A DNA stretch of 28,571 nucleotides from Candidatus Hermodarchaeota archaeon (lineage in GTDB: Archaea > Asgardarchaeota > Lokiarchaeia > Sigyniarchaeales > SOKP01): assembly GCA_048885525.1 (NCBI GenBank), contig JBHLLP010000045.1:1-28571 (forward strand), in the 5' to 3' direction. Positions within the stretch are counted from its first letter, which is position 1. Each line of letters opens with the position of its first letter. The translations under genes were made by a program, and so were the position numbers. The notes beneath the pieces are model-generated. The model did no database searches, was not told where the DNA came from, and saw only the letters and a list, made by a program, of their open reading frames with translations. This document shows, piece after piece, positions 1 to 28,571 of this stretch.

Positions 1-495
1 ATTCTTGATGAAGCTCTCCCTAATGCATTTACATTATTTTTAGGTCTGAGAACATATTCTATTATTTTATCAGTTGGTATATTTGAAAATTTGGATAATA
101 GTGAAATTAAAGCAGTTATAGCACATGAATTATTCCATATAAAGAATAGGGATGTATGGATAAAAGCACTTTTTATAATTAGTAGATTTATTTCTTTTCC
201 AATGGGCCCTCTTATTGAATCGTATGTATCTCGTTCAAGGGAAGTTCACGCAGATTTGGAGAGTTGTAGATTTACAAAAGATCCTTTATCACTTGCCTCA
301 GCTTTATTGAAAATGGTAAATTGTTATTATAAAAATCCTGACTTAGAATTCAATATAAATAATGTTTCAAAAAGCTTTTGGATTATAAATAATTCTCATA
401 AAAAAAAGAGAAATATCATAAGAAAACTACTGTCTAGGCACCCATTAATAGAAAACAGAATAAAAACATTAATGAGGTATAAGATAAAAGATTGA
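1..495 (+). CDS. M48 family (HtpX-like) zinc metalloprotease, 5'-truncated by the window edge
   Basis: Frame is open from base 1 (ILDEALPNAFTLF...). Contains PNAF, the HExxH motif AVIAHELFH, the third-ligand region SRSREVHAD, LASALLK and C-terminal LSRHP, all typical of M48. The ORF-track start at 91 is internal. Confidence 0.88.
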   Translation: MLDEALPNAFTLFLGLRTYSIILSVGIFENLDNSEIKAVIAHELFHIKNRDVWIKALFIISRFISFPMGPLIESYVSRSREVHADLESCRFTKDPLSLASALLKMVNCYYKNPDLEFNINNVSKSFWIINNSHKKKRNIIRKLLSRHPLIENRIKTLMRYKIKD

Positions 496-544
496 AGAGT
501 AAAGGTAAATTTAGCTTAAACTGGGTCTTAAAAATTGCTGTTAA

Positions 545-1687
545 TTATTTCCTTAATCTAGGAGGGGGGATAAAAACCTTTCTCATTCCTTCTTTTAACG
601 ATATTGCATTTTCGGGGCAAAAGTGAGTGCAAACTCCACAACCTATGCATAATTCTGCGTTCCTCCCTGCTTTATTATTATCATCGCCTTCTATAGCATC
701 TACAGGGCATTTTTCCATACAAGTACCACATCCAATACATTTATTCTTATCAATTTCAGATAAAAAATTAGTTGAATTTATCATAGCTGTAGAGCCTTGT
801 CTCCACCACTCAAACAATCCACAACAACATTTACAACAATTGCACATACTAGTTTCCGCTTTAGATATATCAGAATGAGGGTGCCAAACTTTATGAACTA
901 AACCATCCTCTTCAGATTTTTTTAAGAGAGTGATAGCTTCATCTTTGGATATCATTCTACCAAAACCTTGTTCTACGACATATTTAGCAGATTTACCAAA
1001 AGTAAAACAGTTTTCTCTAAGATTTGTTTGTTTACATGAATCCGATAATAAATCGTGATGTTGTCTACAAAAACAATGTCCTACAGCAATTTCATTAAAC
1101 TTTTCTATTATTTCTTCTACTTTTTGAGTCGTGACTACTTGCTCCTCTGGAATTTCCAATTCCTTATCAATCATTATCTGAATTTCTTCTCCCTCTATAT
1201 TGTTATCTAAAAATGGAACAGTCCGATCAAAAGGACGCATCCTTTGAAATATAGGTAGAATTGTATCATAATTTTTTTGAACAAATTCTGCTAATTCATC
1301 AAATAATTGAGCAAATAGTTTCGCGATTTCTTTGTTTTCCTCAGAAAATTTAATCTCTTTCATAAATGTGTACTCGAAGGCTCCAAACATAATTAAAGGC
1401 ATTAATCTATAAACTAATACACCCTTAGAATTAGGTTGATTAAACATAAATCCTATCTTAGCTAACTTTTTTCCATGAGTCTTTATTTCATTCTCAGTCA
1501 TTTTACTACTTATTTTTAATTCTTCCATAGTTTGGGAAGGTTTTCTTTTAAAAGCCATGATGAAATCTAAATCCTTTTCATCAATCAGCAATTTTAATAG
1601 TTTTAGCATTGTATCATTTATAGGAAATGGAATAAAACCTGCTTTTACAATAGTTCTTGCTGCATTTCGATATTTTTGTTCTGACAT
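545..1687 (-). CDS. 4Fe-4S dicluster (ferredoxin) domain protein with Cys-rich central domain
   Basis: C-terminal CIGCGTCMEKCP and CIGCGVCTHFCP (two CxxCxxCxxxCP motifs). Central CFCR...C...C and CNCCKCCC. ATG at 1687 (MSEQKY) preferred over the non-ATG start at 1696. Confidence 0.85.
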   Translation of the reverse strand: MSEQKYRNAARTIVKAGFIPFPINDTMLKLLKLLIDEKDLDFIMAFKRKPSQTMEELKISSKMTENEIKTHGKKLAKIGFMFNQPNSKGVLVYRLMPLIMFGAFEYTFMKEIKFSEENKEIAKLFAQLFDELAEFVQKNYDTILPIFQRMRPFDRTVPFLDNNIEGEEIQIMIDKELEIPEEQVVTTQKVEEIIEKFNEIAVGHCFCRQHHDLLSDSCKQTNLRENCFTFGKSAKYVVEQGFGRMISKDEAITLLKKSEEDGLVHKVWHPHSDISKAETSMCNCCKCCCGLFEWWRQGSTAMINSTNFLSEIDKNKCIGCGTCMEKCPVDAIEGDDNNKAGRNAELCIGCGVCTHFCPENAISLKEGMRKVFIPPPRLRK

Positions 1688-1864
1688 TTTTTTCAATAAT
1701 ATCTTTTTTCTGAAAAAGCAGAATCTAAGAATGTTTTTATCTATTTTGATTTAAAATAAATAATTAATAATGATTTAAATTATAGTTCAATTTTATAATC
1801 ATTAAGAAAAAAATTATAAGAACCAATTTTATTTTGAATTTTAACGGATTTTAAGAAAGGAGTT

Positions 1865-2440
1865 ATGAAAATGAGCCATACAAATATCAAACTTGCCTTG
1901 AAAAACGATGCAAAATTGATATATACTTCTTTAAATAAACGAACGGAATTCTATTTAGTAGTTCAGAATTTTGAATCTCGGTATCTTCCTCAAGTGAGGG
2001 TAGTTTTATCGGGACCTCCTGAAATTAAACTATTAATTAAATTAGAACGGTATGGGGGAATTTCCAGGGGAGGAAAGAAAAGTCGTCTTTTTACAATTAT
2101 TCCTAAATCCGAAGGAATTTTTACATTAACAGCACTCCTTTATTCAGGAAAATATGAAATGTTAACTTTACCTATTGAAGTTAGAGTAGGAAATCTTCAA
2201 GCTCAACATAGACCAATAATACAGCAAGCTATACCTGAAGTAAAAAAACAAATAAAACAAATAAATTGCCCCTTTTGTCATGAAAAAATTGATGATGATG
2301 CAAAATTCTGCTCTCATTGTGGTTCTAATTTAACTGAAAAAGAAAATGAAAAGAAAAAAACTAAAATATGTTACAATTGTGGTCAAGAGTTGCCAAAAGA
2401 AGCTAAATTTTGTGCTAAATGTGGAGAAAAGTTAATCTAA
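1865..2440 (+). CDS. Double zinc-ribbon protein with N-terminal beta-sandwich-like domain
   Basis: CPFC..AKFCSHCG and CYNCG..AKFCAKCG zinc ribbons. N-terminal alternating beta-strand pattern. AAGGAG SD-like sequence just upstream of the ATG. Confidence 0.8.
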   Translation: MKMSHTNIKLALKNDAKLIYTSLNKRTEFYLVVQNFESRYLPQVRVVLSGPPEIKLLIKLERYGGISRGGKKSRLFTIIPKSEGIFTLTALLYSGKYEMLTLPIEVRVGNLQAQHRPIIQQAIPEVKKQIKQINCPFCHEKIDDDAKFCSHCGSNLTEKENEKKKTKICYNCGQELPKEAKFCAKCGEKLI

Positions 2441-2627
2441 TTCTTTTTGAATTCTACTTATAAGAATAATATCCTTTTAATACTTATGAAAGTTTAATAA
2501 ATGAAAATTTTGAATATCTCTCTATTTCCTCCAACAAATAATTACTTGGTTAATAATTAAAGTTAAAATTAGTAATTAACGTAAATAGTTTATATTAAGA
2601 ATTAAGATTGATGAATATTGGCTTAAA

Positions 2628-3947
2628 ATGGTAAATTGCTTGATTATTGGGCATGGCGCAAGGGAACATGTCATTGGGGAAGCCCTTGTTAATGGTGGTG
2701 CAAATCTATTTTCATTCATGAGTTTTAAAAATGCTGGATTAGAAGATCTTAGTAAAAGTGTTAAAATTCACTCTGAAACAGATTTCAAACAAATAATTGA
2801 ATATTGCAAAGAAAAAAGTATTGATTTTGTTGTCATTGGACCTGAAGCTCCCTTAGTAGTAGGAATTGTTGATGCTCTCGAAAAAGGAGGTTTTCCATGT
2901 GTAGGACCTCGAATTGAAGCAGCACAATTAGAAGGATCTAAAGTCTTTACTCGAGAATTACTTGATAAGTATAACATCCAATCAAATGTTAAAAGTAAAA
3001 TGTTTGATTCAATGAATGAAGTCCAGGACTTCATTAAGGATATGGGAGAAGAAAATATCGTTGTAAAGCCAGAAGGTCTAACAGGAGGTAAGGGAGTTAA
3101 AGTATATGGGGATCACCTCTTTTCAGAAGAGGATATTTTAAATTACTGTGAAGAATTAATTAATCAAAATAGCAGATTTCTCTTAGAAGAGAAATGTGAT
3201 GGTGAAGAATTTACTCTTCAAACATTTGTTGATGGAAAGAATGTTCTTGGCTCACCTTTAGTTCAAGATCACAAAAGAGCTTATGTTGGCGATAAGGGTC
3301 CAAATACAGGAGGGATGGGTTCTTATTCTATGGAAGATCATCTTATGCCCTTTATTACTCAAGAAGATGTCAATCAAGCACTTGAGGATATGAAAAAAAC
3401 TGTGGTAGCAGTTAACAAAGAAACTGGAGTTAAATATAAAGGATTTTTATATGGTCAATTCATGAAAACAGCAAAAGGATTAAAATTAATTGAATTTAAT
3501 TCTCGATGGGGAGATCCTGAGGCCATGAATGTTTTACCCTTACTTAAGGGAAATTTTGTAGATATCTGTTGGGCAATTATCAATGGAAATTTAGCTCAAA
3601 AGTATCAATTTGAAAAAAAAGCTACCGTATGTAAATATTTAGCACCTGAAGGATATCCTGTTAATCCTAAAAAAGATGAGCCTATTGAAATAAATAAAGA
3701 GAAACTTAAAAAAACCGGGGCGAAATATTATTATGCTTCAGTCTATCGAGATGGTGAAATGATATATACTACAACTTCAAGAGCAATGGGTATATTAGGA
3801 ATTGCCGATTCTTTAGAAAAGGCTGAAAAGATTGCTGAAGCTGGGGTAAAGTGTATTAGCGGCAAACTTTTTCATAGAAAGGATGTGGGCACAAGAAAGT
3901 TATTACAAAAACGGATTGAACACATGAATTCTATTTTAAATATATAA
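2628..3947 (+). CDS. purD: Phosphoribosylamine--glycine ligase
   Basis: IIGHGAREH, VIGPEAPL, AAQLEGSK, VVKPEGLTGGKGV, QDHKRAYVGDKGPNTGGMGSYS, IEFNSRWGDPE: full set of PurD motifs, archaeal type. Confidence 0.97.
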   Translation: MVNCLIIGHGAREHVIGEALVNGGANLFSFMSFKNAGLEDLSKSVKIHSETDFKQIIEYCKEKSIDFVVIGPEAPLVVGIVDALEKGGFPCVGPRIEAAQLEGSKVFTRELLDKYNIQSNVKSKMFDSMNEVQDFIKDMGEENIVVKPEGLTGGKGVKVYGDHLFSEEDILNYCEELINQNSRFLLEEKCDGEEFTLQTFVDGKNVLGSPLVQDHKRAYVGDKGPNTGGMGSYSMEDHLMPFITQEDVNQALEDMKKTVVAVNKETGVKYKGFLYGQFMKTAKGLKLIEFNSRWGDPEAMNVLPLLKGNFVDICWAIINGNLAQKYQFEKKATVCKYLAPEGYPVNPKKDEPIEINKEKLKKTGAKYYYASVYRDGEMIYTTTSRAMGILGIADSLEKAEKIAEAGVKCISGKLFHRKDVGTRKLLQKRIEHMNSILNI

Positions 3948-4043
3948 TAATAGTTATTTATTTTGTAGTTTAATTATTTATTAGACTTTTATATTCTATA
4001 ATCATTCAACTATAATTCTACCTTAATTTGATATTTTTTAATT

Positions 4044-4526
4044 ATGAATTGGCATGAAAAAAATGCAGAATTCAACGCATTAATAAGACAACTCTTTCAT
4101 GATGTTGACTGGCAAAAAAGAGCAGAAGCCGCGAGAAAACTCGGGTTATTAAAAGATGGAAGAGCTACAAATTTATTATGTAGAGCTCTTAGATCTGAGA
4201 AAGATCATATCGTTGTTAATAAAATAATAGAAGCTTTAGGACGAATTAGAGATGGAAGAGCAACCTTAAGAATCATAGAGCAACTTAAGGAGGAACAAGA
4301 AAAGTACGAACCCGATAAGTACCGGATTATATATATAATAGAAAGTTTAACAAAAATCAAAGATCGGAGAGCATTATCATATTTAGGGCCACTATTAAAT
4401 TCATCTGATAATGATATTAAAAATTTAGCTTTAAAAGCCTTTAATACGATCGAACCAGATTGGAAAGAAATAATTGAACGAGAAAGAAATAAGTCAATTC
4501 AAGAAATTTTCAGATTAAGAGATTAA
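4044..4526 (+). CDS. HEAT-repeat (PBS lyase-like) protein
   Basis: Three to four repeats: RAEAARKLGLLKDGRAT, IIEALGRIRDGRAT, IIESLTKIKDRRAL. Confidence 0.85.
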   Translation: MNWHEKNAEFNALIRQLFHDVDWQKRAEAARKLGLLKDGRATNLLCRALRSEKDHIVVNKIIEALGRIRDGRATLRIIEQLKEEQEKYEPDKYRIIYIIESLTKIKDRRALSYLGPLLNSSDNDIKNLALKAFNTIEPDWKEIIERERNKSIQEIFRLRD

Positions 4527-4634
4527 TGCAAATATTCTTCTCTTCAATAATAAATTTTCAATCAGTAAGTTTTAATCATTTCAACTTTTTATATCATAAA
4601 TTATTTTTAAAAATTCTTTAAAAGGAAGGTCTTT

Positions 4635-5747
4635 TTGAATAAAAAAAAATTAGCTTGTTGTTGGGACTTGGAGGGACCTATTAGTGTTATCGATTTTGCT
4701 GCGGAACTAGGAAAAAAATTAAGTAAAAAATCAGATTTGAATCTATATGAATATGATATGGGCGAATTTTTTAGAATGATTTCTAATTATGATGATTATA
4801 TTATTAAGATGCCTGGAGTTAAAGAAAAATTAAATATCCCTGAATATCAACCAGGGGATACGCTTAGATTAATGGCTCCATTGTACGCATCATGCTTTAC
4901 AGACGAAGATTTAATAAATTTTACTAAAAATAACCTGGGCTTGTTACCAGGATGTAGAGAATTAATGAAAGTTTTACAAAAAGACTGGGATATATTCATA
5001 ATTTCTACAAGTTACACACATTTTGCTCATAATGTAACCACAACCTTGGAAATTCCAAAAGATCATGTATATTGTACAGATTTGAATATACAACAATTAA
5101 AAAAAGAAATATCAAATATTGAAGAATCTGTAAATATACTGATACGGGAGATATATGAAAAATATCTTGCTAATAACAAAAGTCTTGATAGTATTATTGA
5201 AGATTTAAATGAATTTTTCTGGATGGGGCCAGAATCTGACTATATAAGGATTATGAATCAAATAGAAGTTAGAGGTGGAAAAAGAAAAGAATTAGCAGTT
5301 GAGGAAATATCTGAAAGAACTGGTATTCCAATTTCAGAAATGATAGCCTTAGGAGATTCAATTACTGATATTAATATGCTTCAAAGATTAAGTGATGAAG
5401 GTGGTATATCGGTATCGTTTAATGGAAATAGATTTAGTGTTGAAAGAGCTAATGTAGCCCTTACCACAACAAATAATTTGGGTGCATTACCTCTTTTCCA
5501 ACAAAAAGAAGCCATAAAACAATTTTTAGAACATTGGGAAATCTGCTTTAAAAACTTCCAAAATTATCCTAAAAATATTCCTGATGATTTAATCTCAAAA
5601 GAATGTAAAGAATACTTTATAAAATATAATTTCATACCCGAGATTATAAATTTAACAAATAAATCAAAAGAGCAAATCAATGATATAATTTCAAGGCAGG
5701 AAAATATGAGAAAATTTATGAGAGGATGGGCAAGCAAATTAGGTTAG
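4635..5747 (+). CDS. HAD-superfamily hydrolase (COG4030/EhaR-like)
   Basis: Motif I variant WDLEGPIS, YQPGDTL, motif II IISTSY, motif III K (GGKRK), motif IV ALGDSITD, VSFNGN. TTG start preceded by GGAAGG. Confidence 0.75.
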   Translation: MNKKKLACCWDLEGPISVIDFAAELGKKLSKKSDLNLYEYDMGEFFRMISNYDDYIIKMPGVKEKLNIPEYQPGDTLRLMAPLYASCFTDEDLINFTKNNLGLLPGCRELMKVLQKDWDIFIISTSYTHFAHNVTTTLEIPKDHVYCTDLNIQQLKKEISNIEESVNILIREIYEKYLANNKSLDSIIEDLNEFFWMGPESDYIRIMNQIEVRGGKRKELAVEEISERTGIPISEMIALGDSITDINMLQRLSDEGGISVSFNGNRFSVERANVALTTTNNLGALPLFQQKEAIKQFLEHWEICFKNFQNYPKNIPDDLISKECKEYFIKYNFIPEIINLTNKSKEQINDIISRQENMRKFMRGWASKLG

Positions 5748-5926
5748 ATTTGACTATTATAATTTGTTTTTTATTATTCTACTCAGTAGAAATTAATTTT
5801 ATTGAATTCTAAATAGATAAAAATTATATTTTAAAATAACTAATTTTTTCATAAGAAAGGATAAATTTTCTATTATTCTATTTAAATATTAAAATCCTAA
5901 AATGTTTAATGGGGTAATTATAATAG

Positions 5927-8900
5927 ATGACAAGCACTTTCGAAAGTTACAGTAAAATTGGTCAGATTTTTTCTGAAAATATTGATGATCTTGTATTTAT
6001 AGTTAATGATCATCATCAATGTGAGTATACTAATTTTGAAACTTTTACTGAAAAGAAAAAAATTAATGAATTTATTCATCCAAATGATTTTAAGCGAGTA
6101 AATAAACTTTTAAAAGATATCTTTAGGACTGATTATGGAATAGAAGAGGTTCAAATCAAATATAAAGATAAACCATTTAAATGGTTTGAAATAAAGGGAA
6201 ACGGTTTCATAGATAACGAAGATAATAAAAAAAAAGCTATTTTAATCGGTAGAGAAATAACAAAATTTAAAAATCTCGAGTTTGAAATAAAAAAGAGCCA
6301 AGCTCGTTTTGGTGAGCTAGCTGATTATGTACCGGAAATACAATTTTGGAAACTTCTTCAAACAAGAGAGGGTAAAAGTGTTGTACAGAAGACTAGAGAA
6401 ATGTTAGAAATAGTATTGGATAATATACCTCAACTTATCTATTGGAAAGATAAAAATTTAGTTTATATAGGGTGTAATAAGAATTTTGCGCTCTTAAATA
6501 AGATTAGTGAACCAACAAGTATTATCGGAAGCACTGATGAAGATCTAATTTGGCTGAAAGAAGATGTAAAATCGATAAAATACAAGGAAAATCAAGTAAT
6601 GAAAAATGATAGTGCTGAATATAATGCTATAGAATCATTATCTATTACTGATGATCAGCAAACATGGTTTGAAGTTAATAGGATTCCTTTACATAATCCA
6701 AAAGGTGAAGTAGTTGGTATTTTAGTAACCTATGAAGATATTACAATACGTAAAATAGCAGAAGAAAGATTAAAAGAATCCGAAGAGAAATATCGAGGGA
6801 TCCTTGATAATATTAAAGAAACTTATTTTGAAGTCGATTTAAAAGGAAATTTTACATTTTTCAATCACGCTCTTATTGAACTTATTGGATATTCAAAAAA
6901 TGAATTACTAGGTGCAAATTATCGTAATTTTGTTGACGAAGAAAATAAGAATAAAATTTTTAAAGTCTATAATGAAGTATATCGAACATCTATGCCAAAA
7001 TCTGATTTTCAATTTCAATTTCCGAAAAAAAATGGAGATTTAATAACATGTGAATCTTCAGTATATTTGATTTACGATTCTGAGGGCAATAAAATTGGCT
7101 TTAGCGGCTTAGCAAGAGATATTACAGAGAAATTCCTATTAGAACAAAAAATAAAAGACTCTGAGACAAAATATCGTCATCTCTTTGAAAATTCTCCATA
7201 TTCTATTTTGGTAATTGATAGAAAAGGATTCATAATTGATTGTAATCCAGTTACAGAGAAATTATTTAATAGAAAAATTGAAAGTTTAATAAATAAAAAT
7301 TTTTTAGATGTAAGTATCAAACCTGAAAAGACATTACCTTTATTTAAACAAAGATATCAATCTATTTTAAGTGGAATTGTCCCCGAACCACTTGAAGTTC
7401 AAATTACTAGATCAAAAAGTGCAGGGTTAATATGGATTAGTATTGATGATACTCTCGTAGAAATTGGGGGTGAGACATTCTTTCAAGTTATAATACAAGA
7501 TATTACAGAAAAAAAACTAGCTGAACAAGAATTAAAGAAATCACAAGAAGAATTACAAATATTAAATAGAGAATTAGAGCAAAAAGTTATAGAAAGGACT
7601 AAGGACCTAATAGAATCTGAACAACAATATCGTACGACAATCGATTCATTAAATGATCCTTTACATGTAATTGATAAAGAATTAAGAATTATGCTTTTAA
7701 ACAAGGAACTTAAAAAATGGCTTTATAATTTAAATATTGACTCAAATATCTTAGGTAGGAAACACCCTGAAGCGTTTCCCTTTTTACCGGATAAAGTTTA
7801 TGAAGAATATCGCGAAGTTTTCGAAACTGGGAAGTCATTAATTACGATCGAAACTACTCTATTACCAAATTTTGATGTTATTACTGAGACTCGAAAAATA
7901 CCAATATTTAGTGAAGGTAAAGTTAGTCAAATAATCACTATTATTAGAGATATCAGTGAACGTAAAAAAATGGAAGATCAATTGAAAGAATCTGAAAGGA
8001 ATTTTAGAAATATGATAACTAATTTAGATGAAGGATACTATAAAACAGATATTGACGGAAATATATTATATCATAATCCAGCATTCAATAATATCAGTGG
8101 ATTTGCACCTGATGAAAAATTAATAGGAAAAACAATTAAAAATTTATGGGAAAACCTTGAAGATAGTGAGAATTATATAGCTGAATTAATGAAAAATGGA
8201 TTTATTAGAAATTACATAGTACGTGTTAAAAAATTTAATAGAGATAAGATAATTATACAAATAAACGCTCATCTAATAAGAGATGAGAATGGTAACCCAA
8301 TAGCGATTGAAGGAACATTTAATGATATTACTGAGAAATTTAGATTGGAACAGGAATTAAAAGAATCTGAAAAGAAATTAAGACAACAGAATATCGAATT
8401 GAGAAAACTTGATGAAGTGAAAAACGATTTCATAACAATGGCCACTCATGAATTAAAAACACCATTAATTTCAATTTCAGGTTATACCGATTATATTTTG
8501 ATGAAATATAGAAATCAAATAAATGCTGAAATTACAACAGACTTGCTAACAGTACAGAGAAACGTAAATCGATTAGAAATGCTAATGGATCAGCTTTTAG
8601 ATGTTCTAAAAATTGACGAAAATGAATTAAAATTACAAAAGGAATCTGTTAATGTCAGTAAAATCATTAATGATTGTCTTGATGAATTAAGTTATTTGAT
8701 CAATGAAAAGAATCTTGAGATAATACTAAATATCAATCATGAAATTATATTAAATATTGATCAAGCACGGATTTTCACAGTTTTTACTAATTTGATTTTA
8801 AATGCAATTAAATTTACACCTGATTATGGGTGGATAAAAATATCTTCTAAAAAAAAAGATAATCATTATACTTTTGAAATTAAAGATAATGGAATTGGAT

Positions 8901-9109
8901 TAGCTCAAAATGAGATAAACCGATTATTTAAAAAATTTGAAAGAATAAAACCACCAATTATTAATGATCATCTTCATATTAAGGACTCTGGAACTGGATT
9001 AGGCCTTTATATTACTAAAGGGATTATATCAGCCCATGGAGGTAAAATTTGGGCAAGTTCGGAAGGAATAAATAAAGGTTCATCATTTTCTTTTACAATA
9101 CCAATATAA
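5927..9109 (+). CDS. Cytoplasmic multi-PAS sensor histidine kinase
   Basis: About six PAS/PAC units (ending EIT/DIT/DIS, linked by ESExxYR coils). H-box ATHELKTPL, N-box NLILNAIKFT, G1 DNGIG, G2 GTGLGL. No TM segment. Confidence 0.95.
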   Translation: MTSTFESYSKIGQIFSENIDDLVFIVNDHHQCEYTNFETFTEKKKINEFIHPNDFKRVNKLLKDIFRTDYGIEEVQIKYKDKPFKWFEIKGNGFIDNEDNKKKAILIGREITKFKNLEFEIKKSQARFGELADYVPEIQFWKLLQTREGKSVVQKTREMLEIVLDNIPQLIYWKDKNLVYIGCNKNFALLNKISEPTSIIGSTDEDLIWLKEDVKSIKYKENQVMKNDSAEYNAIESLSITDDQQTWFEVNRIPLHNPKGEVVGILVTYEDITIRKIAEERLKESEEKYRGILDNIKETYFEVDLKGNFTFFNHALIELIGYSKNELLGANYRNFVDEENKNKIFKVYNEVYRTSMPKSDFQFQFPKKNGDLITCESSVYLIYDSEGNKIGFSGLARDITEKFLLEQKIKDSETKYRHLFENSPYSILVIDRKGFIIDCNPVTEKLFNRKIESLINKNFLDVSIKPEKTLPLFKQRYQSILSGIVPEPLEVQITRSKSAGLIWISIDDTLVEIGGETFFQVIIQDITEKKLAEQELKKSQEELQILNRELEQKVIERTKDLIESEQQYRTTIDSLNDPLHVIDKELRIMLLNKELKKWLYNLNIDSNILGRKHPEAFPFLPDKVYEEYREVFETGKSLITIETTLLPNFDVITETRKIPIFSEGKVSQIITIIRDISERKKMEDQLKESERNFRNMITNLDEGYYKTDIDGNILYHNPAFNNISGFAPDEKLIGKTIKNLWENLEDSENYIAELMKNGFIRNYIVRVKKFNRDKIIIQINAHLIRDENGNPIAIEGTFNDITEKFRLEQELKESEKKLRQQNIELRKLDEVKNDFITMATHELKTPLISISGYTDYILMKYRNQINAEITTDLLTVQRNVNRLEMLMDQLLDVLKIDENELKLQKESVNVSKIINDCLDELSYLINEKNLEIILNINHEIILNIDQARIFTVFTNLILNAIKFTPDYGWIKISSKKKDNHYTFEIKDNGIGLAQNEINRLFKKFERIKPPIINDHLHIKDSGTGLGLYITKGIISAHGGKIWASSEGINKGSSFSFTIPI

Positions 9110-9300
9110 ATTTTATTTTATCTTCAAATTTTTAGGCTAAAACATTTTATTGATATCTTGAATTATATTACAGCAATTACAATTCTATATGCATTAATTT
9201 TTTTTTAATAATAACCAGAAATTTATTTAACTGTAATGATATATTATTATTCTTTCAGAAATTAACATTGAGTATTCCATTTAAAGTTTTAAAAATCAAA

Positions 9301-11430
9301 ATGACAACCCTAATAATCACAGAAAAAAATAAAGCCGCTGAAGCTATTGCTAATGCATTAGGATCAGTTAAAACAATAAAAAAAACAAAAACTTTAAATA
9401 TTTATGAAATTGCATCAAAAAAGGTTTATGTAATTCCTTTACGTGGGCATATCCTCGAATATAAAAATACAGATATTTATAAAAGTTGGACAAAAACAAA
9501 TCCCAGAGACATTATTACCAATCCAACCGCAATTCAAAAAGTACCTATAAGTTATGCTAATTCCTATATAAAATGTTTAAAAGAATATTCAAAGATTTCT
9601 GATCATTGTATTATTGGAACAGATGCAGATATTGAAGGTTGTAATATTGGCTTATTTGATGCTCTTCCATTTGTAAAACATGCAAATCCTAGTATAAAAG
9701 TTTCGCAGTTATGGCTCAGTTCTCTTCAAAAAAGTGAAATTATAAATAAATTTAATAACTTAATCTCCCCAAAATATAGTTGGGGAGAATCAGGAGAAGC
9801 AAGAGCAATTATTGATGCATTCATTGGGTTTTCAGCTACTCGAGAGGTTACAAATACTCTCCGTCCATTATTAAACAAATTCAGAGTAAGATTTACTTCA
9901 ATTGGTCGTGTACAGACTAGTCTTTTATATTTGATTTATCTTAGAGAAAAAGAAATTTTAAATTTTGTCCCAGAACCTTACTTTTTATTAGATGCGGATT
10001 TATTTCACCAAAATGGAATTTTTAGAGCTCATCATCAACTTAACCCCTTCAAGAAAGATGATGAGGTAAAAGTAAAACAGATTTTTCAAAAGATTAGAAA
10101 TGAAAAAGAAGGAAAAATCATAGATAATTCTAAGAACATAGTTAGAAGATCCCCTCCAAGTCCATTGAATACATCGAAAGCTTTAATTTTTTTGACAAAA
10201 AATTTAAGAATTTCTGCAAACATGGCCATGAGAACTATGAATGCATTATATTTAAACAAAATAATCTCTTACCCTAGAACTGATAGTGACGTTTACAAAT
10301 CAAATTTTGATCATACTGCTGTATTACAAAAATTTACTTCACATCCTAAGTTTAAAAACTATACTATAAACATTTTAGCTAATAAGAGAGTTAATCCAAC
10401 CAAAGGAAAAAAAGATATGGGTGATCATCCTCCCATTACACCTCTTGAAAGTTTAGATGTTAATGATACAAAATTCGAGAATAAATTGCAAAGTAAAGTT
10501 TATGAACTACTAACACGCCATTACCTTGCACTTTTTGGAGAAGATGCTCTTGAATCAAAGCAGTTCTTAAAAATTTTAATTAAAGATGAGCCATTTAATG
10601 CTCAACTTGTATCATTGATTTCACCTGGATTTTTAGAAATTGCACCATTTCTCAAACCAAAATACGATGAACAGATCCAAATAATTGGCGATAAAATTCC
10701 AATAAAGGAGATCTTATTCATCCAAAAAGAAACAAAACCCCCTCCTCGATATAATGATACGTCCTTGCTAAAATTGATGGAAAAAAATCATTTGGGTACA
10801 AAATCAACAAGACCAATCATTATAAAGTTATTACAAACTCGCTCTTTAACAAAGAGAATGAAATATCAGTATTTTATAACAGATTTAGGAAATTTTATTA
10901 TTGAAAATTTAATTGAAATATGGTTACCATTTTTACAACCCGATTTTACAAGAAAAGTGGAGGGAAAACTTGAAGAAATTAAAGATAATAAAAAGCAAAT
11001 GAAGGATATTGTAGACGAAATAAGAAATGAATTCTTACAATTATTTGATAGATTCCTTGTAAATAAGCATAAATTAATATCTAAAATTGATAATTATAAA
11101 TTAGATTTTACTATCCCACTTACTACATCAAATTGTCCTTTCTGTAATAAAATTCCCATGAAATTTATTAATATTAAAAATAAAAGATTTTTAGTTTGCT
11201 CTGATGAAAACTGCAAACAATACTTATCTTTACCTAAGAATGGAAAAATACAATTATTAGATTCCGTTTGTTCAATTTGTAATTTCAATATTTTTAGAAT
11301 TAATCTTAAAAAAAATAATAAAAATATCACTTATTATATATGTCCTAAATGTTGGAATGAAGATCGTTCCAGTTTTTGTTCTAATTGTAAGAATTACAAA
11401 ATTATAAAAGGACAATGCATACAAAAATAA
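9301..11430 (+). CDS. topA: Type IA DNA topoisomerase (archaeal TopA/Top3 type) with C-terminal zinc-binding region
   Basis: TOPRIM LIITEK, GHI, GTDADIEG, SIGRVQT, catalytic ISYPRTDS, DHPPITP, LGTKSTR, C-terminal Cys pairs. ATG at 9301 preferred over TTG at 9268. Confidence 0.93.
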   Translation: MTTLIITEKNKAAEAIANALGSVKTIKKTKTLNIYEIASKKVYVIPLRGHILEYKNTDIYKSWTKTNPRDIITNPTAIQKVPISYANSYIKCLKEYSKISDHCIIGTDADIEGCNIGLFDALPFVKHANPSIKVSQLWLSSLQKSEIINKFNNLISPKYSWGESGEARAIIDAFIGFSATREVTNTLRPLLNKFRVRFTSIGRVQTSLLYLIYLREKEILNFVPEPYFLLDADLFHQNGIFRAHHQLNPFKKDDEVKVKQIFQKIRNEKEGKIIDNSKNIVRRSPPSPLNTSKALIFLTKNLRISANMAMRTMNALYLNKIISYPRTDSDVYKSNFDHTAVLQKFTSHPKFKNYTINILANKRVNPTKGKKDMGDHPPITPLESLDVNDTKFENKLQSKVYELLTRHYLALFGEDALESKQFLKILIKDEPFNAQLVSLISPGFLEIAPFLKPKYDEQIQIIGDKIPIKEILFIQKETKPPPRYNDTSLLKLMEKNHLGTKSTRPIIIKLLQTRSLTKRMKYQYFITDLGNFIIENLIEIWLPFLQPDFTRKVEGKLEEIKDNKKQMKDIVDEIRNEFLQLFDRFLVNKHKLISKIDNYKLDFTIPLTTSNCPFCNKIPMKFINIKNKRFLVCSDENCKQYLSLPKNGKIQLLDSVCSICNFNIFRINLKKNNKNITYYICPKCWNEDRSSFCSNCKNYKIIKGQCIQK

Positions 11431-11483
11431 AAGAGTATTAATTATTATTATAAAAGTGAAATAATTATTGAGAATTTAAGAAA

Positions 11484-11999
11484 ATGAATAAATTTGGATT
11501 TATCTCCTTAATTCTGACATTTGTTTTATTTTTCCTACAGTTTATACCTTTAGGTTTCTATTTTCAGTTTCAAAATCCTTATGTGAATTCCTATGTAAGA
11601 ATACCCATTCAATTAATTTCATTTCAAAATAACCACTTGTTTTTTTTGGGAGTAATGACAAATGGAGTATTCCAAACCTGGTTTGAAGTTAATTTATTAA
11701 CTGGAGTTTTATTCATTGTGCTTATGTCATTAGCAGCAATTGTTGTATTAGTAGGTTTTTGGAAAGAAAATAAAACTGGAAAGAAGTTAATATTAGTTAA
11801 CTTTATTGTTTTATTGACAATCCTCCTATACCTAATCATTGGAATTCCAATGTTGAGCCAAGAAATTTTTGGAACTCAGATTGACTATTTGGATATATTC
11901 ATATATCTTAATTATGGATTTTATATTTTATTATTGAATTTAATTTTTGCCGCAATAAGCTATTGGAAACATCCAATTGAATTAAAAGGAGGTGCATAA
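11484..11999 (+). CDS. Four-TM membrane protein, unknown function (paralog 1)
   Basis: Four hydrophobic segments with a long first loop. Shares motifs with the next gene. Confidence 0.75.
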   Translation: MNKFGFISLILTFVLFFLQFIPLGFYFQFQNPYVNSYVRIPIQLISFQNNHLFFLGVMTNGVFQTWFEVNLLTGVLFIVLMSLAAIVVLVGFWKENKTGKKLILVNFIVLLTILLYLIIGIPMLSQEIFGTQIDYLDIFIYLNYGFYILLLNLIFAAISYWKHPIELKGGA

Positions 12000-12492
12000 T
12001 ATTACTATAAAAATTGGGATTATCGCGGGAATATTTGCTCTATTATTAGCATTCATAGCTAAGATTCCAATTTACCCTCCAGAGAATTTAGTACTCTCGT
12101 TTAATATTTTTACTATAGATAATTTAGAATATTTTTTTTGGGGTTATTTAGTTAATGGAACTACTGCTTATACAGCTGTCGGGGGAAGTATCTCAGAAGT
12201 TATTATTTCTACAAGCATATGGCTAATGATTTTTTATATTGGATTAAGCTCGATATTTGCTTCAACTAACAAAGCAAAATTGCATAACTCCATAAAATTA
12301 TTCAAAATTAATATCCTACTCTTAAGTATAATTCTGTTAATATTTGGAATCATTATATTCTTTATACTATTAGTGGATTTTGCTTTATTTCTTTATGTAA
12401 TAGGATTTGGATATTATTTTATTATTATAATTTTGATATTAAATGTAACATCGCTAAAAATTTTAAAGCAAGATTCGGTTTTCCTTAATTGA
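11992..12492 (+). CDS. Four-TM membrane protein, unknown function (paralog 2)
   Basis: GTG start overlaps the upstream gene by 8 nt. Four hydrophobic segments, with FFWG..NG and GFGYY motifs matching paralog 1. Confidence 0.72.
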   Translation: MHNITIKIGIIAGIFALLLAFIAKIPIYPPENLVLSFNIFTIDNLEYFFWGYLVNGTTAYTAVGGSISEVIISTSIWLMIFYIGLSSIFASTNKAKLHNSIKLFKINILLLSIILLIFGIIIFFILLVDFALFLYVIGFGYYFIIIILILNVTSLKILKQDSVFLN

Positions 12493-12509
12493 ACTTAAAA
12501 TGCTTTTTT

Positions 12510-12851
12510 TTATTTTAGAAAATCATTTGAATCAAAACGATAGGCGGCTCTAGTTAACCCAACATAATTATCAGATATTTTATAATAAAGCTTGCTGTTT
12601 ACGATCTTTTTTTGCAGATAATTATTTTTTATGTAGTGATTCAATGAAGACATCATAGTCCCAAGCGTGACTGATCCAATATACCCATGTTGCTTTTTTG
12701 TAACTCTTATTAACTCTAATTCTGAGTGCCAATGACCATCAAGTAGAGCAATTAGTATTTCATTTTTTATTGGAGTTTTGATATCCTTTATTTTATTGAA
12801 TAAATGTGAATAACTTGGTTTGTAAAATCTATTTTCATCAAAATTTTCCAT
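12510..12851 (-). CDS. Putative winged-helix protein
   Basis: Helix-helix-helix-hairpin pattern: IKNEILIALLDG-WHSELELIR...TLGTMMSSL...YLQKKIVNSKLYYKI. Confidence 0.55.
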   Translation of the reverse strand: MENFDENRFYKPSYSHLFNKIKDIKTPIKNEILIALLDGHWHSELELIRVTKKQHGYIGSVTLGTMMSSLNHYIKNNYLQKKIVNSKLYYKISDNYVGLTRAAYRFDSNDFLK

Positions 12852-12969
12852 ATTATTTTATCCCTATAAAAGCAGTAGTTATAATATGATTTAATATAGA
12901 GATTTCTTATTTAACAAAATGTAATATCTCAATGTTATTGGGATATTATACAAAATTAAATTGAAAATT

Positions 12970-14091
12970 TTAGAGTAAATTAGGTGGAATACCTTCATTA
13001 AAATATTTGGCACGTGTAATCCAATTCTGGGAAAATTCGGGGATCATAGCGAGTATAGAACCGCCTACCCATACAGAAAACGTTCGTTCCATTGGAGCAA
13101 TAATTCTGATACCTAGATTTTTCCTCTTTCTCCTTGCTAATTCCAATTCTAATTCTTGATACATACGTGATTTCATATTGGGGAACATTGAGGAACCACC
13201 TGAAAGGAAAATATTATTTAGTAAATCTGGGCGAATATTTAAATCACATTCTTCAACTACATCCATAATGGCTATATGTAATGCATCTACTTCTAATTCT
13301 GAAGTAGGTCTGAATAGCAATTCAGGAATGATAAATCTTTCTTTATTAAGTGAGATTGTAGATCCATCAGGAAGTGAATATTCTTTTTCATACTGTTCAA
13401 CTCGTTTAAGATCTTCTTTATAATCTAAAGATACAAAACACGCTTTTTCTTTTAATACTCTTACTAGTTCCCTTCGGATAGAAGAATCAACTGACCAACC
13501 AATTGATTCTAAAGTTTGTTCCATATGGTGGGTTAGAACTCTTCCACCAATATCTAAAATTCTTACAGCATGTTCCAACTTGTATCCTTCATATATAGGG
13601 ACTATTCTGGTGTTACTGTCTCCAATCTCAACGATAAGACCTGTTTGAAAACCGCCTGAATATAAAGTTAGCATTGAATCTAATACGGGATAAAATGCCA
13701 TACACTGATAGTTTTCTAAAAATAACTCAAAAATTTTTTCTAAGTCTTTATATGGAAAAAGTGGATGCATAGCAAATAAGACATTAACAAGGGTAGAATC
13801 TACTCTAAGATTGTAAAAAATATAATCAATGATATTCTGAAAATGTGTCCAATCTACAATTATTCCTTTTTCAATAGGATGGAAGATCTTATATAGTCCA
13901 ATTGATTGAATCTCATCTCCGACATATATCTCGTCTTCACGAGATTTCTTAGATTCATAACTTAAATCTACATTTTGATATTTAGGTTTCCCAACCATCG
14001 TTAGGAAAACTTGAGACGGCGTATCTTCGCCCGCGAATCCAATTTTCGTACTGAACTGTCCAACATCGAGAACAACTGTTAGATTTCCCAT
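12970..14091 (-). CDS. Actin-related protein (divergent Asgard actin family)
   Basis: Colinear with actin over 373 aa: VVLDVG..TKIGFAGED, VGKPK, YVGDE, PIEKG, IVPIYEGY, LDIGGR.LT, KEKACFV, YSLPDG, ERF..PELLF, LSGGSSMFP, IIAPMERTFSVWVGGSILA, WITRAKY. Confidence 0.95.
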   Translation of the reverse strand: MGNLTVVLDVGQFSTKIGFAGEDTPSQVFLTMVGKPKYQNVDLSYESKKSREDEIYVGDEIQSIGLYKIFHPIEKGIIVDWTHFQNIIDYIFYNLRVDSTLVNVLFAMHPLFPYKDLEKIFELFLENYQCMAFYPVLDSMLTLYSGGFQTGLIVEIGDSNTRIVPIYEGYKLEHAVRILDIGGRVLTHHMEQTLESIGWSVDSSIRRELVRVLKEKACFVSLDYKEDLKRVEQYEKEYSLPDGSTISLNKERFIIPELLFRPTSELEVDALHIAIMDVVEECDLNIRPDLLNNIFLSGGSSMFPNMKSRMYQELELELARRKRKNLGIRIIAPMERTFSVWVGGSILAMIPEFSQNWITRAKYFNEGIPPNLL

Positions 14092-14181
14092 GCTTTACTA
14101 TTTTTTAATTTAATTATGAGATATTTTGCCAATACTATTATATCTATATATTGTTTTACTAATTAAAAAAATTCTGTACTT

Positions 14182-14928
14182 CTATCCTAATAGAATTTTT
14201 AATGGAGTATACGTTGTCTCAGGAATAAAACATTCTCCATATTCGGCATTAATTTCATTTCCCCGTAGAATTGCAGTATCCTCAGCCCAATCTAGAACAC
14301 GTTCCAGAACTTCTTTTTGGGATATATAAACTTGATTAAAAATTTTTTTTTTTTCTTCCCAATAATCTTCAATATTCACTGTTACAAATACCGAGCCCTC
14401 AATATATTCGAATTTACACGATGGCGATTCATAGTAATAAACACCCAACGGAGTCCAACTTCTCTTATGACCTCCATATGCTTTACCAGATGAACAGTGA
14501 TATATTGCTTCCCTGGTAATTAATGATAAATTCCGATGTACGCGGTGGAAATCTGAATAATGAGGGATTAGGATTACTTGAGGTTTATAATCCCTTATAA
14601 GATTCGTAATTTGTGAGATTTTAGCTCTTTCAATTTGCATATCGAAGTAATTTAATTGAATAAACTCACAATTTAATATTGATCTTATTGATTTTAATTC
14701 ACCTTCTCTTTGCTGTTGAATAATTTCTTTATCATCATCTCTGGCATATCCTCCTAAGCCCGAAGTAGCAATAACTATAACAATTTCTGCTCCAAATTTT
14801 TGATATTTTAGAATGGTACCTCCACATGACACTAATTCATCATCGGGATGCCCAGCAAAAATCAACATCCGCTTAGGGACAATAATGGGAATATCATCTT
14901 CACATAATAATAAATTTTGATCAGACAT
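14182..14928 (-). CDS. PIG-L/LmbE family N-acetyl-sugar deacetylase
   Basis: AGHPDDELVSCGG metal motif, ATSG, REGE, IRDYKPQVILIP..DFHRVH (HxDH variant), C-terminal YGECF. ATG at 14928 (MSDQNL) preferred; 14967 is possible. Confidence 0.88.
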   Translation of the reverse strand: MSDQNLLLCEDDIPIIVPKRMLIFAGHPDDELVSCGGTILKYQKFGAEIVIVIATSGLGGYARDDDKEIIQQQREGELKSIRSILNCEFIQLNYFDMQIERAKISQITNLIRDYKPQVILIPHYSDFHRVHRNLSLITREAIYHCSSGKAYGGHKRSWTPLGVYYYESPSCKFEYIEGSVFVTVNIEDYWEEKKKIFNQVYISQKEVLERVLDWAEDTAILRGNEINAEYGECFIPETTYTPLKILLG

Positions 14929-15067
14929 ATAAGATAACACTCTAATTAAAATTAAAAATATTATCATATTGTTTTAAATAAAAATAATAGAATTTCTATA
15001 ATTGAACTAAATAAATTGCTAGTTGTCTAAAAAGATATTTGATAAAAAAGAAAAATTAAGAAAGTTC

Positions 15068-15763
15068 TTATTCTCCTCTCATTATTTTCTTTAAACGGTT
15101 CAATTCATCTAACATTTCATCTCGAAGTGAACCTAATCCACCCCCTGTTTTAGGAGCTACTGTGGGAGCAGCAGGAGCACCTCCACCTGGAGGTTTTGGG
15201 AGACTAGCACCTGGGGGTGCAGTTGGTCTTTTTGCAAATGCAGGAGCACTTGGAGGACTTACACTTGGGGGGCCACTGGGGGCTTTAGGTGGTCCACCGA
15301 CGGGAGCTTTTGGAGGAGCACCGCTTGGAGGTAATTTAGGAGCAGGTGGTAAACCAGGGCGTTTAGGTGGTCCTGATGATGGAGCACTAGGCAGCCCCGC
15401 TTTCGGGGCACTAGGTGGTCCTCCACTAATTGGTGGGGCAGGAGCACCAGCAATGGGCGGTGCAGGTACAGATTCAGGAGCTGCAGCACCTCCACCACTG
15501 CTTAATAAAGAGAATAATGTACTTGCCGCAGCAGTTCTAGCTCCTTGACTTGTTGGAACGACTATTTTTTTAGAGGAAGTACTAACAGTTTGAACTTCTT
15601 CAACAACAGAGACTTCTTTCAAATCTTTTTGAGCTTTAGCTAATGATTTAATAAAGTCGTTTATCCCTTTAACAGTCTCTTCTAGATCATCAGCCAGGGA
15701 AGTTAAACCCTTTTTCATAAAATTAATAACACGTTCAATTTTTTTCTGATCTTTTGAAACCAC
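15068..15763 (-). CDS. Coiled-coil + Pro/Ala/Gly-rich protein with C-terminal WH2-like amphipathic helix
   Basis: GTG start with upstream GAGGA. N-terminal heptad helix of about 50 aa, a low-complexity P/A/G/S tract of about 110 aa, and C-terminus GSLRDEMLDELNRLKKIMRGE. Confidence 0.8.
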   Translation of the reverse strand: MVSKDQKKIERVINFMKKGLTSLADDLEETVKGINDFIKSLAKAQKDLKEVSVVEEVQTVSTSSKKIVVPTSQGARTAAASTLFSLLSSGGGAAAPESVPAPPIAGAPAPPISGGPPSAPKAGLPSAPSSGPPKRPGLPPAPKLPPSGAPPKAPVGGPPKAPSGPPSVSPPSAPAFAKRPTAPPGASLPKPPGGGAPAAPTVAPKTGGGLGSLRDEMLDELNRLKKIMRGE

Positions 15764-16035
15764 GTTCTACTCAATTCCTCTAAAATTATTGAAAATTTGA
15801 TTAAAAATAAAATTACTAGTAATAATCTTTATATTTTAATTATATTAATATGTATTTATATTTTTATTCCATTCTTATTTGAATCTATATACCGAAATAT
15901 TACGTAAATCCAAAAAAACGTTAATTATTAAAAAACCTAAACTAATAATATTATATAACATATTTCATTAGTAAGTTTAAAAATTATTAAAAATTCAATT
16001 TTAAGATTGAAATGAATTAAAAAGGTTTGCAAAAA

Positions 16036-16302
16036 ATGCCTAAGCGAGAATTATTCATTAAACGGGTTTATGAAATTGTAAACGAACTTAAAATACCTTT
16101 AATTGACGAAAGAGTATATGATAAGGTTAATTTCAACACTGGAGCAGCTATTGCAACAGTAATTTTCAGATTTGAGGAAGACGAATCGGTTATCCGCGGA
16201 TTTTTAGGATTGGCTGAATATTTTCATACGGTGGTGGTCAAGCGTAAAGACGAATTTTTTATTCCTCATGCCTCTATATTATTCCGTTTGATAAGCGCTT
16301 AA
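16036..16302 (+). CDS. Hypothetical protein (88 aa)
   Basis: Clean ORF with globular alpha/beta composition, followed by a T-tract. ATG at 16036 preferred over TTG at 16027. Confidence 0.7.
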   Translation: MPKRELFIKRVYEIVNELKIPLIDERVYDKVNFNTGAAIATVIFRFEEDESVIRGFLGLAEYFHTVVVKRKDEFFIPHASILFRLISA

Positions 16303-16348
16303 ATAAAATATTTTTTTTACTTTTCTTTTAGTTTTTTAGCTCTTTCTG

Positions 16349-17059
16349 CTATTTTATCCTTGAGATGTAATGATTTGATTTATTAATTATTTCTAATACT
16401 TCTGATTCTGGAACATCATACCAATTCTGGTAAGCATCAGCGACCGCAAACCACATTACTTCTCTAATATTTGGACAAAAAATCTCATCTACTTCGGGTC
16501 TAACCTTTTTAATGGTTCTTAGTGGTGCTGTAGGAACAGCAACAATGATTTTTTTAGGATCATATTTTTTTATCATATTAATTGCAGCTAACATAGTAAA
16601 ACCCGAAGCTAAGCCATCATCTAGGATAAAATTGTATTTTTGTTTAATATTCTGGGTATAGAATTCTTCCAAATTATATTCTTTATTATAAAATTTCAGT
16701 CGATTCCGGATTTCATTCTTAGTTAAATCTATAGAATCATTAACTGCTCGTTCGGATAAATTCAAATGGGATATGAGCTCCTTATTAATTAAAACTGTGC
16801 CATCTGTGGTAACTGAACCAAAACCCGCTTCAGTATTATAAGGTATTTTTATTTTCCGAACAATGAGTATATCGTAATTCAAATTATAATAAGCACAAAA
16901 ACCTTCGGTAACTGGTACACCTCCATTCGGAATTGCAAAGCAAAAGCAATTATCATTATTTTCAAAAATAAAGTTATATAAACGTTCATTTTCAAGTCTA
17001 ATATATTCTGCTACCAATCCTCCGGCTTCAACTCGAGAATTATATCTAACAAATTTCAT
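16349..17059 (-). CDS. Phosphoribosyltransferase-family protein (COG1926 type)
   Basis: SRVEAG, AIPNGGVP, VRKI..PYNTEAGFGSV, PRPP-binding loop ILDDGLASGFT, VAVPTAP, AVADAY. Confidence 0.88.
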   Translation of the reverse strand: MKFVRYNSRVEAGGLVAEYIRLENERLYNFIFENNDNCFCFAIPNGGVPVTEGFCAYYNLNYDILIVRKIKIPYNTEAGFGSVTTDGTVLINKELISHLNLSERAVNDSIDLTKNEIRNRLKFYNKEYNLEEFYTQNIKQKYNFILDDGLASGFTMLAAINMIKKYDPKKIIVAVPTAPLRTIKKVRPEVDEIFCPNIREVMWFAVADAYQNWYDVPESEVLEIINKSNHYISRIK

Positions 17060-17248
17060 GCTGAGTAATAAATATCAAAAACATTTATATAAAAATTACA
17101 GTTTTAAAGCCAAAATAGCTAAATACCTCACGTATATTTATTTATTTTAAATCATAATTATCAAGGTAAATTTAAATATATGAAGTTGGATAATAATAAT
17201 AACCATTTAATTTAAAATTATAAATCCAAAACAAGAATTGACTGAATT

Positions 17249-18919
17249 ATGAGGAAAAACAAACTTCTAATTGTTTTGTTATTACCAATATTATTGTTAA
17301 TTCCTTTTAGCAAAAATGCAAATGCACAAGTCCCCGGTTATGTAGGTGTAGCTGCTGGAGAACAATACACTTGGAAAGTTGAAGCACAATTTGGAAATGT
17401 AGACGAATTACTAGATAATGCTAGGTCACTTTTACTTCATTGGAAAGCTAATCTTCCCACAAGTTTTCAATTATTTGGATTGGAAGATTTAACGGTTGCG
17501 GAAATCTATGAACAAATAGCTACTGTATATCTTTCAAATATTCTTCCCGTCGGTTGGGAAAGCTTAAATATAACAGACTTAATAGAAGCGACAATTGACC
17601 ATTATATGGTTCAATTTAATTCAACTGTTCTAGCAGGTATGATTCCTTCAAATTGGCAAGCTTTAAATTTTTCAGACTTTTATGATTTAGTATTTGATGC
17701 TCTCAACACAACAATGCCAGTTGTTTGGGAAGATAATCCTGTACCTGAATTATTAAAAATGCTTATTAACGAGCTTAATTCTACGGTTTATTATGGGTTA
17801 GTTCCTGCTGGTTGGGAGGGTATGACAATGACAGAACTCTATTTACATATGATAACAGCATTTGCTCCTCCTATTGGAGAAAGCGCCGTTCTTCACTTAA
17901 TGTTTAATGCATTTTTCCCTATGGCATTTCCACCCGAAATTTCAACAAAGACAATGACTGAGCTATTTAATGAAATGATGGGTACTACTCCTATGAATCT
18001 TACAACTTTATATACTCAAGGCTTCTTAATGCTCAACCAAAGTATGCCCGGTGGAATGGAATCTGAATCTATGGCAAATGTTATCGATTATCTCGGTGAT
18101 ATGGTAAATCAATCTTTACCCTCTGAATTTGAAGGACTTACTTCGGCGGAATTACTCACTTTGAATATGGAAATGATGGTGAACATGACCTTACCACCAC
18201 CATTCAACGAATTTACAATTATTCAAATTCTTGATTTTGCTTATACTGAAGCTATTAATATGTTAGATATGTATGTAATCCCAGGCTGGGATAGTACTTA
18301 TTTACAGCTTCAAGCAATGGGGATGGCGAGTTATGAAGTGGGATTAAGGGTTGAGATAAATAGTGTAGGTGCTGAGATTGAAACATACCCAGGAGGTCCG
18401 AAGGGTGCTCCTATTAACATGGATTATTTAGTTTCAATGGATTTTGAGGAATGGTTAGATATAGAGACGGATCTGGGAGTTCCTTTTGATTTCTTTCCAC
18501 TAATGTATTTCATCTATGGGTTCTTCTATTATGGACCACCAATGCCAGTGATAACACCTCTTATTGTTGACCCTTCGACGTATACACTTGTGGAAACTGC
18601 ATTAGCAGATCAAGGAGCTTTTACTGGCAATTTAATCCTAGCTAATAATTATGACTGGGGAAGCATTCAACCTGAACTGACAATGGTATACCCAGGAAAT
18701 CTTGATGCTATTCAATTTTCAACGGCTTGGAATAATAAGGGTGTTTTGCAAAGTGCAAGTGTTAAAACAGATGGACTTACGGTTGCACAAATTTCTCTAA
18801 TTGGTGGTGGACCAGAACCAATTCCTGGTTATGAGATTTCAATTATTCTAGGTATTAGTACTATCGCATTAATCGCAATAATTTTCCACTTGAAAAGGAA
18901 AAATAATATTATTAAATAA
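17249..18919 (+). CDS. Secreted, C-terminally anchored surface glycoprotein with Loki-CTERM-type tail and internal helical repeats
   Basis: Signal peptide MRKNKLLIVLLLPILLLIPFSKNANA. C-terminal IPGY + TM + KRK. Nine N-x-S/T sequons in the central region. Confidence 0.85.
   Translation: MRKNKLLIVLLLPILLLIPFSKNANAQVPGYVGVAAGEQYTWKVEAQFGNVDELLDNARSLLLHWKANLPTSFQLFGLEDLTVAEIYEQIATVYLSNILPVGWESLNITDLIEATIDHYMVQFNSTVLAGMIPSNWQALNFSDFYDLVFDALNTTMPVVWEDNPVPELLKMLINELNSTVYYGLVPAGWEGMTMTELYLHMITAFAPPIGESAVLHLMFNAFFPMAFPPEISTKTMTELFNEMMGTTPMNLTTLYTQGFLMLNQSMPGGMESESMANVIDYLGDMVNQSLPSEFEGLTSAELLTLNMEMMVNMTLPPPFNEFTIIQILDFAYTEAINMLDMYVIPGWDSTYLQLQAMGMASYEVGLRVEINSVGAEIETYPGGPKGAPINMDYLVSMDFEEWLDIETDLGVPFDFFPLMYFIYGFFYYGPPMPVITPLIVDPSTYTLVETALADQGAFTGNLILANNYDWGSIQPELTMVYPGNLDAIQFSTAWNNKGVLQSASVKTDGLTVAQISLIGGGPEPIPGYEISIILGISTIALIAIIFHLKRKNNIIK
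17453..18320 (+). repeat. Degenerate protein-level tandem repeat (about 9 units, P-x-x-W/F...helix)
   Basis: LPVGWESLNITDLI, IPSNWQALNFSDFY, MPVVWEDNPVPELL, VPAGWEGMTMTELY, FPPEISTKTMTELF, MPGGMESESMANVI, LPSEFEGLTSAELL, LPPPFNEFTIIQIL. Confidence 0.75.
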
Positions 18920-18930
18920 TTTTTTTTTTT
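18920..18930 (+). terminator. Probable archaeal oligo-T terminator
   Basis: T11 run immediately after the stop codon of the surface-protein gene. Confidence 0.5.
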
Positions 18931-18992
18931 ATTTATATTGGAAATTTGGCGTTTTTTAAAGATTTAAATTATTTTAATCCTTTTAGTACTAT

Positions 18993-19250
18993 ATGGAAGT
19001 AGAAATTGCAGTTTTATTTATATTCTTTATTATCCTTATTCTTTGGGAAATTAAAGCTGATTTTGTTTTATTGATATTCGGATTTGCTGCCTATTTATTT
19101 CTTATTTTCTATATAGGTTCTTCTGATCCCGTGGGAAGTGTTGTATCAATATTAGCTTTTTTTGTATTAAATCCCTTAAGATTATTATTGTTGATAGTTC
19201 CGTTAGGAATATTTGGTGCGTTTAAATATTATAAAAAAAAAAAAGATTAA
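18993..19250 (+). CDS. Small membrane protein (about 3 TM)
   Basis: Hydrophobic 85-aa ORF with a basic C-terminal tail (KKKKD). Confidence 0.65.
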   Translation: MEVEIAVLFIFFIILILWEIKADFVLLIFGFAAYLFLIFYIGSSDPVGSVVSILAFFVLNPLRLLLLIVPLGIFGAFKYYKKKKD

Positions 19251-19291
19251 CACCTAAAATAGCCCCTCTTTTTTAAGCCAAAAATTTTTAG

Positions 19292-20923
19292 CTATTCTAG
19301 TTTTTGTATTTTACTTAATCCAAAATGGATTATCAATAAAGCGAATCCTGATGTTAAAGCTAAATTAATAAAAAGTATAAACATTAAACCTGAAGAACTA
19401 TCAAAAGTATCAGATACAAACGGAACAAATACATAGAGTGCAATGAAAAACGAAATTATCTGCAAAAAAATGACAAAATAACTGATCAAATATGCATGTT
19501 TACCTCTTTCCTCGAATAAAGGATTAAAGCACTGCACTCCAATTGCTTGTAATTGAATTACAAAGCAATATAACATAAAGCCAAAAAAGAAGATTAATGA
19601 ATAAATTAATTCTAATTGGAACAGTAATGTGAAAAAGATTGTTAAAACAAAATCTAAAATTAACACTAAGTAAAAAATTTCATAAATATAAGAATATACA
19701 AGTGCTTTTACTCCTCTTGGCGTACTTTTATACTGAAATACCAATTGTTTTGAATCAATGAAAATATGTAAACCCATTAAAACACCAAATAACAACCCTC
19801 CAACCCATGATACGATTATTACTATTAAGAGTTTAATGTTTAGAATATCATAACCAGCTATAGCTGGATTTTCAAGAGAATATATTATTATTACACCAAT
19901 AACTGAAATTAACACCCATATATATATTACTTTGAAAAGATTTTCCTTTTTCCTAAAAAATTGTTTAAATTGTGTAATTATTAACCCTCTCCAGTGATAA
20001 GGAGTCACTTTCCTAATAATTTTATAGAACCTTCCCTCACTTTTACTAATAAAGACTTCATTTTCAGAACGTCCTTCTAAAGTGTAAAAGGAGGCTGCTT
20101 TTTTATATGAAAGATAGAGGAGAAAAGAAGGGATTATAATACCTAAAGAAATATTTGTTATGACAAATACGTAACTCGATAAAGCATTGAAAAAGTTTAG
20201 TAGTGGATCAATCCCAAACAAGATAATATTTGAATACCAAAAAGAAGGGTAAAGCATTAACCAAATTTTATATTCGGGAGTAGATAAAATAATATCAAAA
20301 AAGAAACGCAAAATGTAAAACAACGCTATTACTATAATTGATAAAAAAAGTAAGAAAGTTTTTCCTAAATCTTTTGCTATTGCACTTTTTGTCATTCTAT
20401 GCTCAAGGAGATTGGCTATAATCATTCCAATTAAGAAACTGAAAGCTAACAACATAAATAAACTTGAATAAATCACGATATATTGAAAAATATTTAAAGT
20501 CCGTATTTGATTCAATAAACTAATAACAACGGGCCCCAATCCTAAAATAACTAAAACATAAAAGATTAACTTGCCTAGAAATTCTCCAAGAAAAATATCC
20601 CCGGGTTTAATGGGAGAGGATAGTAATATTTCACTATGTCCGATTTCTGCCTTTCTATAGAGGTTATAAAGAGGATATATCAGAATAATTAAAAAAAAAG
20701 CTGTTAAAAAATATTCTATGAATTTTACTGAGATTGAAACATATTCACTTGGTATGTCTTGGGCAACAATAGATAGTATAATATCGAATAGATTCGGACC
20801 TAAATAAAAACCCCAATACAAAAAAATTGCATAAATTACAATCAAAAATGATTTCCGGTTTTTTCGATACCTATATGTCTTTAGGCGAATTTCATGTTTA
20901 ATGATTGTTTTCCATAAACTCAT
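19292..20923 (-). CDS. Multi-pass membrane protein, putative ABC-2-type permease (two fused halves)
   Basis: About 12-14 TM segments. Each half begins with an IIKHE/IITQFK-type helix and carries a coupling-helix-like motif (LLSSPIKPGDIFLGE; YKSTPRG). Confidence 0.65.
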   Translation of the reverse strand: MSLWKTIIKHEIRLKTYRYRKNRKSFLIVIYAIFLYWGFYLGPNLFDIILSIVAQDIPSEYVSISVKFIEYFLTAFFLIILIYPLYNLYRKAEIGHSEILLSSPIKPGDIFLGEFLGKLIFYVLVILGLGPVVISLLNQIRTLNIFQYIVIYSSLFMLLAFSFLIGMIIANLLEHRMTKSAIAKDLGKTFLLFLSIIVIALFYILRFFFDIILSTPEYKIWLMLYPSFWYSNIILFGIDPLLNFFNALSSYVFVITNISLGIIIPSFLLYLSYKKAASFYTLEGRSENEVFISKSEGRFYKIIRKVTPYHWRGLIITQFKQFFRKKENLFKVIYIWVLISVIGVIIIYSLENPAIAGYDILNIKLLIVIIVSWVGGLLFGVLMGLHIFIDSKQLVFQYKSTPRGVKALVYSYIYEIFYLVLILDFVLTIFFTLLFQLELIYSLIFFFGFMLYCFVIQLQAIGVQCFNPLFEERGKHAYLISYFVIFLQIISFFIALYVFVPFVSDTFDSSSGLMFILFINLALTSGFALLIIHFGLSKIQKLE

Positions 20924-20950
20924 TTATCCTGTTCTACTAATTGTTTAATT

Positions 20951-22336
20951 TTATTTCTCTCTATACAAATTTATAGCTTTTTTTTTAAATTTATCAATAT
21001 GATCTCTTGAATAATTAAGAATTATTATAGATATGGAAATCAAAGTTATTATTGTAAAAATAAATAGTATTGTAAATTCATAACCCCAACCGGTATTTGA
21101 AGTGAAATATATCTCTTTTATTACCTGTCCTGAACCCCCTTCAACTTTAACTTTTAAAATATATTTACCATTAAGTTGAATATCTAAATCCTTTTCCCAT
21201 AAGGGTCCATTTGAATTGATATTTGTTAAAGGTTCCCAATTCGTAATTTGAAATTCCTTTTTATTACTATGAAGAGAATATTCAACTGAGTTTATCCCAT
21301 GAGGATCCCATGCTAATATCCTTATTTTATTTATGTTTTGAATTAAAGCAGATTCACTTGAAGGGTACGTAATAATTGCTTGCGGCCAACTCCCAACAGT
21401 TTCTATTGATGTTGAGAGTTGATTATGATCCAAGGCAATAATCCTGTATGTGCCACCATTTAGGTTAAAATTACTTGTAGTTATTGCGAGGAAATTATTT
21501 TCGTTTTGAAAAGAATCAACGTGTACATGTCCAGATAAATAATAATTAACATTAAATTCAGTATTTAAATCTGAGAATGTCTTACCACTAGAGCTTAAAT
21601 CCGAAGCAATTGTAAAAGTGGGAGGATATTTATGAGGATGGTGTCCAAATACAAAAATTTTGTCGAAATTTCTATAATGGTATAATTCCTTTTCATACCA
21701 GTCTAACTCTGTTGTATTTAAAAAACCTAAAAAAGCGAACTCTATTAAATTATATGAACTTTTAGCAGTGTTAAGTCCAATGAATGCATAATTTCCAAAT
21801 GAAAATGTTTTATTGAAAGAGTACTGCAGAGTGTTGAATGTGCTCCCAATCATTGAATAGTTAAGATAGTAGCTAAAATCAAAATCATTTGATGCATCAT
21901 GATTACCAATAAGATCTATATAGATAGAAGAATTCATATTATTGTCTTCTAAAGCTTTTCTATAAAGGCTCCACTCATCAATATCTTGGAGAGCACCATT
22001 ATTAGCATCTACTAAATCTCCAGTATTATATATAAAGAGAGGATTGATTTGATGAAATGTTTCGTTTAGTAATTGATAAAAGTTAGCTATACTTTCGTTT
22101 GCAGACCACACAAATTGAGTATCTGTGATCTGGATAAACCAGAATATTTTGTGTTCATTATTGTCTATATAGCCTAGGTTAGACGATTTGATTTTGTTAG
22201 AATCTGGATTGTAAGTGTTTTTCGAGATAAATTGAGTATTTAAAAAAATAGAAGAAGATGTGTTCAAACACAAATTTATGCAGATATTAAATAAAGTGAA
22301 TATGATTAAGATTTTCTTATATTTTCTATTAATCAT
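20951..22336 (-). CDS. Extracellular membrane-anchored calcineurin-like metallophosphoesterase (TMEM62-like)
   Basis: N-terminal hydrophobic signal. Motifs ITDTQ, TGDLVD, GNHD, FGHH, SGHVH. Followed by an Ig-like domain and a C-terminal TM. Confidence 0.88.
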   Translation of the reverse strand: MINRKYKKILIIFTLFNICINLCLNTSSSIFLNTQFISKNTYNPDSNKIKSSNLGYIDNNEHKIFWFIQITDTQFVWSANESIANFYQLLNETFHQINPLFIYNTGDLVDANNGALQDIDEWSLYRKALEDNNMNSSIYIDLIGNHDASNDFDFSYYLNYSMIGSTFNTLQYSFNKTFSFGNYAFIGLNTAKSSYNLIEFAFLGFLNTTELDWYEKELYHYRNFDKIFVFGHHPHKYPPTFTIASDLSSSGKTFSDLNTEFNVNYYLSGHVHVDSFQNENNFLAITTSNFNLNGGTYRIIALDHNQLSTSIETVGSWPQAIITYPSSESALIQNINKIRILAWDPHGINSVEYSLHSNKKEFQITNWEPLTNINSNGPLWEKDLDIQLNGKYILKVKVEGGSGQVIKEIYFTSNTGWGYEFTILFIFTIITLISISIIILNYSRDHIDKFKKKAINLYREK

Positions 22337-22735
22337 TTTGATGAATACATATTTGAGAAAACTAATATTCAGATTCCTAATAAGAATTTTGGTTTAAATA
22401 GTTAATTAATTGTTAAAAATTCTTTGTCCAATTATCTGATATTTCTTAAATATTAGGAGAAAACATATAAGAAATTTAGACGTAAATTACTAAATAAATG
22501 ATTAAGCATGATATTTTTTCAAAAATTCCTGAGTTAATTTTATCAATTGCAATTCATGTTAAAAATTTTATTTCATTTGATTAAATTAAATTAGAAATTT
22601 AACAAAAAATTATATAAATTAGACACACCTAAATATATACAAATGATAAATTTTTAATCAGTTTTATTATAAATTATTATAAAAAATGCTAGAAAAGGAT
22701 ATTTTAAATTTAAAGGAATCTGATGAGGATGGCAT

Positions 22736-23290
22736 ATGGAGCTTCAAGATTCTAAAGGAAAAATTATTAAAGAAACCTTCCCATCAGAACTTGTTTCTAT
22801 TATTGGCGATATCTTAGCAGGAATAATCCTTTCCCTTTTAATTATACATTTCGCAAGTTTCCTTGTTTTGATATTAATGGTCCCAGCTCTTTTGTCTTTA
22901 AGAGGTAATTTAAGTGGTCCATTCATAGCTAGAACCTCTAGAGATTTAGTTATTGGAGTATTTTCTAAGAGATCATGGTTTGAAAATGTTCTTGCTACAT
23001 ATTCACTATCTATTGTCACAGCATTTTTTATTGGCATCTTCTCTCTTATTTTAAATTTATTTTTCTTTAAATTAACAATACTCCCTAATCAGTATTTTAT
23101 GCTCATTCCAATTATTTCAATTATTTTAACATTATCTATTTCAATTCCGTGTTCTACTGGTTTAAATTACTTAGCTTTTAAAAGAGGTTTAAATCCAAAT
23201 AATATTGTAAATCCCGTGATGACTGCTATTGATGATTTTTCTACCGTATTTTGCTTTTTCTTAACCATAATAATGCTGGGGGTGCCTTAA
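22736..23290 (+). CDS. MgtE/SLC41-type divalent cation transporter, membrane domain half 1
   Basis: MVPALLSLRGNLSG and GLNPNNIVNPVMTAIDD motifs, five TMs. Confidence 0.85.
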   Translation: MELQDSKGKIIKETFPSELVSIIGDILAGIILSLLIIHFASFLVLILMVPALLSLRGNLSGPFIARTSRDLVIGVFSKRSWFENVLATYSLSIVTAFFIGIFSLILNLFFFKLTILPNQYFMLIPIISIILTLSISIPCSTGLNYLAFKRGLNPNNIVNPVMTAIDDFSTVFCFFLTIIMLGVP

Positions 23291-23302
23291 ATTAAGTACT
23301 AC

Positions 23303-23842
23303 ATGAAAATTTTTAAAGAATCCATAATCATTGTGATTTTATCTTCATTATTTGGGCTTATTTCTGGTACTTTATTATCTTCGAGTGAAGCACTATTAAC
23401 AACTATACCAATATTACTTTTAATAATTCCCGCTTTAAATTCTTTAATAGGTGATATGTCAACTGTTCTTGTATCACGATTAACCACACACCTATATATT
23501 GGAACATTATCCCCAAAAATTCAGAAATCAGATCGATTAAAAGAAGATTTTTTGGGATTACTCATAACCCTTTTATTGAGTTTAATAGCTTTGTTATTGA
23601 TAGGATATTTTGTTGCTATTATATTAGGTATTGAGATAGTAAATCCTTTTTTGATCATTTTTATTATCTCTATTACAGCTTTATTGATTTTTATAATAAT
23701 GTTTGTATCGTTGTTTGTTAGCGCGATCTTCTTATATAAGCATGGTAAGGATCCTAATAATTTTCTAATTCCATTTCTTACGTCTTTGGCTGATTTTCTG
23801 ACGCCTTTATTCCTAATTATTTTTATAATAAATTTTATATAA
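23303..23842 (+). CDS. MgtE/SLC41-type divalent cation transporter, membrane domain half 2
   Basis: IIPALNSLIGD..SRLTTHLYIG and GKDPNNFLIPFLTSLAD motifs, five TMs. Confidence 0.85.
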   Translation: MKIFKESIIIVILSSLFGLISGTLLSSSEALLTTIPILLLIIPALNSLIGDMSTVLVSRLTTHLYIGTLSPKIQKSDRLKEDFLGLLITLLLSLIALLLIGYFVAIILGIEIVNPFLIIFIISITALLIFIIMFVSLFVSAIFLYKHGKDPNNFLIPFLTSLADFLTPLFLIIFIINFI

Positions 23843-23861
23843 AAACAAATTTATATCAAAC

Positions 23862-25130
23862 GTGAGTGAAAAAAACTATATGACTAAGCAGAGTAAAAAA
23901 TTTAAATATAAGCCACTTTCCCTAAAAGATATCATCAGAGAAATGAAACAAAACATTGATTTAATGATAGACTTGGCTTATAGTGCAATTAAATTCGGAA
24001 GTAAAGAACTTGCAGATGAAGCATATAAGATGGAACAACGCATTCATGAACTTACATTTTTGCTTAATTTCCAAATTATTCAAGCACATCCAAGAGGATT
24101 GGATGGAGCGAAAAAATTAGAACCTATCGTTGTTATGGGATATGCTATTGATAAAATTTCCGATGCTTTATCAGATATTGCTAGAGTAGTATATGTTAAC
24201 AGTGATATCTCTTACTTTTCTCAATTATTTAGTGATCTTAGTTATGTACCCGAACCTATAGTCAAAATTGATGTTAATGAAGGATGCGAGTTTATTGGTA
24301 AAGTAAGGAAAGAAATACACTTTAGATCTAAGCATGGAATTGACTTAATCGCAATTCGGAGAGAAGGCAAATGGCTATTTGAAAGAGATCAAATAGTGCT
24401 AAAAGGTGATATTTTAATTGTTAAAGGAGAAATTCAACCCATTATAGAATTGAAAAAATTATGCAATGATAAAGAACCCTTTTCTTTTGATATTGGTGAA
24501 GAGGAAAAGGAAGAAATTCTTGACCTTGAAAAACCTGAAATTTGTGAAAAAGTTGAAGAAATCCAAAGAAATTATGTTTCAATAACTGATATTTCAGAAA
24601 CAATGATAGAATTAGCTTTAGCAGCATTGTTCTTTAGAAATGAAGAGCTTTCTGAAGATGTTTTAGAAATGGAGGAATTAATGGATGGTTTAAATATAGC
24701 TCTTGAAAAAGATCTCCTTGATTTAGCAAAATTGGTTGAATCTCCTCGAGATCTCACAGGAATAATGAGGATTGTTTTTAGTTGTGAATTAATAGCTGAT
24801 GCAGCTGCTCATATTGCAGAGAATATTCTTAAAGGCTTTGAACCACACGGAATTCTCCAGCAAGCTATAAAAGAAACTCAGGAAATAGTAGTAAGAGAAA
24901 CATTATCTGAAGATTCATACTTTAAAGACAAAACTTATCATGAATTACAAGATAAACGCTATAAACGAGGCTTTCATATTATAGCTTTAAAAAGAGAAAA
25001 TAAATGGATATATAAATTTAAACCAGATTTTGTGTTTGAAGAGGGAGATCTCCTAATTGGATTAGGGCCATTAGAAACTGTTATGCAATGGCGTAGGTGT
25101 GTGAATCCAGAAAAATATAAAGACGAATAA
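23862..25130 (+). CDS. Duplicated PhoU + TrkA-C (RCK_C) regulatory protein (COG3273-like, two units)
   Basis: LMIDLAYSA...DKISDA followed by GIDLIAIRR..GDILIVKG, then TMIELALAA...ELIADAA followed by GFHIIALKR..GDLLIGLG. The start could also be the ATG at 23880. Confidence 0.85.
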   Translation: MSEKNYMTKQSKKFKYKPLSLKDIIREMKQNIDLMIDLAYSAIKFGSKELADEAYKMEQRIHELTFLLNFQIIQAHPRGLDGAKKLEPIVVMGYAIDKISDALSDIARVVYVNSDISYFSQLFSDLSYVPEPIVKIDVNEGCEFIGKVRKEIHFRSKHGIDLIAIRREGKWLFERDQIVLKGDILIVKGEIQPIIELKKLCNDKEPFSFDIGEEEKEEILDLEKPEICEKVEEIQRNYVSITDISETMIELALAALFFRNEELSEDVLEMEELMDGLNIALEKDLLDLAKLVESPRDLTGIMRIVFSCELIADAAAHIAENILKGFEPHGILQQAIKETQEIVVRETLSEDSYFKDKTYHELQDKRYKRGFHIIALKRENKWIYKFKPDFVFEEGDLLIGLGPLETVMQWRRCVNPEKYKDE

Positions 25131-25146
25131 GAAAAATATCATAAAT

Positions 25147-25734
25147 ATGACTTCTGAAGATAATCAAGAAAGATTTTATAATACAATGCTTGAATTAGCA
25201 AGCCAAATAAATAAAAATGCTGATATTATAAACAAGAATGTTATTTTAAATACTATAGAGTTAATCTTACAAAATCATGATAAAAATAACAGAATTTTTA
25301 TTTATGGTGCTGGAAGATCAGGGTTTATTGGAAGATGTTTTGCTCAAAGATTAATGCATTTAGGTATTAAATCGTGTTTTGTATCAGATACAATTACTTA
25401 TCAATATACTAGTAAAGATCTTCTAATTTTAGTAAGTGGGAGTGGTGAGACGACTTCCACTGTTGCAATTGGGAAAAAAGCTAGAGAAATTGGTGGTAAA
25501 ATTGTCTCTCTCAGTAATAATCCCGAAAGTACAATTTGTACACTATCTGATTATGTTATTGAAGTAAAAGGGAAAAGCAAAGATATCGCAATATCTCAAA
25601 AAACTCTTGCTCCTTATACAAGTCTATTTGATATTTCAGCTTTAGCGGTTTTAGACTCGATAGGGAGTGTATTGATGAAAAAACTAGGAGTTACAGAAAA
25701 AGATATAAATAAACAACACGCTTCAATAGAATAA
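25147..25734 (+). CDS. hxlB: 6-phospho-3-hexuloisomerase (SIS domain)
   Basis: IFIYGAGRSG, FAQRLMHLG, VSGSGET, LAPYTSLFD, C-terminal HASIE. Confidence 0.9.
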   Translation: MTSEDNQERFYNTMLELASQINKNADIINKNVILNTIELILQNHDKNNRIFIYGAGRSGFIGRCFAQRLMHLGIKSCFVSDTITYQYTSKDLLILVSGSGETTSTVAIGKKAREIGGKIVSLSNNPESTICTLSDYVIEVKGKSKDIAISQKTLAPYTSLFDISALAVLDSIGSVLMKKLGVTEKDINKQHASIE

Positions 25735-25768
25735 TCTTTTAAAATTTATTTCCTGTTTAATTATAACC

Positions 25769-26164
25769 ATGCACGAATATATAGAAGTGAAGTACATCTC
25801 TGAGAAGAAAGGTAGAGGAGCATTTGCTAAGAAGCCAATTAAGAAAGGAACCGTAGTTGAAGTTGCACATGTAGTTCCTATTCCTAACAAAGATTATAAG
25901 AAAATCTATAAAACCATATTGTACAATTATTGTTATATTTGGGAAGATCCAGAGCACATGCCTGCATTTAGAAATGCAATAACTCTTAGCATAAGTCAAT
26001 TTATTAATCATTCGTTTGAACCAAATGTTAAATATCTTTATGATTATGAAAATAAGGCAATTGAGTTTTCTGCTATAAGAGATATTTCAAAAGGAGAAGA
26101 AATTTTAGTAAATTATAATGGACTTGTTGATGATAAAAGTCCAATGTGGTTTGAAGTGGAATAA
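25769..26164 (+). CDS. SET-domain protein methyltransferase (copy 1)
   Basis: KGRGAFA, FINHSFEPN, RDISKGEEILVNY. Confidence 0.92.
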   Translation: MHEYIEVKYISEKKGRGAFAKKPIKKGTVVEVAHVVPIPNKDYKKIYKTILYNYCYIWEDPEHMPAFRNAITLSISQFINHSFEPNVKYLYDYENKAIEFSAIRDISKGEEILVNYNGLVDDKSPMWFEVE

Positions 26165-26268
26165 TTCACATTATCCTTATAAAGGATCTCAGTTCTAATT
26201 CTTGTTAAGTATCAAGAAAACCTATCAATTTATATATTAATTGATATAATCAATTATTATTCATTAAG

Positions 26269-26673
26269 GTGTATTCCACGAATAATCTATTAGAAGTTAA
26301 ATTCATATCAAAAAAAAAAGGAAGAGGAGTTTTTGCTAAAAAAAATTTAGTAAAAGGAGAAATCATAGACATTGCTTATGTCATCCTTATTTCTAATCGT
26401 GATTGGGATTTAATCGCAGATACAGTTATATCTAATTATTCATTTGAGTGGGATGATCCTAAATATAAAGGAGAATATGAATCTGCAATCTCCTTAGGTA
26501 TTAGTCAATTTATAAATCACTCTTATAAACCTAATGTTAAGTATCGTTATAGTCATAAAGATAAATCAATTGAATATATTACAATTCGAGATATTTCTAA
26601 AGGAGAAGAAATTACCGTAAATTATAATGGAAGAACTTCAGATAAATCTCCTGTATGGTTTGAAGTCGAATAA
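26269..26673 (+). CDS. SET-domain protein methyltransferase (copy 2)
   Basis: KGRGVFA, FINHSYKPN, RDISKGEEITVNY. GTG start. Confidence 0.9.
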   Translation: MYSTNNLLEVKFISKKKGRGVFAKKNLVKGEIIDIAYVILISNRDWDLIADTVISNYSFEWDDPKYKGEYESAISLGISQFINHSYKPNVKYRYSHKDKSIEYITIRDISKGEEITVNYNGRTSDKSPVWFEVE

Positions 26674-26674
26674 T

Positions 26675-27544
26675 TCAATTCTTCCTCAATGATTTCAGTA
26701 TTTTTAAATTCATAATATCTTCTTTCATATCTTTACCTTTAGGCGTTTCTAGAATCCCTGGCAAGTCCTTAAATTTTTCGTCGTTAATAAAAAAACCAAA
26801 AGGTTCTTTTCCTATCTTTCCTTGACCAATATGGGTATGTCTGTCGACTCTGGAGCCGCATTCTTTATCAGTATCATTCAAATGGAATGCAAACAAATAT
26901 TTTAAACCAATAACATCATCGAATTCATTCCACATCTCCTCATATCCTTTTTTAGTAGTAAAATCATAACCTGCAGCGAACGAATGAGCAGTATCAAAAC
27001 AAACTCCAATTCTATTCTTTTTTTGTATTTTATCTATTATTGTTTTGAAATGATGGAATTTATTCCCTAAACCTTTACCTTGTCCAGCAGTGGTTTCAAG
27101 TAATATTATGACTTTTGATGATTTTTTAGCTTCCATAAGTTTGTTTAGCTGTTTAGCAATTTGTGTTAGTGCTTCAGCTTTAGTGATATCTTTTTTATCA
27201 TTAATTGGGATGACTCCGGGATGCATGTTCTCGTACTCTATATTTAATTGATCAACCTTGGTGAGCTCATCAAGCATAGCATCATATGATTTTTCTAATT
27301 TCTCCTTGTCTAAACTTGCCAAATTTACTAAATAACTATTATGGGAAATTACAGGCCAAATATCATCTTTTAATTCTTCTTTTTTGTTTATAAAATCATC
27401 AATTTCTTTTTGCTTTAAGGGACCAGAAGTCCACCCACGCACATTTCTAACAAATACTTGTAGGGCTTCGCAACCCAATTCTTTGCCACTCTCAAAAGCC
27501 ATATATTTACCCCCAGAAACACTCATATGTGCGCCAATTCTCAT
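26675..27544 (-). CDS. nfo: Endonuclease IV (AP endonuclease)
   Basis: IGAHMS, HNSYLVNLAS, HPG, LLETTAGQG, CFDTAHSFAAGY, HLND, DRHTHIGQG, ILETP. Confidence 0.96.
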   Translation of the reverse strand: MRIGAHMSVSGGKYMAFESGKELGCEALQVFVRNVRGWTSGPLKQKEIDDFINKKEELKDDIWPVISHNSYLVNLASLDKEKLEKSYDAMLDELTKVDQLNIEYENMHPGVIPINDKKDITKAEALTQIAKQLNKLMEAKKSSKVIILLETTAGQGKGLGNKFHHFKTIIDKIQKKNRIGVCFDTAHSFAAGYDFTTKKGYEEMWNEFDDVIGLKYLFAFHLNDTDKECGSRVDRHTHIGQGKIGKEPFGFFINDEKFKDLPGILETPKGKDMKEDIMNLKILKSLRKN

Positions 27545-27677
27545 TTAAATCTCCCAAATAATTTTTATTTAAATTATTGATATGAAAATGAAAATAAAAA
27601 GAATATTATATCTAATATGAAGCACATATTTCAATTTTAATAAAAAAAATAATTAAAAATAAGATTTTGAATGGGTT

Positions 27678-27910
27678 CTAGGCTAATTTAGTTTTTAAAT
27701 AATCAATGATTTTGGTAAAAAGTGGAATGCTTTCCCCTCTATTCACTCTTGATGAGATATGACTTGCCTTTTCTTCTAATATAAATTCATGAGGATGATT
27801 TTTTTCTTTTAGTTTCCCAATAAATTTTTCTATTGGTTCTATAGGGCATCTTGAATCTTCTTTACCTGCTATAATCATAACTGGGGCTTTAATATTTGAA
27901 ATTTAATGGG
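27678..27910 (-). pseudogene. C-terminal remnant of an S9 (prolyl oligopeptidase/acylpeptide hydrolase) alpha/beta hydrolase
   Basis: The frame extends upstream of the called ATG to ISNIKAPVMIIAGKEDSRCP...EKASH (Asp and His of the triad), then hits an in-frame TAA. An out-of-frame PI lies just before it. No GxSxG is present. Confidence 0.75.
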
Positions 27911-28050
27911 TATTAGAATTACTATTCGCCTTCTTTTTCTTTTTAATTATTAATTTCTCTACTAACAATTTTGTAAGAAATTAAATGTTATAATGACCAT
28001 TTAATATTTAAATCTATACGCATACTAAAAATGAAATTTTCAAATTGATT

Positions 28051-28571
28051 ATGAGTGAATTATATCACCTTGAACGATTACGTGAAGATCAAATTGAAGA
28101 AGCTAGCCAAGTACTTGGTCGAGCTTTTCAAGATGATCCATTATTTGTATATTGTTTTCCAGATCTTAAAGAAAGAGAGATTAAATCTGCTATTCACTGC
28201 GAATGGCTTATTTTGACTGGAATTTTATCTGGTGAAGTATACGTTACATCTAATGATTTTGAAGGTGTTGTTATATGGCATCCTCATGGAATAAGAGAAT
28301 ATATAATAAATAAACTCTCGAAGGAGATTAAACAAAGAATGCGAAAAGTTAAAAGAGAGTTATTTTCAAATGCTTTATACGCAGAGAGGTTGACAGTCTT
28401 TGAAGAAATTGCTAATTCATTTCAAATTGAACACGTGAATTTTCCTCATTGGTATTTAGCTATGATTGGCGTAGATCCAATGCATCAAAGTAAAGGTTAT
28501 GGCAGTAAGTTAATAAAGATGAAACTTGCTGAAATTGATGAACAAAATTTACCGTGCTATTTACATACTGA
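28051..28571 (+). CDS. GNAT family N-acetyltransferase, 3'-truncated by the window edge
   Basis: Absent from the ORF track because it has no stop. My translation: MSELYHLERLREDQIEEASQVLGRAFQDDP...HWYLAMIGVDPMHQSKGYGSKLI...LPCYLHT, with acetyl-CoA motif QxKGYG. Confidence 0.9.
   Translation, partial: MSELYHLERLREDQIEEASQVLGRAFQDDPLFVYCFPDLKEREIKSAIHCEWLILTGILSGEVYVTSNDFEGVVIWHPHGIREYIINKLSKEIKQRMRKVKRELFSNALYAERLTVFEEIANSFQIEHVNFPHWYLAMIGVDPMHQSKGYGSKLIKMKLAEIDEQNLPCYLHT

Follow-up and report, generated by a model that had tools for sequence, protein, structure and literature searches.

A proline-rich Asgard archaeal protein with a portable C-terminal helix, encoded beside an actin-related protein, is a candidate actin adaptor

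Actin regulation in Asgard archaea has so far been thought to proceed mainly through gelsolins and profilins (bioRxiv 10.1101/2025.11.30.690169), with WH2-like motifs of the sequence LVDV or LKDV located inside two-domain gelsolins (PMC9433394; bioRxiv 10.1101/2025.11.30.690169) and with Loki and Odin profilins reported not to bind polyproline (PMC8410842). Besides Lokiactin, ‘Ca. Lokiarchaeum ossiferum’ encodes three actin-related proteins, and the function of the Asgard actin-related proteins is unknown (PMC9834061). Among archaeal proteins that dock on an actin homologue, arcadin-2 of Pyrobaculum (PDB 5LY3), encoded in the gene cluster of crenactin, consists of a core, an unstructured and non-conserved linker and a conserved C-terminal helix of 17 residues; this terminal peptide suffices to bind crenactin, in its hydrophobic groove, at 31 nM, a docking principle which is shared by ParR and ParM (PMC5173319).

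In the window, that is the whole stretch of 28,571 nucleotides that was analysed, which derives from a Promethearchaeia (Lokiarchaeia-type) Asgard MAG, a sequence-only reading had described four co-oriented minus-strand genes in the order Pro-rich protein, PIG-L deacetylase, actin-related protein and winged-helix protein, and the list of open reading frames bears this arrangement out. With the divergent neighbour c2, the genes form an array, c2 / PRO / PIG-L / ARP / wHTH, which is conserved at the family level and is composed of the following features:

16027 to 16302, plus strand: c2, a small, very conserved protein of about 88 aa when started with the Met in position 16036, lying next to PRO in divergent orientation
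15068 to 15763, minus strand: PRO, the Pro-rich protein of 231 aa in the list of open reading frames, member of an undescribed Asgard family
14182 to 14967, minus strand: PIG-L, a PIG-L/LmbE-family deacetylase of 261 aa (Pfam PF02585)
12970 to 14091, minus strand: ARP, an actin-family paralogue of 373 aa (Pfam Actin)
12510 to 12851, minus strand: wHTH, a protein of 113 aa with a predicted winged helix-turn-helix fold (AF2 topology and Foldseek)

The gaps between PRO, PIG-L, ARP and wHTH amount to 100, 90 and 118 bp, the first of which widens to about 139 bp if the second Met is the start of PIG-L. Runs of T5-T7 immediately 3′ of the PRO and PIG-L stop codons suggest that each of the two genes possesses its own terminator, and gap sizes and T-runs speak against a tight operon, in agreement with the earlier remark that the gaps are too wide to prove one. 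Probably the four genes are separate transcription units; that they share one strand says little when taken alone, as this is expected by chance in 1 of 8 cases.

Of the neighbours, c2 is without a Pfam match, is 64-74% identical across families and adjoins PRO in families f1 and f3, being 3 kb away in genus g5 and 24-270 kb away in genera g2, g8 and g9 of the sister family f2. The deacetylase matches PF02585 with 78.5 bits at a cut-off of 28.2, with BshB1-like similarity below cut-off, and is intact in this genome with its AGHPDDE (metal-binding HPDDE) and H..H motifs. It is located between PRO and ARP in most genera of f1 and is pseudogenised or deleted in many genomes of the host genus. Fragments of the array also occur beyond f1, as c2, PRO and PIG-L follow each other in f3, with PIG-L directly downstream of PRO, and PIG-L is found directly upstream of ARP, with a gap of 16 bp, in genus g5 of f2. 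The protein of 113 aa, which is without a Pfam match, is modelled with the topology H-b-H-H-b-b at moderate confidence (AF2, mean pLDDT 61), and its Foldseek matches BigR/ArsR, TubR, MarR, PadR and Sso10a (probability about 1.0, E about 3e-3, TM about 0.5) indicate a predicted winged helix-turn-helix fold. Within the genus, its gene directly follows ARP in every one of the 22 relatives that have it, and the same was observed in 11 of the 12 other f1 loci that were read, L062 being the one in which it was not seen.

The product of the ARP gene aligns to Pfam Actin (PF00022) with 294.7 bits (E 1e-87) over profile positions 6-401 of 410 and to eukaryotic and Asgard actins in the PDB with about 280 bits. 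It shows 39-41% identity to the conserved 384-aa Lokiactin of relatives and 49-92% identity to its own orthologues, has a clade-specific P1 loop D-x-G-Q/E-F/Y-S-T-K, does not conserve the Q137 position and carries R in place of H161. The divergent actin-related protein recognized earlier is thereby confirmed as a paralogue distinct from Lokiactin and, judged from its sequence, is a known Asgard actin-related protein type. Lokiactin itself is missing from this assembly, though present in nearly all relatives, in which four actin-family genes are found, namely Lokiactin, the ARP type of the window and types of about 505 aa and about 405 aa. Much of the hydrophobic groove appears to be kept in ARP, with equivalents of Y143, G146, E167, G168, Y169 and I345-L346 in actin numbering.

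The family to which PRO belongs is undescribed and confined to Asgard archaea. PRO matched no entry of Pfam (at E ≤ 0.1) or NCBIfam, a profile search of 1.84 billion representatives returned only 75 matches, and orthologues are present in 38 of 41 relatives. The reading frame is real, with N- and C-terminal modules kept in frame in all orthologues, and a Gly-rich open reading frame of 128 aa on the opposite strand was discarded as its shadow, the PRO frame being the conserved one. Four segments can be distinguished along the protein:

15614 to 15754, minus strand: residues 4-50, a long N-terminal helix with heptad repeat (AF2, pLDDT 76-91)
15500 to 15550, minus strand: residues 72-88, a short conserved helix AK.AAS.LF.LLS.G (AASxLFxLL) (alignment and AF2)
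15149 to 15487, minus strand: residues 93-205, a disordered Pro/Gly/Ala/Ser/Lys arm encoded by a GC-rich island (AF2 and composition)
15080 to 15136, minus strand: residues 210-228, a near-invariant amphipathic C-terminal helix LR[DE]EMLxELxRLK[KT]IMxG (alignment and AF2)

The N-terminal helix of 47 residues, for which one heptad register places L, I, V, M or F at 11 of 14 a/d positions and of which the sole sequence similarity in the PDB is to designed coiled coils, is probably an oligomerising coiled coil. In the short second helix, which is modelled with low confidence (pLDDT about 56-62), A79, A80, L83 and L87 are invariant across four families. The arm of about 115 residues (pLDDT 45-64) is modelled without secondary structure and repeats the units GPPxAP, PPKAP and PPKLPP; it is composed of 18% Pro with a longest Pro run of 2, contains 15 PxxP, bears a net charge of +9 and differs in length and sequence between orthologues. 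The architecture which had been assigned to PRO from its sequence, in which a disordered, Pro-rich linker joins a coiled-coil helix at the N-terminus to a conserved terminal helix, is hence upheld by alignment, AF2 model and heptad analysis; the identification of the terminal helix as WH2 is not.

It is this terminal helix of 19 residues, modelled at pLDDT 86-92 and with an alpha-helical hydrophobic moment of 1.5, in which the conservation of PRO is concentrated, since twelve columns between L213 and G230 are invariant over families f1-f4, compared with an identity across families of only 39-46% outside the helix. The helix is a portable motif which further Asgard proteins also contain. A second family has it in one to three tandem copies ahead of a CPxCG...CCxC domain, one carrier is fused to a Ras-like domain, and once it is found at the tail of a multipass membrane protein. 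A second carrier of the motif is encoded in the same genome, on contig C7. Among the carriers found so far, none is fused to an actin-binding domain.

The linkage of PRO and ARP, from which a common function had been proposed, is kept across 11 genera of f1 and holds in this family only. Of the 83 f1 genomes which possess both genes, 79 have PRO upstream of ARP in the same orientation, the adjacency persists at 130-280 bp where PIG-L has been deleted, and adjacency and orientation have survived insertions and deletions that altered the flanks. The conserved block of f1 is larger, however, and also includes a phosphoribosyltransferase, two tetraspan proteins, a topoisomerase IA, w1060 and more. 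In f2, PRO and ARP are adjacent in 0/12 genomes, being separated by 44-273 kb or placed on different contigs, and PRO, c2, a wHTH-like domain and ARP are strewn across 10-270 kb of a single region. Family f4 has PRO, with no ARP orthologue found, and in an Odinarchaeia-labelled MAG the PRO homologue resides among unrelated neighbours. These losses of linkage amount to half of what the sequence-only reading had named as its refutation.

Our preferred reading, to which we assign a probability of about one in three, is that PRO is an arcadin-2-like tether which docks on an actin-fold protein and which is neither a WH2 protein nor an Arp2/3-type nucleation-promoting factor (NPF). The coiled coil would bundle several chains into an oligomeric tether, and the docking helix at the end of each flexible arm would be offered to a single partner of high conservation. 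As this partner we favour an actin-fold protein, be it Lokiactin or the ARP encoded nearby, whose hydrophobic groove would most likely receive the helix in the way crenactin receives the C-terminal helix of arcadin-2 or ParM receives ParR, and the outcome may be multivalent recruitment, sequestration or clustering of subunits. Counting for the tether are the architecture, the conservation and portability of the end helix, the linkage in f1, the groove residues of ARP and the precedent of arcadin-2. Counting against it are the synteny in f1, which is not specific as it belongs to a larger block, the separation in f2, the occurrence of PRO in f4 with no ARP orthologue found, the motif carriers devoid of an actin-binding domain and the T5-T7 runs after the stop codons, as well as the reported failure of Loki and Odin profilins to bind polyproline (PMC8410842) and the arm of PRO, which has no run above PP.

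The sequence-only reading had instead interpreted PRO as a WH2-bearing nucleation-promoting factor of the WASP/WAVE/VASP type that activates the neighbouring Arp, and the presence, in matching order, of an oligomerising helix, a Pro-rich region and a terminal helix ending in LKKI, the position of PRO upstream of an ARP and the tandem motif copies in another family, which recall multi-WH2 nucleators, conform to such a view. A canonical WH2, however, comprises a helix of two to three turns, a flexible linker and an extended LKK[TV], which begins about six residues past the last hydrophobe of the helix. With 3 residues from L221 to L224, the spacing in PRO is 3 residues short of that in the WH2 of WASP, WAVE and WIP, the AF2 model consists of a single unbroken helix 210-228 that runs through LKKIM at the pLDDT given above, and KK is not kept in other copies of the motif, which have KR, QR, KE, RR, KA, QE, KH, NR or KG. 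The WH2 profile was matched at none of the thresholds, be it by PRO in Pfam at E ≤ 0.1, by the C-terminal 40 residues of three orthologues, searched on their own, at E ≤ 10 or, as PF02205, anywhere in the genome at E ≤ 1. On these grounds the C-terminus of PRO is not recognisable as a WH2. Nor is PRO a VCA of the WASP/WAVE type, as it lacks a central/acidic-Trp region, ending with RGE 3 residues past the helix and containing no acidic stretch and no Trp. ARPC4 (PF05856) and ARPC2 (PF04045) had no match in the genome, a search in which the control set held no positive genome and which divergent homologues could escape. Ena/VASP is not a better model, with no WH1 or VASP_tetra match in Pfam on PRO and with a coiled coil that is N-terminal in PRO versus the C-terminal tetramerisation coiled coil of Ena/VASP. 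As in f4 PRO moreover occurs with no orthologue of this ARP found, we regard a nucleation-promoting factor as very unlikely.

A more serious alternative, possible if somewhat doubtful in our estimation, is that PRO serves as an adaptor in a context that has nothing to do with actin and stands beside ARP only since the neighbourhood has not been shuffled in f1. The f1 block extends to clearly unrelated genes, the scatter in f2 is as expected of a decaying ancestral order, f4 and the Odinarchaeia-labelled MAG uncouple PRO from ARP, and the middle gene PIG-L is dispensable; yet adjacency and orientation of PRO and ARP outlast flank changes and the loss of PIG-L, and partial pairs persist in two other families. 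Other partners of the end helix are conceivable. If it bound, in the manner of a MIM1, to an MIT domain (Vps4/ESCRT) or to some other hub of membrane remodelling, the helix would make PRO an ESCRT-side adaptor. The MIM1 consensus of ESCRT-III tails is (D/E)xxLxxRLxxL(K/R) at the C-terminus. The location of the helix at the extreme C-terminus after a Pro-rich linker resembles ESCRT-III tails, and the core R-L-x-x-[IL] agrees with part of the consensus, but only the second half fits, with the upstream Leu one residue out of register and the final K/R replaced by M; no ESCRT gene adjoins PRO in any locus read, no Snf7 or MIT match was obtained in Pfam on PRO, and we judge this assignment unlikely. 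Alternatively, the copies of the motif borne by PRO, by the zinc-domain family and by the tails of membrane proteins might form short coiled coils with one another, perhaps within scaffolds of small-GTPase signalling. The continuous 4-3 hydrophobic pattern, the tandem occurrence, the several unrelated carriers with the Ras-like fusion among them and the Ras-family GTPases that adjoin PRO in g5 and ARP in g2, g8 and g9 of f2 would suit such hetero-association, which we likewise hold to be improbable, as eighteen residues are short for a stable coiled coil, the GTPases beside PRO and beside ARP, 32% identical, are ordinary paralogues in genomes where small GTPases are very abundant, and the near-invariance of the motif better fits a fixed globular partner. 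Least credible of all is that ARP and wHTH constitute a ParM/ParR- or TubZ/TubR-like pair of filament-forming NTPase and DNA-binding adaptor with PRO as a bystander. Indeed, wHTH comes next after ARP in nearly all f1 loci read and TubR and centromere-binding wHTH proteins are among its best fold matches, but these matches are generic and of weak E, ordinary transcription regulators score equally, ARP is a eukaryote-like actin paralogue and not ParM-like, and in f2 the wHTH-like domain is part of large proteins 4-6 kb away.

With the tether as the preferred reading, PRO is a candidate actin adaptor that is amenable to testing. PRO is small, conserved and easily expressed, has an obvious functional element of peptide size and keeps a family-wide place beside ARP. 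If actin binding is true, the actin-binding elements of archaea would gain a new class, and an Asgard ARP would become approachable for the first time; if it is false, the helix would still define a portable docking motif new to Asgard archaea, with a receptor that merits a search. A more far-reaching proposal, which we consider rather unlikely, is that PRO is the first Asgard actin regulator that is neither a gelsolin nor a profilin and that, as a multivalent coiled-coil tether, it plugs the barbed-end groove of Lokiactin and/or ARP with its end helix. The helix, which other Asgard proteins reuse in tandem, would then be an archaeal equivalent of the WH2/arcadin-2 principle and, with it, a way to templated nucleation or sequestration that predates eukaryotes.

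Compared with known systems, PRO has in common with WH2 proteins, WASP/WAVE and Ena/VASP an oligomerising helix, a Pro-rich region and, close to the C-terminus, a short amphipathic helix that bears a basic LKK-like element, but differs from WASP/WAVE and Ena/VASP in that it possesses no EVH1/WH1 domain, no central/acidic-Trp region and no Pro run above two. The gelsolin motifs LVDV and LKDV, besides which no WH2-like elements have yet been described from Asgard archaea, belong to the same class of organisms as the host of PRO; these are short linkers between two gelsolin domains, whereas PRO has no such domain and carries its motif as an independent helix at the terminus. The four actin-family genes of the relatives equal the count published for ‘Ca. 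Lokiarchaeum ossiferum’ (PMC9834061), with the ARP of the window among the three non-Lokiactin types. With arcadin-2, no sequence similarity was found in PDB sequence searches, the linker of PRO is Pro-rich and basic, its N-terminus is a coiled coil and its helix has no Trp, on which arcadin-2 relies. The likeness lies in the organization of the two proteins, in both of which a non-conserved linker connects a structured N-terminal part with a conserved C-terminal helix. Arcadin-2 is encoded in the cluster of an archaeal actin homologue, and PRO is linked to an actin paralogue in one family only.

The four genes that the sequence-only reading had placed in one co-oriented array were found as described, separated by gaps of 100, 90 and 118 bp:

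15068-15763, minus strand: Pro-rich protein (PRO), ORF of 231 aa with a GTG start
14182-14967, minus strand: PIG-L deacetylase, 261 aa (Pfam PIG-L, 78.5 bits)
12970-14091, minus strand: actin paralogue (ARP), 373 aa (Pfam Actin, 294.7 bits)
12510-12851, minus strand: winged-helix protein (wHTH), 113 aa

Pfam gave no match for PRO or the 113-aa protein, and for the four proteins NCBIfam provided nothing decisive on top of Pfam. The 113-aa protein is modelled with moderate confidence as H-b-H-H-b-b, with the winged-helix proteins ArsR/BigR, TubR, MarR and PadR as fold matches, and its 227 database relatives are all Promethearchaeota proteins without names. T5-T6 runs 3' of the PRO stop codon, a T7 run 3' of that of PIG-L and the AT-richness of all gaps agree with separate transcription units, which is weak evidence because the archaeon has 28% GC.

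PRO represents a real, previously undescribed protein family, with orthologues in 38 of 41 relatives from four taxonomic families. Its alignment resolves into four modules, a helical region (residues 5-52), a short motif AK.AAS.LF.LLS.G (residues 74-92), a variable arm of Pro, Gly, Ala, Ser and Lys, and a C-terminal stretch LR[DE]EMLxELxRLK[KT]IMxG with 12 invariant positions, the rest of the proteins being 39-46% identical. AF2 predicts a helix at 4-50 (pLDDT 76-91), a weak helix at 72-88, disorder at 89-209 and a helix at 210-228 (pLDDT 86-92), and with a pTM of 0.21 the protein is not globular. The N-terminal helix places L/I/V/M/F at 11 of 14 a/d positions in one heptad register, the arm contains 18% Pro with PP as the longest Pro run, 15 PxxP and a net charge of +9, and the end helix is strongly amphipathic when taken as an alpha-helix. 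The proposed anatomy of oligomerising helix, Pro-rich linker and terminal helix had thus been read correctly, as judged by alignment and AF2. When 1.84 billion representatives were searched exhaustively with a profile, no more than 75 hits fell below E 1e-3, some 40 being fragments or members of the family, and the 198 matches of a word-based search were all unnamed Promethearchaeota proteins; Pfam, NCBIfam, PDB sequences and the ESM Atlas returned only the protein's own cluster, designed coiled coils and low-complexity Pro-rich matches. The probable orthologue in 'Ca. L. ossiferum' is G055:C1:729370-730182. In P0248, a database protein of 549 aa on one 2.1-kb contig, a PRO-family part is preceded by a transmembrane segment and followed by a TIR domain, which may reflect a genuine fusion or a gene call that reads through.

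A single full-length member labelled Odinarchaeia shares the layout of PRO and has unrelated neighbours. The gene upstream of it (L048:7045-7626) resembles the neighbouring PRO in layout, its product having a small domain at the N-terminus that a Pro/Glu-rich linker joins to a terminal helix with the ending ...ELNKILKKLEEE. Assignment of this 193-aa gene to the zinc-domain family described below was rejected, as was the idea that the locus shares a phosphoribosyltransferase (PRT) and c2, the small protein encoded next to PRO in divergent orientation (16027-16302, plus strand), with the window, there being no homology except the PRPP loop.

PRO had also been proposed as a candidate WH2-like nucleation-promoting factor of WASP/WAVE/Ena-VASP type acting with the neighbouring Arp. 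The WH2 profile matched neither PRO nor isolated C-termini (E<=10), nor anything genome-wide (E<=1). From the last helix hydrophobe to the Leu of LKKI there are 3 residues in PRO, compared with a corresponding spacing of about 6 in WASP, WAVE and WIP. The AF2 helix continues unbroken through LKKIM, and since the protein ends 3 residues past it, a central or acidic/Trp part is absent. Profiles of ARPC2 and ARPC4 had no match in the genome, in a comparison whose control set held no positive genome, and profilin Pfam profiles matched neither this genome nor the control genomes. Loki and Odin profilins reportedly do not bind polyproline (PMC8410842), and the searchable literature describes Asgard WH2-like elements only within gelsolins. 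By every test available, from profile and spacing to helix and tail, membership of PRO in WH2, WASP/WAVE or Ena/VASP is therefore unsupported; this evidence weighs much less, however, against docking of PRO on actin.

ARP is a member of the already known Asgard ARP class. Among the 3 actin-family genes of the assembly (3.58 Mb, 87 contigs, 99.3% complete) it is the best Pfam match; genus relatives mostly have at least 4 such genes each, and most of the 24 searched encode a 384-aa actin (e.g. L036:1961-3115) with 41% identity to ARP. This 384-aa protein, which matches ARP at nearly equal E-value in all families, behaves in this as the highly conserved Lokiactin does. As tblastn with it recovered no copy from the assembly, Lokiactin is considered unassembled in this genome, and ARP is consequently its best actin match by default. 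The ARP orthologues form a set of their own, being 83-92% identical at genus level, 62-79% at family level and 49-56% in the sister family f2, which makes ARP a faster-evolving paralogue, in agreement with the Lokiactin and three ARPs of 'Ca. L. ossiferum' (PMC9834061). In this clade the P1 loop reads D-x-G-Q/E-F/Y-S-T-K, the Q137 position varies, Arg stands in place of H161, and the SGGSSMFP loop on the adenine side is retained. Within about 0.5-1.1 kb of Lokiactin, and convergent with it, relatives from the genus carry a small gene for a gelsolin-domain protein of about 182-192 aa (G011:C83:32686-34541, G016:C13:46740-49275, G017:C26:48250-50085), so that the main actin has a known actin regulator linked to it.

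Hit coordinates of PRO and ARP were compared in 121 genomes of the order. In the window's family f1 both genes are present in 83 genomes, 79 of which (32 in genus g1, 47 in g12-g20) have PRO upstream of ARP on one contig and in one orientation, the remaining 4 having them on separate short contigs. Most f1 genera have a gap of about 850-1200 bp, which corresponds to PIG-L in size; where PIG-L is lost (in most of g1 and throughout g16 and g17) the gap is 130-500 bp, and in six genomes it is 2-4.4 kb. PIG-L, intact in the window, carries 1-3 in-frame TAA stops in 4 genus relatives (G008, G014, G016, G018) and was not found in 18 of 24, and is therefore decaying in this genus. The GC-rich Pro-arm (15149-15487) is, in an AT-rich genome, a frequent contig break among relatives, in which PRO hits begin at contig base 2-4 (G010:C128/C37, G100:C194, G121:C23). 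Absences of PRO and ARP from MAGs are therefore unreliable, and no weight was given to their joint absence from some 12 f1 genomes, since the genes are physically linked and the arm breaks contigs. Tandem paralogous four-TM proteins occur downstream of wHTH (11484-12492), with a pair in the same place in 5 of 12 other f1 loci (L052, L055-L057, L060) and not seen in 7.

The order of PRO and ARP, whose conservation in relatives the sequence-only reading had named as a check on its module, holds within f1 but not beyond it. In the sister family PRO and ARP are adjacent in 0 of 12 genomes, being separated by 44, 70, 100 or 273 kb or placed on different contigs, with adenylosuccinate synthetase and an Eco57I-like methylase as neighbours of PRO; f3 retains the order c2, PRO, PIG-L, and in f4 genomes PRO is present and an ARP orthologue was not found. 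In genus g5 of f2, PIG-L and ARP are still neighbours, 16 bp apart, and close an operon-like row (L040:6095-13253) whose genes overlap or are spaced by 16 bp and encode, in this order, a Roc/Arf-like GTPase of 474 aa, an unknown protein of 330 aa, a weakly HEAT-like one of 367 aa, two more unknown proteins (345 and 193 aa), PIG-L and ARP. Directly upstream of ARP, in f2 genera g2, g8 and g9, stands a Ras-family small GTPase (about 190 aa) on the same strand (L038:7280-7864, L039:5091-5681, L063); that the Ras-like GTPase beside PRO in g5 is the one beside ARP in g2 and g9 was rejected as a link at 32% identity. c2 (about 88 aa, without match in Pfam or the ESM Atlas) is 64-74% identical between families, above PRO and ARP. 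It is located beside PRO in f1 and f3, 3 kb off in g5, and 24-270 kb from PRO in g2, g8 and g9, where it is nearer to ARP and a wHTH-like gene; in f2 it stays within 2-20 kb of one of these two even where PRO has moved away.

The end helix of PRO is also carried by other proteins. In proteins labelled Sigyn- or Hodarchaeota it stands in 2-3 copies, with Pro-rich or acidic linkers between them, ahead of a CPxCG...CCxC domain, one protein of this type opening with a Ras-like domain, and one multipass membrane protein ends in a Pro-rich tail followed by the motif. The window's own genome encodes a second carrier of 163 aa (L064:6853-7344; G000:C7:98852-99343), with one copy (NFLRDEMINELNNLKELIRNN) before the zinc domain; several genus orthologues of this carrier contain in-frame stops. 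Copies outside PRO lose the KK of LKKI and keep the hydrophobic pattern, the R/E positions and the final Gly. On the same contig, L064:10144-11277 (G000:C7:102146-103276) encodes 377 aa with a weak gelsolin repeat (16.9 bits, under cut-off) and a C-terminal HeH/LEM-Rho_N-like domain, and is conserved order-wide; a tie between this gelsolin-like gene and the carrier 3 kb off was rejected, as their closeness was seen only within the genus.

Several explanations compete for these observations. The f1 array belongs to a larger conserved block of PRT, c2, PRO, PIG-L, ARP, wHTH, two tetraspan genes, topoisomerase IA and a 1060-aa gene, so that conservation is not specific to PRO and ARP, and neutral synteny, with a PRO partner unrelated to actin, is a rival reading. 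ARP might instead pair with wHTH in ParMR-like fashion, the latter being directly 3' of ARP in all 22 genus relatives with wHTH and in 11 of 12 further f1 loci read. As for the amphipathic end helix, it could be a MIT/ESCRT ligand, or its carriers could associate motif to motif in a network of their own.

The reading preferred here is that PRO would act as a multivalent tether whose end helix docks on an actin-fold protein, either Lokiactin or ARP, and by analogy with arcadin-2 we give it a probability of about one in three; a link between PRO and actin is thus a candidate that can be tested cheaply. Its parts, a coiled-coil former, a long flexible basic arm and an invariant end helix reused elsewhere, have the anatomy of a tethered docking peptide, which places an undescribed family of the tethered-terminal-helix adaptor kind beside a known Asgard ARP class. 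In arcadin-2, whose gene belongs to the crenactin cluster, an unstructured linker that is not conserved connects a core to a conserved C-terminal helix of 17 residues; this helix alone binds the hydrophobic groove of crenactin at 31 nM, the site that ParR also uses on ParM (PMC5173319). Arcadin-2 is the best-fitting known case for the layout of PRO, and it is for this likeness that an arcadin-2-like tether was chosen.

Follow-up and report, generated by a model that had tools for sequence, protein, structure and literature searches.

The tether gene and the predicted structure of its product

The window, that is the whole stretch of 28,571 nucleotides that was analyzed, contains a gene (P0001, 15068..15763, minus strand) coding for a protein of 231 aa, in the following called the tether protein. 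The gene starts with GTG, has a GAGG-like ribosome-binding site ahead of it and is present as a single copy in the source genome. Its last 25 residues (207-231), GGGLGSLRDEMLDELNRLKKIMRGE, are the translation of the minus strand from 15071 to 15145 and are followed by a TAA stop codon at 15068-15070. This 25-mer is preceded by about 110 residues rich in proline, alanine and glycine, and the tract coding for them forms a local GC-rich island with a GC content of 0.43-0.58 compared to about 0.30 in its surroundings.

On the opposite strand, the tether gene is flanked by a divergently transcribed gene for a protein of 91 aa (S91, 16027..16302, plus strand). Downstream and in the same direction lie a PIG-L family deacetylase gene (14182..14967, minus strand; Pfam PF02585, 8e-22), which separates the tether gene from the actin-related gene in some loci only, the gene of the actin-related protein P0002 (12970..14091, minus strand; Pfam Actin 1.1e-87, 295 bits) and, as the last gene of this co-directional row, a gene for a protein of 113 aa (12510..12851, minus strand), for which neither a Pfam nor a PDB sequence match was found.

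The structure of the tether protein was predicted with AlphaFold2 (AF2) on an alignment of 25 homologues. The prediction consists of an N-terminal helix, a disordered middle and a C-terminal helix. The N-terminal helix comprises 46 residues (4-49; 15617..15754, minus strand) with block mean pLDDT values of 80-95. Its hydrophobic residues, as read off the sequence, follow a 3-4 spacing in a heptad pattern, and it is presumed to be a coiled-coil or assembly head. A short conserved helix with the sequence AAASTLFSLLS (residues 76-88; 15500..15538, minus strand) is indicated by the alignment and by an AF2 helix of low confidence, and an L-F/W-x-x-L motif like the one in this segment returns in distant homologues. 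The proline-rich arm (approximately residues 96-206; 15146..15478, minus strand) was predicted without secondary structure at block mean pLDDT values of about 43-62. It contains GPPKAP-type repeats and the conserved islands NLPPAPKLPP and FAKRP, and its longest proline run is two residues.

The C-terminal helix (residues 210-228; 15080..15136, minus strand) was predicted as a single continuous amphipathic α-helix, with mean pLDDT values of 85 and 94 for the two blocks of ten residues covering 211-230. Its hydrophobic face is formed by the eight positions 210, 213, 217, 218, 221, 224, 227 and 228. Because the helix is continuous, the sequence LKKI is predicted to lie inside it and not in a trailing extended segment. 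The first-pass annotation had described this end of the protein as an amphipathic helix on a disordered proline-rich tether, and this description is borne out by the conservation of the helix and by the AF2 prediction.

Conservation and distribution among Asgard archaea

A word-indexed search of 5.8 billion proteins yielded 198 relatives of 200-247 aa, whose named sources are all Asgard archaea. The 25 homologues chosen for the alignment are diverse members with 61-81% overall identity, and 20 of the 25 residues of the C-terminal peptide (207-210, 212-218, 220-221 and 223-230) are invariant among them. Conservation among homologues, on which the first-pass annotation had staked its proposal, was thereby found for the peptide. 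Taken singly, its LKKI portion does not exceed chance, since the six-frame ORFs of the AT-rich source genome contain 28 instances of RLKK[IVLT] and 32 of a loose WH2 pattern. The complete 25-mer is far above chance expectation.

When 121 Asgard genomes were searched with a profile of the last 32 residues (A2), 98 of them gave a match, with the looser motif form h-x-x-L-R-x-E-M-L-x-E-L-x-R-L-K-x-h-h. The consensus across the phylum reads h-x-x-L-[RKQ]-x-E-M-[LM]-x-E-[LIM]-x-[RK]-[LI]-K-x-h-h, and L213, M217, E220 and K225 are invariant across classes in the soluble set. Among the examples fetched, a single architecture of anchor, proline-rich arm and terminal helix occurs in two forms, one soluble and one anchored by transmembrane (TM) helices. 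The soluble forms of about 200-245 aa, composed of the N-terminal helix, the arm and the terminal helix, were seen in the Lokiarchaeial order of the source genome, in an Odin-like genome of 1.4 Mb and in several other families. The TM forms of about 225-560 aa carry one or more N-terminal transmembrane helices, followed by basic residues, helical segments, the proline-rich arm and the terminal helix. Since the basic residues come after the transmembrane helices, the rest of the protein is suggested to be cytoplasmic.

Neither Pfam nor NCBIfam yielded a match above noise, whether the query was the whole protein, a fragment or one of 13 members from across the phylum. A match to CCDC53 in one Odin-like homologue (E = 0.013) was below the threshold and was distrusted, and a search of the ESM Atlas with the helix alone returned no usable match. 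The tether protein belongs to an Asgard-wide family, which has hitherto not been described as far as could be ascertained: the motif string is absent from the searchable literature, the "WH2-like" motifs published for Asgard archaea are linkers of four residues within gelsolins (PMC9433394; 2025 bioRxiv preprint of PMC13716822), and the Asgard ESCRT survey makes no mention of the family (PMC11188069).

Reuse of the helix on other proteins

The helix is not confined to the tether family. An hmmsearch with the motif profile against 1.84 billion representative proteins resulted in 66 matches, and again all named sources are Asgard archaea. These include a Ras-family GTPase followed by a proline linker, the helix and a CPxCG...CCxC domain, a GTPase with a cysteine-rich domain and the helix at its C-terminus, proteins with two to three tandem helices ahead of the CPxCG...CCxC zinc domain, an LRV-repeat protein carrying the helix, and a complete tether protein fused to a TIR domain. 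In the source genome, a second carrier is encoded at C7:98831-99340, a protein of about 150 aa in which FLRDEMINELNNLKELI is followed by the zinc domain. Most genomes of the source family encode one or two carrier proteins. Because the helix recurs on unrelated proteins, it appears to behave as a portable, modular interaction motif. The earlier proposal of an interaction motif on the tether gains from this reuse together with the conservation.

Such a distribution bears on two further explanations of the helix. According to the first, the helix pairs with itself as a short coiled coil and thereby oligomerizes or cross-links its carriers, in the sense of VASP tetramerization. The reuse of a near-identical helix on unrelated proteins is what would be expected of a self-recognizing module, and tandem copies do occur. 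The hydrophobic residues 210, 213, 217, 218, 221, 224, 227 and 228 form a wide face of the a/d/e/g type, and the invariant E220 and K225, as read from the sequence, have a spacing of i to i+5 as in a g-e′ salt bridge. Homotypic pairing is nonetheless improbable, as about 19 residues (2.5 heptads) are short for an autonomous coiled coil, most genomes of the source family hold only one or two carriers, the Pfam VASP_tetra profile remained unmatched and oligomerization is already offered by the N-terminal helix of 46 residues.

The second explanation is a membrane-binding amphipathic helix, either a lipid anchor as in MinD or FtsA or a substitute for the prenyl tail of small GTPases. The helix is C-terminal and amphipathic, and several proteins with a Ras-like GTPase carry it at their very C-terminal end. 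Against this, its net charge is near-neutral with the conserved acidic residues D215, E216 and E220, its invariance at the level of single residues is unusual for lipid binders, and it is present on proteins with a transmembrane anchor of their own as well as internally, ahead of the zinc domain. Lipid binding is therefore regarded as highly improbable.

Comparison with WH2 and VASP motifs

The first-pass annotation had read the peptide as a WH2-like motif. Canonical WH2 motifs, as in WASP, WIP and thymosin, have a spacer of about 5-8 residues, usually with a glycine, between the helix and an extended LKK(T/V). The helix half of this description fits the tether protein. R214-x-x-M217-L218-x-x-L221, which we take to correspond to the helix half of WH2, has hydrophobic residues at i, i+1 and i+4 (M217-L218-x-x-L221) with R214 ahead, and this pattern is retained across the phylum as M-[LM]-x-E-[LIM]. 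The spacer does not fit, as only two residues (N222-R223) separate L221 from L224. The LKK(T/V) signature also fails outside close Loki relatives. In the wider family it becomes L-[KR]-x-[ILFY], with variants in distant members such as LKSI, LKEI, LKAL, LKTL, LKRL, LREI, LRGI, LKQI and LQEI; the second lysine of LKKI varies among K, S, E, A, T, R, Q and G, and the fourth position is I, L, F or Y and not T or V.

Profile searches for WH2 (PF02205) and VASP_tetra (PF08776), which had been proposed as a check, gave no match at E ≤ 10 with fragments or with 13 cross-phylum members, a negative result that has to be read with the fact that the HMMER filters discard many weak matches. With the motif profile, no solved WH2 or MIM chain was found among the PDB sequences at E ≤ 10, where only generic ELxRLK coiled coils were matched. 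This sequence set covers chains of 20 residues or more and is thus restricted to chains longer than the arcadin-2 peptide of 17 residues.

A true WH2 motif, in which the helix and LKK(T/V) bind G-actin in the canonical two-part manner, would explain both the resemblance of R-D-E-M-L-D-E-L to a WH2 helix with LKKI next to it and the location of the gene beside an actin-family gene. It is considered very unlikely in view of the spacer of 2 residues instead of about 5 or more, the single continuous helix predicted by AF2, the free variation of the second basic residue with I/L/F/Y at the fourth position, the unmatched Pfam profile and solved WH2 chains, and the frequent occurrence of LKK[IVT] by chance in the source genome. 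A WH2 domain was rejected as the identity of the peptide on account of the short spacer, the one helix, the loss of the signature in relatives and the unmatched profiles, and at the sequence level the WH2 reading is largely refuted. What remains of it is the fit of the helix half.

Compared with the WH2 family (PF02205; WASP, WAVE, WIP, thymosin-β4 and Spire), the tether helix shares an amphipathic R-x-x-h-h-x-x-h helix followed by L-K-K-hydrophobic, a position after a proline-rich region and a gene near an actin-family gene. It differs in having no helix-breaking glycine, in its spacer of 2 instead of about 5-8 residues within one predicted helix, in the loss of the LKK signature in the wider family, in the unmatched family profile and in an additional invariant I-M-R/K-G that has no WH2 counterpart. 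By analogy, the tether helix might still function like WH2-type motifs without being a member of the WH2 family, which is judged possible but is the less probable case.

An assignment to the VASP tetramerization domain did not hold. This domain (PF08776) is a coiled coil of about 35-45 residues, and the identity was rejected because PF08776 remained unmatched at E ≤ 10 and the tether helix has just 19 residues. In its architecture only, the tether protein resembles Ena/VASP, WASP/WAVE and ActA of Listeria, which combine a module for oligomerization or membrane anchoring with a long proline-rich region and a short binding helix at the end. In contrast to these proteins, no EVH1, FAB, CA or tetramerization domain was detected in the tether protein, and its proline runs never exceed two residues. 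The likeness is a resemblance in design and not homology. According to a published report (PMC8410842), Loki profilins do not bind the polyproline of VASP; since proline runs of at most two residues come in addition, a VASP-like feeding of profilin by the arm is doubtful.

Comparison with the C-terminal tails of ESCRT-III proteins

A helix of the MIT-interacting type had been offered as a further possibility, and the tails of Asgard ESCRT-III proteins have been published as MIM1-like (PMC7240154). The ESCRT-III proteins of the source genome end in ...EKIAELEKELNRLKSDE and ...DQLKDEIEKLRKELQG, and a Vps4 with a MIT domain is encoded at C26:27984-29222. For comparison, ESCRT-III tails were taken from ten other Asgard genomes. 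These share the pattern h-x-x-[ED]-h-x-x-L-K, which M217, E220, L221, L224 and K225 of the tether protein fit.

If the helix were of the MIM1 type, it would dock on a MIT domain, that of Vps4 or of a different MIT protein, and the family would be an ESCRT/Vps4 adaptor. Like an ESCRT-III MIM1, the tether helix is amphipathic and lies at the extreme C-terminus behind a flexible, proline-containing linker. Its residues M217, L221, L224 and K225 follow the spacing L(4)...L(8)..L(11)-K/R(12) in the form h(4), h(8), L(11), K(12), and E220 provides the acidic position 7 that the Asgard ESCRT-III tails also have. Within one genome (G105), the tether end KELDRLKKFMSEQQ and the ESCRT-III tail end AELEGLKKKMSEDKQ look alike. 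A profile-profile comparison of the helix with the ESCRT-III tails by hhalign gave P = 6.7e-4 for class A and 3.1e-3 for class B. This similarity lies above that of column shuffles, of which 0 of 200 (class A) and 1 of 200 (class B) scored as high as the real alignment; reversed sequences gave lower scores. Furthermore, an ESCRT-III tail was ranked 6th among 8688 ORFs of the source genome by the helix profile.

The reciprocal search does not agree with this result. Of the tail profiles built with the source genome left out, that of class A does not list the tether protein, and that of class B puts it at rank 443. The pattern E-h-x-x-E-h-x-+-L-K is also present in generic coiled coils, among them the neck of DC-SIGNR and an M-like protein, and the invariant residues L213, L218, I227/M228 and G230 have no counterpart in ESCRT-III. 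The strict eukaryotic MIM1 consensus (D/E)xxLxxRLxxL(K/R) fails in the tether protein, in which R214 takes position 1 and E220 position 7; as a regular expression it matches two unrelated ORFs of the source genome and not the tether protein. The covariation of K226 with the ESCRT-III tails, with 6 matches in 10 genomes compared to about 3.8 expected, would be confounded by the K/R and I/L usage of the lineages, and co-occurrence with Snf7 does not discriminate.

No genomic tie to ESCRT genes was found either. In one genome (G075) the distance between the tether gene and the ESCRT-III genes is 9-15 kb; this candidate link to an ESCRT cluster was rejected, as the interval is filled by unrelated genes, namely those of an RNA methyltransferase, TauE, PfkB, ProRS and LarA. 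The host protein differs from ESCRT-III in that it has no Snf7 core, and its helix is longer and more hydrophobic. Of the MIT-interacting helix proposed earlier, the spacing and the forward similarity stand and the reciprocal tail-profile search speaks against it. The MIM reading of the helix is weak, and docking on a MIT domain is deemed rather unlikely.

Genomic neighborhood and the protein S91

The neighborhood of the tether gene was counted in 80 species-level Loki loci of one family. Co-directional and downstream of the tether gene, a PIG-L deacetylase gene was found in 52, an actin-family gene in 76 and the gene for the 113-aa protein in 72 of these loci; S91 is located upstream in divergent orientation in 72 loci.

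Beyond this family, S91 adjoins the gene of the soluble tether form in several classes, with divergent, convergent and co-directional arrangements. It is present in 46 of the 121 Asgard genomes and, one stray match aside, only in families with the soluble form; in families with the TM form it is otherwise absent (e.g., 0/11, 0/6 and 0/4 genomes). Of the genomic partners of the soluble form, S91 is the one conserved most deeply. Its structure was predicted by AF2 with a pLDDT of 86 as alpha-beta-beta-alpha-beta-beta-beta. A convincing match to this fold was not obtained with Foldseek against the PDB (E ≥ 0.4), with VIA-align (Z ≤ 4.4) or in the atlas, where only unrelated large proteins were returned. 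We infer that S91 works with the N-terminal head of the soluble form, and it possibly replaces the role of the TM anchor there.

The genes of the TM form keep equally stable neighbors of a housekeeping kind, such as those coding for RpiA, a PIN-ATPase-KH protein and the tRNA-splicing endonuclease. For this reason, stability of the gene order alone is weak evidence in this case.

Candidate receptors of the helix

A class-wide survey of actins separated Lokiactin, at about 440 bits, from the paralogue group of P0002, at about 290 bits, and from two further groups. As judged from these sequence scores, P0002 is an actin paralogue and not Lokiactin, and Lokiactin was not found in the source assembly. 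In this survey, the paralogue group of P0002 was seen only in two families (f1 and f2) of the source order, and in the other sampled orders of the class no match within its score range was obtained. In the sister family, the genes of the tether protein and the actin paralogue are 70 kb apart or on separate contigs. The adjacency of the two genes is restricted to one family and may be an inherited gene order.

Three candidates were rejected as the general receptor of the helix. P0002 was excluded because its paralogue group was seen only in families f1 and f2 in the class survey. S91 was dismissed since it occurs in 46 of the 121 genomes, those with the soluble form, compared to 98 of 121 for the helix. 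The CPxCG...CCxC zinc domain is confined to family f1, being present in the source genome and in all 20 other genomes of this family and in 0 of 100 genomes elsewhere.

The hydrophobic groove of an actin-fold protein, namely Lokiactin, is a tentative first guess for the receptor. It is based on the WH2-like helix half, the operon with the actin paralogue in the source family, the precedent of arcadin-2, and the distribution and degree of conservation of the helix, which parallel those of Lokiactin; the latter is reported in all Asgard classes (PMC9834061). Arcadin-2 has a conserved C-terminal helix behind an unstructured linker, is encoded beside its actin and binds the groove of that actin with the helix (PMC5173319). 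In Pyrobaculum, arcadin-2 is the regulator of crenactin (PDB 5LY3). The tether protein shares with it the conserved C-terminal helix after an unstructured linker and, in 76 of the 80 loci of one family, the adjoining actin homologue. The binding of arcadin-2 depends on a tryptophan, however, which is absent from the tether helix, and no sequence relationship between the two proteins is evident. In addition, the tether family is found across the phylum with a long proline-rich arm, whereas its adjacency to actin is seen in one family.

Counting against an actin receptor are the restriction of the adjacency to one family, the negative sequence searches for WH2 and two further observations. The wide hydrophobic face of eight positions would equally suit a helical bundle. 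In the published co-immunoprecipitation of Lokiactin from L. ossiferum (PMC13716822), the proteins named in the main text are profilin, gelsolins, an ARF GTPase and BAR proteins, and a tether protein of this kind is not among them; this omission counts weakly. The remaining probability falls to a receptor of another kind, hitherto unconsidered.

Proposed function and significance

The general mechanism that we propose, a docking helix on a tether, is considered probable. The tether protein would act as a "tether-and-dock" adaptor with the terminal helix as its working end. Its anchor would hold the protein at a site, either the membrane or an assembly containing S91, and the proline-rich arm would let the helix sweep tens of nanometers. 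The helix would then insert into a hydrophobic groove of its partner as an additional helix. This partner should be present in nearly all Asgard archaea; such near-universality would rule out a general receptor role for S91, the neighboring actin-related protein and the zinc domain. With the groove of an actin-fold protein as the receptor, the helix would bind in the manner of arcadin-2 on crenactin and of the WH2 helix half on actin, and the tether protein would connect actin to the anchor site or bring it there. In the source family of the Lokiarchaeia, the actin-related protein encoded two genes downstream may also serve as this receptor.

A helical docking motif on a disordered tether is a familiar kind of element. 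Asgard archaea possess a dynamic actin cytoskeleton and an ESCRT system. To our knowledge, profilins and gelsolins are the only adaptors described on the actin side, and we know of no described link from the actin or ESCRT machines of these organisms to membranes or small GTPases. The tether protein, which is present in most Asgard genomes and has the build of eukaryotic scaffold proteins, with anchor, proline-rich arm and invariant putative docking helix, is a concrete candidate for such a link, and the phylum across which the family is conserved is of importance for the question of eukaryote origins. Ruling out WH2 guards against a premature claim of a pre-eukaryotic nucleation factor of the WH2 type.

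In a more speculative extension, to which we give a modest chance, the helix would be a pre-eukaryotic, Asgard-wide module that couples membranes, through the TM forms or S91, and Ras-like GTPases to one hub, either Lokiactin or the MIT domain of Vps4. With Vps4 as the hub, the MIM-MIT network would be broader than ESCRT-III. The pair of S91 and the coiled coil would represent a new two-protein anchor. With Lokiactin as the hub, the helix would be the missing archaeal linker from membrane to actin or a factor for the delivery of actin.

Other proteins carrying the proposed docking helix

The proposed C-terminal docking helix of the 231-aa proline-rich tether protein is also found in a second protein of the source genome, which is encoded outside the window on another contig of the same assembly (C7:98831-99340, plus strand) and in which the helix, FLRDEMINELNNLKELI, is followed by a CPxCG...CCxC zinc-binding-type domain. 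This domain is present in the source genome and in all 20 other sampled genomes of its Lokiarchaeia family, and was found in none of 100 genomes outside that family. In relatives it is frequently fused to Ras-like GTPases. In a metagenomic protein of 549 aa (P0140), a TM segment, an entire tether protein of this family with its helix, and a TIR domain at the C-terminus (Pfam TIR_2, 6e-18) are naturally fused.

The Odin-like tether homologue (locus L111, genome G041, 3797-4444, plus strand) matches the Pfam family of CCDC53, a subunit of the WASH complex, at a level below threshold (E=0.013, 16 bits vs. a cut-off of 24.6), which probably reflects coiled-coil composition.

Actin-family and ESCRT genes

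The actin-family gene of the window (12970-14091, minus strand) encodes an ARP-type paralogue, for which the Pfam Actin profile gives around 290 bits. With true Lokiactin, which is present in 39 of 41 Lokiarchaeia genomes, the score is around 440 bits; the source assembly, which is 99% complete, lacks a Lokiactin gene altogether.

The ESCRT cluster of the genome (locus L127, C26:26000-31000) comprises EAP30/Vps22-36, Vps25, Vps4 and ESCRT-III, with a Rab-like GTPase gene immediately downstream. Its Vps25 bears an extra N-terminal coiled coil. A PfkB kinase adjoins the cluster and is also located close to ESCRT-III genes in a distant Asgard genome (L152).

Neighbors of the tether genes

The soluble tether gene is adjoined by the gene of S91, a 91-aa protein (16027-16302, plus strand), which has a sequence identity of 72-100% between Loki loci and a confidently predicted structure, yet no recognizable fold. 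S91 is almost confined to Asgard families with a soluble tether protein, where its gene adjoins the tether gene. A paralogue is encoded at C2:89996-90256 of the same genome.

The gene row is closed by a 113-aa protein (12510-12851, minus strand), which is kept in 72 of the 80 species-level loci of one Lokiarchaeia family. No match was found in Pfam or among PDB sequences. It may be a winged-helix protein, as called in the first-pass annotation.

At nine loci, which represent several Asgard families (L113, L115-L118, L120, L122, L123 and L125), the membrane-anchored tether gene adjoins ribose-5-phosphate isomerase A. Eight of the nine also contain a PIN-ATPase-KH protein and a tRNA-splicing endonuclease. 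The gene order around the membrane-anchored forms is a stable housekeeping order.

Follow-up and report, generated by a model that had tools for sequence, protein, structure and literature searches.

The gene at 20951..22336 (minus strand, stop codon included) of the 28,571-nucleotide stretch of archaeal DNA analyzed here (the window) encodes a 461-aa metallophosphoesterase. By sequence, by profile and by AF2 model, this protein is a member of the TMEM62 superfamily, which is defined by a Metallophos domain followed by an Ig_TMM62 domain. As far as sequence can place it, the gene belongs, as a truncated D-x-Q form, to a paralogue clade of this superfamily that is found only in Asgard archaea, and it is not itself the lineage that resembles eukaryotic TMEM62. 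We consider it likely that the protein is an active, membrane-anchored, outward-facing binuclear phosphoesterase.

The window is AT-rich (G+C about 25–37%), and another of its genes codes for a protein of the actin family (Pfam Actin, E 1e-87), consistent with an Asgard archaeon. The phosphoesterase gene was delimited from the ORF, its Asgard homologues and the AF2 model (pLDDT 91.5, pTM 0.83, from a 136-row alignment), and all the features that follow lie on the minus strand. The protein starts with a basic MINRKYKK stretch and a hydrophobic helix (residues 2–28; 22253..22333), recognized by hydropathy and as an AF2 helix spanning residues 2–28, which would act either as a Sec-type signal peptide or as an N-terminal anchor. 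A linker of low pLDDT, modeled as disordered (residues ~27–51), leads to the catalytic domain (residues 56–300; 21437..22171), identified by Pfam PF00149 (E 1.9e-12), invariant ligand columns and Foldseek. The PF00149 Metallophos match (48.5 bits against a cut-off of 21.5, residues 66–273) was the sole Pfam domain found. An Ig-like beta-sandwich homologous to Pfam Ig_TMM62 follows (residues 304–415; 21092..21427), as judged from AF2 strands between residues 306 and 413, hhalign and the ESM Atlas. As a single sequence the protein falls short of the PF24384 (Ig_TMM62) threshold; its long-form clade A relative P0085 passes it (30.8 bits, cut-off 27). The chain ends with a single transmembrane (TM) helix (residues 417–440; 21017..21088), placed by hydropathy, AF2 and alignment with the long forms, and a short basic tail (residues 441–461; 20954..21016; ending in RDHIDKFKKKAINLYREK), which is predicted to be cytoplasmic by the positive-inside rule. 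A PDB sequence search gave no meaningful match, and the scores against NCBIfam models were only 20.9 bits for the CpdA equivalog PRK11148 (cut-off 225) and 22 bits for SpdA (cut-off 400).

The first-pass annotation had described the gene as an archaeal homologue of TMEM62 and a candidate eukaryotic signature protein (ESP) on the strength of several short segments, all of which were found in the 461-aa ORF: IFWFIQITD (residues 64–72), TGDLVDA (105–111), EWSLY (121–125), FGNYAF (180–185), YRIIALDHNQLS (297–308), WPQAIITYP (317–325) and IRILAW (338–343). Near-identical strings occur in the same order in a fish TMEM62 (Esox, P0262), namely VFWFLQVSD, TGDLTDA, EWQAY, FGNYSF, YRVLAFDHDLLS, WPAVLITNP and IRILAF, and the two proteins share 25% identity over residues 10–399 (99 bits, E 2e-26, pairwise BLASTP). 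Using phmmer on a database of 5.8 billion proteins, eukaryotic TMEM62 proteins were matched at E 9e-18 to 1e-15. The clade A profile matched the eukaryotic one in the catalytic domain (hhalign, 100%, E 2.5e-44) and matched eukaryotic Ig_TMM62 in the Ig-like domain (97.5%, E 7e-12), whereas reversed-column controls for the domain comparisons reached 0.2–2% (0.2% for the Ig domain). The AF2 model superposed over 342 residues on a cluster of chordate TMEM62 proteins (TM 0.66) in the ESM Atlas, where its matches covered residues 58–417 and extended to a cluster from streptophytes (TM 0.62). We conclude from these alignments that the similarity to TMEM62 is far beyond chance, and phmmer, BLASTP, profile and Atlas comparisons bear out the claim that homology extends past the generic phosphoesterase motifs to include Ig_TMM62.

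Among 5.8 billion proteins, a word-index search retrieved 108 relatives from Asgard archaea (30–72% identity), the named ones being “Promethearchaeota”, Thor- or Hodarchaeota MAGs. The next matches were eukaryotic TMEM62 proteins with PF24384, one of them also with PF24394 (TMEM62_C). The order of phosphoesterase, Ig-like domain and TM segment is also the one seen in eukaryotic TMEM62 (PF00149 + PF24384 + PF24394, the plant protein At3g03305 included), as had been proposed, with the membrane anchor placed after the Ig domain at the same position. Both observations favor reading the gene as the archaeal counterpart of eukaryotic TMEM62, an orthologue-like ancestor and hence an ESP. This reading nevertheless appears improbable to us, given the bacterial relatives, the phylogeny and the C-terminal tail. 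The two proteins also differ in several respects, with identity of only ~25%, a D-[LI]-H motif I in TMEM62 where the archaeal protein has D-T-Q, only the first tail TM helix kept in the archaeal protein, and membership of separate clans.

In pairwise and profile scores, the archaeal protein is closer to bacterial proteins than to eukaryotic TMEM62. It aligns with a Geomonas protein at 29% identity (146 bits, E 1e-42), a score exceeding that of fish TMEM62, so the “family-specific” segments are common to bacteria. Indeed, the Geomonas protein also carries WFIHASD, TGDLTDS, EWDQY, WPVVLITAP and VRALVF, and the segments once thought diagnostic of TMEM62 are shared by a large bacterial clade (D) with the Metallophos + Ig_TMM62 core. 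The clade A profiles agree, with the catalytic domain at E 6e-59 to clade D versus 2.5e-44 to the eukaryotic clade C, and the Ig domain at E 7e-19 versus 7e-12. The top Atlas match of the model is likewise a bacterial Metallophos + Ig_TMM62 cluster (TM 0.70, rmsd 2.6 Å, 347 residues). This two-domain module was found in at least 687 bacterial clusters (E ≤ 1e-10). Clade D proteins, from Geomonas agri and from Desulfobacterales, Syntrophaceae, Deltaproteobacteria and Bacteroidales MAGs, consist of a signal, Metallophos and Ig_TMM62 followed by FN3, Big, VCBS or PKD domains. The best-scoring non-Asgard relative, a G. agri “fibronectin type III domain-containing protein” (P0299), is exported, as the archaeal protein is predicted to be; in contrast to the latter, clade D has D-x-H in motif I, typically GHTH in motif V, no TM tail, and the additional domains listed above. 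TMEM62-like proteins are therefore widespread in bacteria, one half of what the first-pass annotation had said would overturn its proposal; as to the other half, the archaeal protein is not nested among them.

The term ESP presupposes that homologues occur only in eukaryotes and Asgard archaea, or that they are much nearer to eukaryotes than to any bacterial protein, which is not what we found for this gene. Among 150 listed representatives, the tail-bearing three-domain form occurred solely in Asgard archaea and eukaryotes and no bacterial protein (0) had a multi-TM tail, a point on the side of a TMEM62 counterpart. The label of candidate ESP suits this three-domain architecture, and the Asgard clade B described below, better than it does the gene studied here.

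HMMER was run exhaustively over 1.84 billion representatives, with 593 matches at E ≤ 1e-3. Trees of the catalytic plus Ig region (FastTree, 133 rows; IQ-TREE LG+C20+F+G4, 82 rows) resolved five clans. Clan A (support 99) is Asgard, contains our protein and carries D-x-Q in motif I. Clan B (support 100) is Asgard and rare, with D-x-H, GNHE and a 4–5-TM tail; one of its members, P0142, comes from a Promethearchaeota MAG and lies in a prokaryote-like context. Clan B2 (support 100), also Asgard, is small (P0216). Clan C (support 99) comprises eukaryotic TMEM62 proteins with D-[LI]-H and a multi-TM tail, from Capsaspora, Thecamoeba, Dissophora, Ciona, fish, a spider, a mollusc and Selaginella. Clan D (support 97) is the large group of secreted bacterial proteins without a TM tail.

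Clans B and C are sisters, with support of 99 (SH-like, FastTree) and 97 (SH-aLRT, IQ-TREE), while A, B2 and D branch from the unresolved center of the trees. Three metallophosphoesterases from the same genome, used as an outgroup, also placed the root in this unresolved center, one of them being a long-branch artefact. Constraining A with C was rejected (delta lnL 30.3, p-AU 0.0002) in an AU test under LG+G4 on 40 rows, for groups named after the tree was seen. Clade B proteins match eukaryotic TMEM62 at E 1e-43 to 1e-37, and their Ig domain matches the eukaryotic one at E 3e-36. Clade B (P0142, P0136, P0172) shares phylum, class and the Metallophos + Ig core with our protein, but it has D-x-H, GNHE in motif III and the full tail, and it passes the Pfam Ig_TMM62 threshold. 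We conclude from the trees that clade A is an Asgard-only paralogue of clade B, the sister of the eukaryotic proteins. Of the initial proposal, homology to TMEM62 stands, and the place of the Asgard lineage nearest to eukaryotes passes to clade B. The sister position of B, the rejection of A with C and the higher pairwise and profile scores to bacterial clade D all speak against a direct counterpart of TMEM62.

The multi-TM tail was compared between clades by hhalign. The tails of clade B and of eukaryotes matched at 97.6% (E 3e-12, 218 columns, score 85, controls ≤ 40), and those of the clade A long forms and clade B at 92.3% (E 5e-7, score 50, controls ≤ 38). The clade A long forms against eukaryotes gave 7.7% (E 0.0045, score 25.5, controls at most 21.9), which is insignificant, yet around a conserved Pro and the [SNG]P motif at the end the register of this alignment was unchanged. 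From these profiles, the tails of B and C are clearly homologous and those of A and B probably so. The latter relationship is compatible with a TMEM62 counterpart, whereas the insignificant match between the A and eukaryotic tails, and the absence of the tail altogether from our protein, are not what that reading would lead one to expect. As single sequences, clade A and B tails gave no match to Pfam TMEM62_C (PF24394), and an ESM Atlas feature search with the clade A tail returned no usable match.

Our protein lacks TMEM62_C; where the clade A long forms have 4–5 TMs, it ends in one TM helix followed by 21 residues. Its helix is the counterpart of the first TM of the long-form tail, as the long-form tails start at the same alignment column. 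The short forms make up a single clade (support 99) nested within the long forms, sister to P0085 and P0086 (support 98). This nesting makes the single TM a secondary truncation of a 4–5-TM tail. The contrast with the eukaryotic multi-TM tail that had been noticed at the outset is therefore real, and it reflects a loss within the lineage of this gene.

The catalytic motifs are D72-T-Q74, G106-D107, G144-N145-H146-D147, H232 and G269-H270-x-H272. The metal motifs GDLVD, GNHD, H232 and GHVH are intact, and the motif I His is replaced by Gln (D-T-Q at 22115..22123, minus strand, canonical D-x-H). This departure and the single C-terminal TM, both reported in the first-pass annotation, were confirmed by translation, hydropathy and AF2. 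Across 92 clade A proteins, no variation was seen at D72, D107, N145, H146, H232 or H270, and a single protein lacks H272 (91/92). Position 74 is Gln in 84 of the 92 (32/32 long forms and 52/60 short forms) and His in the other 8, and its equivalent is His in 44/44 sampled proteins of clades B, B2, C and D. The restriction of position 74 to Gln or His fits selection for a metal-binding residue. Because both residues are able to bind metal and toggle beside fixed ligands, the pattern argues for a working binuclear center with a modified metal-1 site.

With Gln in place of a metal ligand, catalysis could be impaired or lost altogether. The protein might accordingly be a dead or metal-altered pseudo-phosphoesterase, with site 1 disabled by D-x-Q and the Ig-like domain serving as a surface binding or adhesion module. 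Consistent with this, the canonical ligand is substituted throughout clade A (only the eight His-bearing members have it), bacterial relatives are fused to adhesion-type domains (FN3, Big, VCBS, PKD), and the gene is accessory and patchy. We find such a pseudoenzyme very improbable. The seven other catalytic-motif positions checked are invariant or nearly so in 92 sequences, a pattern not expected of a dead site under relaxed selection, the only residues at position 74 are metal-capable, and His has been regained in eight members without other changes.

The best Foldseek matches of the catalytic domain are purple acid phosphatase, Rv0805 and GpdQ (E ~1e-11), which are mono- and diesterases. 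They are also the nearest solved folds (1war and 5uq6, 2hyp and 3d03, respectively; TM by target 0.58–0.72) and share the motif framework, but they are only 14–20% identical to our protein, and none has an Ig_TMM62 domain or a membrane anchor. In purple acid phosphatases, motif II supplies a Tyr and motif I is without the His whose position is occupied by Gln in our protein.

For the active phosphoesterase that we favor, we propose the following arrangement. The N-terminal signal or anchor helix would export a binuclear-metal catalytic domain of the purple acid phosphatase/GpdQ/Rv0805 structural type, which would pack on the Ig_TMM62-type beta sandwich, and the C-terminal TM helix with its short basic cytoplasmic tail would keep the protein on the cell surface. 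An outward-facing catalytic domain is suggested by features at both ends of the chain, a basic start with a hydrophobic helix at one and the C-terminal TM with its K/R-rich tail at the other, and by seven N-x-S/T sequons within or adjoining the exported part; the orientation itself we infer from the positive-inside rule alone. The enzyme would cleave phosphomonoester or phosphodiester bonds in a substrate that is either extracellular or at the membrane surface, candidates being nucleotides, glycerophosphodiesters, lipid head groups and polyphosphate. The side-chain oxygen of Gln74 probably remains a ligand of metal 1, and the exchange may adjust which metal is preferred.

In the literature searched, we found no measured activity or substrate for any member of the TMEM62 superfamily, the papers on TMEM62 being expression or association studies, and no paper that treats TMEM62 together with Asgard archaea. 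The plant protein At3g03305 appears in a review of plant polyphosphate, where the entry is a generic “calcineurin-like” listing and not functional evidence. An October 2026 preprint includes an unnamed “metallophosphoesterase” among new structural clusters exclusive to Asgard archaea and eukaryotes, which may or may not be TMEM62 (10.64898/2026.10.28.762692).

A gene for a 543-aa polytopic membrane protein (19292..20923, minus strand; from the ORF and tblastn) starts 27 nt after the stop codon of the phosphoesterase, on the same strand, and the two genes are probably co-transcribed. The 543-aa gene was also found directly downstream by tblastn in five other loci (L013, L014, L011, L015 and L009), in the last two of which the phosphoesterases are only 47–50% identical to ours, and it was present after every short-form gene sampled. 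It was not detected by tblastn within ±8 kb of any long-form or clade B locus sampled, and it is missing next to one short-ish form (L025). Its product has no Pfam match and resembles 12TM_1/ABC-2-type permeases by ESM features, which we treat as a lead only. A detached TMEM62 tail was considered as the identity of this protein and ruled out (hhalign 0.3%). No other conserved neighbors were found across the long-form and clade B loci sampled. The divergent upstream genes, coding for two MgtE-type half-transporters and a PhoU/TrkA-C protein, are syntenic in close relatives only.

One possibility is that the two genes form a functional unit in which the 543-aa protein replaces the lost tail, for instance by passing on to the ecto-enzyme a substrate that is transported or resides in the membrane. 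The short intergenic gap, the persistence of the pair at 47–50% phosphoesterase identity, the lack of the neighbor at all long-form and clade B loci sampled and its permease-like features would fit such cooperation, which we nonetheless regard as doubtful. Synteny in these loci extends to the flanking MgtE and PhoU genes, so common descent of the region may account for the pairing. The pair is limited to a lineage in which local gene order is conserved in general, so it may be unrelated to function. Moreover, L025 does without the neighbor, the neighbor is not homologous to the tail, and the window ORFs scanned include no ABC ATPase.

The TMEM62 family was detected in 32 of 400 genomes of the phylum, all 32 belonging to the window's class, and no family member was found outside this class in the sample. 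Within the genus of the source organism, 13 of 53 genomes have the family, and several of those without the gene are 97–100% complete. This patchiness marks the phosphoesterase as accessory, a gene that serves no core function. Clade B proper is limited in our sample to one Lokiarchaeia-type order, the window's order, where it occurs in 4/400 genomes, always alongside a clade A copy. The source genome (99% complete) has the clade A gene only.

Collectively, these results could be accommodated by a scenario in which the three-domain TMEM62 arose in Asgard archaea and reached eukaryotes through clade B, with clade A as a sister paralogue whose metal site 1 changed from His to Gln, and in which the lineage studied here swapped the tail for a separate 12-TM partner. 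As a whole we hold this scenario to be rather unlikely. If true, the gene pair would offer a prokaryotic model, split in two and amenable to genetics, of the link that the orphan enzyme TMEM62 makes between a membrane module and a phosphoesterase on the lumenal or extracellular side.

For eukaryogenesis, the useful outcome is a correction. The ESP-like signal comes from the architecture with the tail and from clade B, which is rare, and not from the gene studied here, whose core is equally bacterial-like, and the case calls for caution against over-counting ESPs from motif-level resemblance. TMEM62 is conserved in animals, fungi, amoebae and plants, and its biochemical function is absent from the literature searched. 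Its prokaryotic relatives, which are small and intron-free and offer natural variants in the tail and at the Q/H position, could make TMEM62 testable.

Adjoining the phosphoesterase gene, on the same strand, lies a gene for a 543-aa polytopic membrane protein (19292-20923, minus strand) with no Pfam match, whose ESM features resemble those of 12TM_1 and ABC-2-type permeases (0.96-0.98). The scanned ORFs of the window included no ABC ATPase. Among close relatives this protein is more conserved than the phosphoesterase encoded upstream of it (80-83% versus 68-71% identity).

Transcribed divergently from the phosphoesterase gene is a group on the plus strand (22736-25130), in which two adjoining MgtE-type half-size membrane proteins (184 aa and 179 aa, PF01769 in each) are followed by a 422-aa protein combining PhoU and TrkA-C domains. 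The group resembles a divalent-cation transporter in split form together with its regulator, and its synteny is kept in close relatives. Two tandem paralogous small proteins are also encoded on the plus strand: the first (131 aa, 25769-26164) matches Pfam SET (E 4e-19), and the second (134 aa, 26269-26673) shares its match with the first at two loci in related genomes, one ORF at each (58% identity at L013, 49% at L015). Elsewhere, the window encodes a multi-PAS histidine kinase of 1060 aa (5927-9109, plus strand), a type IA topoisomerase with Toprim and Topoisom_bac domains (9268-11430, plus strand) and an actin-family protein (12970-14091, minus strand; Pfam Actin, E 1e-87), whose gene adjoins that of a PIG-L family deacetylase (14182-14967).

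A third, long-branched Asgard clade, B2 (representatives P0196 and P0216, the latter from a Promethearchaeota MAG), comprises proteins of 620-750 aa with a tail and the D-x-H motif. The rare clade B TMEM62-like gene, with frames of 624-636 aa, occurs in four genomes of the window's order (loci L003/L024 on G134:C157, L004/L020 on G166:C119, L005 on G144:C742 and L006 on G133:C124), all of which also carry clade A copies. This clade B gene is the true sister of eukaryotic TMEM62, and for the question of a eukaryotic signature protein these four genomes are the better targets.
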